Shown here one piece after another: positions 1 through 64,000 of a stretch of DNA of 64,000 nucleotides. A program made the translations under genes and the position numbers. Source of the stretch: Bacteroidales bacterium (GTDB taxonomy: Bacteria > Bacteroidota > Bacteroidia > Bacteroidales > G3-4614); the NCBI GenBank assembly GCA_017559955.1, contig JAFYPQ010000006.1, forward strand, positions 1,362-65,361, written 5' to 3'. Within the stretch, counting starts at the first letter, position 1. The number at the start of each line of letters is the position of its first letter. The notes under the pieces were generated by a model that had not been told where the DNA came from, made no database searches, and was given only the letters and a program-made list of their open reading frames with translations.

Positions 1-747
1 TTGAGATGCAGGGAAGCAAACAGCCAAGAAGTAGTTGTACTCCTCATCGCCTTTATGATTTGGATTTTGTTTTGCCTTTTCCGCTCCAACAAGAGCGGCA
101 GCAGCAGTTCTGTGATGTCCGTCTGCAATATAAAGGTAGGGGATATTTGCAAAAATTTCTGTGATACGAGCAATGTCTTTTTCATCTTCTATCAACCAGA
201 AGTGGTGCCCGAAGCCATCGGGTGCAACAAAATCATACTCGGCTTTTCCGCTAACTGTTTTAGCAACAATTGCATCAAGTTCAGCTTCATCGGGATATGC
301 AAAAAATACAGGCTCAATATTTGCATTATTGATACGAACGTGTTTCATTCTATCCTCTTCTTTATCACGACGAGTTAATTCGTGTTTTTTAATAACACCG
401 CTTAGATAATCCTCAACATTGGCACAAACAACCAAACCATATTGAGTTCTGCCATCCATTGTTTGAGCATAAACGTAATAACACTCTTTTTCGTCTTGAA
501 CCAACCAACCATTGTTTTGCCATTTGTTGAAGTTTTCAACAGCTTTGTCGTAAACTTCAGGAGCATGCTCATCTGTTCCGGGAGCAAAATCAATTTCGGG
601 TTTTATAATGTGGTAAAGGGATTTCTCATTTCCTTCTGCCTCTTTTCTTGCTTCTTCCGAGTTTAGTACGTCATATGGGCGAGAAGCAACCTCTTCAACC
701 ATAATTTGAGGAGGTCTTATCCCTTTAAATGGTTTAATTTTAGCCAT
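1..747 (-). CDS. DUF1015 family protein (partial, runs off the window start)
   Basis: Not in the ORF track. ATG at 747 reads MAKIKPFKGIRPPQIMVEEVASRPYDVLNSEEARKEAEGNEKSLYHIIKPEIDF, a typical DUF1015 N-terminus (PYDV motif). Lies downstream of serC-serA as is common. Confidence 0.85.
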   Translation of the reverse strand, partial: MAKIKPFKGIRPPQIMVEEVASRPYDVLNSEEARKEAEGNEKSLYHIIKPEIDFAPGTDEHAPEVYDKAVENFNKWQNNGWLVQDEKECYYVYAQTMDGRTQYGLVVCANVEDYLSGVIKKHELTRRDKEEDRMKHVRINNANIEPVFFAYPDEAELDAIVAKTVSGKAEYDFVAPDGFGHHFWLIEDEKDIARITEIFANIPYLYIADGHHRTAAAALVGAEKAKQNPNHKGDEEYNYFLAVCFPASQ

Positions 748-776
748 GGTTTTATATGTATAAATTATAAACTTCA

Positions 777-806
777 AAAGAGGAAACCCTAATAGGTTAC
801 CTCTTT
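777..806 (-). terminator. Hairpin/intrinsic terminator between serA and the DUF1015 gene
   Basis: aaagaggaaacc / ggttacctcttt inverted repeat with 1 mismatch. Confidence 0.55.
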
Positions 807-827
807 AAGTTATTGTTTTTGTATATA

Positions 828-1748
828 TTATTTGTTAACACGAAATCTGTCGATACCATCTTTTAAATATCCAACAGATTGTTTTGCAGCAGCAATACCT
901 GCATTAATATTAGCCTCAGCTGTTTGAGCACCCATTTTTTTAGGAGTGAAGAAGCAACGATTTTCAAATTTGGCTTTGAACTCATCTGCTGCAACTGGAG
1001 CAATGTCCGATACATAACGGAAGTCTGCTCTCTCATCCATTAATTTAATCAACTCTTCTTCGTTGATAACCTCTTTACGAGCAGTGTTAATCAAAATAGC
1101 ACCTTTAGGCATTTGATTTAAAAGGGCATAGTTGATTGATTTTTTAGTCTCGTTTGTTGCAGGAATATGAAGAGAGATAAATTGACACTCTTTGTAAAGA
1201 GTATTAACATCTTTAACAGGAGTAACGCCTGCCTCAACCATAACCTCATCTGGGCAGTATGGATCAAAAGCCATAACCTCCATACCGAAACCTTTTGCAA
1301 TGCGTGCTACGTTACGACCAACTTGTCCGAATGCGTGGATACCGATTTTTTTACCAAGTAACTCAGTCCCTGAAGTTCCGTTAAACATATTACGAACCAT
1401 CATAACTGTCATACCAAACACAAGTTCGGCAACAGCATTTGAGTTTTGGCCTGGAGTATTCATTACACATACACCTTTTGCAGTAGCCGCATCAAGATCT
1501 ATGTTATCGTATCCAGCACCTGCACGAACAACAATTTTTAAATTCTCTGCTGCAGCAATAACCTCTGCATCTATAATGTCGCTACGAACAATAATGCCGT
1601 CAACATCTTTTACAGCTTCTAATAATTGGGCTTTTTCGGTATATTTTTCCAAAAGTGCAAGTTCAAGACCTGCTACTTCAATCTCTTTTTTAATTCCTTC
1701 AACAGCAACTGCTGCAAAGGGTTTATCGGTTGCAACTAATACTTTCAT
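828..1748 (-). CDS. serA: D-3-phosphoglycerate dehydrogenase, short type III form with catalytic Lys
   Basis: RAGAGYDNID, NTPGQNSNAVAE, INTAR motifs; TPKKMGAQT in place of TPHxGA; no ACT domain; next to serC. Confidence 0.85.
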   Translation of the reverse strand: MKVLVATDKPFAAVAVEGIKKEIEVAGLELALLEKYTEKAQLLEAVKDVDGIIVRSDIIDAEVIAAAENLKIVVRAGAGYDNIDLDAATAKGVCVMNTPGQNSNAVAELVFGMTVMMVRNMFNGTSGTELLGKKIGIHAFGQVGRNVARIAKGFGMEVMAFDPYCPDEVMVEAGVTPVKDVNTLYKECQFISLHIPATNETKKSINYALLNQMPKGAILINTARKEVINEEELIKLMDERADFRYVSDIAPVAADEFKAKFENRCFFTPKKMGAQTAEANINAGIAAAKQSVGYLKDGIDRFRVNK

Positions 1749-1830
1749 AATTATTTTTTATTAATTAAAGAAACTCACCCGAAGATTTTTAGAAGCTTCA
1801 AAGTGAGTTTCATTTAAATTTATCTATTTA

Positions 1831-2898
1831 TTAATATTTTTTCTCAAACTCTTTCATTGTGTCAATCAAAGCAGCAACGCTCTCTTTTGGCATAGCATTG
1901 TAGATTGATGCTCTGAAACCACCTACAGAACGGTGTCCTTTAATACCAATCATACCTTTTGATTTCGCAAACTCCACAAATTCACCTTCAAGTTCTTGAT
2001 ACTCTTCGTTCATCACGAAACATACGTTCATTATTGAACGGTCTTCAACAGCAGCAGTACCTTTGAACAAACGATTGCGGTCAATTTCATCGTAAAGCAT
2101 TGTCGCTTTCTCAACATTAATTTTCTCAAGAGCCGCAACACCACCTAATGATTTGTAGTATTTAAGAGTTTGCAATGCAGCAAAGATTGGCAAACATGGA
2201 GGAGTGTTAAACATTGAACCTTTTTTAATGTGAGTGCGATAGTCTAGCATAGTAGGAATAGCTCTATCAACTTTACCCAAAGCATCCTCTTTAACGATAG
2301 CCAAAGTTACACCTGCAGGAGCCAAGTTCTTTTGAGCACCAGCATAGATGATATCATATTTTGATATATCTATAGGTCGAGAGAAGATATCTGATGACAT
2401 GTCAGCAACTAAGCGAGCTTTTACATCGGGATCTTTTCTTATCTCGGTACCAAATATAGTGTTGTTTGATGTAAAGTGGAAATAATCTACATCGTCTGAA
2501 ATTTCGTAGTTTTTAGGAATGTAGTTAAAGTTAGCATCTTTTGATGAAGCAACAACTTCAACCTCACCAAACAATTTAGCCTCTTTGATGGCATTAACCG
2601 CCCAAGTACCAGTCTCTAAATAAGCAGCTTTAGTTTTTAGAAGGTTGAAAGGAACCATACAGAATTGCATACTTGCTCCACCACCAACTAATACCACTTC
2701 ATATCCTGCTGGAACGTCAAGAAGTTCTTTGATTAATGCTTGAGTTTCGTCCATAACTGCTACGAACTCTTTTGAACGGTGCGATACCTCCAATAGTGAA
2801 AGACCTGTACCTGCAAAATCGATAACAGCATCAGCTGTATTTTTAATAGTGTAAGGGCTCAAAATTGAGGGACCTGCATAAAAGTTGTGCTTCTTCAT
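1831..2898 (-). CDS. serC: Phosphoserine aminotransferase
   Basis: [31 protein letters not shown] (PLP Lys), [16 protein letters not shown]. Confidence 0.97.
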
Positions 2899-3095
2899 AT
2901 TTTTTAATTTATATGTTTATAATTATTTGTTCTCTATTTTTTTAATATTGACCTTTTGTTTTTTAGGCACGACAAAATTAATACATATTTTTTGTTTAAC
3001 AAATAAAAAGCAAACAAAATGCAATTTAAAACTTGTTAATCTTTATCTTTTTGCTAATTACAATACATTAACTCTGTCAAACTGTTTTTAATATG

Positions 3096-4382
3096 CTATT
3101 TTTTTGAAAATTTATTACCCCATAAATACTCCATTCTCTCTCTCATTTTCTCCTCAGCAGCATTATTTTGCGGAGTCCATAACGATATACCATCTATTTT
3201 ATCGGGCAAAAATTGTTGTTTAACAAAATTATTTGCGTAGTCGTGGGCATATTTATATCCGCTTCCGTAGCCCGACTCTCTCATTAATTTTGTAGGGGCA
3301 TTGCGTAGATGTAGAGGAACAGGCAAATCTCCACTCTCTTCAATAAGAGCAAGAGCATCATTAATCGATTTATACGCCGAATTACTTTTTGGACTTGTCG
3401 CTAAATATATAGTAGCTTCAGCCAATATTATTCTACCTTCGGGCCACCCAATCTTTTCAAGAGAATCAAAACATGCGTTTGCAATTAATAGAGCATTAGG
3501 GTTAGCCAATCCAATATCTTCAGCAGCCGAAATAACCAATCGTCTAGCAATAAATTTTGGATCTTCACCACCTGCAACCATTCTGCCCAGCCAATAAATA
3601 GCAGCATCTGGATCGCTACCTCTAATAGATTTTATAAATGCCGATATTATATCATAATGCATTTCGCCACCCTTGTCGTAAGCAGCAGGGTTTTGTTGCA
3701 AACGTTCAGTAACAATATCATTATTAATAACAATATCCTCTTGGTTTTGATTACTCTGAGTAATTAAATCTATAATGTTTAATAGTTTGCGAGCATCGCC
3801 TCCGGAATATCTGAAAAGAGCGTCAGTCTCTTCAATCTTAAAGTTTAAATCTTTTAAATATATATCTTCAGTAATTGCTTTATTAAGTAATTCGTTAAGA
3901 TCACTCTCCTCTAATGGTTTAAGAGTATAAACCTGACATCGAGAGAGTAGGGGACGAATAACCTCAAATGAGGGGTTTTCGGTTGTTGCACCTATCAATG
4001 TAACAGTACCATTCTCAACAGCACCTAATAATGAATCTTGTTGCGATTTGCTGAAACGGTGTATCTCATCGATAAACAGAATAGGACGTGCTATCGATTG
4101 AAAAACACCCGCACTTTTACATTTATCAATAACATCCCTTACATCTTTAACGCCTGAGTGAATAGCACTTAATGTATAAAAGGGAACCTCTAATATCGTT
4201 GAGATTATTTTTGCGAGAGACGTTTTACCTACGCCCGGAGGTCCCCATAATATAAAAGAAGATATTCTTCCGCTCTCAATCATATTACGAAGAATAGCAC
4301 CTTTTGCAACTAGGTGCTTTTGTCCTATATATCCGTCAAAATTTACAGGACGTAATCTCTCTGCTAATGGTTGATGTATCAT
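3096..4382 (-). CDS. rarA: Replication-associated recombination protein A (RarA/MgsA AAA+ ATPase)
   Basis: PLAERLRP, Walker A GPPGVGKT, FIDEIHRF, GATTENPSF, SAFIKSIRGSDPDAA, VPLHLRNAPT, YKYAHDY. Confidence 0.95.
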   Translation of the reverse strand: MIHQPLAERLRPVNFDGYIGQKHLVAKGAILRNMIESGRISSFILWGPPGVGKTSLAKIISTILEVPFYTLSAIHSGVKDVRDVIDKCKSAGVFQSIARPILFIDEIHRFSKSQQDSLLGAVENGTVTLIGATTENPSFEVIRPLLSRCQVYTLKPLEESDLNELLNKAITEDIYLKDLNFKIEETDALFRYSGGDARKLLNIIDLITQSNQNQEDIVINNDIVTERLQQNPAAYDKGGEMHYDIISAFIKSIRGSDPDAAIYWLGRMVAGGEDPKFIARRLVISAAEDIGLANPNALLIANACFDSLEKIGWPEGRIILAEATIYLATSPKSNSAYKSINDALALIEESGDLPVPLHLRNAPTKLMRESGYGSGYKYAHDYANNFVKQQFLPDKIDGISLWTPQNNAAEEKMRERMEYLWGNKFSKK

Positions 4383-4534
4383 ATACTATATATTCTACCA
4401 TTGCGAAGATAATAAATTAATTACTGAGAGGGAAATAGATTATAAATAAAGTTAATTGTAATTTTTTTTATGCTTTTATTAAACCTTTGTTATAAAATAT
4501 AGTCATAAAGACAGAAACTTAAATTAAAACAGCT

Positions 4535-5158
4535 ATGAAACTTACAAAATTTAAATCAGTGTCAATATCATTAGTAGTAATGATGAGTATTTCTTCAGTA
4601 TCTTTTGCTCAAAACAGTAAAAAAATCTCAACAAAAGAGATGGCAGAGAAAAAAACAGAGATGATGAAACAGAGTTTGGATTTGACAAAAAATCAAGCAA
4701 AAAAAGTATATGAGATAAATCTAAACTATATTGAAGCTCGCAAGGCATGTATGGCAAAACGTCCCGCACTACCCAAAGATGGAAAACATTTTAAAGGAGC
4801 AGTTTGTCCTCCGGCACCCGAAGCTCCACATGCTTTCGAGTGTGAAAGACCAAAGCCTGAATTTAGGAATATTGCTCCTGACGGCAAACCCATGATGAAA
4901 CCCGATTGCAATAAACCTTGTCCACAAATGAAACCCGGTTGCGACAAACCAAAATGCGATTCTTCATTTATGCATGGTAAACCAAATTGTTCGAAAGGAG
5001 TTAAACCTAATTTTAAACACGATTCAATTACATGTAAATATCACAACGATTTAAAACAAGTTTTGAGAGCATCGCAATACGATAAATGGATGAAAATTCA
5101 ATGCGAAAGAATGAAAAATCATAATAATGGGCATAAACCAATGCCATGCCCTAGATAA
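4535..5158 (+). CDS. Secreted hypothetical protein (DUF4890-like ends) with Cys/Pro/Lys-rich insert
   Basis: Signal peptide ending SFAQ; TEMMKQSLDLTKNQAKKVYEINL and LKQVLRASQYDKW resemble DUF4890/LTXXQ-like helices; 11 Cys. Confidence 0.6.
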   Translation: MKLTKFKSVSISLVVMMSISSVSFAQNSKKISTKEMAEKKTEMMKQSLDLTKNQAKKVYEINLNYIEARKACMAKRPALPKDGKHFKGAVCPPAPEAPHAFECERPKPEFRNIAPDGKPMMKPDCNKPCPQMKPGCDKPKCDSSFMHGKPNCSKGVKPNFKHDSITCKYHNDLKQVLRASQYDKWMKIQCERMKNHNNGHKPMPCPR

Positions 5159-5167
5159 TAAATGGTA

Positions 5168-5211
5168 TAGTTAAAAGAAGGCTATTGGACCCAATAGCCT
5201 TCTTTTAACTA
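5168..5211. terminator. Bidirectional intrinsic terminator between convergent genes
   Basis: Perfect 21-bp inverted repeat tagttaaaagaaggctattgg / ccaatagccttcttttaacta. Confidence 0.9.
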
Positions 5212-5222
5212 ATATTATAATA

Positions 5223-5726
5223 TTATTTTTGAACATCAATATTGTAATATCCCATTACTTGAGCATTAATTAATGTTCCTTGTTCAATTACTGCATCACC
5301 ACCTTTTATTGCAAGACATGGAAGACCAATTATAGCGCCAAAACCTGTAAATGTAAGACCTAAGCCCAAGCCTAATGCTTTCCCTCTTTTATTTTTTCCT
5401 TCTGCTGTAACATTTCCATTAAGTTGTATTGCTTGTCCATCAACAGAGTTTACAGATATACAATTAATAGATACTTTGCCAGGTTTGCCAACACCTTTTT
5501 TAGATGTCTTTTCGATTTTCAAAATAACAGGTGTTCCTTTAGATATTAATATATCTCCTTGAAGACTTTTAACATCAGTTAGAACAGTTGCTGAGGCGCT
5601 ACCACCTTCACTACTACTAACTGCGTCATTTATCATAATGGGAATAATTTGTCCATTACCCAAAGGAACATTAGCATACGCACTTGCACAAAAAAGTACA
5701 CACAAAGCAATCATTAATTTCTTCAT
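5223..5726 (-). CDS. Exported hypothetical protein with glycine-rich hydrophobic hairpin
   Basis: Signal peptide MKKLMIALCVLFCASAYA; beta-rich core; ALGLGLGLTFTGFGAIIGLP segment. Confidence 0.65.
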   Translation of the reverse strand: MKKLMIALCVLFCASAYANVPLGNGQIIPIMINDAVSSSEGGSASATVLTDVKSLQGDILISKGTPVILKIEKTSKKGVGKPGKVSINCISVNSVDGQAIQLNGNVTAEGKNKRGKALGLGLGLTFTGFGAIIGLPCLAIKGGDAVIEQGTLINAQVMGYYNIDVQK

Positions 5727-5844
5727 AATTTCTAATATTTTAAATGGTTAATATTTTTTTACAAAATTATTGACTGCAATAATATTAATTTAATTTATGC
5801 GTATTATATAATTGCACATATTGTTGAAAAAGATTCACGCCTTC

Positions 5845-6045
5845 TTAAAGTTTGTCTGAGTAGTAAGCGAAGAAATTGTGTCCGAGAATTTTTGATATTT
5901 TAAAGAGTAGGGCAGAGTCAATACTCTCTCTCTTGAAGATATTATAGACATTGGTGCGTTCACAGCAAAGTTTACCAGCAAACCAGGTAACAGAGCGACC
6001 TTGTTTGTAGAACTCTTCTTCAATTATTTTACCTATGTGTACCAT
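5845..6045 (-). CDS. Small XRE-family helix-turn-helix regulator
   Basis: HIGKIIEEEFYKQGRSVTWFAGKLCCERTNVYNIFKRESIDSALLFKISKILGHNFF matches the common Bacteroidales small XRE pattern. Confidence 0.85.
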   Translation of the reverse strand: MVHIGKIIEEEFYKQGRSVTWFAGKLCCERTNVYNIFKRESIDSALLFKISKILGHNFFAYYSDKL

Positions 6046-6048
6046 AAT

Positions 6049-6221
6049 AAAAAAGGCGGAACCATTCGATACTTAAATTCTACCTGAGGTACCGCCAAGC
6101 ACCCTGCACACAAATAAGTACGAACAGTCCACGCCATACATAGGCTATGAACTATTAACACTTATTCTCGTATGCTTTCAATTTGGCGGTTTTCAAGTAG
6201 AGAGAATAAGAGCAAAAGCTC
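6049..6221 (-). ncRNA. Putative structured cis-regulatory leader RNA with alternative terminator (copy 1)
   Basis: Nested helices 6183-6200/6080-6098 and 6143-6166/6113-6135. Segment 6113-6135 can alternatively pair with 6055-6075, followed by U6 just before the XRE ATG. Confidence 0.7.
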
Positions 6222-6296
6222 AAACAAAAAATTGAGTATTTATATTCTTAATTTATCTATTTATTCTGTAATATATATTTAGAGTTTTATGTTATG

Positions 6297-6304
6297 CAAA
6301 AGTA
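6297..6304 (-). promoter_or_regulatory. Bacteroidota -7 promoter element for the structured leader/XRE transcript
   Basis: TACTTTTG matches TAnnTTTG; implies a 5' leader of about 245 nt. Confidence 0.6.
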
Positions 6305-6353
6305 ATAATAATTTTGTAATATTTTAATCTATATGATATTTATAGAGTGATAT

Positions 6354-6383
6354 AAAAAAGAGTTCGGCTTTTAACCGAACTCT
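6354..6383 (-). terminator. Intrinsic terminator of purA
   Basis: agagttcgg / ccgaactct stem followed by a U tract on the minus strand. Confidence 0.8.
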
Positions 6384-6408
6384 CCATAGTAATAATATGT
6401 ATTGAATA

Positions 6409-7671
6409 TTATTTTCTAACAATTGTTTGAGCTCTGTCAGGACCAACAGATACAATCTTGATAGGCACTTCCAACTCCTCTTCCAAGAATTTGATATAGT
6501 TTTTGAACTCAACCGGGAACTCATCTTCAGATTGCATTTTTGTCATATCGCAATTCCAACCTGGAAGTTCTTTGTAGATAGGTTCAATATCCTCTTCAAT
6601 TGAGAATGGGAATTCTGTAGTAATCTCACCGTTCATTTTGTATGCAACACAAGCTTTGATTGTTTTGAATGAGTCAAGCACGTCGCTCTTCATCATAATC
6701 AAATCTGTTACACCATCAATCATAATTGCATATTTCAAAGCAACAAGGTCAATCCAACCACAACGACGTTTACGTCCGGTTACTGCACCAAACTCGTTTC
6801 CGTTTTTGCAGATTGTTTCGCCAACTTCGTCGAACAACTCAGTAGGGAATGGTCCGCTTCCTACACGAGTACAATATGCTTTGAAGATACCATATACTTT
6901 ACCGATTTTTGTTGGAGCGATACCCATACCTGTACAAGCTCCTGCACATACAGTGTTAGATGAAGTTACAAATGGGTACGAACCGAAATCAACATCTAAT
7001 AAAGTTCCTTGAGCACCCTCTGCCAATACACTCTTACCATCTTTAAGAAGATTGTTTATTACATGTTCGCTGTCAATAAGTTTAAACTCTTTAAGATACT
7101 CCAATGCCTCAAAGAACTCTTTCTCCAAAGCATCAATATTGTACTCAAAGTTTAACGATTTAAGTATTTGGTCGTGTTTTGCTTTTGCTTTAGCATATTT
7201 TTGGTCGAAGTTTTCCAAAATATCTCCAACACGTAAACCATTACGACTTACTTTGTCGGTATATGTAGGACCGATACCTTTTCCTGTTGTGCCAATTTTA
7301 GCATCACCTTTTGCTGCCTCGTAAGCAGCATCCAACATACGGTGAGTAGGCATGATTAAGTGTGCCTTTTTTGAAATGTATAAACGTGATTTTAAATCGT
7401 GTCCGCTTTCTGCCAAAGCCTCAGCCTCTTGTTTGAATAGTATAGGGTCCAATACAACACCGTTCCCAATGATGTTTATTTTTCCTCCTTGGAAAATTCC
7501 CGAAGGGATTGAACGCAATACATATTTCTCTCCGTTAAAAACAAGTGTGTGGCCAGCATTAGGTCCGCCTTGGAAGCGGGTGATTACATTATACTCGGGG
7601 GTAAGAACGTCAACTACTTTGCCTTTACCTTCGTCGCCCCATTGCAATCCTAATAACACATCTACTTTCAT
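6409..7671 (-). CDS. purA: Adenylosuccinate synthetase
   Basis: GLQWGDEGKGK, RFQGGPNAGHT, GTTGKGIGPTY, EGAQG, YPFVTSS, TGRKRRCGW. Confidence 0.98.
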   Translation of the reverse strand: MKVDVLLGLQWGDEGKGKVVDVLTPEYNVITRFQGGPNAGHTLVFNGEKYVLRSIPSGIFQGGKINIIGNGVVLDPILFKQEAEALAESGHDLKSRLYISKKAHLIMPTHRMLDAAYEAAKGDAKIGTTGKGIGPTYTDKVSRNGLRVGDILENFDQKYAKAKAKHDQILKSLNFEYNIDALEKEFFEALEYLKEFKLIDSEHVINNLLKDGKSVLAEGAQGTLLDVDFGSYPFVTSSNTVCAGACTGMGIAPTKIGKVYGIFKAYCTRVGSGPFPTELFDEVGETICKNGNEFGAVTGRKRRCGWIDLVALKYAIMIDGVTDLIMMKSDVLDSFKTIKACVAYKMNGEITTEFPFSIEEDIEPIYKELPGWNCDMTKMQSEDEFPVEFKNYIKFLEEELEVPIKIVSVGPDRAQTIVRK

Positions 7672-7695
7672 ACCTGTAGCTATTTATTATTTTTA

Positions 7696-8214
7696 TTATT
7701 TAATGTTTTTCTTTTTATCCTCTAATTTTTCCTCTTTTGCAATCAATTTTGCCCTTAACGTCGCTTTGCGTTTAGCATTAACACACGAACTGCAAAGCCC
7801 ATATACGGCAATCGTACTATATGATGTTAAAAATTTACCATATTTCTTGCTGTTTACAAAGCTTATGGTATCGGCATCTTTTACATCTTTTGTTTTTCCG
7901 CATTTAGTACATATTAATCTGACGTAAATTTGAGACAGGGGTGTTTTCTCAAAATATTTTTTCCCCTCAATCTCATGCTCTCTTAAAATTTGAGCATCTA
8001 CTAAGATTGATAATGTATTATATACGGTTGCTCTGCTAATTCTTATTTTTTTGTTAAATACTTCATTAAGTACAAACTCAGCGTCAAACCTCTTTGATGT
8101 TTCACTAACCACATCAAGAACAAAATATCGTTCAGGGGTCTTTCTATGTTTGTTCTCTTCAAGATATTGATTAAACTTAATTCTTAAAGCCTCTTTGTTC
8201 TTTTCTTCAGACAT
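7696..8214 (-). CDS. Fur-family transcriptional regulator with degenerate His site
   Basis: RKTPER, ISRATVYNTL, two CxxC motifs (CTKC, CSSC); located upstream of purA. Confidence 0.8.
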   Translation of the reverse strand: MSEEKNKEALRIKFNQYLEENKHRKTPERYFVLDVVSETSKRFDAEFVLNEVFNKKIRISRATVYNTLSILVDAQILREHEIEGKKYFEKTPLSQIYVRLICTKCGKTKDVKDADTISFVNSKKYGKFLTSYSTIAVYGLCSSCVNAKRKATLRAKLIAKEEKLEDKKKNIK

Positions 8215-8376
8215 TGAATATAATTTAAATTTTTCTCAATTATGAATTGAACATACAACCTTACAAATTTACAATTTTTTTCTTTATCAAACAGAATTAT
8301 CGATACAAAAAAACTCCCTTATTCGTTATTTTTTGAATAAGAGAGTTTTTACGTTATATCAAAATTTATTTAACGA

Positions 8377-8928
8377 TTAATCTTCGGTGCGAAATATAAG
8401 GTCATTGGCTATATTTGCTATTGTTATATTATCTGATTTTGAATATTTTTTAGCATAGCTTTTCACCTTATCGGTTGTTGAAGACGTAATCTCTGTTTTG
8501 TTAATAAGCAACCTAATAAATAGCCTTAAAGCAAAATATATTTTATTCTCATCGTCCGATTCTATACAATCCATTATTAGATCTTCGGCAAAAGGAAGTT
8601 TTGAGAATAAAAACATAGTCGCTATATCTGAAACTTCGTAATATTTAATACCATTAATCCACTCCTTAGCTACACTGATATTCATATCTGAATATGGATA
8701 TATCATTGTTGCCAATAATTTAGACTCTCTGATATTTTCATTCCAAAGTGTAGTGGCAACTTCTTGGCTTTGCGGATATTTTTCTGCAATTGTGCGTATT
8801 TGGGGTAGGGCAAGTCCAAAAATTATTTTGTAGTCCATACCTTTGTTTCGCATACTTGTAGAAACAACACCATTCATTCCAAGCCTGAAATCGTTCTTTA
8901 TGCTTTTGATTATTTCTGTGTTGCTCAT
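8377..8928 (-). CDS. DNA alkylation repair enzyme family protein (AlkD-like HEAT repeat)
   Basis: MNGVVSTSMRNKGMDYKIIFGLALPQIR and LWNENIRESKLLATM patterns. Confidence 0.75.
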   Translation of the reverse strand: MSNTEIIKSIKNDFRLGMNGVVSTSMRNKGMDYKIIFGLALPQIRTIAEKYPQSQEVATTLWNENIRESKLLATMIYPYSDMNISVAKEWINGIKYYEVSDIATMFLFSKLPFAEDLIMDCIESDDENKIYFALRLFIRLLINKTEITSSTTDKVKSYAKKYSKSDNITIANIANDLIFRTED

Positions 8929-8951
8929 CCTTGCTTTTGATATATTAACTA

Positions 8952-10997
8952 TTAATCGTTATACGAATCTAAAGCAGAGTAATCTTTTGCGTAGCGAAGC
9001 ATTTGTTCGGCATAGCCCTCGTTATAGCTTACCTCTACATCTACAATATTACCCTCTGCATCTTCAACCAATGAGAATTTTGGATTTACAAATCCTTTGT
9101 ATGGTGCTAAGTTAAGAGCTTTGTAACGCTCCAATACCTCTTTGTGAAGTTCAAGGTCAACTTTAACAGCATACTTCTCAACTAAAGCTTTTCCTGCTTC
9201 GTAATCTCCTTCCGATTTTATGCGTTGTATTTCTGCGAGAAGTTTTCCGAACAAGCCACGAAGTTTGTCATAATCGTTGATTTTTACATAGCTCTTGCCA
9301 TCGATTTTTTCAATTGAAATTACATTATCGGCAGCACCGTTCTCCAAACACCATTTAGCAATAAGTTGACGGTTACGCATATGCGACTCCTCAATATCGT
9401 TGCCCAATTCGATGCGTGTTAATTGAGTCATCAATCCATTCATAATGTAAGAGTAGTAATTTGCTTTGTAAGCCTCTTTGTCAGGAAGTAGACCTAACTC
9501 CATAATTTTGGGATCTGACATATAATACATAGCAAATAGGTCGGCACGAGTCTCCTCCAAAGTAGATGCATACGATTTCAATGCATCAGAATCAACTCCG
9601 GGAAGAAGTTTTCCAGAACCGTGTCCAAGACATTCGTGAAGGTCGGTATGTAAGTTGTCTGAGACAAAACCATATTTATTCATTATTTCACGTGTAGCCT
9701 CATCAATAACGAACTCTTCTTTGAACCCATTACCTAATGCCGCTTGGTCGTATGCATAAGTGATATTTTCAATAGTTACCGATTTTGAACCGTAATCTCT
9801 GCGAATCCAATCTGCATTTGGAAGGTTGATACCTATAGGTGTGCTTGGATAGCAATCACCACCTAACATTGCAACAGTAATAACTTTTGCTGTTACTCCT
9901 TTAACGGTCTCTTTCTTAAATCTGGGGTCAACAGGTGAGTTATCCTCAAACCATTGTGCATTTGCACTAATTGTTTCGGTGCGAGCAGATGCTTCTATAT
10001 TTTTAAAGTTTATTGATGCTTCCCAACTTGCTTTTAGTCCAAGAGGATCTCCATATACTTCGGTAAATCCACAAACGAAGTCAACATTTCCGCCTAACTC
10101 TTGAACCCACGCTACTGCATATTCGTCAAATGTTTTAAGGTCGCCGGTTTTGTTGAACTCGATTAGTAAATCTATAACGTTACGTTGCTCGTCATTTTCA
10201 GCTACATCTTTTGCCAATTCCAACCAATATACAATTCTTTCAAGAGCCTTTGTGTAACGTCCGCCAATTTTGTAAACCTCCTCATAAATTTTACCATCAC
10301 GTTTAACCAAACGGCTGTTTAATCCGTATGATATAGGTTGGTTATCGTTGGGTTTACGCATTTTTGCATAAAAATCTTCAGCCTCTTTTTGGGTTACACC
10401 ATCATAATAGTTCCCTGCCGATGTTTGAACCAAATCTTCTCCGGCAGCCAAGTTTACTCGTTTTGGCATAACCTCTTTATCAAAGATTACAGGAGTAAGT
10501 TCTGCAATTAGTTCGTCAACTGATGAGCCTTCTCTTACTGGAAGTTGTGCAGGGTCAACGGCTTTAACTTGCTCAGCAAAGAATTCTTGTGAAAATCCCG
10601 GAACAAATTTATCAGTTGCATAGTGGTGGTGAATACCATTTGAGAACCATACTCGTTTTAGGTAAACAACAAACTCTTTGTAATCGGCATTCTCTTTGTC
10701 TCCGTTGTAGTTGTTATAAACTGCCTCCAAAGTACGACGAATAGCAAGATTGTATTTACCGTTTTGATCGAAAAGAATATCACGTCCCTCTTGTGCAGCC
10801 TCAGTCAAGTAGTAGATATAAAGCTTTTGATTTAAAGACAATTCTTCAAATCCGGGGACTTGATAACGAAGAATTTGTAAGTCGGCAAATTTGTCCACGT
10901 TGTAATTAAATTTAGTCTCTTCGCTTTGTTTAGAGCAACTTATTAAACTTGCACCAAACAGAAGAGCGGTTGTTGTAATTAAAAATAATTTTCTCAT
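8952..10997 (-). CDS. Dipeptidyl peptidase III (peptidase M49), probable lipoprotein
   Basis: HECLGHGSG zinc motif, EETRAD second motif, GINLPN; lipobox LISC. Confidence 0.93.
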   Translation of the reverse strand: MRKLFLITTTALLFGASLISCSKQSEETKFNYNVDKFADLQILRYQVPGFEELSLNQKLYIYYLTEAAQEGRDILFDQNGKYNLAIRRTLEAVYNNYNGDKENADYKEFVVYLKRVWFSNGIHHHYATDKFVPGFSQEFFAEQVKAVDPAQLPVREGSSVDELIAELTPVIFDKEVMPKRVNLAAGEDLVQTSAGNYYDGVTQKEAEDFYAKMRKPNDNQPISYGLNSRLVKRDGKIYEEVYKIGGRYTKALERIVYWLELAKDVAENDEQRNVIDLLIEFNKTGDLKTFDEYAVAWVQELGGNVDFVCGFTEVYGDPLGLKASWEASINFKNIEASARTETISANAQWFEDNSPVDPRFKKETVKGVTAKVITVAMLGGDCYPSTPIGINLPNADWIRRDYGSKSVTIENITYAYDQAALGNGFKEEFVIDEATREIMNKYGFVSDNLHTDLHECLGHGSGKLLPGVDSDALKSYASTLEETRADLFAMYYMSDPKIMELGLLPDKEAYKANYYSYIMNGLMTQLTRIELGNDIEESHMRNRQLIAKWCLENGAADNVISIEKIDGKSYVKINDYDKLRGLFGKLLAEIQRIKSEGDYEAGKALVEKYAVKVDLELHKEVLERYKALNLAPYKGFVNPKFSLVEDAEGNIVDVEVSYNEGYAEQMLRYAKDYSALDSYND

Positions 10998-11023
10998 TTC
11001 CTATTTTATTTATTATTAATTGT

Positions 11024-12208
11024 TTATTCAACATAAAGAACCAAACCTTTCAAATATTCACCTTCTGGGTGGTATATATTGATTGGGTGGTCGGCTGGTT
11101 GGGTAAGTTGGTGTAGAATTCTAACATTTCTGCCCGACATTGCAGCCGCACTGAAAACAGCCAAACGGAATTGCTCTTTTGTTACTACTTGAGAGCAAGA
11201 GAATGTAAATAGAATTCCTCCCGGTTTGATTTTTTCAAATGCCTTTGCGTTTAGCCTTTTATAGCCTTGAAGTGCATTATGAAGTGCACTTCTGTGTTTT
11301 GCAAATGCTGGGGGATCAAGTATTATTAAATCATAGTTTTCTCCCATTTCGTCCAGATACTTGAATGCATCTTTTACGTATGCTTCGTGTCTTTCATCGT
11401 TAGGGAAGTTCATCTCGACATTTTTCTTTGTTAAATCAATGGCTTTTGCCGAGCTATCTACCGAGTGAACTAATTCTGCTCCACCTCTCATAGCATAGAA
11501 CGAAAATCCACCGGTATAGCAGAACATATTCAGTACTTTACGATTTTTAGCATACTTTTCAAGTAGAGCTCTGTTGTCTCTTTGATCAACAAAGAATCCA
11601 GTTTTTTGACCTTTAAGCCAATCCACATAAAATTTCAATCCGTTTTCTACTGCTACATTTCCTTTGTACGAGCCTCTTATATAGTCGTTTTGAGGATCTA
11701 ATTGAGCTTTATAGGGAAGGGTAGTGTCAGATTTGTAATATACTTCTGTAATTACACCAGCCATTACCTCCATTAATGCATCTGCAATAATTTCTCTTGC
11801 AAAGTGCATACCGGGAGAGTGGGCTTGCATTACGGCAGTAGTATCATATATGTCAATAATAAGACCGGGTAAGAAATCTCCTTCTCCGTGTATAAGTCTG
11901 AAACAATTGCTCTTCTCGGTGCCAGCAATTCCGTAAGCCAGACGTAAATCGTAAGCACTTGCCAATCGTTTTTTATAGAAATCGAAGTCTATTTCAACCT
12001 CTTTAAAAGATAATATTCTTACAGCAATACTACCTATTTGATAGTGTCCTGTTGCTGCATAATCTCCATTATTAAAATATACATCTACTACGTCGCCTTC
12101 TTCGGGTTCGCCTATCACTTTCGCAATGGCTCCCGAAAATATCCATGGATGCATTCTTAATAATGAATCTTCCTTTTTTGGCTTTAAAATTATTTTTGTT
12201 TTGTTCAT
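11024..12208 (-). CDS. rlmI: RlmI/RlmK-type SAM-dependent rRNA m5C methyltransferase
   Basis: HPWIFSGAI, GEGDFLPGL, GQKTGFFVDQRDNR, FCYTGGFS, DPPAF, FSCS, EGEYLK. Confidence 0.85.
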   Translation of the reverse strand: MNKTKIILKPKKEDSLLRMHPWIFSGAIAKVIGEPEEGDVVDVYFNNGDYAATGHYQIGSIAVRILSFKEVEIDFDFYKKRLASAYDLRLAYGIAGTEKSNCFRLIHGEGDFLPGLIIDIYDTTAVMQAHSPGMHFAREIIADALMEVMAGVITEVYYKSDTTLPYKAQLDPQNDYIRGSYKGNVAVENGLKFYVDWLKGQKTGFFVDQRDNRALLEKYAKNRKVLNMFCYTGGFSFYAMRGGAELVHSVDSSAKAIDLTKKNVEMNFPNDERHEAYVKDAFKYLDEMGENYDLIILDPPAFAKHRSALHNALQGYKRLNAKAFEKIKPGGILFTFSCSQVVTKEQFRLAVFSAAAMSGRNVRILHQLTQPADHPINIYHPEGEYLKGLVLYVE

Positions 12209-12212
12209 ATTC

Positions 12213-13535
12213 CTAATTAAATAGTCTTATAATGTCGTTTGCATTGGCGTATATAAGTAATAAAATCAATAGAATCATACCTGCGGTTTGAGCATATTCC
12301 ATAAATTTCATACTTGGTTTGCGACGAACAATAACTTCATATAACAAGAATAGTACATGACCTCCGTCCAATGCCGGAATTGGTAAAATGTTCATAAAGG
12401 CTAAGATTACCGACAAAAATGCAGTCATCTTCCAAAAAGCCTCCCAATCCCAAGATGATGGGAATATGCTACCAATTGTTCCAAATCCACCAATACTTGA
12501 AGCTCCCTCTTTTGTAAACACATATTTAAAATCACTTACATATCCGGTAAGAGTCTCAAATCCCTCTTTAACACCAACAGGTATTGCTTCAAAGAATGAA
12601 TAGGTCTCAACTTTTAGATCGTAAACTTCTGTTATTGGTTGTAATTGTATCCCTAATTTCTTGTCATCACTTAGTTTTACTTTAACAAAATTTGTTTTCT
12701 TATTTTGTTGATAACATACAGTTACACTATCGCCGGGAGCACATTCATCAAGAATTTTAAATAATTGAGATATATCTTCAGTGAGTTTATAATTGACTGA
12801 TATAATTTTTGAGTCTTTTGTAATACCTGCCTGTTCAGCTCCTCCTCCGCTAATTAAATCAGCAACAACAGGTCTTATTCTATAATCGGCAAAACCCTCT
12901 TTCGATGCGATTAAGCTCTCCATAAAATTCTCTGGTATATTAACTATAGCAGTGCCATTATGGCGTAAAACCTTTACCTCTTTTGCATCAGCAATCATTC
13001 TTAATGTTTTACCATCGAGAGCTTTAAAATCTTTGCCATCAGCACTTAAAAGAATATCGCCATTCATAAAGCCTGCATCTAATGCTGTTTGACTGAATGT
13101 AAAACCGCTCGATACATTTTGTACGGGTATGTAGCTTTTACCCCAAGTAAATGCAATCATTATGTATATTAACAGAGCAAGAATGAAATTAAATAATACT
13201 CCGCCTATCATTATCAAAAGACGTTGCCATGCTGGTTTTGAACGAAACTCCCAAGGCTGTTCAGGTTGTTTCATTTGTTCTTTGTCCATCGATTCGTCAA
13301 TCATACCGGCTATTTTAACATAACCTCCTAATGGCAACCACCCGATACCATATTCGGTTTCGCTTTTTTTAGGTCTGAATTTGAATAGTGAGAACCATGG
13401 ATTAAAGAATAGATAAAATTTTTCAACTCTAACTTTAAATAGTCTTGCAAATAGGAAATGTCCGAATTCGTGGACAATAACCAATAGCGATAAACTCATT
13501 ATAAGTTGTAGAGCCTTAATAAGAAAAGTTTCCAT
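12213..13535 (-). CDS. rseP: RIP metalloprotease RseP
   Basis: HEFGH, LPLGGYV, PDZ region, NILPIPALDGGH; follows dxr. Confidence 0.95.
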   Translation of the reverse strand: METFLIKALQLIMSLSLLVIVHEFGHFLFARLFKVRVEKFYLFFNPWFSLFKFRPKKSETEYGIGWLPLGGYVKIAGMIDESMDKEQMKQPEQPWEFRSKPAWQRLLIMIGGVLFNFILALLIYIMIAFTWGKSYIPVQNVSSGFTFSQTALDAGFMNGDILLSADGKDFKALDGKTLRMIADAKEVKVLRHNGTAIVNIPENFMESLIASKEGFADYRIRPVVADLISGGGAEQAGITKDSKIISVNYKLTEDISQLFKILDECAPGDSVTVCYQQNKKTNFVKVKLSDDKKLGIQLQPITEVYDLKVETYSFFEAIPVGVKEGFETLTGYVSDFKYVFTKEGASSIGGFGTIGSIFPSSWDWEAFWKMTAFLSVILAFMNILPIPALDGGHVLFLLYEVIVRRKPSMKFMEYAQTAGMILLILLLIYANANDIIRLFN

Positions 13536-13540
13536 TTGTA

Positions 13541-14698
13541 TTATAAATTTTTAATTAATTCTTTGGTATAAATTCGTGTTATTTTATCACTCTCCACATA
13601 ATCTTCATAAATGGGAGTATCAATAAAATCTATTCTCTCCATTGCCGAAGATGCTAATTTTGGAATATCTGTAAATTTTATTTTTTCATCTAAAAATGCT
13701 GCTACGGCAATTTCGTTTGCTGCATTTAATATACAAGGCATATTACCACCTTTTTCTATTGCATCGTATGCAAATTTAAGCATAGGGAAACGCTCTGTAT
13801 CAGGTTTTTCGAATGTCATATTCGAATAGTTGTTGAGTGTTAGCTTCTCTCCTCCAAAATCAACTCGTTTGGGGTATGTAAATGCATATGCAATAGGTAG
13901 TTTCATATCTGGGACTCCTAATTGGGCTTTAACTGCTCCATCTTCAAATTGAACCATCGAATGAATGATGGATTGAGGATGCACTATAACTTCGACTTGT
14001 TGAGGTGTTACTCCAAACAACCATTTTGCCTCAATCATTTCAAAACCTTTATTCATCATTGAAGCAGAGTCGATTGTTATTTTAGCTCCCATAACCCAGT
14101 TAGGATGTTTAAGAGCATCAGCTTTTGTAACAAATTCTAACTGTTCAGAACTATATCTTAAAAATGGTCCGCCGGATGCAGTAAGAATTATTTTGTCAAT
14201 TTTATTATACTCTTCACCTGTTAAACATTGAAAAATAGCAGAGTGTTCCGAATCAACAGGTATAATCTCGGATCTATACTCAATAGCAAGTTTTGTAATT
14301 AATTCTCCTGCAACAACAAGAGTCTCTTTATTGGCGAGTGCAATTTTTTTTCCAGCTTTAATTGCTCTTATAGTAGGACGTAATCCCGAATATCCCATCA
14401 TTGCTGTTAAAACAATATCTATCGGGCCTGCTTCAACCGATTCGGCAATTGCTTCATCTCCTGCATATACCTTTATAGGCAAATCTTTTAATGCATCGCT
14501 TACTGTTTGATATAGAGCATCATTCGCAATAACAACGGTATCGGGTAAAAATTTACGAGCCTGTTCTATTAGCAGTTCGGCACTATTGTTTGCAGTTATA
14601 GTATGAACCTCGAACATTTCAGGGAATGCTTCTATAACTTCAAGAGCTTGTCTCCCTATCGAGCCTGTTGAGCCTAATATTGCTATTTGTTTCTTCAT
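13541..14698 (-). CDS. dxr: 1-deoxy-D-xylulose 5-phosphate reductoisomerase
   Basis: LGSTGSIG, LANKE, PVDSEHSAIFQ, TASGGPF, HPNWVMGAKITIDSA, NAANE. Confidence 0.98.
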   Translation of the reverse strand: MKKQIAILGSTGSIGRQALEVIEAFPEMFEVHTITANNSAELLIEQARKFLPDTVVIANDALYQTVSDALKDLPIKVYAGDEAIAESVEAGPIDIVLTAMMGYSGLRPTIRAIKAGKKIALANKETLVVAGELITKLAIEYRSEIIPVDSEHSAIFQCLTGEEYNKIDKIILTASGGPFLRYSSEQLEFVTKADALKHPNWVMGAKITIDSASMMNKGFEMIEAKWLFGVTPQQVEVIVHPQSIIHSMVQFEDGAVKAQLGVPDMKLPIAYAFTYPKRVDFGGEKLTLNNYSNMTFEKPDTERFPMLKFAYDAIEKGGNMPCILNAANEIAVAAFLDEKIKFTDIPKLASSAMERIDFIDTPIYEDYVESDKITRIYTKELIKNL

Positions 14699-14909
14699 CG
14701 CTTAAATTCAACTACTTTTTGTACTTTTATTCTTAAGTACACATCAATTTGCAAATTTACAAAAAAATGATGAAAATTCTATGTGGTTTTCGTTAAATAG
14801 TAACATAATTCTCTTTCTTAAACAAAAGATGAGAAAAGCAGAATATTGAAAAGAATTATATTTGAATAACTTCAGAAAAAAGAACACAGAGGAAAAGTAT
14901 AAAGCCTTA

Positions 14910-16988
14910 TTATTTTATAATATATGCCCCTTTCTCTTTAATATTGTAGTATGGTATCTTTAGGGCTTTACACTCTTTTATAATTGATTTGCTTTTAAAA
15001 TAATTTACATTTGAAGTAATAATAATCTCTTCAAAGATAAACATATCTGTCAGTTTAGTTATCGAGCCTGTAAATCCATTGCAAATTATTGCTTTATCAA
15101 CAAATAACCTTTTGCCGTAATCTAATTTTTTATCTTCAAACTCTTTAGAGTTTAATATTAAATATTTTTCTCCCTTATAGTCGATGTATGGTAATGAAAC
15201 TGTTAGGGCTTTATCTCTAATTGAGTCATTTATGAATTTAGCTTCTGGAAGAGCCTCCTTAATCCAAAAATCTTTACCCATAAGTTTAATCTTCTCTTCA
15301 ATGCACGAAGTGTCAATGGTTAATACGTAATTATATTTTTCGTCAACAAAATTTACGGCAGTAATTCTATTGTCATCATATATAATTGCTTTATAATTAT
15401 CTTTATTTATAGTTATACACTTTTCTAATATAGTAAATGCTGAAACAAAAATCAGTAAAAAAATTACCAATTCGCTTCTTTTGCTTTTAATTGCCCATAG
15501 CCCCCCAAAAATTATTATATAGATAACTACCAAATAATAAGCTTTAATGTCGATATTATCAATAGAGGAGTAGGGTATTGATGTTGAGTATTGAGCTATT
15601 TTGTCGATATAACCAAATAGATGGTCGGTAGTGTTTGTGAATAGTGAATATTGGATAATTATTGCCAATATTGCAGAAATGGCAACAACAGGTAAAATAG
15701 GAATTACTAATAAATTTGTTATCAATCCAATAATTGGCAATTGGTGGAAATAGTAGATTGATAATGGCAGTGTCCCAATTTGTGCGGCTAAAGTAACTGC
15801 CATGATTGACGACAGATAGTTGGTTAATTTGTTTTTATGTGGTAAATATGAGAATATAAAAGGGTAGATATAAAATATAGAAAATACAGCGATGAAACTT
15901 AATTGAAAACTTGTATTATATATGTAATTAGGGTTATATATGAGCATAAATAGAGCTGCGGCAAGAAGAGAATTTATTGTAGTGCCTTTTCGGTTAATTA
16001 CTTCGCCGAAAAGAACAAAACTTGCCATTATAGTAGCTCTTATTGCCGAGGGAGGAAAGCCTATAACAAACAGATATGCCCATAATATTAATAATGTAAT
16101 CAGAGGCCTTATTCGTGATAGCTTAATCCATTTTAGAGGGTATAGCATAAGAAATATTATAAGACCGATAATTCCTATATGCAAACCACTTACAGCAAGT
16201 ATGTGTGATAATCCCGATGAAAAATAACTGCTACGCATCTCTTTTGACAATAAGGAGGTATCTCCTAAAATCATTGCGGAGATTAATGCTTTTGTTGAAT
16301 TACTTACATTAAGGTTTGTAATGTTAGTATGTATTCTTTTTCTTATTTCTGTCGATTTATTTATTAATGAGTTTTGATCATGATGGTCGATTAATCTCCA
16401 TTCGTTGTATGGAATGTATTGAGAATAATAAAATCCCTCTCTCTCAAGAGTTGTAGAATAGCTATATGAAGATGGATTTTTTGAAAACTTTATAGGTTGC
16501 AGATTTTGTTCAAATATAATTATGTCGCCCTGGCATAGGTTCTTAGATAATGAGTCCTGCTGAATATACAAAACGACATTAAAATCTTTGTTTAGTTTCT
16601 CCTCTCCATTTAACTTAATTACTAAAGCCTTACACTCTACCGAATGTTGTTTAATCTCTATCTCTTCTGAAATTTGAGCAATAGCATAATCTCTGACTTC
16701 GGGTAGTTTTGTATGATGCACAGACGATAATTGGGCATCTATAGCTCCGAATGCAACGAATAGCGATAAGGTTGCATAAGCAAAATATTTTCTTCTTACG
16801 AATTTAGTTTTCGGTAATATCGCATTTTTATAGTAAAAGAATAGAATTGTTGACAACAAGGCAAACGGCAAAGCAATATAGTATCCTTCGCCTAATATTG
16901 TTTGTAAAAGAATTCCTATAACAAACGATATTAAATATTTAAGAAAAGGGGCTTCAGATAGCTTCAGAAACCCCTCTTTGTTTGCCAT
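14910..16988 (-). CDS. comEC: ComEC/Rec2 family competence membrane protein
   Basis: GLSHILAVSGLHIG, SAIRA, SFQLSF; many transmembrane segments. Confidence 0.9.
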   Translation of the reverse strand: MANKEGFLKLSEAPFLKYLISFVIGILLQTILGEGYYIALPFALLSTILFFYYKNAILPKTKFVRRKYFAYATLSLFVAFGAIDAQLSSVHHTKLPEVRDYAIAQISEEIEIKQHSVECKALVIKLNGEEKLNKDFNVVLYIQQDSLSKNLCQGDIIIFEQNLQPIKFSKNPSSYSYSTTLEREGFYYSQYIPYNEWRLIDHHDQNSLINKSTEIRKRIHTNITNLNVSNSTKALISAMILGDTSLLSKEMRSSYFSSGLSHILAVSGLHIGIIGLIIFLMLYPLKWIKLSRIRPLITLLILWAYLFVIGFPPSAIRATIMASFVLFGEVINRKGTTINSLLAAALFMLIYNPNYIYNTSFQLSFIAVFSIFYIYPFIFSYLPHKNKLTNYLSSIMAVTLAAQIGTLPLSIYYFHQLPIIGLITNLLVIPILPVVAISAILAIIIQYSLFTNTTDHLFGYIDKIAQYSTSIPYSSIDNIDIKAYYLVVIYIIIFGGLWAIKSKRSELVIFLLIFVSAFTILEKCITINKDNYKAIIYDDNRITAVNFVDEKYNYVLTIDTSCIEEKIKLMGKDFWIKEALPEAKFINDSIRDKALTVSLPYIDYKGEKYLILNSKEFEDKKLDYGKRLFVDKAIICNGFTGSITKLTDMFIFEEIIITSNVNYFKSKSIIKECKALKIPYYNIKEKGAYIIK

Positions 16989-17014
16989 AATGTTATTAAT
17001 TAATATTTGCTTTA

Positions 17015-17662
17015 CTATAAACTTTTTAATGCTGCAATTGTCTCAATCGGATTTTCTGATTTAAAAACAAAGTTGCCTGCAACAAGAGCATCAGCACCTG
17101 CATCTATCACAAGTTTTCCGGTTTCCAAATTAATACCACCATCAACCTCTATTAATGCCGATGAGCCTTTCTTTAAAATCAACTCTTTTAATTCTGCGAC
17201 TTTATTTACAGTATTAGGTATAAATTTTTGTCCGCCAAATCCAGGATTTACAGACATTAATAATATCATATCTAAATCTTCTACAACATCTTGTAAAAGC
17301 GATACAGGAGTATGAGGATTTAGGGTAACTGCTGCCTTCATTCCCGCTTCTTTAATTTGTTGAATCGAACGATGAAGGTGAGTAGATACCTCATAGTGAA
17401 TATTCATTAAATAGGCGTTGCTGTTTTTTACCTCTTTAACAAACTTCATCGGGTCAACAATCATTAAGTGTACGTCAAGAGGTTTTGTTGATAATTTTTT
17501 TACATAATCTAAAACAGGGAATCCAAATGATATATTGGGAACAAATACTCCGTCCATAACGTCAATGTGAAGCCAATCAGCATCACTTTTATTAACCATT
17601 TCGATAGATGATGCTAAATTCCCAAAATCAGCAGATAGTAATGAGGGTGCAATTATTGCCAT
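17015..17662 (-). CDS. rpe: Ribulose-phosphate 3-epimerase
   Basis: APSLLSADF, HIDVMDGVFVPN, DVHLM, MSVNPGFGGQ, VDGG. Confidence 0.98.
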   Translation of the reverse strand: MAIIAPSLLSADFGNLASSIEMVNKSDADWLHIDVMDGVFVPNISFGFPVLDYVKKLSTKPLDVHLMIVDPMKFVKEVKNSNAYLMNIHYEVSTHLHRSIQQIKEAGMKAAVTLNPHTPVSLLQDVVEDLDMILLMSVNPGFGGQKFIPNTVNKVAELKELILKKGSSALIEVDGGINLETGKLVIDAGADALVAGNFVFKSENPIETIAALKSL

Positions 17663-17760
17663 AATTATAAATAGTTTTTTTAATGTTTAATGTAAAAACT
17701 TTGTAAGCATTACAAAGGTAATAATTTTTTTATAATTATTTTCAGAAATAGAACAAAGCT

Positions 17761-17922
17761 TTAATTCAGTATAAAACCACCTGTTTCAGATATTGCATAG
17801 CCATTGCAGTTATAAACTCTTGCATAATTCATCAAAAAGGCAATAGTAGTTTCTTTGGGTGTAATTTGCTCTTTGCTTTTTATTGCAGTAGAATTGAGAG
17901 TAAATTTTTTCTTCATAGGCAT
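17761..17922 (-). CDS. Small hypothetical protein (53 aa) downstream of the ECF sigma factor
   Basis: Below the ORF-track cutoff: MPMKKKFTLNSTAIKSKEQITPKETTIAFLMNYARVYNCNGYAISETGGFILN; fills the gap between the sigma gene and rpe. Confidence 0.7.
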   Translation of the reverse strand: MPMKKKFTLNSTAIKSKEQITPKETTIAFLMNYARVYNCNGYAISETGGFILN

Positions 17923-18038
17923 CTTTTTATTGTTTATTAATAAACGTAATGTTTACGGCTTTATTGCATATAATAAAAAACAAGAAGGATTTAAGAAAAC
18001 CCTTCTTGTATATAATAAAAACGATATGTGCTATTTTT

Positions 18039-18629
18039 TTAGAAGAATAATTCAACTTTATTTTCTTCTGCCAATCTTCGCATATTTAATATTGCGTACC
18101 TCATACGTCCAAGAGCTGTATTTATGCTAACGTTGGTTGCATCGGCAATCTCTTTAAAACTCATATTTTTATAATATCTCATAACCAATACCTCTTTTTG
18201 GTTATCGGGTAGGGCTGCAACAAGTTTTCTGATATCCACTCTAACCTGAGATGAAATCATCGAATCTTCAACAGTACCTTCGCTTAATTCTTTTCTGTTG
18301 AATACATCAGGAGTCATATCACTATTCTGAATATGGTTCTCCGATTTTTCCTGACGATAGTGATCTATTATTAAATTATGAGCAATACGAGTTATCCAAG
18401 ATGAGAATTTACCTGATTCAACATATCTTCCTTGTTTAATCGTGGTAATTACCTTCACAAAAGTTTCTTGAAATATATCTTCTGCTAATTCTCTATCTTT
18501 GACAATATAGAATACGTATGAGTAGATGCGATTTTTGTGTCTGAGTAGTAAGACGTCAAAAGCACCATTATCTCCTTCCGAATACAATGCCACCAACTCT
18601 TCGTCGGTAAGCAAATTTAGATTTTTCAT
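18039..18629 (-). CDS. ECF-type sigma-70 factor
   Basis: AEDIFQETFVK, KFSSWITRIAHN, region 4 LPDNQKEVLVMRYYKNMSFKEIA, NTALGRMRYA. Confidence 0.92.
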   Translation of the reverse strand: MKNLNLLTDEELVALYSEGDNGAFDVLLLRHKNRIYSYVFYIVKDRELAEDIFQETFVKVITTIKQGRYVESGKFSSWITRIAHNLIIDHYRQEKSENHIQNSDMTPDVFNRKELSEGTVEDSMISSQVRVDIRKLVAALPDNQKEVLVMRYYKNMSFKEIADATNVSINTALGRMRYAILNMRRLAEENKVELFF

Positions 18630-18916
18630 CTGTAATCCTCTTTATAGTTTAAGAGTAGAAGTTTATTCGATAGGCGTGCTTTTTTATGATTAACTCCGCA
18701 AAGAAAAGTTATTTATATCATATTTACAAATATTCAATACAAAAAAAGTTTGTAACATAACAATTTTTAACATTTCTAGCACAATAAATCTTATAATTTC
18801 TAAAACCCTCCAAAGAAAGATGATAAATTAAAATAAAATTTATTATGTTATAATTCATAAATTTGTATTACTTTTGTTAAATCAGATAATTTATTAAACA
18901 CAAAATAAAAACTATT

Positions 18917-19816
18917 ATGAAACCAACTTTATTTGTATTGGCGGCAGGTATGGGAAGCCGTTATGGTTCCCTTAAACAGTTAGATGGATTAGGTCCCAAT
19001 GGCGAGACGATTATGGATTACTCAATCTTCGATGCAATTCGTGGAGGATTTGGTAAAGTTGTATTTGTAATTCGTCATTCATTTGCTGATGAATTTATTG
19101 AAAAAGTAGTTAACAAATACGCTCAAGTTATACCAACTGAAGTTGTATATCAAGAGTTGGATTGCTTACCCGAAGGATTTACCGTTCCTGAAGGACGTGA
19201 AAAACCATGGGGTACAAACCATGCTGTTATGATGGGTAAAGAGGTTATTAAAGAACCTTTTGCTGTTATTAATGCTGACGACTTTTATGGTCGTGAAAGT
19301 TTTGCCATCATTGCCGATTGGTTGTCAAAACAAGAGGGCGAAAATAAATATTGTATGGTCGGATATCGAGTGGGTAACACAATGAGCGAGAGCGGTACAG
19401 TATCTCGTGGTATTTGCGAAACAAACGAAGATAGCGAATTGACTTCTGTCGTTGAGCGTACTAAAATTGGATATTACAACGATGGTATTGCATTTAATGA
19501 GGGAGAAGAGTGGACTATGCTCGATCCAAATGTGCCAGTATCAATGAATATGTGGGGATTTACCCCTGACTACTTCAAATATTCAGATAAGATATTTGTT
19601 GATTTCTTGAAAAAGAACATGTCAAACTTGAAATCTGAGTTTTTCATTCCTTTAATCGTAAACGAACTTATTCAAACAAAACAAGCAACAGTTACAGTTC
19701 TTGATACACCTTCAAAATGGTTTGGTGTAACTTACGCTCAAGATCGTCCAGATGTAGTTGCTAAAATTCAATCTTTGGTTGACGCAGGAGAATATCCTTC
19801 ACCATTGTTTAAATAA
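18917..19816 (+). CDS. Nucleotidyltransferase (NTP-transferase/sugar-phosphate nucleotidyltransferase family)
   Basis: LAAGMGSRYG, KPWGT, VINADDFYG, VSMNMWGF, WFGVTY. Confidence 0.88.
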   Translation: MKPTLFVLAAGMGSRYGSLKQLDGLGPNGETIMDYSIFDAIRGGFGKVVFVIRHSFADEFIEKVVNKYAQVIPTEVVYQELDCLPEGFTVPEGREKPWGTNHAVMMGKEVIKEPFAVINADDFYGRESFAIIADWLSKQEGENKYCMVGYRVGNTMSESGTVSRGICETNEDSELTSVVERTKIGYYNDGIAFNEGEEWTMLDPNVPVSMNMWGFTPDYFKYSDKIFVDFLKKNMSNLKSEFFIPLIVNELIQTKQATVTVLDTPSKWFGVTYAQDRPDVVAKIQSLVDAGEYPSPLFK

Positions 19817-19840
19817 GATTTAGCAAACAGCAAAAAATAG

Positions 19841-19870
19841 GAGAGGGGAGTCCAATTGGATTCCCCTCTC
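19841..19870. terminator. Bidirectional terminator between the NTP-transferase gene and leuB
   Basis: gagaggggagtcc / ggattcccctctc inverted repeat between convergent genes. Confidence 0.85.
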
Positions 19871-19892
19871 TTCGTAATAATATTAAACTTGA

Positions 19893-20963
19893 TTATTTAT
19901 TTTTGATATAATCAACTATCCATTTACCAACTTCAGAAGTTTTATACGATTTCTCTCCTTGTGCAATATCTACTGTAACTATACCAGCATCTATTGATGC
20001 AGAAACAGCTTCACGAATTAATTTTCCCTCTTCCATTAGTCCGAATGCATATTCAAACATTAATGCTGCTGAAAGAATAGTTGCCAATGGGTTAGCAATA
20101 TCTTTTCCTGCTGCTTGTGGATATGAGCCATGAATAGGTTCAAACACAGATGTATGTAAACCTACCGAAGCTGATGGTAACATTCCAAGTGAGCCTGTAA
20201 TTACAGAAGCTTCATCTGTTAATATATCACCAAACATATTTTCTGTTACCATTACATCAAAGCGAGATGGCCATTGTACAAGTTGCATTGCCGCATTATC
20301 AACGAACATAAATTCTGTTTCAACTTCGGGATACTCTTTCGAAATTTCTTGAGCAACCTCTCTCCACATACGTGAAGTACAAAGGACATTGGCTTTATCA
20401 ACAACAGTAACTTTTTTTCTGCGTTGCATTGCATAAGTATAGGCAAGGCGAACAATTCTATCAATCTCTTCACGAGAATATACACAAGTATCGTATGCAA
20501 CATTACCGTCTTCACTTCTGCCTTGGGGGCGACCAAAATATATACCTCCTGTAAGTTCTCTAATACACATTAAATCGGTACCTTCAACTACATCTTGTCG
20601 AAGAGGCGATTTATGAATTAGCTGAGGCATTGTTGATACAGGACGAATATTTGCATATAGTCCCAACTGCTTACGCATACCCAATAAACCTTGCTCAGGA
20701 CGCACCTTTGCAGAAGGATTGTTATCATATTTAGGATCTCCAATTGCTCCGAAAAGAACAGCGTCCGACTCCATACATATTTTGTGCGTCTCTTCAGGAT
20801 ATGGGTTACCTGTCGCATCAATTGCACAAGCTCCAACAAGAGCATGTTTATATGTTAATTCGTGTCCATATTTCTCGCATACAGCAATAGTTGCATCTAA
20901 TGCGGTTGCCACTATTTCTGGTCCTATGCCATCGCCAGGCAACACGGCTATATTCATTTTCAT
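19893..20963 (-). CDS. leuB: 3-isopropylmalate dehydrogenase
   Basis: [41 protein letters not shown]. Confidence 0.97.
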
Positions 20964-20992
20964 ATAATAATTAAATTTTGTGTTTATAATCT

Positions 20993-22516
20993 TTATAACT
21001 CTTCAATATGATTTAGCATCTTTATAGTTGCTTGAATTGCAGCAGACATCTGATCAAGATCTAATCCATAAGTTTTAAATATTTTTCCTTTATAGTCCCA
21101 TGTGATGGATGTCTGCACCAATGCATCTGTTCTTCCTCCGGGAGGGATATTTACTGTATAATCCAGAAGTTGAGGGAATGGTTTATGTAGTTTAGTTTTA
21201 TAAATCCATTGTATACCTTTAACAAATGCATCATACTGTCCATCTCCGGTCGCTCCTGCTTCATAAATTTCGCCGTTTATTTCAAGTTTTAAAACAGCTC
21301 CGGGTCGTAATCCGTTAGCAACTGCAAGAGTGTAATTTAATAAAGTAATTCGCTGTTTCTGAGAATTTCGATTTAGAGTATCTGATATAATATATGGTAA
21401 ATCCTCCTGTGATATTATCTCTTTTTTGTCTCCTAATTCAATAATTCTCTCTGTTACTTTACGCATCGATTCTTCGTCAAGTTCAATGCCCATTGCTTCG
21501 AGATTTTTACGAATGTTGGCTTTGCCGGATGTTTTACCTAATGCATATTCTCTCATTCTTCCAAAACGCTCAGGAAGCAAATCGTTGTAGTATAGATTAT
21601 TTTTACTATCACCGTCTGCATGAACTCCTGCACACTGTGTAAATACATTATCGCCTATTACAGGTTTGTTTGCAGGTATTCTTATGCCGGAATACGATTC
21701 AACGACTCTACTTACGTGGTTTATTTTTACTTCATTAATTGAAGTTTTAATATCTAATTGGTCGTGAACAACAGCAAGAACACTCGATAATGCTGCATTA
21801 CCGGCTCTTTCCCCCAAACCATTAATTGTACAATGAATCCCTTTTATACCGGCTTTAATTGCAGCATAACAATTTGCTACCGCTAAATCATAATCATTAT
21901 GAGCGTGAAAATCGAAATGAAGAGTAGGGTATCTGTCAATAATCTCTTTGCAAAATTTATAGGTAGAATCAGGATTTAGCACTCCTAATGTATCAGGTAA
22001 CATAAATCTCTTTATGTTGCACTTACATAATGCATCAATTAAGTTGAAAACATACTCTGGTGAATCTTTCATTCCGTTCGACCAGTCCTCAAGGTATAGG
22101 TTTACCTCAATACCATTTTGGTTTGCGATATCAATTTCGTGCTTGATATCGTTTATATGCTCTTTGGGAGTTTTCTTTAATTGATATTGGCAGTGTCTAA
22201 GCGAACCTTTACTTAACAGATTTACAACTTTTCCCCCTGCTTCTTTAATCCAATTAATTGAAACACCATTATCAATAAATCCTAATACCTCAATAGAATT
22301 TATTTTTTTATGTTTCGAAGCCCAATCGCAAACTTGCTTTACAGCTTCCATCTCTCCGGCAGAAACTCTTGCAGAGGCAATCTCAATTCTATTTACCTTA
22401 ATCTCTTTCAGAAGAAGACGTGCAATACTCAACTTTTCAAATGCACCAAACGAAACGCCCGAAGTTTGTTCTCCGTCACGAAGAGTGGTATCCATTATTT
22501 CAAGTTTGTATTTCAT
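20993..22516 (-). CDS. cimA: Second DRE-TIM synthase, probable (R)-citramalate synthase
   Basis: [42 protein letters not shown]; differs from canonical LeuA and sits between leuD and leuB as in Bacteroides. Confidence 0.75.
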
Positions 22517-22520
22517 ACCT

Positions 22521-23108
22521 TTATCTATTATTTTCCCAGGTTTCTATGTCGTTTTTCTTGCTTAGCAGATAATCTATATCGTCAAATCCATTAAGCAAAC
22601 AATCTTTTTTGTAGGGGTTTATTTCGAATTTCTCCGAAGCTCCTGTTGCATTATTTGTTATTGTTTGATTAGGTAAATCAATAGTAACTGTATTTGAATG
22701 GTTTGCATTAATAGCTTCAAAAATCTCTTGAAGAAATTTTTCAGAAACTACAACAGTCAAAACACAATTGTTTAAAGCATTATTTTTAAATATGTCAGCA
22801 AAGAAACTTGAAACGACAGCTCTAAACCCATATCCTGCAACAGCCCATGCTGCATGTTCACGACTTGAACCGCTTCCGAAATTTTTACCTGCAACCAATA
22901 TCGAACCTGAATAATCAGGATTATTTAATACGAAATTTTCAATTTTATTACCCTCCTTGTCATATCTCCAATCACGGAATAGATTGTCTCCAAATCCTTC
23001 ACGAGTGGTTGCCTTCAAAAAACGAGCGGGTATTATTTGGTCTGTATCCACATTCTCAATAGGTAATGGGATGCAAGTTGATGTTAATTTCTCAAATTTT
23101 TCTCTCAT
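22521..23108 (-). CDS. leuD: 3-isopropylmalate dehydratase small subunit
   Basis: [35 protein letters not shown]. Confidence 0.97.
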
Positions 23109-23126
23109 AATCTTTCTGAGGTTAAA

Positions 23127-24527
23127 TTAAATAAATTCACGAGGATCTGTTATTTTCCCAGTAATTGCGGCAACTGCAGCAACAATAGGACTTGCAAGCA
23201 TTGTTCTCGCTCCGGGACCTTGACGTCCTTCAAAATTTCTGTTTGAAGTAGAAACTGATATTTTACCTGCAGGAATCTTATCATCATTCATTGCCAAACA
23301 TGCCGAACAACCGGGTTGACGAAGTTCAAATCCAGCCTCTTCAAGTATTTTGTCAATACCTTCAGCTCTTATAGCTTTCTCAACATTCCACGAACCAGGT
23401 ACTAACCAAGCTGTAACGTTATCAGCTTTTTTATGCCCTTTAACAACTTTGGCAAAAGTTCTAAAATCTTCAATACGACCATTTGTACAGCTGCCTAAGA
23501 AGACATAATCAATCTCTTTGCCAAGAACTTTTTCGCCTGGTTTGAAGCCCATATATAATAGTGATTTCTCAAATGAAATTCTACCTGCATCGTCGATATC
23601 TTCTATTGTGGGGATATTTGCATCTATTGCCATACCCATACCCGGATTTGTACCATATGTAATCATAGGGGCAATATCTACAGCATCAAAATTAACCTCT
23701 TTATCAAATATAGCACCCTCGTCTGTCGGTAATTTTTTCCACTCTTCCACAGCTTTATCCCAAGCCTCTCCCTGAGGTGCAAATTCTCTGCCTTTTAAGT
23801 ACTCAAAAGTAATCTCATCAGGTGCAATCATTCCTCCGCGAGCTCCCATTTCAATACTCATATTGCATAGAGTCATACGTCCTTCCATAGATAGTGAACG
23901 AATGGCACTTCCTGCAAATTCAACAAAGTATCCTGTTGCTCCTCCTGTAGTCATCTTTGAGATTAGATATAATGCAATATCTTTAGCTGTAACTCCTTTT
24001 TGAAGCTCTCCTTCAACATTAATACGCATTTTCATAGGTTTGGGCTGTAATACACATTGCGATGCAAGAACCATCTCTACTTCACTTGTGCCTATACCAA
24101 ACGCTACAGCACCCATTGCTCCGTGTGTCGAAGTGTGGCTATCTCCACAAACAATTGTCATACCGGGTTGGGTGTATCCGTTCTCCGGTCCAATAACATG
24201 AATAATACCATTTTTAGGATTAAGTAATCCATAAACAGTCAAACCAAAATCTTTAGCATTTTTCATCAAGGTATCTACTTGATTGCGAGAAATAGGATCT
24301 GATATTGGTTTATCTTGGTTTAGGGTAGGTATGTTATGGTCAGGAGAACATGTCGTTCTTTCTGGACGGAAAACCGATAAATTCCTCTCCCTTAATCCTG
24401 CAAATGCTTGAGGACTTGTTACCTCATGAAGGTAATGTCTGTCAATATATAATTGATTTGGACCACCTTCTATTTTTGATACCACATGTGCATCCCAAAT
24501 TTTATCAAATAAGGTTTTCTTTTCCAT
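23127..24527 (-). CDS. leuC: 3-isopropylmalate dehydratase large subunit
   Basis: [52 protein letters not shown]. Confidence 0.98.
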
Positions 24528-24541
24528 AGTATAATAAATAA

Positions 24542-26035
24542 TTATCTAACAAATTTATTTATTGCATCAACAAAAGCTTCAGCCGAAGCGGCAACAATAT
24601 CAGTGTTTGCTCCAAATCCGTAATAACTTTCGTTATTGTATGAGACAGTCATATGAACTTTTCCTGTATCATCGCTACCTTTTGTTATGGCTTGAATCAG
24701 GAACTCTTCAACAGTCATATTTCTGTGAATAATATTTTTGATTGCATTGATTGCCGCATCAACAGGTCCATTACCAGATGCTGCCGATTCGAATTTTTCA
24801 CCAGCTATTGAAAGACCGATACTCGCTACCGAACGAACATCAATACCTGATGTAACTTGTAAATAATCGATTGATATGCGAGCTTTCTCTCCTCTGCTTT
24901 TACCAACCAACATCAATATATCATCATCGTTTATATCTTTTTTACGGTCGGCAAGTGCTAAAAATTCAGCATAAGCTTTATCTAAATCTTCTTGAGAAAG
25001 TTCTACACCAAGAACGTTTAGACGATGTTTTAATGCAGCTCTACCGCTTCGTGCTGTAAGCACGATAGAGTTTTCATCGATACCAACATCTTTGGGATCA
25101 ATAATTTCATAATTCTCTCTGTTTTTTAGAACTCCGTCTTGGTGTATTCCCGATGAGTGTGCAAATGCATTTCTACCAACAATAGCTTTGTTGGGTTGTA
25201 CAGGCATATTCATCATACTTGAAACCATACGGCTTGTAGAGTAAATTTTTTGAGTATTAATATTAGTCTCAATACCCTTGTTATGGCTCTTAAATGTCAT
25301 AACAACCTCTTCAAGAGATGTATTTCCTGCACGTTCTCCAATACCGTTGATTGTTACCTCGGCCTGACGAGCACCATTCAAAATACCCGAAACAGTATTT
25401 GCTGTTGCCATACCAAGGTCGTTATGACAGTGTGTAGCAATAACTACATTATCAATTCCTTTAACATTCTCTTTTAGATATAAAATCTTTTTACCAAAAT
25501 CCTCTGGTAAACAATAACCTGTTGTGTCAGGAATATTAATTACTGTAGCTCCGGCTTTTACAACAGCCTCAACCACACGAGCAAGGTATTCGTTATCTGT
25601 TCTGCCGGCATCTTCAGCATAAAATTGAACATCCTCAACATATTTTTTCGCATATTTAACACATGCAATAGCTCGCTCAATAATCTCTTCACGAGTAGAA
25701 TTAAACTTGTATTTAATATGATAATCAGATGTTCCTATGCCTGTGTGAATACGTTTACGTTTTGCATATTTAAGTGCTTCGGCAGCAGCATCAATATCTT
25801 TTTCAACGGCACGAGTCAAAGCACATATTGTAGGCCATGTAACGGCTTTCGAAATCTCAACAACCGATTTAAAATCTCCGGGGCTTGAAACAGGGAATCC
25901 TGCCTCTATAACATCAACGCCCAAAGTTTCCAAGGCTTTGGCTACCTGAATTTTTTCTACTGTATTTAATTGGCAACCTGGAACTTGCTCACCATCTCTT
26001 AATGTTGTATCAAAAATAAAAAGTCTGTCTGACAT
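24542..26035 (-). CDS. leuA: 2-isopropylmalate synthase
   Basis: [52 protein letters not shown] regulatory domain. Confidence 0.96.
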
Positions 26036-26072
26036 AGTTTTTTTATATTAAATATTATTACTCTAAATAAAG

Positions 26073-26139
26073 AAAACCTTCCACACTATGGAGTGAGAAA
26101 GGTTTTTATATAAATTAATTACACACAATATCTCACTCC
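26073..26139 (-). promoter_or_regulatory. leu operon attenuator (terminator plus antiterminator)
   Basis: Terminator AAAACCUUUCUCAC...GUGUGGAAGGUUUU (26073-26106). GGAGUGAGA (26131-26139), right after the leader stop codon, is perfectly complementary to UCUCACUCC (26090-26098). Confidence 0.85.
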
Positions 26140-26199
26140 CTATCGTTTGTTGAGCAATAGCGACAGAATAATTAGAGATAAAATGTATAAATTTTTCAT
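26140..26199 (-). CDS. leu operon leader peptide (19 aa)
   Basis: MKNLYILSLIILSLLLNKR: 7 Leu and 3 Ile codons, directly upstream of the attenuator and leuA. Confidence 0.85.
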   Translation of the reverse strand: MKNLYILSLIILSLLLNKR

Positions 26200-26260
26200 T
26201 TTCAAGTATTCTAAAAATCCAAATTCTCTTTATTAGTTACTCTTTTTCAACTGAGCATTG

Positions 26261-26291
26261 CAAAGATATAAATAATGTCGCTATTTGCAAA
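26261..26291 (-). promoter_or_regulatory. Primary-sigma promoter of the leu operon
   Basis: TTTG (26288-26291), 19-nt spacer, TATCTTTG (26261-26268): matches the Bacteroides -33/-7 consensus. Confidence 0.75.
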
Positions 26292-26435
26292 ATAAAAATA
26301 GAAAAAAATGCAAAATAATTATCAATTAAATTTTTAATTATCATTTTACTTATAGAGTATAAGTATTTTAGATTGCTATGACAAAATCTTATTGATATAT
26401 TTATTTTATCAATAAAACTCACTAAATAAAAAAGA

Positions 26436-26458
26436 AACTGCCGATGCTATCGGCAGTT
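26436..26458 (-). terminator. Intrinsic terminator of rpoD
   Basis: aactgccgat / atcggcagtt stem followed by a U-rich tract on the minus strand. Confidence 0.8.
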
Positions 26459-26483
26459 CATATAAATTCTTTCTAACAAAAAT

Positions 26484-27344
26484 TTAACCGAGAAATGTTT
26501 TAAGGTGAATACTTCTCGAATTCTGTCTTAGTCGGCGAATTGCTTTTTCTTTAATTTGGCGTACACGTTCACGAGTTAAACCAAATTTGTCTCCAATCTC
26601 TTCAAGTGTCATCTCTTGACAGCCAATACCAAAGAACATTTTAACAATTTCGCTCTCACGAGGAGTTAAAGTACCTAATGCTCTATCTATCTCTTTAGAT
26701 AGAGATTCGTTAATTAGCGGACGATCAGCATTAGGTGAGTCGTCATTTACAAGAACGTCAAGTAAACTATTGTCCTCTCCTTCAACAAATGGAGCATCAA
26801 CAGAGATATGACGACCTGAAACTTTCATCGTATCGGCAATCTTATCTACAGGCATATCAAGTTGTTCAGCTAACTCTTCCACTGAAGGTCTTCGTTCGTT
26901 GTCTTGCTCAAAACGAGAAAAAGCTTTGCTTATTTTATTTAACGAGCCCACCTGATTTAGAGGAAGCCTAACAATTCTTGATTGTTCAGCTAATGCTTGT
27001 AATATTGATTGGCGAATCCACCAGACAGCATAAGAAATAAACTTAAATCCACGTGTTTCATCGAATTTCTCTGCAGCTTTAATAAGACCGAGGTTGCCTT
27101 CGTTGATAAGATCGGGTAGGGAGAGTCCTTGATTTTGATATTGTTTAGCAACAGAAACAACAAAACGAAGATTTGCCCTTGTTAACTTATCAAGAGCAGC
27201 TCTATCTCCTTTTCTAATTTTAGCAGCTAATTCAACCTCTTCCTCTACTGTAATAAGTTCCTCTCGTCCAATCTCTTGCAAATACTTATCGAGTGAAGCA
27301 CTTTCACGATTTGTAATAGATTTAGTAATCTTTAGTTGTCTCAT
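26484..27344 (-). CDS. rpoD: Primary RNA polymerase sigma factor, short Bacteroidota type lacking region 1.1
   Basis: [61 protein letters not shown]; 286 aa. Confidence 0.92.
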
Positions 27345-27662
27345 TTCAATATATTGAATTTAAGTTGCAAATATACCTTATTTATTTCAGAAATAAAATA
27401 GTTAAGTGAAAATATATTTAAAATTTTATTTTTATGATAAAATATTAAAAAAATAGGTAAGATATTAATCTTTTTTAGATATAAAATAATTTCCTCCTTT
27501 TCATATTAAAAACGTACTAAAAGAGAAAATATTATATTTTTTACATTAATTTCCACTGCTAAAACGCTACAACTATATAAATGTTTCTTTATATGTTTAA
27601 AAATAAAGAATATAATGGTATCGATGTATTTGTTATAATATTTCTACATTTTATAACAAACC

Positions 27663-27685
27663 AAAGAGAGGCAGAACCTCTCTTT
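27663..27685 (-). terminator. Probable terminator of htrA
   Basis: aaagagagg / cctctcttt inverted repeat. Confidence 0.65.
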
Positions 27686-27737
27686 AGCACATTTAAATAT
27701 TTAAAAATTAGAGACTTTTTTATGAAGTTAGCAAATA

Positions 27738-29243
27738 CTATTCTTCTATTGCTATATCAACCGCATAGTAGGCACTACGTCCGTTTGGATATATTCCTGT
27801 TATAAACATAACCTTATCACGTGAAGATGAATTTTGTATCGAGTTGTAAATTCTCTCAATATCATCAGTTGAGTTAACAACTTCGCCATTTATGTTTAGT
27901 ATTATAAATCCTTTTCTTATACCTGCTCGTTGAAATTTACCATCTTTAATTCCTACAACTTCAACGCCTGAAGATATTCCATATGAGTTTTTCTTTTCAT
28001 TGTTAAGTTCTGCAAAACCTGCACCTAATGCACCAAAGTCTGACGGTTTAGTAATAGAGGTATTGCCTTGTTGATTTTTCAATATTACCTCAATCTCTTT
28101 TTCTTTCTCATCTCTAACTATTGTTATAACAATCTTATCTCCGGGATGGTGCAAACTTATTAGTTCTTGAAGTTTTGAAGAAGAATTTATCTTTTCGCCA
28201 TCAATTGCAGTAATAATATCACCTTTTTTAAGACCTGCTTCTTTTGCAGAGCTTCTGTCGTTAACCGATTCTATATATACACCATTTATAAAATCAATAT
28301 TTTTATCTTTTGCCAAATCGGCACTCATTTCAATAATTGTTACTCCAAGTAATGCCCTTTGAACTGAACCATACTCTTTAAGGTCGTTTACAATCTTAAT
28401 GGCAATATTCGAAGGTACTGCGAATGAATATCCGATGTAGCTGCCTGTTTGTGTTAGAATCATAGTATTAATACCAACAAGTTCACCATTAGTATTAACC
28501 AATGCACCTCCGCTATTACCCGGATTTACGGCAGCATCAGTTTGTATGTACGATTCAATCGACATCGATTTGCCAGCACCTATGGCTCTACCTTTAGCAC
28601 TTACAATACCAGCAGTAACAGTAGAGTTCAATCCCATAGGATTTCCAACGGCCAAAACCCATTCTCCAACTTTTAGCATATCAGAATTGCCAAATTTCAA
28701 CATAGGAAATTCTTCACCTTCAATTTTTAAAAGAGCAAGATCTGTTGATTGGTCTGTTCCTACTATTTTAGCATTAAACATCCTTTTGTCGTTTAGAATA
28801 ACCTCAACTTTGTCTCCTCCTTCAATTACGTGGTTATTTGTAATAATATAGCCATCGTTGCTGATTATAACACCTGACCCTGAACTGGTTTGTTGTTGAG
28901 GAGTAGGAGAACTATTATACCCATCTCCGAAAAAGAATTGAAGAAAAGGATCGGGTATTTGAGGCATTTGTCTACTCTGTTTGGGTGTTACAGTAGAGCG
29001 AATACTAACTACTGCATTAACACTCATATCTGCAACCGATGTAAAATCAATAACTTGATTTATTGGATTAGATACATTAACAAATTGACCGTTTGAGTTC
29101 ATCCCAACGTTATTCCACTCAACATAACGAATTTCGGGTTCGACGTTTTTATTATTAAGTATTGTATATGCTCCTATCGATATAGCTGAACTGACAAAAG
29201 CAACAGCCGTAAACCCTAATAGTTTTTTACCAAAGTTATCCAT
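27738..29243 (-). CDS. htrA: Do/HtrA/DegP-family serine protease with two PDZ domains
   Basis: GSGVII, TNNHV (His), DLALLK (Asp), QTDAAVNPGNSGG (Ser). Confidence 0.93.
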   Translation of the reverse strand: MDNFGKKLLGFTAVAFVSSAISIGAYTILNNKNVEPEIRYVEWNNVGMNSNGQFVNVSNPINQVIDFTSVADMSVNAVVSIRSTVTPKQSRQMPQIPDPFLQFFFGDGYNSSPTPQQQTSSGSGVIISNDGYIITNNHVIEGGDKVEVILNDKRMFNAKIVGTDQSTDLALLKIEGEEFPMLKFGNSDMLKVGEWVLAVGNPMGLNSTVTAGIVSAKGRAIGAGKSMSIESYIQTDAAVNPGNSGGALVNTNGELVGINTMILTQTGSYIGYSFAVPSNIAIKIVNDLKEYGSVQRALLGVTIIEMSADLAKDKNIDFINGVYIESVNDRSSAKEAGLKKGDIITAIDGEKINSSSKLQELISLHHPGDKIVITIVRDEKEKEIEVILKNQQGNTSITKPSDFGALGAGFAELNNEKKNSYGISSGVEVVGIKDGKFQRAGIRKGFIILNINGEVVNSTDDIERIYNSIQNSSSRDKVMFITGIYPNGRSAYYAVDIAIEE

Positions 29244-29492
29244 AATAATTAATATTTGTTTTATAAAAATCTATTCAATACTACATATCTTAAACGAGTA
29301 AAATTATCAAAAATTACCACATTAATTTTTTTTAATATACCCTATTCAAATATTAAATTTATTTCTATGACAAATAGTTTATTTCAAGGTTTACCTATAA
29401 ATATGTTAATTAAAGTAAAAATTTGTACTCTATTATTTAATAAGTAGAGAAGATAAACACAATTAGGAGCTTATTATCTTATTATAGTGTTA

Positions 29493-32282
29493 TCACAATT
29501 TTTCTTTAAGGAAAATTCCGGTATATGATTTTTCGCAATCTGCAACCTCTTCAGGTGTTCCGCAGCAAACTAACGTTCCTCCTTTGTCTCCGCCTTCAGG
29601 ACCTAAGTCAATAATATAATCGGCACATTTAATAATATCCATATTATGTTCAATAACTATAACAGAGTGTCCTTTTGCCACTAATTTATTAAGAACAGAT
29701 ATGAGTCTTTTAACATCGTGCATATGAAGACCCGTTGTAGGTTCATCAAAAATAAATATTGTGGGAGCAAGTGTTTCGTTTGATAGAAATGCTGCAAGCT
29801 TTATACGTTGGCTTTCTCCGCCCGAAAGAGTAGAAGAGGATTGTCCCATTTTAAGATAGCCTAAGCCAACTGTTTGAAGTGGTAGTAATCTTTTAACAAT
29901 CTTTTTCTCATACGAACCATTACTTTCAGAGAAGAACTCAATAGCCTGATTAATTGTCATATCAAGAATATCACTAATATTTTTCCCTCGATATTCAATA
30001 TCTAAAACATCACTCTTATATCTTTTCCCATTACAACTTTCGCACACAAGAGTAATATCTGCCATAAATTGCATTTCTACCGTTATAACACCTTCACCCT
30101 TACATTCCTCACAACGTCCACCCTCGCTATTAAAAGAGAAATAACCTGCAGAATATCCCAATTGTTTGGCAGATTGTTGATCGGCATAAAGACGTCTTAT
30201 TTCATCAAAAGCCTTTAAGTATGTTGCTGGGTTTGAGCGTGTTGATTTCCCAATAGGATTTTGATCGATAAACTCAATGCCATTCATTAAATTCATATCA
30301 CCCGTAATTTGCAACATTGCCCCCGGTGCATCGCATTCTTTATCATAGTAACGACACATTGCTTTATAAAATGTATCTCTGATTAGTGAAGATTTTCCCG
30401 AACCCGAAACACCTGTTACAACGGTAAAAACATTTAAAGGAAAAACAACATCAATTCCTTTAAGATTGTTGTGTGCTGCTCCTTTTATTGCAATATAATT
30501 ATTCCATTTACGACGGAAATGCGGCACCTCAATTTTATCTTCTCCTGTCAAATATTTTACTGTATAACTTTGAGAACTCTTTTGTAATCCACTAATTTCT
30601 CCCTGATAAATAACTTCTCCACCTAATCGTCCTGCATCAGGTCCGATATCTATTATATAGTCGGCTTTACGAATAATATCTTCATCGTGTTCAACAACAA
30701 CTACCGTATTACCAAGACTTTGAAGTTGTCTTAAAACTTTAATTAAACATTCAGTATCTTTTGAGTGAAGACCAATAGAAGGTTCGTCCAATATATATAG
30801 AGAGCCAACAAGACTGCTTCCTAACGAAGTTGCCAAATTAATACGTTGGCTTTCTCCGCCTGATAGAGTTGAAGATAATCTGTTTAAAGTTAAATATCCC
30901 AAGCCAACATCAATCAAAAATTGCAATCTCGATTTAATTTCAATCAATAGGCGTTTGGCTACGCTCATATCGTGTTCCGATAGTTTTATGTTATCGAAAA
31001 ATATTTTTAAATCTGATATTGGCATTTGAGCAAGCTCGGCAATATTTTTATCACAGATTTTCACATATAAAGCTTCTGGTTTAAGTCTGGCTCCTTTACA
31101 ATCAGGGCAAAGAGTTTTACCTCTGTATCGTGCAAGCATAACCCTATATTGAACTTTATATAAGTTAGACTCTACCATTTTAAAAAAAGAGTCTATTCCG
31201 TATATCTCTTTATTACCATGCCAAAGTAAATCTTTTTGTTCTTGAGTTAATTCATAATATGGCTTATGAATAGGGAAATTGTATTTATCGGCCTTAAGTA
31301 TAAAATCTTGTTTCCATTCGCTCATTTTATCACCACGCCAGCAAAATACGGCATCATTATATACTGATAGAGCTTTGTTTGGAATTACCAAGTTCTCGTC
31401 AACGCCAACAACCATACCATATCCTTCGCACTTGGGACAGGCACCAAACGGGGAGTTAAAATTAAACATCAAGTCGTTTGGCTCTTGAAAAACAATTCCA
31501 TCAGCTTCAAAATGCTTCGAAAATTTATGGTCAATTTCACCCTCATTTGTATAAAAGCGTAAAATACACTCTCCATTACTTTCAAAGAAGGCTATCTCTG
31601 AAGAATCAACAAGTCGGCTTATAACATCCTTTGCATCGCTTGTCATCATACGGTCAACAACAAGAAAACAATCCTTTAAATCGACCGTTACTTCATTAAG
31701 AATATCATCGATACGAGTTATATTATTATCACAAATAACTCTTGAAAAACCCTCTTTTTGAAGTTTCGAAAGGTACTCTTTTGCTTCATTATCCTTTAAC
31801 TCTTTAAGAGGAGTCATTAATAAAAATCTAATTCCTACAGGGTAGGAGAGCATACACTCTATAATATCTTCGACATTGTGCTTTTTTACCTCTTCTCCCG
31901 AAATAGGAGAAAAAGTATGTCCAACCCTACCAAATAACATTCTTAAATAGTCGTAAATTTCGGTAGAGGTACCTACGGTAGAACGAGCATTTCTGGTACT
32001 CACTTTTTGCTCTATTGCAATGGCAGGAGGAATTCCGATAATATAATCACATTCAGGTTTATTTATCCTTCCTAAAAATTGACGTGCATAAGATGAAAGA
32101 CTCTCTACATATCTTCGTTGTCCTTCCGCATATAATGTGTCAAAAGCCAAAGACGTTTTACCTGAGCCTGAAACTCCGGTTACAACAATAAATTTGTCAC
32201 GAGGAATTTCAACATCAATATTCTTTAAGTTATTAACCCTCGCACCTTTAATAAAAATATTCTCTTCGACTATATTCTTCAT
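29493..32282 (-). CDS. uvrA: Excinuclease ABC subunit A
   Basis: Two GVSGSGK Walker A motifs, LSGGESQR signatures, CxxC zinc modules, [13 protein letters not shown]. Confidence 0.96.
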
Positions 32283-32409
32283 ACTTACGTATTACTCTTA
32301 TTTAAAATTGGCAATCTACAAAGGTAGCAATAAAAATTATAGATTTAGAAGCTTTTTAAAAAGAGGAATTCTTCTTTATAGATATTTAATATTATTCCGA
32401 ATTGTGAAA

Positions 32410-32715
32410 CTAATCAACAACCTCAATATAGAAACTTACGGGGCGGAAACCATCATTGCAAGAAATCATTGCAGAGTAGGGGTTCAGCATCCAACCATCA
32501 TAAAAGTTCCCGCCACCATTTGAAAGTTCGTTAATAAACGGGAGCATTGTCTCCCATGCACTATCGCACATTCCTTCGGGCTTTATGCAGTTTTCAACAA
32601 TAAACGATTGTCCCAATTGCATATTACACGCATGCTCAATAGGATTTTCATATTCCCTCATTAAATCCTTGTAACATGCCATCCGTTTGACGGTAATTCT
32701 AATTTTCTTCATCAA
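32410..32715 (-). CDS. TIGR04076-family protein
   Basis: [10 protein letters not shown] and [12 protein letters not shown] motifs. Confidence 0.75.
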
Positions 32716-32717
32716 AG

Positions 32718-33278
32718 TTATTTTATTTTTTTACCATCAGAAAATGCATTTCCGACCTTATCTCCTAACGAAATATAATTATGATTGCAAGGGTCGTATG
32801 TTATCGGGTTAAGTTTCTGAATATCAATTTTACCATTTAAATCTAAGACTTGCTCATCGACCGAAATGTTAATAATTTGTCCTATCATAAAGCAAGATTC
32901 TATATCATACGAAACAAGTTCACATTCTAAAGCCATTGGCAATTGTTCAATTATAGGAGCATTAACAAATTCTGATTTTATGGCGGTAAATCCTGCTTTT
33001 TTAAATTTGTCGGGGTCATCGTTACCCGAAACTATGCCGACATAATCACAAGCAACAACATTTTTTGCAGTTGCTATACTGATAGTAAATGCTTTAGCAT
33101 AAAGAATGTTTTCTGTTGTTTTGTGTTTGTCATCCAAACATATTCCAACCATATTGTCAGTATAAATTCCACCCCAAGCAGCATTCATTGCATTGGGCAC
33201 ACCATTTTCATCATATGCTGCAACAATAAAAACGGGCATAGGATAAAGCCACGTTTTAACACCAAAATTTTTACGCAT
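32718..33278 (-). CDS. Flavin reductase family protein (flavoredoxin-like)
   Basis: LYPMPVFIV, NAMNAAWGG, DYVGIVSG, VNAPII. Confidence 0.88.
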   Translation of the reverse strand: MRKNFGVKTWLYPMPVFIVAAYDENGVPNAMNAAWGGIYTDNMVGICLDDKHKTTENILYAKAFTISIATAKNVVACDYVGIVSGNDDPDKFKKAGFTAIKSEFVNAPIIEQLPMALECELVSYDIESCFMIGQIINISVDEQVLDLNGKIDIQKLNPITYDPCNHNYISLGDKVGNAFSDGKKIK

Positions 33279-33362
33279 AACATTATTATTTAATTATCTG
33301 CGAATATAAGAATAAAATAGAAAAAATATCGTAATTTTGTAGTATAATTAAATAATCAAATT

Positions 33363-34097
33363 ATGGAAAGATATTCAAAAGAGAGTGTTGTCGCTTGTTA
33401 CGAAGCTGATGCTAATAGTTTGTTAAGACCAACAGCCATGCTTGATATGATGCAAGAGGCTGCAAATGTCGATGCTACACGATTGGGATTTGGTTTTGAC
33501 AATATGATTGCAACAAACACCGCATGGGTATTATCTCGCCTACATATGAAAGTTAACTCATTTCCAAAATGGAGAGATGCTGTAAAGCTATATACTTGGC
33601 ATAAAGGGGCTTTTAAACTTTTTTTCTTACGTGATTTCTCTTTAAAAGATACAGAAGGTAATTCACTTATTAACGCCACAACCTCATGGTTGATTATCGA
33701 TTTAAATACACGTAGATTATCTCGTAATTCGGAACTTGCAGATGAAAACACATGTATAAAAGAAGATGCAATCGCCGAACCCGCCGATAAAATAGCACCG
33801 CCTAAAGATGTTGAATTTTTATATGCAGGCACTCATAAAGTTGTTTGGTCTGATATTGATACAAACAACCATGTAAATAATGTAAAGTATGTTGTATGGG
33901 CTTTCGACATAGTAGATTATGACGATTCAAGCAACAAGCCTTTAAAAGAATTATTTGTAAATTTTGATAACGAAGTTCTTGCAGGAGAAGAGGTGGAGTT
34001 ATATAAAATACGTCAAACTACCGATGAGGAAATAGTATATTACATACAAGGGAAAGTGGCTGGTAAACAAAGCTTTATAATTAAACTTATTTTTTAG
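33363..34097 (+). CDS. Acyl-ACP thioesterase
   Basis: AWVLSR, RDF, SDIDTNNHVNNVKY (catalytic DxNxHVNN). Confidence 0.9.
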   Translation: MERYSKESVVACYEADANSLLRPTAMLDMMQEAANVDATRLGFGFDNMIATNTAWVLSRLHMKVNSFPKWRDAVKLYTWHKGAFKLFFLRDFSLKDTEGNSLINATTSWLIIDLNTRRLSRNSELADENTCIKEDAIAEPADKIAPPKDVEFLYAGTHKVVWSDIDTNNHVNNVKYVVWAFDIVDYDDSSNKPLKELFVNFDNEVLAGEEVELYKIRQTTDEEIVYYIQGKVAGKQSFIIKLIF

Positions 34098-34115
34098 ATA
34101 ATATAGGAATAGTAG

Positions 34116-35321
34116 ATGCTATTACATCTCTTTAATCCAGAAAATGACTTGGCCCTTGCTGATGGTAATGCAAATTATTGTGCTCCTCCGTCGGCGATGA
34201 AGATAGCTTACGATCTTTCGTCGCTTCCTCTTTGGTTTGCCGAAGACGACGATTTTGTATTATTAGCCGATAATTTACATAAAAAATATTATGATGTAAT
34301 ATCACAAACTTTTCCATTACCTCAAATATACACTTCTAACGATGCCGATATAATAACCAAATGTTCACCTTGGGGTTGGAGTTTACAAATACGCAGGAGA
34401 TTTGAAAATTTGGGATTTTCAGACAATCAACTACAATCTGTTGAGTCGATAAAACTTTTGCGAGAACTTTCAAACAGAAGAACAACTATAAAAATACTTG
34501 AGAATTTAGCAAATAACGGAGTAGATGTTCCGCAACTTCCTCAATATATAACAAACCTTGATGAAGTAGAAAAGTTTATATGTAGTATGCCACTATCGGT
34601 AATTAAAGCACCGTGGTCGGGTAGCGGAAAAGGTATAGCTTGGGGCTTAGGCAGAAAAGAGATTCCTGTAGAACATTTTGCAAAGGGAGTTATTCGCAGG
34701 CAGGGAGGCATACTTTGTGAAAAGTTTTTAAACAAAGTTGTTGACTTCGCAATGGAGTTTTATTGTAATAACGGAAAAATTACATTTGCAGGTTACTCTC
34801 TATTTAAATCAACAAAAGGGGTCTATTCCGGTAATATTTTAGCCTCTGATAAAGACATTGAAGAGTTTCTCGATAGTTATAAATCAACCACTTCTTTATT
34901 AGAAATAAAAACTAAGATTATTTCGGTGTTGGAAAACGTATTTTCAGATTTTCAATACGAAGGATACTTCGGTGTAGATATGATGATATACTGCGATGAG
35001 CAAAACATCTATCGTATAAACCCTTGCGTTGAATTAAATTTACGAATGAATATGGGTGCTTCATCAAGAATATTTTATAACAAATTTGTAGAGAAGGGGA
35101 ATATCGGAGTTTTTAAAGTTGAATTTTATAAAGATAAAGGTGAAGCTTTAAAGAAGAGTAGCGAACTAAAAATAAAATATCCGCTACTCTTTAAAAACGG
35201 AAAGATTTGTAGCGGATATATGAATTTATCTCCTATAGATGAAGATACGCAATACTCTGCATCTGTAATAATAGATGTTTTTAAAAATCAAAACTCTTTA
35301 AGTTCGCTATACAATCGTTGA
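34116..35321 (+). CDS. Hypothetical ATP-grasp-like protein
   Basis: FNPENDLALA, PWGW, VIKAPWSGSGKG, GYFGVDMM, CVELNLRMNMG (ExNxR). Confidence 0.7.
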   Translation: MLLHLFNPENDLALADGNANYCAPPSAMKIAYDLSSLPLWFAEDDDFVLLADNLHKKYYDVISQTFPLPQIYTSNDADIITKCSPWGWSLQIRRRFENLGFSDNQLQSVESIKLLRELSNRRTTIKILENLANNGVDVPQLPQYITNLDEVEKFICSMPLSVIKAPWSGSGKGIAWGLGRKEIPVEHFAKGVIRRQGGILCEKFLNKVVDFAMEFYCNNGKITFAGYSLFKSTKGVYSGNILASDKDIEEFLDSYKSTTSLLEIKTKIISVLENVFSDFQYEGYFGVDMMIYCDEQNIYRINPCVELNLRMNMGASSRIFYNKFVEKGNIGVFKVEFYKDKGEALKKSSELKIKYPLLFKNGKICSGYMNLSPIDEDTQYSASVIIDVFKNQNSLSSLYNR

Positions 35322-35869
35322 ATAGGTAGTCCCATAACATTAAAATATGAACCATTAATGGCTTCAACTCCTATATACCCAATCCATTCTTGAATACCAT
35401 ATGCACCGGCTTTATCCATCGGAGAAAAATTATTTACATAGAAATCAATTTCATCATTCGATAAATTTGCGAACTTAACTTCCGAAGCAGAAATAAATGT
35501 TTTTTCTTTTTCTTTTGTTAAAATTGTAACACCAGTATAAACCATATGGGTATTACCAGATAGCTGTTTTAACATACGTTTTGCATCCTCTGCATCAATA
35601 GGCTTTCCAAATTGTTTATCGTCTAACCACACAATGGTATCTGCGGTTATCAAAAGAGTATTATCATTAAGAAACTCTTTGTATGAGTTCGATTTTTGTT
35701 TTGAAATATACGCAGGAATTTCACCTCCCTTTAGATTGTCGGGGTAAGTTTCATCAATATCTACTAAAGTTTCAGCCTTGAAATTTAAGCCTAAACCTTT
35801 TAATAATTCTCTTCTTCGGGGAGAATTACTTGCAAGTATAATATCATATTTTTTTAAATTATCGAGCAT
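35288..35869 (-). CDS. maf: Maf-like nucleoside triphosphate pyrophosphatase
   Basis: LASNSPRRRELL, ADTIV, GKP, DKAGAYGIQ, NVMGLP. Confidence 0.95.
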   Translation of the reverse strand: MLDNLKKYDIILASNSPRRRELLKGLGLNFKAETLVDIDETYPDNLKGGEIPAYISKQKSNSYKEFLNDNTLLITADTIVWLDDKQFGKPIDAEDAKRMLKQLSGNTHMVYTGVTILTKEKEKTFISASEVKFANLSNDEIDFYVNNFSPMDKAGAYGIQEWIGYIGVEAINGSYFNVMGLPIQRLYSELKEF

Positions 35870-35888
35870 AATAAATTATATAAGCATA

Positions 35889-36410
35889 TTACCATCCAAA
35901 AGCCTCATCATTCATCCATTTGCCCTGAGCCTTTAAAACCTCTTCAATAACCTCTCTTACGCAACCTTCTCCGCCATTTCGTGATGAGATAAAAGTTGCA
36001 GACTCTTTAATTTCTGTTGCGGCATCGTAAGGAGAGCAAGGAAGACCTACCACTTTCATAATTTCATAATCAGGAATATCGTCTCCCATATATAATATCT
36101 CCTCATCTTTTAAATGAAATTGGTCTCGAAACTCTTTATAAGTGGGTAGCTTTTTACTAATCGACATATATATATATTTAACGCCTAATCCTTTATACCT
36201 CTCATATATAGCTCGTGAGTGGCCTCCTGTAATGATAGCAATCTTATAGCCTAACTTTACAGCCAATTGAATAGCATAGCCATCTTTAATATTAACCATT
36301 CTCATAGGTTCACCCGAAGGATGAAGAGTAATTATCGACGGAGAAAGAACTCCATCTACATCAAACACGAATGATTTAATTTTAGTTAGGTCATAATTAA
36401 TCTTACTCAT
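35889..36410 (-). CDS. kdsC: KDO 8-phosphate phosphatase (HAD family)
   Basis: [31 protein letters not shown]. Confidence 0.88.
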
Positions 36411-36416
36411 AATATT

Positions 36417-37187
36417 CTATTCTTTATAACTATCAGCAATGCTGTTACTTAGTACTTTGTATATCTCTTTATATTTTGAAGAAGAAATAGATTTCAAATG
36501 ATTATTTATAACATCAGTATCTCCTCTGCGTGCAGGACCTGTTTGTGCATCGTGAGGATTAATTTCAGTAATTTTCTTTGTAGTCTCTTCAATTAAAGGT
36601 ATCAGAGTCGAAAATTCTATACCATTTTCTCTTAATATTTGAGATGATATATCGTAGCAATGATTAACAAAGTTACACGCAAAAACAGCAGCAATGTGCA
36701 TAATTTTTCTTCTTTCAGAATCTGCTTGAATAACAGTATCAGATATTTTTTTTGCAAAACTCTCTATCTCAATTAAAGTGGAGAGGTTATTAGCTTCAAC
36801 AAACAGAGGAACTTTATTAAAGACAATCTCTCTCTCTCTTGAAAATGTTTGTAATGGATATAGTACTCCATATTTTTGGCTATACCCGTCAAAAACATCT
36901 ATGTTAACACCTCCCGATGTATGAACTATAATTGAATTAAAATCCTTTAAATGTTCAACAACATTTTTAATAGCATTATCTTTAATCGATATTATAATTA
37001 AATCAATATTACGTTCTATCTTATAAATATCATCAACAGCCTCGGCATTAACACGTTTGGCAAGAGTAGTACAATTGTCAAGAGTGGGAGAGTATATATT
37101 TTTTATGTTTACTCCCGCCTTAAATATAGCTATTGCCAAATGTGTAGCTACATTTCCCGAACCAATTATTGCAACACTCTTAATCAT
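36417..37187 (-). CDS. Rossmann-like and DUF2520 domain protein
   Basis: IIGSGNVATHL, HTSG, YPLQTFS, HIAAVFACNF, QTGPARRGD. Start reassigned to 37187 (MIKSV) to avoid overlapping the nitroreductase gene. Confidence 0.85.
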   Translation of the reverse strand: MIKSVAIIGSGNVATHLAIAIFKAGVNIKNIYSPTLDNCTTLAKRVNAEAVDDIYKIERNIDLIIISIKDNAIKNVVEHLKDFNSIIVHTSGGVNIDVFDGYSQKYGVLYPLQTFSREREIVFNKVPLFVEANNLSTLIEIESFAKKISDTVIQADSERRKIMHIAAVFACNFVNHCYDISSQILRENGIEFSTLIPLIEETTKKITEINPHDAQTGPARRGDTDVINNHLKSISSSKYKEIYKVLSNSIADSYKE

Positions 37188-37188
37188 A

Positions 37189-37716
37189 TTACCATTTTCC
37201 AATATGCACCTTTTCCCACTTAGTTTTATCTGGGTCATAAGGTTTGCGTTCTTCATCTTTGTATCCAAAAGTAATTACCGATAAAATTGCAAACTGCTCT
37301 GGAATACCAAACATTTCTCGAACATACTCTTCCGATGAAACGCCATCTTGTGTGAAACGCTCTCTAACTTGAATCCAACAACTACCAAGACCTAAATCTG
37401 CTGCTTGTAATTGCATAATTATAGATGCAATTGATGCATCTTCAACCCAAACATCGCTTTTAGTTGTATCGGCTGCAACGACAACAGCCAACTTACATCC
37501 TGCAATAGGGCGAGCACCATGCTCTTTGCATAACGACAATTTTTCTAAATCATCTTTCTCCTCAACAACAATAAACTCCCAACCCATAGTTGATTTTGAC
37601 GATGGAGAAACTAATGCAGCTTCAAGAATAAGTTTAACATCTTCAGCTTTTAACTCTTGATCTTTATATTTTCTATAACTTCTTCTATTAAGAAGTAATT
37701 GGTGAAAATCTTTCAT
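37189..37716 (-). CDS. Nitroreductase family protein
   Basis: RRSYRKY, SPS, EDASIA, LGLGSCW; start reassigned to 37716 (MKDFH). Confidence 0.9.
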   Translation of the reverse strand: MKDFHQLLLNRRSYRKYKDQELKAEDVKLILEAALVSPSSKSTMGWEFIVVEEKDDLEKLSLCKEHGARPIAGCKLAVVVAADTTKSDVWVEDASIASIIMQLQAADLGLGSCWIQVRERFTQDGVSSEEYVREMFGIPEQFAILSVITFGYKDEERKPYDPDKTKWEKVHIGKW

Positions 37717-37843
37717 TTTTATTAAATTAAAAATTTGACATACGAAGATATAACAATTATTTTTCATTTCAATAAAGCTGTTAAATAAAATATAATTGCA
37801 TACATATATAATATGTAGCCCTAAGTTACGTTATTAAAAATGA

Positions 37844-40264
37844 ATGAATAGATTAAGGTCTCTCATATTATTTACGTTAATATTTGTTTCTGCTGTTGTT
37901 GAAGCAAAGCGTTTTACTGTTTCGGGCAAGGTGGTTGACGAAGCAAACGAGCCTATGGAGTTTGTTTCGGTAAGAATATCCGGGACAATGATTGGCGGGT
38001 TAACCAATGAAAAAGGTCTCTTTTCTTTAGAATCTCCCTCTAAAGATACCGCAGAAATAGTAATATCATACTTAGGATACGAAACAATTAAACGTCGCTT
38101 AATTGAACCTGAAGGAGAAATAAAACTAAACGTACGATTATATCAGAAAGATAGTTCATTGGGCGAGGTATCGGTGAGTGAATTCAGAAAACAGACATCG
38201 ACATTAGAGTATCTCGATGCTGACGATCTTCGACTTATGCCCGACGCAACAGGAGGGAGCATAGAGGCACTACTTACAACTATGCCGGGTGTACATTCAA
38301 ATAACGAACTCAGCACACAATACTCAGTTCGAGGTGGAAACTATGATGAAAACCTTGTTTATATTAATGGTATTGAGGTGTATCGACCACTCACTATCCG
38401 TTCGGGTCAACAAGAGGGATTAAGTATAATTAATCCCGATTTAGTCGGTTCGGTCGGTTTCTCATCGGGAGGATTTGCAAGTGAATATGGCGATAAAATG
38501 TCTTCGGTGTTAGATATAACATATCGCAAGCCACAAAAGGCAGTAGAGGGAGCTATATCAGGAAGTTTAATGGGTACAAGTGTATCGGTCGGAAGCAAAA
38601 TTAAAAATTTTACACAACTACACGGATTTCGTTTTAAGAAAAATTCTCTACTTCTCGGTTCGTTAGATACAAAAGGAGAATATGACCCCTCATTTATCGA
38701 CTATCAAACCTATATGACATATAAGTTTAACAATAAATGGTCGGTATCGTTGTTGGGAAATATATCACAAAACAAATATAATTTTACACCACAAGAGCGA
38801 ACAACAAGTTACGGCACATACGCAACAGTTACCGAATTCAAAGTATATTTTGATGGTATGGAACGTGATAAATTCCAGTCATACTTTGGAGCCTTTACAG
38901 TTGATTATATACCCGCAAATCATACAAAGCTCACACTTATGGGTTCGGCATTCACAACAAATGAGGAGATACGTTACGATATAAGCGGAGAATATTGGTT
39001 AAGTGAACTCGATGCAGCAATAAATGAAGGAGAACCTGTAAATGCAGGCACATTAGGTTACGGAGCATATCGTGAGCATGCAAATAACAAATTGAATGCT
39101 GCAGTGTATGCTGTATCCCTAAAAGGTGTATCTAAATTAAAAAAGAATAACGAACTGCACTATGGCGTAACATATCAATACGAACGTATTAAAGATAGGG
39201 TAAGAGAGTGGGAAACACGTGATTCTGCAGGATATACATTACCTCATTCCGGAAGTGGAATCGATTTGATATCAAGCATAACATCACATCAAGACGTAAA
39301 ATCAAATCGAATATCGGCGTACGTTCAAGATACATATCGATTACGTTGCAATGCCGGAAGTTTTACATTTACAGGAGGAGTAAGAGCCTCATATTGGGAT
39401 TTTAACAATGAGTTTATTGTTAGTCCACGTGCATCTGTGGCATATATCCCATCGTTTCAAGAACGTTTAACGTTCCGATTTGCAACAGGCGTATATTATC
39501 AAGCACCATTCTACAAAGAACTGCGAGACACAATCCGAGATAGTAGAAATAACGTAATAGTTCAACTTGATAAAAACATAAAATCTCAACAATCTATACA
39601 TTTTATATTGGGAAGCGATTTTACATTTAAGTTGGCAAACCGACCATTTAAATTTACAGCCGAAGCATATTATAAAATTCTTAATAACTTAATACCATAC
39701 GAAGTTGATAATCTAAGTATATGGTATCGCAATGGTAATAGTTCGCATGGTTATGCAACAGGATTAGATTTAAAACTATTTGGAGAATTTGTTCCAGGAG
39801 TAGATTCTTGGATAGGTTTTTCCCTTATGAGTACCCAGGAGTATATAAACGGAATAAAAGTGCCACGTCCAACCGATCAACGCTATGCCTTTACTCTTTT
39901 CTTCCAGGACTATATACCCAAATTCCCACGCTTTAAAGTAAACTTAAGAGCAATTGTAGCAGATGGTCTGCCACAATCGGCACCACGCAAGGGAAGAGAA
40001 GATGGGTGGTTTAGAACACCTGCATATAAACGATTAGATATTGGAGCATCGTGTATGCTTGCAGGAGGTAACGACAGAGTAATGAAACGCCGTTTCTTTA
40101 AAGAGTTACACAGCATTTGGTTGAGTTTTGATGTACTGAACCTATTAGATATAACCAACGTAAACTCATACTATTGGGTTACCGATATCTATAATCAACA
40201 AAGTGCCGTACCCAACTATCTTACCCGCCGACAATTCAATATAAAACTTTCCGTGGATTTTTAG
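37844..40264 (+). CDS. TonB-dependent-receptor-like outer membrane beta-barrel with N-terminal carboxypeptidase-regulatory-like domain
   Basis: Signal peptide, VSGKVVD...ISYLGY domain, plug (PGV, YSVRGG, NLVYING), C-terminal Phe; no susD partner. Confidence 0.85.
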   Translation: MNRLRSLILFTLIFVSAVVEAKRFTVSGKVVDEANEPMEFVSVRISGTMIGGLTNEKGLFSLESPSKDTAEIVISYLGYETIKRRLIEPEGEIKLNVRLYQKDSSLGEVSVSEFRKQTSTLEYLDADDLRLMPDATGGSIEALLTTMPGVHSNNELSTQYSVRGGNYDENLVYINGIEVYRPLTIRSGQQEGLSIINPDLVGSVGFSSGGFASEYGDKMSSVLDITYRKPQKAVEGAISGSLMGTSVSVGSKIKNFTQLHGFRFKKNSLLLGSLDTKGEYDPSFIDYQTYMTYKFNNKWSVSLLGNISQNKYNFTPQERTTSYGTYATVTEFKVYFDGMERDKFQSYFGAFTVDYIPANHTKLTLMGSAFTTNEEIRYDISGEYWLSELDAAINEGEPVNAGTLGYGAYREHANNKLNAAVYAVSLKGVSKLKKNNELHYGVTYQYERIKDRVREWETRDSAGYTLPHSGSGIDLISSITSHQDVKSNRISAYVQDTYRLRCNAGSFTFTGGVRASYWDFNNEFIVSPRASVAYIPSFQERLTFRFATGVYYQAPFYKELRDTIRDSRNNVIVQLDKNIKSQQSIHFILGSDFTFKLANRPFKFTAEAYYKILNNLIPYEVDNLSIWYRNGNSSHGYATGLDLKLFGEFVPGVDSWIGFSLMSTQEYINGIKVPRPTDQRYAFTLFFQDYIPKFPRFKVNLRAIVADGLPQSAPRKGREDGWFRTPAYKRLDIGASCMLAGGNDRVMKRRFFKELHSIWLSFDVLNLLDITNVNSYYWVTDIYNQQSAVPNYLTRRQFNIKLSVDF

Positions 40265-40397
40265 AATAGAAAAACTTAAATTGATTGAGTTGAGCTATTT
40301 AAATAAATAAAATTATTGTTGTCCGATAAAATTATTTTATCGCCTTAATATTTAAATAGGTTTATTTGTTGTATCTTTACAAAATAATTAGGTTTAA

Positions 40398-42413
<2,016 letters not shown>

Positions 42414-42532
42414 ATAAAAGCAATATATTAATTTCAAATAGTTAATAATTCTCCTTAATAATATTTAATTTGTTATAGTAAAAGTAGAAATATTTTACTA
42501 TCTTCGCAACTTAAAATATTCGAAAGACCTTT

Positions 42533-43426
42533 ATGGAGAGAATTAATTTAAAAGGATTGGGTGTTGCGTTGATAACGCCATTTAAGGAAGATGACTCTAT
42601 CGACTACGCTGCACTCGGTAAACTTATAGAACATTTAATACAAAACAGCATAGATTATCTTGTTGTACTTGGTACAACAGCCGAAACTCCAACTTTATCA
42701 ACTGAAGAGAAGAAGGAAGTTGTTACGTTCGTTAAGCAAAGAGTCAATGGCAGAATCCCCATTGTCCTTGGTGTCGGTGGTAATTGCACAAACAGTGTTG
42801 TATCACAATTAAAAACTGACGATTTCGAAGGAATTGATGCAATATTAAGTGTTGTTCCATACTACAATAAACCATCACAAGAGGGCATATATCAACACTA
42901 CAAAGCCATTGCCGAAGCTACTGAATTACCAATCATATTGTATAATGTTCCAGGCAGAACAGGGGTAAATATGACAGCAGAAACTACATTGCGTTTAGCT
43001 CGTGAATTCAGCAATGTAGTAGCAATTAAAGAGGCATCGGGGAATATCGTTCAAATGGATGATATCATTAAAAACAAACCTGCCGATTTTATGGTAATTT
43101 CGGGTGATGATGGAATTACATTCCCACTTATTACATTAGGTGCTGTTGGTGTTATATCGGTAATCGGTAATGCATTTCCCAAAGAGTTTGGACGTATGGT
43201 GCGTTTGGCTCTTAATGGAGATTATGATAGTGCATTAAGAATTCATCACGAATTTACCGAACTATTTTCGCTTTTATTTGTAGATGGAAATCCTGCAGGG
43301 GTAAAAGCTATGTTAAACGCAATGGGATATATCGATAACAAATTAAGATTACCATTAGTCCCAACCCGTATCACTACATACGAAAAGATGCGAGTTGTTT
43401 TAGATAACTTAAATATAAAATGCTAA
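42533..43426 (+). CDS. dapA: 4-hydroxy-tetrahydrodipicolinate synthase
   Basis: ALITPF, GTTAE, PYYNKPSQEG, LYNVPGRTG, IKEASG, SGDD. Confidence 0.96.
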   Translation: MERINLKGLGVALITPFKEDDSIDYAALGKLIEHLIQNSIDYLVVLGTTAETPTLSTEEKKEVVTFVKQRVNGRIPIVLGVGGNCTNSVVSQLKTDDFEGIDAILSVVPYYNKPSQEGIYQHYKAIAEATELPIILYNVPGRTGVNMTAETTLRLAREFSNVVAIKEASGNIVQMDDIIKNKPADFMVISGDDGITFPLITLGAVGVISVIGNAFPKEFGRMVRLALNGDYDSALRIHHEFTELFSLLFVDGNPAGVKAMLNAMGYIDNKLRLPLVPTRITTYEKMRVVLDNLNIKC

Positions 43427-43438
43427 TAATTTAAAATT

Positions 43439-43912
43439 ATGATTCAAAGAATTCAAACCGTATATCTGTTTTTAGCATCAGCAGTAATGGTGCTGATAAA
43501 TTGGTTGCCATTAGTGAAATTTACTATCAAAAACAATGAAACAGAAAATTTAGTCGATTTTACAACTTTTGGTATTGAAAATAATATTAATGATGTTGCC
43601 ATATACGTAACAACATATCCAATTGCAATAATAACATTTTTAACAGCAGTTTTATCATTTATTGCAATATTTATGTACAAAAACCGTACTAAACAAAAGA
43701 ATGTTGCATTAATATCTCTATTTTTATCATTAATGTTTTATGCAATATTTATAATTTACTGGTGGTACTTGAAAGATTTTATCTCAACTACACAAACAAC
43801 TATATCATACGGATTAGCAATTCCGGCTGTATCACTAATATTAAATATGCTTGCAGCAAAAGCAATTAATGCCGATGAGAAATTAGTTCGTTCAGCAGAT
43901 AGAATTAGATAA
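43439..43912 (+). CDS. DUF4293 family membrane protein
   Basis: MIQRIQTVYL N-terminus and DEKLVRSADRIR C-terminus; 4 transmembrane segments. Confidence 0.85.
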   Translation: MIQRIQTVYLFLASAVMVLINWLPLVKFTIKNNETENLVDFTTFGIENNINDVAIYVTTYPIAIITFLTAVLSFIAIFMYKNRTKQKNVALISLFLSLMFYAIFIIYWWYLKDFISTTQTTISYGLAIPAVSLILNMLAAKAINADEKLVRSADRIR

Positions 43913-44112
43913 TAATAATCAGCAAATATCTTCAAGAGACTGTGTCAAATTTAAATTTGGTTCAGTCTCTTTATTGTTTGTAGAAATCGATAAATACAAG
44001 ACATTGAAATTTAGGCCTCTCTTTTTCTTATTATATATAATGTAAAATATTGAAAAACTCATATTTTTTCGTATCTTCGCCAAATAAATAACAGAGCAAA
44101 TCATAATCTTTA

Positions 44113-46629
44113 ATGTTAATAAATATGAACTACAAGAAATTTAGGAATGCGGTAATGCTATTAATGCTTTCTCCTATTATGGTTTTTGCAAATCCAAGAA
44201 CTGAAACATTATTAGAGAAGGGATGGCGTTTTACTCGTGAAGACAACGAACAGTTCTCAGAAACAAACTATGCCGATAAAAAATGGCAAGAGGTACGTGT
44301 CCCACACGATTGGGCTATATACGGTCCGTTTAGTATTGATAACGACAAACAAAATGTTGCTATTACTCAAGATGGACAAAAAGAGGCAATGGAGCACGCT
44401 GGTCGTACAGGCGGATTACCTTTTGTTGGTCCGGGTTGGTATCGTATATCATTCGATATACCCGAGTTTAAAGAAGGAAAAAAATGTACAATCATTTTTG
44501 ACGGAGCAATGAGTCATGCCGAGGTGTATATTAATGGCGTAAAAGCAACATCTCGCCCTTATGGATACACTTCGTTTAATGTTGACGCAACCCCATTTAT
44601 ACAAGAAGGGGAAACAGTCTCTTTAGCTGTTCGTCTCGAAAATTTAATTGAGAGTTCTCGTTGGTATCCTGGAGCAGGACTTTACCGTAATGTTCATGTA
44701 GTTGTTACAGAAGATGCACACATTCCTGTGTATGGAACTCAAATTACCACACCTGTAATTGAAAGTGATTATGCAAAGGTAAATCTAAAAACAAAATTAG
44801 ATATGCCGGCAGATAAATCCATCGAAAACTACAAAATTAAAACTCTAATTAAAGATGCTTCGGGCAATGTTGTAGCCTCAGACGTTAAGCATGGTTGTAA
44901 ATTTGACGGAGGACTATTTGAGCAAAATATTGTTGTAGAGTCTCCCGAACTTTGGACATTAGACAATCCGGTGTTATATACAGCCGAATCGACCATCTAT
45001 GAAGGAAGTAAAATTAAAGATGAATATTCAACAACTTTTGGTTTTAGAACTATTAAAATAATACCTAACAAAGGTTTTTATTTAAATGGCGAACTTACAA
45101 AATTTAAAGGTGTATGTAATCACCACGATTTAGGACCTCTTGGTGGTATAGCAAATGAAGCAGGAATTCGTCGTCAAGTACGCATATTAAAAGATATGGG
45201 ATGTAATGCTATTCGTACATCTCACAATATGCCGGCTCCCGAGCTTGTAAAAGCTTGTGATGAGATGGGTATGATGTTAATGCTTGAATCTTTTGACGAA
45301 TGGGTAACTCCAAAAGTTAAAAACGGATATAATACGATGTGGGACGAATGGGTTGAAAAAGATCTTGTAAACCTAATTCATCAATATCGCAACAACCCCA
45401 GTGTTGTAATGTGGTGTATCGGAAACGAAGTCCCCGATCAATGGAAACCCGAGCAAGGTCCTAAACTATCACGATATTTACAAGACATTTGCCACAGAGA
45501 AGATCCTACACGCCCCGTAACACAAGGTATGGATGCACCCGATGCAGTAGTAAACAACAATATGGCTGCTGTAATGGATGTAGCTGGATTTAACTATCGA
45601 CCCCATAAATACATTGAAAATTATAGCAAACTTCCACAACAAATTATTCTTGGTAGCGAAACAGCTTCAACTTTGAGTTCTCGTGGAGTATATAAATTCC
45701 CTGTTGTTCGTCGTTCGATGCATAAATACGAAGATCATCAAGCATCGTCATATGATGTTGAGCATTGCGGATGGTCAAACCTGCCAGAAGACGATTGGAT
45801 TCAACACGATGATTTAGAGTATTGCATTGGAGAGTTTGTATGGACAGGATTTGATTATTTAGGCGAGCCTACACCATATTACTCAGATTGGCCAAGCCAC
45901 TCATCATTGTTTGGAATAATCGACTTAGCGGGATTACCAAAAGACAGATATTATCTATATCGTAGCCATTGGAATAAAGATGAAGAAACTCTTCACATAT
46001 TACCACACTGGAATTGGAGTGGTAGAGAAGGAGAAATAACACCCATCTTTGTATATACAAACTATCCTACAGCCGAGCTATTCATTAATGGAAAGAGCCA
46101 AGGCAAACGTACAAAGGATATGAGCATAAATGTATATAACAGTGCCGATTCGGCATCTGCTGCCGACCTTAAACGTCTTGCTCGTTATCGTTTGATGTGG
46201 ATGGATACTAAATATGAACCGGGAACTGTTAAAGTTGTGGCATATGACAATGATGGAAATGCAGTAGCAGAGAAATCTATTTGTACAGCAGGGCAACCTT
46301 ACAAAATTGACTTAATTGCCGATCGCACCGAAATTACTGCAGATGGTAAAGACCTCTCATTCATTACTGTAAAAGTTGTAGATAAAAAAGGAAATTTATG
46401 TCCCTTAGCTGCAAATCAAATATCATTCAAGGTTAAAGGTAATGGTAATTATGTTGCAGGAGCAAATGGAGACCCAACATCGCTTGAATCGTTCCAAGAG
46501 CCTACAATGAAAGTATTTAACGGAATGATGATAGCAATAGTTTCATCTAATGAAATTCCTGGAGAGATAATAGTTGAAGCAACTGCAAAAGGTTTAAAAA
46601 AAGGTACAGTAACAATTATAGGAAAGTAA
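44113..46629 (+). CDS. Glycoside hydrolase family 2, probable beta-galactosidase
   Basis: VPHDWAI, SRWYPGAGLYR, GVCNHHDLG, NAIRTSHN, WCIGNE (acid/base), GSET, WTGFDYLGEPTPY. Confidence 0.92.
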   Translation: MLINMNYKKFRNAVMLLMLSPIMVFANPRTETLLEKGWRFTREDNEQFSETNYADKKWQEVRVPHDWAIYGPFSIDNDKQNVAITQDGQKEAMEHAGRTGGLPFVGPGWYRISFDIPEFKEGKKCTIIFDGAMSHAEVYINGVKATSRPYGYTSFNVDATPFIQEGETVSLAVRLENLIESSRWYPGAGLYRNVHVVVTEDAHIPVYGTQITTPVIESDYAKVNLKTKLDMPADKSIENYKIKTLIKDASGNVVASDVKHGCKFDGGLFEQNIVVESPELWTLDNPVLYTAESTIYEGSKIKDEYSTTFGFRTIKIIPNKGFYLNGELTKFKGVCNHHDLGPLGGIANEAGIRRQVRILKDMGCNAIRTSHNMPAPELVKACDEMGMMLMLESFDEWVTPKVKNGYNTMWDEWVEKDLVNLIHQYRNNPSVVMWCIGNEVPDQWKPEQGPKLSRYLQDICHREDPTRPVTQGMDAPDAVVNNNMAAVMDVAGFNYRPHKYIENYSKLPQQIILGSETASTLSSRGVYKFPVVRRSMHKYEDHQASSYDVEHCGWSNLPEDDWIQHDDLEYCIGEFVWTGFDYLGEPTPYYSDWPSHSSLFGIIDLAGLPKDRYYLYRSHWNKDEETLHILPHWNWSGREGEITPIFVYTNYPTAELFINGKSQGKRTKDMSINVYNSADSASAADLKRLARYRLMWMDTKYEPGTVKVVAYDNDGNAVAEKSICTAGQPYKIDLIADRTEITADGKDLSFITVKVVDKKGNLCPLAANQISFKVKGNGNYVAGANGDPTSLESFQEPTMKVFNGMMIAIVSSNEIPGEIIVEATAKGLKKGTVTIIGK

Positions 46630-46648
46630 TTTAAATAATGTTTATATT

Positions 46649-46680
46649 AAAGTGGCTGATATATTCGGCCACTTTTTTTT
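46649..46680 (+). terminator. Intrinsic terminator after the GH2 gene
   Basis: aaagtggctga / tcggccacttt stem plus T tract. Confidence 0.85.
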
Positions 46681-46789
46681 GTTTTTATACATTTATCATA
46701 TGCTCTCTTTGAAATCTTCGAGCAAGCATTATATTATTTCGCTCACTTATTTTTATCTTTGCCGAGAGAGAATCTAAAAATTACTCATA

Positions 46790-47911
46790 ATGAAAATTAG
46801 CACATCTGTTATTTCAAAATTATCTCAAATTACATTTCTATTAATAGTTATACTTCTTATATGTATAATTTCAATCAATAGAGATAACAAACTTTTAGGA
46901 ATTTCATTAGAAAATAATGTTACTAAAAATTGTGATAGCTCTATAATATATCAAAACAATAGTACAATTATAAACACAACAAATATTATCTCAGGGATAA
47001 AGGGTTTTGGAGGAGAAACACATTTAGAGATAATTATTAATTCGGAAGGGAAAATAGAAGATGTAAAACCTTTAAAGAATTCCGAATCTCCACGATTTTT
47101 CAAAAGCTTAAAAGATAATGGTTTGTTTTCAGGATGGAAAGGATTGACGCCCGACGAAGCACTAACGAAAGATGTGGATGCTATTTCGGGAGCAACAATC
47201 TCTTCAAAAGCAGTAATAAAAACGTTCAACTCTGCAATGGAATATGTTATAGGAAATAAAATAGTTAAAAGTTCAACTCTTAAAGAGTATTTCACATTAA
47301 AAAACATACTTGCAATTTTAACCATAATAATTGCTGTTATTGTGCCTGTTTTTGCTAAAAACAGAATTTTTAGATACATCCAGCTTGCAATAAACATTAT
47401 AGTTCTCGGTATTTATTGTGGAACATTATTATCGCTATCGATGATTGTAAACTTCATCTCAAACGGATTTGACAATATCGATATCTTAATTCCTCTTATA
47501 CTTATTATAGTTGCATTTATATTTCCTTTGTTTGGCAAAAAACAATATTATTGTTCTTGGATATGTCCATATGGCTCTTCACAAGAAATCATAAACAGCA
47601 TATCGCCATTTAAAATAAAAATATCGCATAGAGTTAATGCCTTTCTTAAAACAATACAAAAAATATTGTGGTGTATAATTATGACAATGCTATGTTTTGG
47701 ATTATATTTTAATATAATGGACTATGAAGCCCCGTCAATATTTATACTTAGTCAAACAAGTATTGTAGTAGTAATAATCGGATTTGCATTTTTAATATTA
47801 TCTTTGTTTGTCAAACGTCCGTATTGTAAATATATTTGTCCGACAGGATATTTATTAAAGTTCGCCGAAAAGGACAAATATAATTCTAAGGCTAAAAAAC
47901 AAGAGTATTAA
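46790..47911 (+). CDS. FMN-binding plus 4Fe-4S-binding membrane protein (NosR/RnfG-like flavinylation domain)
   Basis: GFGG, ESPRF, DAISGAT flavinylation motif, two CxxxCP motifs (CSWICP, CKYICP), multiple transmembrane segments. Confidence 0.8.
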   Translation: MKISTSVISKLSQITFLLIVILLICIISINRDNKLLGISLENNVTKNCDSSIIYQNNSTIINTTNIISGIKGFGGETHLEIIINSEGKIEDVKPLKNSESPRFFKSLKDNGLFSGWKGLTPDEALTKDVDAISGATISSKAVIKTFNSAMEYVIGNKIVKSSTLKEYFTLKNILAILTIIIAVIVPVFAKNRIFRYIQLAINIIVLGIYCGTLLSLSMIVNFISNGFDNIDILIPLILIIVAFIFPLFGKKQYYCSWICPYGSSQEIINSISPFKIKISHRVNAFLKTIQKILWCIIMTMLCFGLYFNIMDYEAPSIFILSQTSIVVVIIGFAFLILSLFVKRPYCKYICPTGYLLKFAEKDKYNSKAKKQEY

Positions 47912-47965
47912 ACTCCTTTCAAAAGGAAGAAATATATATCAATAAAATATTAATATCATACATAT

Positions 47966-49366
47966 ATGAAAAAACAAAATTTCTTTTTATCGTCATGTGC
48001 ATTATTGGCAACTGTTTCATGTAGCATACCCACTGAAAATGAAAAAACGCCAAACGTAATATTTATATTGGCCGACGATCTTGGATATGGAGATTTAGGA
48101 TGTTACGGTCAAGAAAAAATCCAAACTCCCCATATAGACCGTATGGCAGAACAAGGAATGTTATTTACTAACCACTATGCCGGATGCACCGTAAGTGCTC
48201 CGTCAAGATGTTCATTAATGACAGGATTGCATACAGGACATTCACAAATCAGAGGGAATAAAGAGTTATATCCCGAAGGACAACAACCAATGAAGGAGGG
48301 AACATATACAATTGGGTCGTTAATGAAAGATGCAGGATACACAACAGGTATTTTCGGTAAGTGGGGATTAGGATACCCAAGGTCTGTATCTACACCAAAC
48401 GAAATGGGATTCGACGAATTCTACGGATATAACTGCCAAAGACAGGCTCACACATATTATCCACAACATCTATGGCATAATAACGATTCAATATCAATTC
48501 CTGAAAATTTAAACAATGGAAGAGTAATATTCTCACAAGATTTAATTCACGAACAAGCATTGAATTTTATTAGAGAAAACGCTGATACATCTTTCTTTGC
48601 AATGCTTACATACACACTTCCTCACGCCGAGTTAAATTTACCTCACGATTCGATATATGCGATGTATGAGAATAAATTCGATGAGGTTCCCTACGACGGA
48701 CATCAAGGATATTATAAATCAGATAAGCCATATGCCTCATTTGCAGCTATGGTTACCCGATTGGATCTGTATGTTGGAGAGGTTATAGATGAACTAAAAA
48801 AACTTGGCATTGATAAAAATACAATCGTTATATTTACAAGCGATAACGGACCACACAGAGAGGGCGGTGCAAATCCCGATTACTTCAAAAGTTACGGACC
48901 CTTAAAGGGAACAAAACGAGATGTGTATGATGGCGGAATAAGAATTCCGTTTATTGCGTGGTGTCCGGGGAAGATTGCAGAAGGCGTTAAAACCGACCAC
49001 ATATCTGCATTCTGGGATTTAATGCCAACGCTTGCAGATATGACAAATTCACCAAAAGAGATAACAACTGACGGTATTTCATATTTGCCAACACTATTCT
49101 CTAATGGAGAACAGAATGAACACAAATACCTCTACTGGGAATTTCACGAACTTAATGGAAGAATTGCATTGCGTGCAGGAGATTGGAAACTTATAAAACA
49201 ACCTATAAACGGTGATACTATTCTCGAACTATACAATATAAAGGAGGATATTCACGAGGATAATAATTTAGCAGAACAATATCCCGATAAGGTTAAAGAG
49301 TTAGAACAATTAATGGATTCTGCAAGAACGCACTCTGATATGTTCAATTTTGGAAGAACCAACTAA
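47966..49366 (+). CDS. Ser-type arylsulfatase (S1), lipoprotein
   Basis: PNVIFILADDLG, SAPSR...LMTG, GKW, SDNG; lipobox-like ATVSC. Confidence 0.93.
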   Translation: MKKQNFFLSSCALLATVSCSIPTENEKTPNVIFILADDLGYGDLGCYGQEKIQTPHIDRMAEQGMLFTNHYAGCTVSAPSRCSLMTGLHTGHSQIRGNKELYPEGQQPMKEGTYTIGSLMKDAGYTTGIFGKWGLGYPRSVSTPNEMGFDEFYGYNCQRQAHTYYPQHLWHNNDSISIPENLNNGRVIFSQDLIHEQALNFIRENADTSFFAMLTYTLPHAELNLPHDSIYAMYENKFDEVPYDGHQGYYKSDKPYASFAAMVTRLDLYVGEVIDELKKLGIDKNTIVIFTSDNGPHREGGANPDYFKSYGPLKGTKRDVYDGGIRIPFIAWCPGKIAEGVKTDHISAFWDLMPTLADMTNSPKEITTDGISYLPTLFSNGEQNEHKYLYWEFHELNGRIALRAGDWKLIKQPINGDTILELYNIKEDIHEDNNLAEQYPDKVKELEQLMDSARTHSDMFNFGRTN

Positions 49367-49373
49367 TATATTG

Positions 49374-49410
49374 AAGAGGTGAAGAATGTTTGTTTCTCCA
49401 CCTCTTTTTT
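49374..49410. terminator. Terminator between the sulfatase and convergent rubredoxin genes
   Basis: aagaggtgaagaa / ttctccacctctt stem plus T tract. Confidence 0.7.
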
Positions 49411-49575
49411 CTATTCAACCAATTCTTTAAATTTATCTTTCGTTGCTCCACATATAGGACAAACCCAGTCATCCGGAATATTCTTAAAATCAGTTCCAGG
49501 AGCTATACCACCATCAGAATCTCCAATCTTCGGGTCATAAATCCATTTACATTTAGTACAGATATATTTTTTCAT
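49411..49575 (-). CDS. Rubredoxin 2 (54 aa)
   Basis: [15 protein letters not shown]...[14 protein letters not shown]; two CxxC. True start is 49575, not 49662. Confidence 0.92.
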
Positions 49576-49591
49576 GATATTTAAAATTTCT

Positions 49592-49750
49592 TTATAACTC
49601 ATCAAACATATCTTTGCCCACACCGCATAGCGGACAAACCCAATCATCTGGAATATCTTCAAATTGAGTTCCGGGAGCTATTCCACCATCAGGATCACCA
49701 ATCTCTGGGTCATATACCCAATCACATACTGTGCAAACATACTTTTTCAT
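49592..49750 (-). CDS. Rubredoxin 1 (52 aa)
   Basis: Not in the ORF track: [52 protein letters not shown]. Confidence 0.95.
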
Positions 49751-49838
49751 AGTTCTATAGTTTTACATTATTAACAATTAATTATACCTATTAGTTTGTT
49801 TTTTTTACAAGCAAAATAAATTTATTTATTGCATATAA

Positions 49839-49880
49839 TCAAACAGATTTATTATATATTTGTATCGATAAAACCGATTA
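49839..49880. promoter_or_regulatory. Putative OxyR-type operator at the rubredoxin/oxyR divergent promoter
   Basis: ACAG-N7-ATAT-N6-ATCG-N7-CGAT; 30/42 ungapped identity to 51300-51341. Confidence 0.7.
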
Positions 49881-49892
49881 AAATATTTTATT

Positions 49893-50819
49893 ATGACTCT
49901 GCAACAACTCGAATATATAGTAGCCGTCGATAAATACAGACATTTCGTAAAAGCCGCCGAATCGTGTAATATTACGCAATCGACATTAAGTTCATTAATA
50001 CAAAAATTAGAAAATGAATTGGATATAATTATATTTGACAGAACAAGTCATCCTGTAAAGCCTACTCCAATTGGCGAAGAAATAATTTCTCAAGCAAAAA
50101 TTGTTTTATATAATGCAGAGCAACTAAAAGAGTTGGTTAAACTTCAAAAAGAGGAGGAGAGTGGCACTCTGAAAATTGGAACAGTGTCGACAATAGCACC
50201 ATACATTCTGCCCAAACTATTCAAAAAGTTGACAACAGAATATCCACAAATACACCTTTCCGTCGAGGAAGCTCGCATCTCAACCATAACCGACAAACTG
50301 TTACGGGCAGAGCTTGATGTAGCAATATTACCAACGCCAATTGATAGTAATGAATTATTGGAAATACCTCTATATAAAGAGAGGTTTATGGCGTATGTGT
50401 CGCCGAATGAATCGTTTTATGACAGAGAACAGGTATGCGTAAGCAAAATGCCGACTGAAAATTTATGGGTACTTCGTGAGGCATATTGCCCTAATAGTTC
50501 AAAGTTCACATTCTGTTGCAGAGAAAGAGGGAATGCTGCAATTTATGAAGCCGGAAGCATTGAAACTTTAGTAAAGATTGTTGATGAGAACGGAGGATTT
50601 ACTATAATACCGGAATTACATATAAACCTTCTTTCATATGAGCAACAAAAAAGAATAAAACCTATGTGTAATCCCGAACCTTCAAGAGAAATTGCATTGG
50701 TTGTACGTAAAGACTTTGTTCGAGAACGTTTGATTAACATATTAGCCAAAACAATAATCGATGTAATACCTCATCATATGATAAACGAAAGAGTAAAGAA
50801 ATACAGCATTAAACTATAA
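49893..50819 (+). CDS. oxyR: OxyR-like LysR-family regulator
   Basis: MTLQQLEY, HFVKAAESC, TQSTLS helix-turn-helix; Cys199 and Cys208 at canonical positions; flanked by redox genes. Confidence 0.75.
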   Translation: MTLQQLEYIVAVDKYRHFVKAAESCNITQSTLSSLIQKLENELDIIIFDRTSHPVKPTPIGEEIISQAKIVLYNAEQLKELVKLQKEEESGTLKIGTVSTIAPYILPKLFKKLTTEYPQIHLSVEEARISTITDKLLRAELDVAILPTPIDSNELLEIPLYKERFMAYVSPNESFYDREQVCVSKMPTENLWVLREAYCPNSSKFTFCCRERGNAAIYEAGSIETLVKIVDENGGFTIIPELHINLLSYEQQKRIKPMCNPEPSREIALVVRKDFVRERLINILAKTIIDVIPHHMINERVKKYSIKL

Positions 50820-50873
50820 ATCTTTACTCTTCAATAAAATATAAGAAGCTATTTAAATTTTATTGTAAAATTA

Positions 50874-51227
50874 CTATAATATTGAATCAATTGCCTCTTT
50901 TAATTTATTTTTAGAAAGTCCTCCAACCATAATTTGAGGATTTTTATCTATTGGTATAAACAATAGGGTAGGAATTGTTCTTATTCCAAAGGCTATAGCC
51001 AAATCCTCTTCTTGGTCTACATCAATTTTGTAAACATCAACCTTCCCTGCATATTCGTCAGAAATCTCTTCAAGAATAGGCGATAGGGCTTTGCAGGGTC
51101 CGCACCATTGTGCATAAAAATCAACCACAGCAGGTTTATCTCCTAAAAATTTCCAACCATCGCTATTTGCTTCAATATTTGATACTCTTTTTAAAAACTC
51201 ATCTTTAGTTAAATGTATTGTTGCCAT
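50874..51227 (-). CDS. Thioredoxin
   Basis: VDFYAQWCGPCK, IRTIPTL; start reassigned to 51227 (MATIHL). Confidence 0.93.
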   Translation of the reverse strand: MATIHLTKDEFLKRVSNIEANSDGWKFLGDKPAVVDFYAQWCGPCKALSPILEEISDEYAGKVDVYKIDVDQEEDLAIAFGIRTIPTLLFIPIDKNPQIMVGGLSKNKLKEAIDSIL

Positions 51228-51299
51228 AATTATAAGTATTAATTTATTAATAATCTCTTCTTGTTTACAACACAAAAGTAGTATAGAAGTTTTAATCTG

Positions 51300-51341
51300 T
51301 CAAACAGATTTTATATATACCAATATAGATATTCTCGATAA
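51300..51341. promoter_or_regulatory. Putative OxyR-type operator upstream of thioredoxin
   Basis: ACAG-N7-ATAT-N6-ATAG-N7-CGAT abutting the -33 TTTG; -7 element TACTTTTG at 51273-51280. Confidence 0.7.
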
Positions 51342-51487
51342 TACAAATATATTTTTTACTTGTAATTCATCATTGCAACTTTTAGGCGTTTTACATAATA
51401 AAACAATGAACTATGATGCCTTATTAGGCTTTATTTTGTATCTTTTTATTCGATACTGTTGACTATCTTGCTTCAAATGTTCCATAC

Positions 51488-51697
51488 TTATTTATTTTGT
51501 TTTTTACGATACACGGTGCGTTTGTAAATCTTACACTTTGGTGTTACAAATGGTTTGCCTCCTGCAACCAGGTGAGCCGTGTTGTGCAATACATACAACC
51601 TACACCCAATCTCTTGCTCGGTGTACATCTCTAATATGGCAGAGAGAGAACCGAAATACTCCCTCTTGCCGTTGTTAAATTTTACTTTAAGTAACAA
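51488..51697 (-). CDS. Small hypothetical protein (start uncertain)
   Basis: EYFGSLSAILEMYTEQEIG motif and basic C-terminus; TTG start; nearest ATG (51713) is out of frame. Confidence 0.55.
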   Translation of the reverse strand: MLLKVKFNNGKREYFGSLSAILEMYTEQEIGCRLYVLHNTAHLVAGGKPFVTPKCKIYKRTVYRKKQNK

Positions 51698-51941
51698 TAT
51701 ATATATTGCTCATAAAAAAATAACATTAATCTACCAATATATTATGTGTCCTAATAAACAACTTATAGATATCTAATATTTAATATTTTATCTATTTTAT
51801 AAATAACTTTTTATAATCCACAACAAAATTGCACATATTATTATTTATTGTGTAATTTGAAAATTTTTACTAATTTTGCTGCCGATTTGTTGCAGAAGAA
51901 GAGATAAAGCAACAATAGATTATTCACAAAATTTTAATTAG

Positions 51942-53297
51942 ATGAAGAAAAGAATTTTATTAGGATTAACACTTTTAATGGCAACAACATCTGCATTTGC
52001 AGGAGGTCTATTAACAAACACAAATCAAAGTGCCGCTTATGTTAGAAATCCATCACGTGATGCAGCAATTGATGTGGATGCTGTATATTATAACCCTGCC
52101 GGAGTCGCATTTTTAGAAAAAGGCTTTCACTTATCGTTAAACTATCAAGCCGCTGTACAAAAAAGACAAATAACATCTACATCTCCAATTTATCAACTAA
52201 ACCAAAACAACCAAACTCAAGAAAGATATTTTGAAGGAGCTGCCGCTGCACCTGTAATTCCATCAATACAATTTGCATATGTTATAAACGATAATTGGTC
52301 GGTAGCTGCTCAGTTTTCGATAGTAGGTGGCGGCGGAACTTGCGAATTTAAAAATGGACTATCTTTGTTTGAGGGTATGATTGGAGGTAAAGCTGCGGCA
52401 CCTTACACTATTAATCAATCATTAACAGGCAAACAAATTATTTATGGTTTGCAAGTAGGTGCGGTATATAAAATCATCGATCAACTATCAGTTTCTGCCG
52501 GAGTTAGAGGTGTATATGCAAGCATGGGATACGAGGGTGCTATGAACGGCATTACCGTAAACGGAATGGATGCTGAGTATATTAGAAATTATGCACAAAG
52601 TTTACCTGATGCACCAGAATATGCAGTAACAAAAGCTACTCTTATGGCAACAAGTAATTTAATTTCTGATTACACACTTAATTGCAAACAAAAAGCATTT
52701 GGAATTACTCCAATATTAGGTATTGATTTTAAGATGGGTCAATGGAATGTAGCTGCTAAATATGAGTTCAGAACCAAATTAAATCTAAAAAATAAATCAG
52801 AGAATAGCGCCAACGTTGATGCATTAATGCCTGAATATAAAGATGGAGCATACGTTCGTTCCGATATACCTGCATTGTTTACTTTAGGTGTTGAATATTC
52901 TCCTATAAAATCGTTGAGAATAAGCGGAGGATTCCATCACTATCACGACAAAGCGGCAAAAGGAGCAGCAACTAATGTCGATCAAAATACTATTGAAGGA
53001 TTATTTGGTATCGAATATGATGCACACAAAGTTGTTACAATTAGTGCCGGAGTTCAACGCACAAATTATGGTTTCAGCGACGCTCAAATTAAAGACACAA
53101 ACTTTAACTTAGATTCTTGGTGTTTAGGTGTTGGTGCTCAATTTAATTGTACCGATTTTATGAAGATAAATGTCGGATATTTCCACTCTTTCTACCAAGA
53201 CAGAAATGTTGAAAATGCAAACGGAATTCAAACACTAAGCAACAACTATAATCGTAAAAACGATTTAGTTGGTGCAAGTCTTGATTTCAAATTCTAA
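51942..53297 (+). CDS. OmpP1/FadL-family outer membrane transporter
   Basis: Signal peptide then GGLLTNTNQSA, DAVYYNPAG, C-terminal aromatic beta-strand ending in Phe. Confidence 0.85.
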   Translation: MKKRILLGLTLLMATTSAFAGGLLTNTNQSAAYVRNPSRDAAIDVDAVYYNPAGVAFLEKGFHLSLNYQAAVQKRQITSTSPIYQLNQNNQTQERYFEGAAAAPVIPSIQFAYVINDNWSVAAQFSIVGGGGTCEFKNGLSLFEGMIGGKAAAPYTINQSLTGKQIIYGLQVGAVYKIIDQLSVSAGVRGVYASMGYEGAMNGITVNGMDAEYIRNYAQSLPDAPEYAVTKATLMATSNLISDYTLNCKQKAFGITPILGIDFKMGQWNVAAKYEFRTKLNLKNKSENSANVDALMPEYKDGAYVRSDIPALFTLGVEYSPIKSLRISGGFHHYHDKAAKGAATNVDQNTIEGLFGIEYDAHKVVTISAGVQRTNYGFSDAQIKDTNFNLDSWCLGVGAQFNCTDFMKINVGYFHSFYQDRNVENANGIQTLSNNYNRKNDLVGASLDFKF

Positions 53298-53507
53298 AAT
53301 ACTACTCGTTTATATAATAACAATTATTTACAAAATTTTATATGGTCCTAAGGTTCTATTTAATGAATCTTAGGGCTTATTTTTTATAATCTGTTTTAAT
53401 AATCCAAAGGAAATTTGCAACATAAGTAATTTTTGCAATAAAATTTAAACAGCTTCTTATTTATCCAATATTTATTTTTAGTTTTGTATAGTATATTAAA
53501 ACTAAAT

Positions 53508-56500
53508 ATGAGTATCACTCCAACAGATTTTATCCATAACCAATATAACGACAATGCAGAGACGTTGTATTCTTTTATTGAATCATCAATTAAGATGATT
53601 CCAAATTATAAAAGTATATATACCCGACTTAATAATATTTATGTTAGAATATTAAATCAAAATACTTCGTTTGTAACAATAAAACTTGTTGGAAGTTTTG
53701 CAAAAACCGACTATCTTTTAAAAGAATATAATGCCTCTGTTGAATTAATGCATAGAATTAACGATTTCAGAGTTAGAGCAAGAAAAATAGATGACTATTC
53801 TATTAATGAATTGTCGATATTTTTAATGCAAGATATTAAGGCACTGGCACAATTCATATCGTTAATTTATAAAACTTGTATTCCTGAAAATTTATCAAAA
53901 TTATTTCCTTCAAACAATGAATATATAAACAGGAAAAGGGATAAACTATTAAATGACTATATAAGAGTAATTGTTAATAAATGGGATGACGAGTTTATAT
54001 ACTGCACTAATGAAGAGAATGTTGAAAATGAATTAAAAATATATTATGGCGAAAATTGTGGTATATATAAATTCAATTGGAGCTATATATCATTGCTATT
54101 ATATAAAAATGCACAGCTTAATATTATTAAACCTAAATATAAAGATGATATAATAATTCCAGAATTAATCATCTTTGAACCCGATTATTTGGTTGACATA
54201 TCATCAGTGGCTAATTGCTTTGAGCAATATGCCGAAGACCAAGTTTTATATCTTATCAATAAGATTAAACCAAACATCAATTCAAGTGCAATATTATTAG
54301 GTAATTTAGCCAGTCAATTTCTCGATGAAGAAATTTATTCAAGAGAGATAGAGGTATCATATAACGAAAGCATTAAGAACTTCTTCAAAAAGAATTCTCT
54401 TTCTTTACTATCGGCAGATATAGAGAGCGATTTTCACCTTAACGCAAAACAACAAAAGAATAATATTCATAAATCGATAGGAGAGGAACTTCCCCTGCGA
54501 GTATCATCATTCGATTTTGACAATATATTATTAGAACCCTCTTTTTTTTCAGAGATGTTAGGTTTGCAAGGACGTATGGACCTTTTGCAAGCAGATTTTT
54601 CATTATTAATTGAACAAAAATCAGGTAAATGTGGATTTCCTCAAACCGAACCTGAGACCCCGATAGCTTTAAAAAAACATTATGTTCAGATGCTGTTATA
54701 TATGGCCATATTGAGGTATAATTATCCAAAACAGTATAAGAATAATAATCATAAATTAAATGCATTCTTACTATATTCTAAATATAAGAACAGCCTCTTA
54801 GGCTTGGGATTTGCTCCTGAATTATTGTTTAAATCATTAAAAATACGAAACGAAATTGTATATAACGAATATAAATATGCAAGCAAAGGTGTCAATATAC
54901 TAAAAGAGATAACCCCTGAGACGGTCAACAAGAATAAGATTGATAATAAATTATGGAGTAATTACATACTACCTCAACTATCTGAATTATTATCGCCTAT
55001 AAATAGTGCTTCAGAATTAGAGAGAGAGTATTATTTACAATTTCTTAAGTTTATTGAAAATGAGCAATTGTATTCCAAAATAGGTAATAGGACAAAAGAG
55101 AATAGCGGTTTCGCATCAAAGTGGCACGATACTCTTGATGAAAAGCTAAATGCAGGAAATATATATGATAAACTCACTCTCATTTATCCTTCAAAAAATC
55201 ATACAGGAAGCATCGAGGATGTTGAATTAAAATTTAATAAAGATTTTAATCAAGAGATTGCTAATTTCAGAGTAGGGGATATTGTAATTTTATATCCATA
55301 CAATGCAGGAGAAATTCCCGATCTACGAAAAACAATTGTTCACCGATGCTCAATAACCAATATAAATATCGGCACAATCAAACTCTCTTTAAGAGCACCT
55401 CAAACAAATGTAAAACTCTTTTTGTCAAAGAGTGATAATTTTTGGGCAATAGAGCACGATTTTATTGAATCGTCATATAGTAGTTTATACAGAGGTATGC
55501 ACTCATTTTTGTCGGCACCGAAAGAACGTAAAGATTTGCTTCTTTTACAACGTTCTCCCCGAAGCGATTCGTCGATAAAATTAAACGGAGAATATGGATG
55601 CTTTAATGAATTGGCATTAAAGATAAAACAAGCAAAAGATATATTTTTACTTATAGGCCCTCCGGGAACAGGAAAAACATCATTTGGATTATTGACAACA
55701 TTAAAAGAAGAGCTCACCGAAGCAAACTCAAACATACTGCTACTGTCATATACAAATAGAGCAGTAGATGAAATATGCTCAAAACTTGTTGAGGAGAATA
55801 TCGATTTTATTAGAATCGGAAATAAAAATTCGTGCGACATTCAATATGTCGATTTCTTATTAGAAAACCGTTCTAAAAATTGTACTAACATATCCGAACT
55901 CGGCATACTAATAAAAAACACAAGAGTTTTTGTTGCAACAACAGCATCTATAAACAACAATAATTCACTCTTTGATTTAAAACAATTCAATCTTGCAATA
56001 ATAGACGAAGCGTCTCAGATTTTGGAACCAAATATAATAGGTATACTATCAGAGCAACGAAACGGCAACCCCGTTGTTAAAAAATTTGTAATGATAGGAG
56101 ATTACAAGCAATTACCGGCAGTGGTTCAACAACCCGATTATGAATCAAAAACCAATTCGCAAATATTAAACAATATATATTTAACGGATTGTTCTTTATC
56201 TCTATTCGAACGATTATTACGAAAATACAAAGACGATAATTCAATTACATATATGCTTACCAAGCAGGGCAGGATGCATAAGGATATTGCAGAGTTTCCA
56301 AACAGGTTATTCTATAATAACCGTTTAGATGTAGTTCCATTGCCTCACCAAATTGATAATTTTGTTGAAACTAAATCGGGAAATAATACAGAAGATATAT
56401 TATCATCAAGCAGAGTGATATTTTTACAAACCCAACCTCTACAAAACAATAATAACAACAAAGTAAATACTGCGGAGGCTGAGGTTATAGCTAAAATTAT

Positions 56501-56933
56501 TTATAACATATATAAGAAGAATAAAAACAGCTTTGATATAAATAAAACCATAGGTGTAATTGTCCCATATCGAAATCAAATAGCTGCAATAAAAAATATT
56601 ATTCAAAAGTTGTATCCAGATTATAATCTTGACAAAATAACAATAGACACAATAGAACGCTTTCAAGGAAGCCAACGAGATTATATAATTTATGGACTTA
56701 CTATACAAGAAGAATATCAACTTAATTTTCTAACAGACAGCTCGTTTATCGACGACGGAATAATAATAGATAGGAAATTAAATGTAGCAATGACCCGTGC
56801 AAGGAAACAGCTTATTTTTGTAGGAAATGAAGATATTCTATATCAAAATATCTTGTATAAAGAGCTTATTAATACATTAAAAATAAATAATTCATTTTTT
56901 GACTATAATTCTTTAAAAAATATCCACCTGTAA
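53508..56933 (+). CDS. Dna2/Nam7-like nuclease-helicase (PD-(D/E)XK plus SF1 helicase)
   Basis: GRMDLL...IEQKSG, QMLLY nuclease motifs; GPPGTGKT, YTNRAVD, DEASQ, GDYKQLP, QGRMH, TIERFQG, NVAMTRAR. Confidence 0.88.
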   Translation: MSITPTDFIHNQYNDNAETLYSFIESSIKMIPNYKSIYTRLNNIYVRILNQNTSFVTIKLVGSFAKTDYLLKEYNASVELMHRINDFRVRARKIDDYSINELSIFLMQDIKALAQFISLIYKTCIPENLSKLFPSNNEYINRKRDKLLNDYIRVIVNKWDDEFIYCTNEENVENELKIYYGENCGIYKFNWSYISLLLYKNAQLNIIKPKYKDDIIIPELIIFEPDYLVDISSVANCFEQYAEDQVLYLINKIKPNINSSAILLGNLASQFLDEEIYSREIEVSYNESIKNFFKKNSLSLLSADIESDFHLNAKQQKNNIHKSIGEELPLRVSSFDFDNILLEPSFFSEMLGLQGRMDLLQADFSLLIEQKSGKCGFPQTEPETPIALKKHYVQMLLYMAILRYNYPKQYKNNNHKLNAFLLYSKYKNSLLGLGFAPELLFKSLKIRNEIVYNEYKYASKGVNILKEITPETVNKNKIDNKLWSNYILPQLSELLSPINSASELEREYYLQFLKFIENEQLYSKIGNRTKENSGFASKWHDTLDEKLNAGNIYDKLTLIYPSKNHTGSIEDVELKFNKDFNQEIANFRVGDIVILYPYNAGEIPDLRKTIVHRCSITNINIGTIKLSLRAPQTNVKLFLSKSDNFWAIEHDFIESSYSSLYRGMHSFLSAPKERKDLLLLQRSPRSDSSIKLNGEYGCFNELALKIKQAKDIFLLIGPPGTGKTSFGLLTTLKEELTEANSNILLLSYTNRAVDEICSKLVEENIDFIRIGNKNSCDIQYVDFLLENRSKNCTNISELGILIKNTRVFVATTASINNNNSLFDLKQFNLAIIDEASQILEPNIIGILSEQRNGNPVVKKFVMIGDYKQLPAVVQQPDYESKTNSQILNNIYLTDCSLSLFERLLRKYKDDNSITYMLTKQGRMHKDIAEFPNRLFYNNRLDVVPLPHQIDNFVETKSGNNTEDILSSSRVIFLQTQPLQNNNNNKVNTAEAEVIAKIIYNIYKKNKNSFDINKTIGVIVPYRNQIAAIKNIIQKLYPDYNLDKITIDTIERFQGSQRDYIIYGLTIQEEYQLNFLTDSSFIDDGIIIDRKLNVAMTRARKQLIFVGNEDILYQNILYKELINTLKINNSFFDYNSLKNIHL

Positions 56934-56999
56934 ATCAATTACTTAAATTTTTATATAAAATTTTCTTCAAAAAAATTTTGCAGATAAATAAAATTATTA

Positions 57000-57036
57000 T
57001 ACTTTTGTAATGATTTCAAATCTGTAATAATAACAA
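57000..57036 (+). promoter_or_regulatory. -7 promoter element overlapped by tandem Per/Fur-like 7-1-7 boxes
   Basis: TACTTTTG (57000-57007); TTGTAAT-G-ATTTCAA (57005-57019) and CTGTAAT-A-ATAACAA (57022-57036). Confidence 0.6.
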
Positions 57037-57040
57037 AATA

Positions 57041-57475
57041 ATGGAAAATAAAAATAAAATAGAGGAAAGCGGTTACGACAGATTAATTAAATGTGGTATC
57101 AGACCCTCTGTTCAACGTTTGGCTGTAATGAACTATTTAATGGAAAATCGCATACACCCGACTGTTGATAAAATATTTAACGATTTATATCCAACAATGC
57201 CAACACTATCAAGAACAACAGTGTATAACACATTAAAATTATTGGTTGAGAGTGGGGCGGCAATAATGTTAACAATCGACGAAAGAAATACAAGATTTGA
57301 TGCAGAGACAAAGCCACACACACACTTTATGTGCTATAAATGCGGAACGGTAACAGATTTAAATATAAATCCACCGGTATTAAAAGGCAACTATATTGAT
57401 GATTGTGAAATATTAAATTCAGAATTATATTTGTACGGACATTGTCCAGAATGTGTAAATAAAAACAAAAACTAA
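57041..57475 (+). CDS. perR: PerR-like Fur-family repressor
   Basis: IHPT, SRTTVYNTL, FDAETKPHTHF, VTD (PerR-type His/Asp ligand set), two CxxC; upstream of rubrerythrin. Confidence 0.78.
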   Translation: MENKNKIEESGYDRLIKCGIRPSVQRLAVMNYLMENRIHPTVDKIFNDLYPTMPTLSRTTVYNTLKLLVESGAAIMLTIDERNTRFDAETKPHTHFMCYKCGTVTDLNINPPVLKGNYIDDCEILNSELYLYGHCPECVNKNKN

Positions 57476-57515
57476 ATAATAAACTAATTTATAAACAATT
57501 TAAAACGAAAAAATT

Positions 57516-58067
57516 ATGGCAAAGAAATGGATTTGTACAGTATGTGGTTATATTCATGAAGGTGAAACTGCTCCTGAGAAATGTCCTCTATGTAAAGTTC
57601 CCGCAGAGAAATTTCAAGAGAAAGTAGAAGACGGAAAATTAGAGTTTGTGCAAGAGCACGTAATCGGTGTAGCAAAAGGTTGTGATGAGGAGATGATTAA
57701 AGATTTGAACAACCACTTTATGGGAGAGTGTACCGAAGTTGGTATGTATTTGGCAATGAGCCGTCAAGCAGACCGTGAAGGTTATCCCGAAATTGCTGAG
57801 GCATTCAAACGTTACGCTTGGGAAGAGGCAGAACACGCTGCTAAATTTGCAGAACTTTTAGGAGACGTTGTTTGGGATACAAAAACAAACCTCGACAAGA
57901 GAATGAACGCAGAAAGCGGAGCATGTGCAGATAAATTCCGCATTGCAAAACGTGCAAAAGAGTTGAACCTTGACGCTATCCACGACACAGTTCACGAAAT
58001 GGCTAAAGACGAGGCTCGCCACGGAAAAGGATTTGAAGGACTATTCAACAGATACTTCAAAAAATAA
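57516..58067 (+). CDS. rbr: Reverse rubrerythrin / NADH peroxidase
   Basis: N-terminal CTVC...CPLC rubredoxin-like domain, then a di-iron domain (GECTE, EEAEH, DEARH). Confidence 0.9.
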
Positions 58068-58089
58068 TATAGTAAAATAAAATATCTGC

Positions 58090-58122
58090 GAGGAGGTTGT
58101 TTCTATACAATCTCCTCTTTTT
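58090..58122 (+). terminator. Intrinsic terminator of perR-rbr
   Basis: gaggaggttgt / acaatctcctc stem plus T tract. Confidence 0.8.
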
Positions 58123-58207
58123 AGTATATAGTTATAGATAAAACTTACCCTTTTTTGATTGACAAACATTTACTAACTTTGCAGAGTAAAAAATAGATGA
58201 TAACTAA

Positions 58208-58759
58208 ATGAACCCAATAAAAAATTTATTAACTATTATAATATCTCCTAAAAAAGGATGGGATAAAATTTCTTGTGAAGATATTTCCGCCGAAAAACTA
58301 TCCTCAACATTACTATATCCTATATTAGGAGTATTTGCTGCAATAGTTTTTTTATTGGAAATAAAATTTACCGGACAACGTAGCGAATCGGGAATTGAAA
58401 AAGCAATTCAGTATGCATCCATAGCTTTTATTCAATTTTTTTCTACATACTTTTTGATATCGTTTATAGTAAAAAAATTATTCAAAAAGTATGATATTCA
58501 AAAATGTAATATATACCTATTATATATAATTTCCACAACAACAATATTTTATACTATAATGACAATTTTTTCAAGTTATATCAATTATATCGCACCTTTG
58601 TCATTATTTATAATATACTATGCGTGGACAGGATATAAATATATTGATATCGGAGCAGATAAGACTGATGCCGTATTTGTAGTTACAACATCTACTATGG
58701 TTCTGATGTTCCCAATTATAATATCTCTTATATTAAGAACTCTTTTAACACTGATATAG
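58208..58759 (+). CDS. Yip1-like membrane protein
   Basis: IIISPKKGWDKI N-terminus, about 5 transmembrane segments, directly upstream of smpB. Confidence 0.6.
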   Translation: MNPIKNLLTIIISPKKGWDKISCEDISAEKLSSTLLYPILGVFAAIVFLLEIKFTGQRSESGIEKAIQYASIAFIQFFSTYFLISFIVKKLFKKYDIQKCNIYLLYIISTTTIFYTIMTIFSSYINYIAPLSLFIIYYAWTGYKYIDIGADKTDAVFVVTTSTMVLMFPIIISLILRTLLTLI

Positions 58760-59215
58760 ATGAAAGCCAAACCTCAAATAAATATAAAAAATAAACGAGC
58801 AACGTTCGATTACGAACTTATCGATAAATATAAAGCAGGAATTGTTCTTACCGGAACCGAGATTAAATCAATCAGAGAGGGCAAAGCCGGTTTGGTTGAC
58901 ACATTTTGCTATTTTGTGAATGGCGAATTGTGGGTAAAGAATATGTATATAGCCGAATATTTTTATGGTACTTATAACAACCACAGCACACGTCGAGACA
59001 GAAAACTGCTATTAACCAAAAAAGAGTTGCGAAAAATATCAAGAACTGATAAAGAGTCAGGATTTTCGATAATACCAACTCGTTTGTTCATCGACGAAAA
59101 CGGACGTGCAAAGTTAGACATTGCCGTAGCAAGAGGTAAAAAAACTTACGATAAACGACAATCGATAAAAGAGCGTGAAGATAAACGCTCAATGGATAGA
59201 ATGTTTAAACAGTAA
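58760..59215 (+). CDS. smpB: SsrA-binding protein
   Basis: [36 protein letters not shown]. Confidence 0.97.
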
Positions 59216-60413
59216 CCCTACTGCACAAAATCAATAATTTTTGTTTGTTATTGTCGGTAGTTGCAAAAATATAACTCTCTCCACCATCTTTAATTTTAAG
59301 TTTTTTTCTTAATTCTTCAACTTTAAGGGGGAAATTACGGGTAGTTATATTTGCTTCCGAAATACTTTTACACAAACTCTTTACACCATTTGATGAGAAA
59401 GGAATTATCTCATTAATAATAAATTTACGCCCCTGGAACTCATCAACTAAAACATCCGACGTATAAAGATGACTGCTTTGAGCCAATTTATAAAGGTTAT
59501 ATTTTCTTGCTACCGATTTAAATGCACCTGCCTTGAGTAGCGACGATGAAGGTTCGTATAAGTAACGTAAGGGCTCGCTATATTTAACATCCGAAATATC
59601 TGCTTCATCAGCATATTCTAACTCAAACAACGACGTAGAAGTATTGCGAATATCAACACAAACAATATTTACATTTGAAGAAGTCGCTTTATCCTTATTC
59701 AATTTAAAAAGCAGCTCCTTACATTCATTCTTGTACGATATAACATAAATATCACAAACATACATCAATTCATTTATCGACATAGAAATATCAGCCATTG
59801 GCGAAGCCTTTATATATACATTGTCTGCCACCTCAAACATACGAGGCAAAAGAGCAAGTACATTGGGTTCACAATCCGAAAAGGCAAAAAGACGTTTGTT
59901 TGACTCGCCTCTGCGAGCGGGGTCGATATAGAGAGCGTCAAAGCGAATATCCAATCTTAGAAAATCCTCACAGTTACTATTAATCACCCTGATATTCCTG
60001 TTTAATAGCCTAAAATTATGTTCGGCAACCGAACTATACTCCGAAAATCTCTCAACGTAAGTAACATTCTCAACTACCGACGATATGGCAAGTGTGTCAA
60101 TACCCAAACCTCCTGTTAAATCACATACCGAATTATAACCTTCGTTAAAAATAGAACTTTTAAAGTTGGCAACAGCTTCCGAAGTGCATTGCTCGGCTGA
60201 TATAAGCGAAGGGAACAAAAAGGTTTCGGTTACTGCTACAAACGGAAGTTTATCTTTAACCTTTTGTCTTGCTTCAATCTGGTCGATAGCAAAGCGTACG
60301 TCAAAATCGTTTAGTTTTGCATATTTCAAACGCAACGACAAACAATTATCGTTAATGTGAGAATATACAAAATCCCAGAATAGTTTATTTGTTTTTAGCT
60401 CTGCAATATCCAT
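59205..60413 (-). CDS. Class I SAM-dependent methyltransferase with C-terminal THUMP-like domain
   Basis: [37 protein letters not shown]. Confidence 0.82.
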
Positions 60414-60494
60414 TAATGCAAAAGTAATACTATATCTGCAAACAAAGAATACAGAGAAGGTGTTATTTTAATGTAGTTCAAAATTTTAAATATT

Positions 60495-60707
60495 ATGAAA
60501 GGTATATGTTTATTAACTGCCTTCATAGGCGGTGTTGCAGCAGGGGCTGCCGTAGGTTTATTATTTGCTCCGGCAAAAGGTTCCGAAACACGAGCAAACA
60601 TTTCGGAGTTTATGAAACGACACGGAATCAATCTTTCGAGGGAAGAGATTGACGAATTAAAAAAATGTATCAATCACGAATGTAAATCCGAACCAAAAAC
60701 AACTTAG
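60495..60707 (+). CDS. YtxH domain protein
   Basis: GGVAAGAAVGLLFAPAKGSETR. Confidence 0.88.
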   Translation: MKGICLLTAFIGGVAAGAAVGLLFAPAKGSETRANISEFMKRHGINLSREEIDELKKCINHECKSEPKTT

Positions 60708-60767
60708 AAGGTGTTTGAATTAGTTATTTGATAAAATTCAAACAAATTCTCAGCTAAACAGCAGATT

Positions 60768-61100
60768 ATGCACGAAAACCTGACTAATGAATTATTGACG
60801 GAGGTTAAACACTACCTCCGTCTTCGTAAAGAGTTGTTCGAAACAGAAACAACCATAAGAGTAACTAAGGTTGTATCAACAATAGTTATAATAATATCGG
60901 CACTTATAATGAGTACATTAACCTTAACATTCTTTGTTATAGCAATAGTCTCATTGCTAAAAATTTATGTAGGAGATATATTAGCATTTACAATAGGAGG
61001 AGTAATGTTTATTATATTTTGGGTGATATTTTACATCTTCAGAAAAACAATAATACTTAACACGGTAGCAAGATTTTTAAGCACAATCATAAAACTATGA
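60768..61100 (+). CDS. Phage-holin-like (YqjE-type) membrane protein
   Basis: N-terminal amphipathic helix then two transmembrane segments; follows the YtxH gene. Confidence 0.6.
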   Translation: MHENLTNELLTEVKHYLRLRKELFETETTIRVTKVVSTIVIIISALIMSTLTLTFFVIAIVSLLKIYVGDILAFTIGGVMFIIFWVIFYIFRKTIILNTVARFLSTIIKL

Positions 61101-61324
61101 GCTATATAGATGATTTAGAAGCTAAAAGAATAATACTAAAGGATAAAATCTCAATAAAGGAAAGTGAGTTCGCCAACCAATATAAAACAATTATGCCTAA
61201 TTATGAATATGATATTGTTGGTAGAATAAGCAAAAAGCTTTCGCTTATAACAACATTTAGCGAAGGAGCAAGAGTAGCAATAACTGTTTTAAAAGCCTTC
61301 TTTTACACAAAAAACAGAAAATAA
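61097..61324 (+). CDS. Hypothetical protein, third gene of the YtxH operon
   Basis: ATGA overlap with the previous gene; coiled-coil N-terminus. Confidence 0.6.
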   Translation: MSYIDDLEAKRIILKDKISIKESEFANQYKTIMPNYEYDIVGRISKKLSLITTFSEGARVAITVLKAFFYTKNRK

Positions 61325-61395
61325 ACATTGAGCATAAGTTGTTTTTTAGTAATTTTGCAGGCGTAAAATTAAAGGCACCAATAGCCTTGTAAACT

Positions 61396-62157
61396 ATGCT
61401 TAAAATGAAAAAATATTCACAATTGTTTTTAGTGGCAATATTCTGTACAATATTCACAACACTTTCGGCACAACAAACCAATTATAAAGAGAACTTCTAT
61501 AATCTATTTATAAATGGCAATGTAAGCAAATGGGATAAACTAATAACCCAATTCGAAGGAGACATAACAAAACGAGATGATGCATCAAAAATAGAGCTAT
61601 TAGGATATTATTACGGTTATATAGGACATTTAATAGATGTCAAAGATGAAGATAGAGCCGAAGATTATATTGAAAAAGCTCTACCATTGGCTAACACACT
61701 AATAAAAAAATACCCGAATAATGCCGTATTAAAGGGATATAATGCCAATATAATAGGATTTCAAATAGCAATGTCGCCACTGAGAGCGGCAACACTTGGC
61801 AGGGGTATGATGAAGAATGCAAAAGCATCGATAGCAGCAGCACCCAACGACCCAATAGTAAATATTCTTACCGGAAACATATACTTTTATATGCCCGACT
61901 TCTTAGGGGGAAACACCAAACAAGCACTAACACAATGCAAAAAAGCATTAGCCGATTTCGATGCAAATGATAAACTGAGAGAAAACAATTGGATGTACCT
62001 CCAATTAATGGTAACAACAGGTATAATACTCGAAAAGTTAGAGAACTATACAGAGGCAAAAGCAATGTACGAAAAAGCATTGAAGCTATATCCCAACTAT
62101 CCCCACGTAAGAGATAAAAAATATCCCGCAATCCTTAAAAAGATAAATAAAAAATGA
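61396..62157 (+). CDS. Exported tetratricopeptide-repeat protein
   Basis: Signal peptide; TPR-like YTEAKAMYEKALKLYPN; MPDFLGG. Confidence 0.7.
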   Translation: MLKMKKYSQLFLVAIFCTIFTTLSAQQTNYKENFYNLFINGNVSKWDKLITQFEGDITKRDDASKIELLGYYYGYIGHLIDVKDEDRAEDYIEKALPLANTLIKKYPNNAVLKGYNANIIGFQIAMSPLRAATLGRGMMKNAKASIAAAPNDPIVNILTGNIYFYMPDFLGGNTKQALTQCKKALADFDANDKLRENNWMYLQLMVTTGIILEKLENYTEAKAMYEKALKLYPNYPHVRDKKYPAILKKINKK

Positions 62158-63002
62158 CAGGCGAATACATCGAAACAACCCTTGAAATAACACCATATAT
62201 TGAGGATGCTGCCGACATAATGGCGGCATTACTTGCAAACGAAGGATACGAAACATTTATCCCTACAGAGAATGGTTCGAAATGCTATATACTAAAAGAG
62301 TTATATAACAACAGCATAGTAGAAGATGTAATAGCACAAAACCCATTTGATTGCACCATTCAATATAACAGTATCGAAGTAGAGGACGAAGATTGGAATA
62401 AAACGTGGGTAGAGGAGAGCTTTACACCAATCTTTATAGGAGAAGATTGTGTGATACATTCACCCAAAAACAATGTAGGAGAAGATAAAAAATATAATAT
62501 CCTTATAAACCCCATAATGGCATTCGGTAGCGGCCACCACCAAACAACAGCAATGATGACGCAATGGCTGTTAGACGACGAAATAGCCAATAAAGATGTA
62601 TTGGATATGGGGTGTGGAACGGCCATACTTGCAATAGTAGCAACAAAACGAGGAGCGAACAACGTATGTGCCATAGACATTGACCAACGAGCATATCGCA
62701 ACGCCATCGACAATGCAACCCTAAATGCCTGTACGCAAATAGACGTACGATTGGGTGGGGCAGAGGCAATAGGCAACAGCATCTTCGATATAATATTAGC
62801 CAACATAAACAAGAACATCCTAATAGCCGATATGGTAACATACTCAAAAGCCATTAATAAAGGAGGAGTTTTATATGTTAGCGGATTTTACACATCAGAT
62901 ATAGAAGATATTGCCGCCGAAGCATTAAAGTATGACTTTAAGCTTACCAATAAACAAGAAGACTCTGATTGGGTATCACTTAAGTTTGTAAAAGGGGAGT
63001 AA
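62154..63002 (+). CDS. prmA: Ribosomal protein L11 methyltransferase
   Basis: DWNKTW, AFGSGHHQTT, LDMGCGTAIL, DID, LANIN, SGF. Confidence 0.94.
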   Translation: MTGEYIETTLEITPYIEDAADIMAALLANEGYETFIPTENGSKCYILKELYNNSIVEDVIAQNPFDCTIQYNSIEVEDEDWNKTWVEESFTPIFIGEDCVIHSPKNNVGEDKKYNILINPIMAFGSGHHQTTAMMTQWLLDDEIANKDVLDMGCGTAILAIVATKRGANNVCAIDIDQRAYRNAIDNATLNACTQIDVRLGGAEAIGNSIFDIILANINKNILIADMVTYSKAINKGGVLYVSGFYTSDIEDIAAEALKYDFKLTNKQEDSDWVSLKFVKGE

Positions 63003-63042
63003 AAAGCTAAAAAGGCTGAAATAGCCTAAAGGATAAATAAAT

Positions 63043-63081
63043 TACAAAACCGTTCTATCATAAAGGTAGAGCGGTTTTGTA
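63043..63081 (+). terminator. Terminator hairpin after prmA
   Basis: tacaaaaccgttctatc / ggtagagcggttttgta inverted repeat with G-U pairs. Confidence 0.75.
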
Positions 63082-63172
63082 TTACATAAAATTTTTGAAT
63101 AATTTAGGAATATCCATTTTAAATAATTAATTTCGCAATGTCTCACGTGTAGTGAGGCATGACATATTAAAA

Positions 63173-63455
63173 GGCGTTTACTACGCTTTGGTTTTGACAC
63201 CTTGAAATCGTAGGAAAATTTCAAATTGTCTGTCAAGAACAAAGCAACAGTAGATGCCCCATAGGTGTGTAATATACATATCTCAAATGCCGTGTAGCCA
63301 TTGGTGTACCAATACGCCAATAGCAACTATTGGTGTATAAGGAATGTTATATATACATGCGTGGGGTTTCTGCGTTGCTCGTTTCGACAGACAGGGCAAT
63401 TCCTACGAGCCTCAAGGTGTGAAGCGAGCATAGTGCAGGGCTTCACGCTTTTTTT
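63173..63455 (+). ncRNA. Putative structured cis-regulatory leader RNA with alternative terminator (copy 2)
   Basis: Helices 63197-63216/63400-63420, 63227-63234/63386-63393 and 63244-63261/63359-63381; alternative pairing 63359-63381/63424-63448 followed by U7; TAATTTCG promoter-like element at 63128-63135. Confidence 0.72.
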
Positions 63456-63524
63456 ATTGTCTTTATATTTAGGATTACTTTATAAGGGTTGCCGAAGTCC
63501 TCTCCCTAAAACTTTGCGAACAGC

Positions 63525-64000
63525 ATGAGTACAAAGTTTTTTAATAACGATGCAGGCAACACTCTCTTCGACAAATTAAAAGGAATAGCCACAGAAATGG
63601 CAACTTTCAACCGTTTCTTGGCTGTTGTAGGATTTTTTCGTTCATCAGGTTACTTCAAACTACGAAAAGAGTTAGGCGATATTTCAGAGATAAAAATATT
63701 GGTAGGCATCAATATTGATGATATTTTCCGCAAACATAACAAAGCCATTTTTATGCTTGGCAATGAGGCTAAGGCAAAAGAGATCTATCAAAATGGCTTT
63801 AAAGAAGATATAATAAAAGCACACTACTCTCCCGAAATAGAAGGAGGCATATTGCAAATGTGCGAAGACCTTGTATCCGGAAGGCTTCAAATACGTATTC
63901 ATGATAAAAAGAATCTGCATGCAAAGTTCTATTTATGTTTACCAGATAACCATAGCGAGCATAGCGATGGTTGGGTAATAATGGGTTCTTCCAACATATC
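63525..64000 (+). CDS. PLD-nuclease-domain protein, probable N-terminus of a restriction-associated SNF2-type helicase (partial)
   Basis: Not in the ORF track. Reads MSTKFFNNDAGNTLFDKLKG...AVVGFFRSSGY...LHAKFY...IMGSSN (HxK...GSxN motif); open to the window end. Confidence 0.75.
   Translation, partial: MSTKFFNNDAGNTLFDKLKGIATEMATFNRFLAVVGFFRSSGYFKLRKELGDISEIKILVGINIDDIFRKHNKAIFMLGNEAKAKEIYQNGFKEDIIKAHYSPEIEGGILQMCEDLVSGRLQIRIHDKKNLHAKFYLCLPDNHSEHSDGWVIMGSSNI

Follow-up and report, generated by a model that had tools for sequence, protein, structure and literature searches.

A family of structured 5' leader RNAs in Bacteroidales with the probable architecture of a four-segment transcription attenuator

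The window considered here, i.e., the whole 64,000-nucleotide stretch of Bacteroidales DNA that was analyzed, contains two elements, one at positions 63173-63455 of the plus strand (copy 2) and the other at positions 6049-6221 of the minus strand (copy 1), that differ in their helix sequences yet share a common architecture. This raises the question of whether the two are members of a regulatory RNA family and, if so, how such RNAs might act. It had been proposed from the sequence that these are two copies of a structured cis-regulatory leader, assignable to no named Rfam family, in which a segment termed B pairs either with an upstream segment (A) or with a downstream segment (C), the latter pairing generating a terminator at a U-tract. 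On re-examination, both elements were found at precisely these coordinates, as was every feature listed for them. In copy 2, the outer helix comprises CACCUUGA-AA-UCGUAGGAA (63198-63216) paired with UUCCUACGA-GCC-UCAAGGUGU (63400-63420), while in copy 1, CUACUUGA-AA-ACCGCCAA (6200-6183) is paired with UUGGCGGU-ACC-UCAGGUAG (6098-6080) on the minus strand. In both, AAAUU follows the 5' strand, AGGG-N3 precedes the 3' strand and a small hairpin is found 5' of the helix. Both copies also contain CAUAG and GCGUGG, and end in U-tracts at 63449-63455 (copy 2) and 6054-6049 (copy 1). The predicted fold of copy 2 (-129.1 kcal/mol; z = -9.8) was equaled by none of 100 shuffled sequences and that of copy 1 (-62.9 kcal/mol; z = -5.1) by none of 200. 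The features of the two copies are listed in Table 1. The apical hairpin of copy 2 is very short or missing in short members of the family, such as copy 1. By eye, paralogs were seen to contain a hairpin comparable to P0 but unrelated to it.

Table 1. Positions of leader features and adjacent genes in the two copies found in the window.
Copy	Positions	Strand	Feature	Basis or comment
2	63128-63135	+	Promoter-like site TAATTTCG	One mismatch to TAnnTTTG; no exact motif match at copy 2
2	63140-63158	+	P0, variable 5' hairpin ahead of the conserved part	Fold
2	63173-63198	+	Segment 1 GGCGUUUACUACGCUUUGGUUUUGAC, 5' strand of hairpin I (proposed anti-antiterminator)	1:2 covariation
2	63198-63216	+	O5, 5' strand of long-range helix: P1a 63198-63205 (hypervariable), AA bulge 63206-63207, P1b 63208-63216	O5:O3 92.2% paired; 13 of 14 pairs changed on both sides
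2	63217-63233	+	J2 5' side AAUUUCAA (63217-63224); P2 5' strand (63225-63233)	Fold
2	63232-63260	+	Segment 2 GUCAAGAACAAAGCAACAGUAGAUGCCCC	Partner is segment 1 or segment 3
2	63261-63358	+	Variable apical hairpin	-28.0 kcal/mol alone
2	63359-63393	+	Segment 3: B = GCGUGGGG, then E3 = GCGUUGCUCGUUUC; plus P2 3' strand (63386-63393)	Partner is segment 2 (rod) or segment 4 (proposed terminator)
2	63394-63420	+	J2 3' side GGGCAA (63394-63399); O3, 3' strand of long-range helix (63400-63420): P1b 63400-63408, GCC bulge 63409-63411, P1a 63412-63420	
2	63419-63455	+	Segment 4: E4 = GAAGCGAGCAU, C = GCUUCACGC (63419-63448); U7 (63449-63455)	3:4 hairpin abuts U7; -41.9 kcal/mol (fold)
2	63525-63998	+	Start of downstream gene, 1100-aa PLD-like/SNF2/ResIII helicase	Continues beyond window end
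1	6297-6304	-	Promoter-like TACTTTTG	~75 nt upstream of segment 1
1	6183-6221	-	Segment 1 (6221-6201); O5 (6200-6183; CUACUUGA-AA-ACCGCCAA)	
1	6136-6182	-	J2 5' side (6182-6170), segment 2 (6169-6143), 7-nt apical loop (6142-6136)	
1	6080-6135	-	Segment 3 (6135-6106), AGGGUGC (6105-6099), O3 (6098-6080; UUGGCGGU-ACC-UCAGGUAG)	
1	6049-6079	-	Segment 4 (6079-6055), U6 tract (6054-6049)	3:4 hairpin -34.9 kcal/mol
1	5845-6045	-	66-aa small HTH-like protein	ATG 6045-6043, 3 nt past U-tract

Covariance model and pattern searches together yielded 160 candidate loci, of which the 147 that satisfied a filter requiring the outer helix described above were taken as members; the shared architecture is, therefore, not a coincidence of two sequences. 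The outer part of this helix differs in nearly every one of the 147 loci. A first covariance model (R1), built from one genus, missed short copies, including copy 1, while a second (R2) matched short copies weakly (E = 0.007 for copy 1 and 9.5e-4). One R2 match (C38:35980) resembled an ordinary terminator and was dropped. As 97 of the 147 sequences were retrieved with a pattern fixing part of segment 3 and of P1b, conservation figures for these two parts are biased. The original prediction, having counted two copies, fell short in this respect, since the same 1.9-Mb genome carries 10, with up to 11 matches being found in another sampled genome. Members were detected in 13 of 151 sampled Bacteroidales genomes and in none of 146 sampled from outside the order, while a pattern scan revealed over 120 public Bacteroidales loci, including in Segatella copri and Phocaeicola. 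Carriers belong to Prevotella/Segatella, Phocaeicola, Bacteroides, Parabacteroides, Muribaculaceae and Alistipes, and the elements are 180-340 nt long.

When the entire window was compared with Rfam 15 (4227 models, including T-box, riboswitch classes, protein-binding leaders and Bacteroides sRNAs), no match reached the gathering score. Scans of both copy regions by E-value returned only chance-level matches, the best (E = 0.14) being to a microRNA model, in agreement with the earlier failure to assign a family name. Likewise, 16 loci from diverse taxa yielded two tRNAs and one abiF motif, none of which lies on the leader. The RNA was not described in the literature searched, although it might still be among the thousands of RNA candidates in a 2021 human-microbiome catalogue, as far as the consulted part of that source goes (PMC8040213). 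As such, the family is apparently uncatalogued.

Comparison of the members revealed four conserved segments that engage in three mutually exclusive pairings, 1:2, 2:3 and 3:4, each with covariation. For the rod, the inner part of which is formed by 2:3, 79.2% of cells were paired, as compared to 37-44% when slid, both strands had changed in 35 of 43 pairs and the covariation score was 0.496 versus 0.203±0.011, a value reached in none of 500 shuffles. Hairpin I (1:2) was 77.7% paired, as compared to 40-46% when slid, with 25 of 30 pairs changed on both sides, while hairpin II (3:4, i.e., B:C plus E3:E4) was 79.6% paired, as compared to 35-50% when slid, 23 of its 32 pairs having changed in both strands; none of 500 shuffles did as well in either case. 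The proposed pairing of B with an upstream or a downstream partner is thereby upheld. What had been missed was a further 5' segment (63173-63198) that competes for segment 2, which makes the arrangement that of a four-segment attenuator. Mutually exclusive 1:2, 2:3 and 3:4 pairings, each under selection, are what such an attenuator calls for, and this is what was found.

Further support came from the energy gained by cognate over non-cognate partners, namely, -11.0 kcal/mol for O5:O3, -10.9 for 2:3, -4.7 for 1:2 and -3.6 for 3:4, with the control pairings 1:3 and 2:4 gaining close to 0. A 1:4 pairing is also present in the minimum free energy (MFE) fold, yet with a cognate gain of just -0.7 kcal/mol was treated as a by-product. 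G·U pairs greatly outnumber A·C combinations (723 vs. 87 in 3:4; 94 vs. 15 in O5:O3), pointing to selection on the RNA strand, and the same excess was seen with the 50 sequences derived from covariance models alone. Since segments 1 and 3 are alike, as are segments 2 and 4, evidence for any one of these pairings also counts to some extent for the rest. When RNAalifold was applied to a MAFFT alignment of 149 sequences, nothing was returned for the 5' module (energy 0.0), while the full length gave no more than O5:O3 and a handful of further pairs; support for 1:2, therefore, rests on the structure derived from copy 2.

In terms of predicted stability, the rod is favored over the two-hairpin state in both copy 2 (-115.6 vs. 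-100.9 kcal/mol) and copy 1 (-60.8 vs. -52.9 kcal/mol). In each of eight members considered, 1:2 belongs to the MFE fold until segment 3 is made, after which 2:3 takes its place, and the full-length MFE fold contains no terminator hairpin. The 3:4 hairpin, which ends at the U-tract, nonetheless has a predicted energy of between -17 and -44 kcal/mol; the layout is that of an intrinsic terminator, with the GCGUG/CACGC base of the hairpin abutting the U-tract in the predicted fold of each copy (U7 in copy 2, U6 in copy 1). A simple terminator scan did not report this hairpin because of its loop limit of 3-8 nt. Local hairpins within segment 4, which had been considered as terminators in place of 3:4, were rejected, being weak or absent in many members (0 to -10 kcal/mol; exactly 0.0 in 7 of 50). 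Copy 2 and its close relatives do contain a modest local hairpin of this sort (-8.2 kcal/mol), such that some termination could occur even in the rod state.

Together, these observations make it probable that the cis-acting 5' leader RNAs of Bacteroidales described here are four-segment transcription attenuators. In the proposed scheme, each copy would be transcribed from its own promoter through segments 1, 2, 3 and 4 and the U-tract into the regulated gene. Pairing of segment 2 with segment 1 would form hairpin I, a putative anti-antiterminator, whereas pairing with segment 3 would form the inner part of the long rod, the putative antiterminator, closed by the copy-specific long-range helix O5:O3 (P1a, the AA/RCC bulge and P1b). 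Segment 3 paired with segment 4 would instead form hairpin II, with its base at the U-tract, as an intrinsic terminator. We infer that the 3:4 hairpin would terminate transcription and that the rod would prevent this.

In the two-hairpin state, the P1b strands are predicted to be part of the apical loops, one in hairpin I and the other in hairpin II, with the conserved bulge bases forming the small stems that present these loops. The apical stem of hairpin I (UUGAAA with UUUCAA) was 81.8% paired and the tip of hairpin II (GGC with GCC) 92.9%. Complementary 7-nt words, typically CUUCGCA and UGCGAAG, would accordingly occupy the two loops, and a loop-loop kiss could initiate conversion to the rod. 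Because the rod is the MFE fold at all transcript lengths once segment 3 exists, read-through would, in our view, be the relaxed outcome, a polarity that we only slightly favor over the opposite one. Termination would then require that hairpin I be held shut or that the loops be blocked by a trans-acting factor, whether protein or RNA; alternatively, it may be reached through kinetic competition with RNA polymerase. It is also conceivable, albeit more tentatively, that the leaders form an RNA regulon in which a shared effector (a protein or released leaders acting via the P1b loops) gates the kissing-loop switch, with the P1a barcode insulating the copies from one another or fixing a level of read-through specific to each copy.

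Attenuators of comparable logic are known. In the trp/his type, four overlapping complementary segments are likewise found, with segment 1 resembling 3, segment 2 resembling 4 and 3:4 plus a U-tract serving as terminator. In the present family, no leader peptide is conserved, as judged by eye in 16 sequences, most paralogs having no ATG before segment 1 and copy 2 containing only a 3-codon ORF (ATG-ACA-TAT-TAA). A ribosome-mediated attenuator was rejected, as these sequences present no conserved short ORF over segment 1. The pyr (PyrR) attenuators of B. subtilis similarly comprise a 5' leader with an anti-antiterminator, an antiterminator and a terminator, the antiterminator being favored in stability as long as nothing holds the first hairpin, and the regulator gene lying behind its own attenuator. 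The leaders differ from pyr in showing no match to any Rfam model, which we take to include the PyrR-binding leader, in belonging to another phylum and preceding other cargo, and in containing an additional, barcoded long-range helix. With respect to protein-dependent attenuators of the PyrR, TRAP or BglG type more generally, no Rfam model matched the leaders, and a small HTH protein recurs among the cargo, although not universally. The predicted apical loops recall kissing-loop and antisense systems, namely, ColE1 RNA I/RNA II, R1 CopA/CopT, P4 CI and P1 C4, and loop I frequently contains a word resembling the YUNR motif. Unlike those systems, the leader holds both loops in one molecule and has no evident processing or immunity function.

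The genomic setting of the elements bears on whether they act on adjacent genes. In 112 of 147 members, the strand of the leader carries an exact TAnnTTTG, which we take to be the -7 motif of Bacteroides promoters, at a distance of 30-130 nt upstream, as compared to 9 of 147 for the opposite strand; the motif lies outside the inverted repeats. Downstream, 133 of 136 loci have an ORF of 50 aa or more that runs in the same direction and starts no further than 300 nt away, the median distance past the U-tract being 68 nt. A structured cis-regulatory RNA family, as had been anticipated, is therefore backed by covariation, a dedicated promoter motif and the downstream ORF. The cargo includes LRR and other surface proteins, OMPs, SusD-like proteins, helicases and small HTH proteins, with no single pathway in common. 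The earlier view that the leaders precede accessory genes stands; defence genes, also named, are a minority, most of the cargo consisting of proteins that are secreted or at the surface and of small HTH proteins.

This setting also weighs on the reading that each element is a stand-alone sRNA gene, in which a constitutive terminator would end an RNA of ~250-340 nt acting in trans or persisting as a stable rod, with downstream genes being independent. Such a gene would have its own promoter motif and a hairpin/U-tract end, as seen here, and multi-copy sRNA families are known in Bacteroides, e.g., FopS. Moreover, contigs from three bovine-gut RNA libraries cover conserved parts of the leader and not the flanking prmA gene, which is equally a hint of expression under the attenuator scheme, neighboring genes lacking cover in two of three RNA runs; these runs being contigs, starts, ends, strand and levels cannot be read from them and uncovered parts prove nothing. 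Contigs that seem to skip over part of the leader look like paralogs with a different middle. Against a stand-alone gene are the almost invariable presence of the close, co-oriented ORF, the exclusion of the terminator hairpin from all eight full-length MFE folds and the position of the ATG, 3 nt past the U-tract in copy 1 and directly at the end of the element in the C30 copy, which leaves no room for a separate promoter. The 66-aa protein of copy 1 would, as such, be transcribed solely by read-through of the leader. An independent sRNA gene is thus unlikely. FopS/GibS of Bacteroides thetaiotaomicron resemble the leaders in being multi-copy, with canonical promoters and in Bacteroidales (PMC11697453, as far as consulted). 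According to the same portion of that source, FopS RNAs are ~65-70 nt long, with a single-stranded seed and a terminator, and were deposited in Rfam by the authors (PMC11697453). Identity of the leaders with these RNAs was ruled out by size and structure, the leaders being 180-340 nt long, rod-forming and without an Rfam match.

The pattern of conservation speaks to a somewhat less probable reading, namely, a metabolite or ion riboswitch in which the rod and the two conserved internal loops it contains would make up the aptamer, with the ligand stabilizing the rod over the 3:4 terminator. A leader position and mutually exclusive terminator and antiterminator folds would suit a riboswitch, as would multiple copies and wide distribution, seen with some signaling riboswitches. 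Entropy, moreover, falls from 1.45 bits in P1a to 0.00 in AA, and the bases of the AA/RCC and GGGCAA internal loops are invariant. The original prediction had described AA, GCC, AAUUC and GGGC as conserved loops; conserved they are, yet in the two-hairpin state each such base is paired with another (GAA with UUC, GGC with GCC), leaving no pocket and meaning that their conservation needs no ligand. Conservation is seen where a segment has two partners (0.6-1.0 bits), the helices with a single partner, P1a and P2, being close to random in sequence (1.35-1.74 bits). The heterogeneous cargo, offering no coherent regulon, and the lack of an Rfam match likewise argue against a riboswitch.

The recurrence of small HTH proteins, found behind 3 of the 10 copies in this genome, leads to a still more doubtful reading, in which the leader would recruit a specialized elongation factor (a UpxY/RfaH-like NusG paralog) or some other protein that binds it, perhaps the HTH protein encoded downstream, with the alternative folds being secondary. 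The 66-aa protein of copy 1 itself has no Pfam match, while its relatives match HTH_26 and HTH_3 weakly. The leader lies directly upstream of 6-7 of 12 HTH genes examined, and by our arithmetic the HTH and RNA families co-occur in 7 genomes as compared to ~1.6 expected by chance. By contrast, the query used did not reveal the HTH protein in 6 of 13 RNA-positive genomes, and R1 matched nothing in 12 of 19 HTH-positive genomes; as co-occurrence is partial, the HTH protein was rejected as a universal effector. Surface and accessory cargo is also typical of RfaH and UpxY regulons, and Bacteroides capsule leaders (opsX, UpxY/UpxZ) likewise rely on leader-based control of elongation for surface structures (PMC11685472, in the part consulted). 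The commonest 3' strand of P1b, UGCGAAG(G), bears a short resemblance to opsE, CTGCGAAGCATA, and to the YGCGNAGCR hairpin of those leaders, again in the part consulted (PMC11685472). Yet P1b covaries freely, as in UUCCUACGA of copy 2 and UUGGCGGU of copy 1, such that the ops-like word is not conserved, and YGCGNAGCR is absent from copy 2 (UUCCUACGAGCC) and copy 1 (UUGGCGGUACC). No UpxY-like gene was found behind the leaders and no NusG-like protein among 30 cargo proteins scanned. Moreover, opsX is presented in the consulted part of that source as a ~40-bp DNA-and-pause element, with no terminator/antiterminator alternative being described there (PMC11685472). An ops-like site or opsX-UpxY leader was accordingly rejected, as the word is not conserved and the scanned cargo includes no UpxY-like protein.

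Finally, a DNA-level element (an inverton, MITE-like repeat or island attachment site), the repeats of which only mimic RNA helices, would account for 100-190 bp flanked by long inverted repeats, for multiple copies adjoining variable surface and restriction genes, as do Bacteroides invertons, and for the locus downstream of prmA, where the leader persists although the cargo varies from one species of the genus to another. Such an element is nonetheless highly improbable and was rejected on the strand-specific excess of G·U over A·C in every helix and on the single orientation of the interior and the fixed AA (5') and RCC (3') bulges of all 147 loci, with the promoter motif lying beyond the repeats, no phage match having been found and, as weaker evidence given that these are contigs, no strand-change joints appearing among four runs.

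To our knowledge, few cis-regulatory RNAs are known in Bacteroidota, bacteria that dominate animal and human guts. The attenuator-like family described here is abundant and widespread, and lies ahead of genes for the cell surface and phage defence. The model is directly testable, as cultivable carriers exist, among them Segatella copri HDE04, Prevotella ihumii Marseille-P3385, Phocaeicola oris 14-104, Bacteroides caecigallinarum ET12 and, by way of a plasmid, Phocaeicola dorei CL06T03C03; a recombinant Bacteroides RNA polymerase system has also been published, according to the part of that report consulted (PMC11685472). The compact promoter-plus-leader layout may, moreover, be of interest for Bacteroides engineering. 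Should the switch prove real, it would provide a testable handle on the control of accessory genes, as well as a clean, natural three-state RNA switch in which all conserved bases are explained by alternative pairing. If the more tentative notion of an RNA regulon were true, many accessory surface, defence and regulator genes would be set at once, in what would be an RNA-level counterpart of the phase variation brought about by DNA inversion at similar genes.

The two structured elements assigned to the window by the original prediction lie at the positions given for them, and every feature described in them was found in the sequence. The copy 2 region was predicted to fold at -129.1 kcal/mol (z = -9.8), a value that none of 100 shuffles equalled, and that of copy 1 at -62.9 kcal/mol (z = -5.1), equalled by none of 200. 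These elements had, however, been described as two copies of one leader; both are real, but BLAST searches of the same genome returned more, revealing a family rather than a pair. From 5' to 3', its members comprise a promoter-like motif, a variable hairpin (P0), segment 1, the strand O5 (P1a, an AA bulge and P1b), junction J2 with helix strand P2, segment 2, a variable apical hairpin missing from short forms such as copy 1, segment 3, P2', GGGCAA, the strand O3 (P1b', an RCC bulge and P1a'), segment 4 and a U-tract. The long-range O5:O3 helix is of common design in 50 of 53 covariance-model hits; two of the exceptions lack a clear partner and the third sits at the end of a contig. In all, 147 of 160 candidate loci passed an architecture filter. 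P1a is distinct in nearly all copies, with AA and RCC being invariant. In copy 2, a three-codon mini-ORF (ATG ACA TAT TAA) immediately precedes segment 1; it is not kept in paralogs.

The distribution of the family was considered using two covariance models spanning its 3' ~95 nt, R1, built from 16 sequences of the genus, and R2, built from 42 diverse sequences. R1 had matches in 11 of the 12 genomes taken from the genus, at 0-8 per genome (E ≤ 0.01). Among 151 genomes sampled across the order (that of the window counted), 13 had an R1 match, spread over 12 of 148 genera. R2 gave no matches among 146 sampled genomes outside the order, with matches in the same search being confined to the genome of the window and two others of the order. 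One of these, a 2.3-Mb genome (G277, family f44), had 11 matches at E ≤ 1e-4, the largest number in any genome. In the genome of the window, R2 marked 11 places, 10 of which present the full architecture; the eleventh resembles a plain terminator and was not counted as a member. An exact-pattern scan of species-representative genomes yielded at least 120 loci, and record labels among the matches listed include Prevotella, Segatella copri, Paraprevotella, Bacteroides, Phocaeicola, Parabacteroides, Muribaculaceae, Duncaniella, Alistipes and Paludibacteraceae. A small number of the matches listed fall in MAGs with Oribacterium, Pseudoflavonifractor, Oscillospiraceae or Firmicutes labels, probably because contigs of Bacteroidales were binned wrongly. 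A leader copy is present on each of two Phocaeicola plasmids, and the family was not found in the phage records searched.

Segment 2 can pair with segment 1 or 3, and segment 3 with segment 2 or 4, such that hairpin I (1:2), the interior of a long rod closed by O5:O3 (2:3) and hairpin II (3:4) are mutually exclusive. In MAFFT alignments fitted to no structure, hairpin I with its apical stem presents 77.7% of cells paired (40-46% when slid) and 25 of 30 pairs changed on both sides, with a covariation score of 0.307 as compared to 0.205±0.010 for shuffles. The corresponding values are 79.6% (35-50%), 23 of 32 and 0.289 (0.220±0.007) for hairpin II with its GGC/GCC tip, and 79.2% (37-44%), 35 of 43 and 0.496 (0.203±0.011) for the rod (O5:O3, P2 and 2:3). 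For each, 0 of 500 shuffles scored as high, bearing out the proposed alternative pairing and selection on structure. A separate count on 149 sequences gave paired fractions of 97% for O5:O3, 84% for 1:2, 83% for 3:4, 75% for 2:3 and 77% for 1:4 (slid controls, 35-56%), and the 50 sequences obtained by means other than the pattern scan agreed. Cognate duplexes were favored over non-cognate ones by 11.0 kcal/mol for O5:O3, 10.9 for 2:3 with P2, 4.7 for 1:2, 3.6 for 3:4 and 0.7 for 1:4, and by about 0 for control pairings 1:3, 2:4, 1:O3 and O5:4. Two results speak against this reading. Because segment 1 resembles segment 3 and segment 2 resembles segment 4, the pairings are not fully independent. 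RNAalifold, run on the large alignment, left the 5' module without structure and recovered O5:O3 alone at full length. In all helices, G·U exceeded A·C mismatches (723 vs 87 in 3:4), pointing to selection on this RNA strand rather than on a DNA palindrome.

As to where transcription would end, hairpins local to segment 4 were rejected as the terminator because they are weak (0 to -10 kcal/mol; in 7 of 50 members the value is exactly 0.0), whereas the 3:4 hairpin, the base of which abuts the U-tract, reaches -17 to -44 kcal/mol. As such, 3:4 is read as the putative terminator, with the antiterminator role given to the rod. In each of eight members, the MFE fold is hairpin I before segment 3 is made, and then 2:3 and later the closed rod; the terminator hairpin is absent from the full-length MFE fold in all eight. 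The rod is predicted at -115.6 kcal/mol vs -100.9 for the two-hairpin state (I and II) in copy 2, and at -60.8 vs -52.9 in copy 1. This order of folding suggests an anti-antiterminator/antiterminator/terminator logic, in which termination would require hairpin I to be kept shut, by a factor or by kinetics.

In the predicted two-hairpin state, bulge and junction bases of the rod find partners among themselves: hairpin I is tipped by a UUGAAA/UUUCAA stem and hairpin II by GGC/GCC, and both P1b strands are left in apical loops. Conservation is seen in segments that have two partners, while helices with one, P1a and P2, are free to drift. Conservation thus follows the number of partners and the pairing of bulge bases, as predicted for a bistable RNA, and a ligand pocket is not needed to account for it. 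The commonest P1b word is akin to the opsE element of Bacteroides capsule leaders (PMC11685472). P1b was nonetheless rejected as an ops-like site, since it covaries and the word is missing from copies 1 and 2.

Nothing in the whole window reached the gathering score of any Rfam 15 family, permissive scans of both copy regions gave chance-level matches only, and 16 homologous loci from diverse taxa gave two tRNAs and one abiF motif (47.8 bits; Prevotella ihumii, ~230 nt from a leader copy), all off the leader. The RNA is nowhere described in the literature searched, to which the supplementary candidate lists of PMC8040213 do not belong. It is classed here as a new class of transcription attenuator, itself a known kind of device, the distinctive traits of which would be a barcoded long-range helix and predicted intramolecular kissing loops.

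Table. Coordinates of leader copies and associated features (window positions unless a contig or locus is named; G000, genome of the window)
Feature	Position	Strand	Remark
Copy 2	63173-63455	+	
Copy 1	6049-6221	-	
Copy 2 region folded	63140-63460	+	
Copy 1 region folded	6240-6040	-	
Copy 2 mini-ORF	63161-63172		
RNA-library cover	63159-63269		3 of 3 libraries
RNA-library cover	63344-63454		2 of 3 libraries
Varying cargo behind leader 3' of prmA	63456-63524		also L064, L065, L075
HTH paralog	5845-6045	-	
HTH paralog	G000:C30:3644-3832		
HTH paralog	G000:C20:15909-16100		
HTH paralog	G000:C33:10234-10431		
Secreted protein, 167 aa	5223-5726	-	
TAATTTTG motif	5769-5762		
Eleventh R2 place	G000 C38:35980		not a member
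abiF motif	L132:1254-1290	+	
Leader copy near abiF	L132:750-1024	-	

The sequence TAnnTTTG, which we take to be the Bacteroides -7 element, occurs 30-130 nt upstream on the same strand in 112 of 147 copies (peak, 60-79 nt) and on the opposite strand in 9. A co-oriented ORF of ≥50 aa starts ≤300 nt past the U-tract in 133 of 136 copies (median, 68 nt), and such an ORF was found in 50 of 53 members of a first set. In copy 1, 3 nt separate the U-tract from the ATG, so that the 66-aa ORF could be reached by read-through only. The sequencing runs that contain the stretch consist of contigs, which show neither ends nor levels nor strand. In three bovine gut RNA libraries, contig cover was limited to conserved leader parts, with prmA uncovered; many variants evidently come from related organisms. 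This cover is a weak hint that family members occur in RNA pools.

When 30 downstream proteins were compared to Pfam, defence-like types were found, namely SNF2/ResIII helicases (2, one with PLD), DUF2971, Z1 and a methyltransferase, but surface or secreted types were more numerous: BspA-type LRR (3), DUF6567 lipoprotein, OMP β-barrel, SusD-like, Listeria-Bacteroides repeat, Big_2, CarboxypepD_reg, Peptidase_S74, SH3_3, TPR and FlgO (weak match). Three were small Cro/C1-type HTH proteins (every match weak), and 9 of the 30 had no Pfam match. Elsewhere in the genome (L085, contig C25), one leader precedes three tandem paralogous small lipoprotein/secreted-protein genes (159, 147 and ≥117 aa; N-termini alike).

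The small HTH-like protein is the commonest cargo, lying behind 3 of the 10 leader copies of the genome, and the leader is directly upstream in 6-7 of 12 HTH loci examined. Co-occurrence is, however, partial, with the gene found in 7 of 13 RNA-positive genomes sampled and an R1 match missing in 12 of 19 genomes with the gene; the protein is thus at most a candidate autoregulated factor. The genome encodes four paralogs (63-75 aa, N-terminal HIG motif), and the three examined (those of the window, C30 and C20) all lie directly behind a leader. Following the HTH gene of the window is that of a 167-aa secreted protein with its own TAATTTTG motif; its TrbI-like match (E 2.8e-6) is weak and does not reach the Pfam cut-off.

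Copy 2 lies upstream of a gene for a 1100-aa PLD-SNF2 helicase. The leader 3' of prmA is kept in seven species of the genus with varying cargo: a PLD-SNF2 helicase in four, a different SNF2 helicase in one, a truncated fragment and another gene in one, and an unrelated membrane protein 262 nt off in one. This site resembles a hotspot of cargo exchange, at which the leader would serve as a fixed platform for expression.
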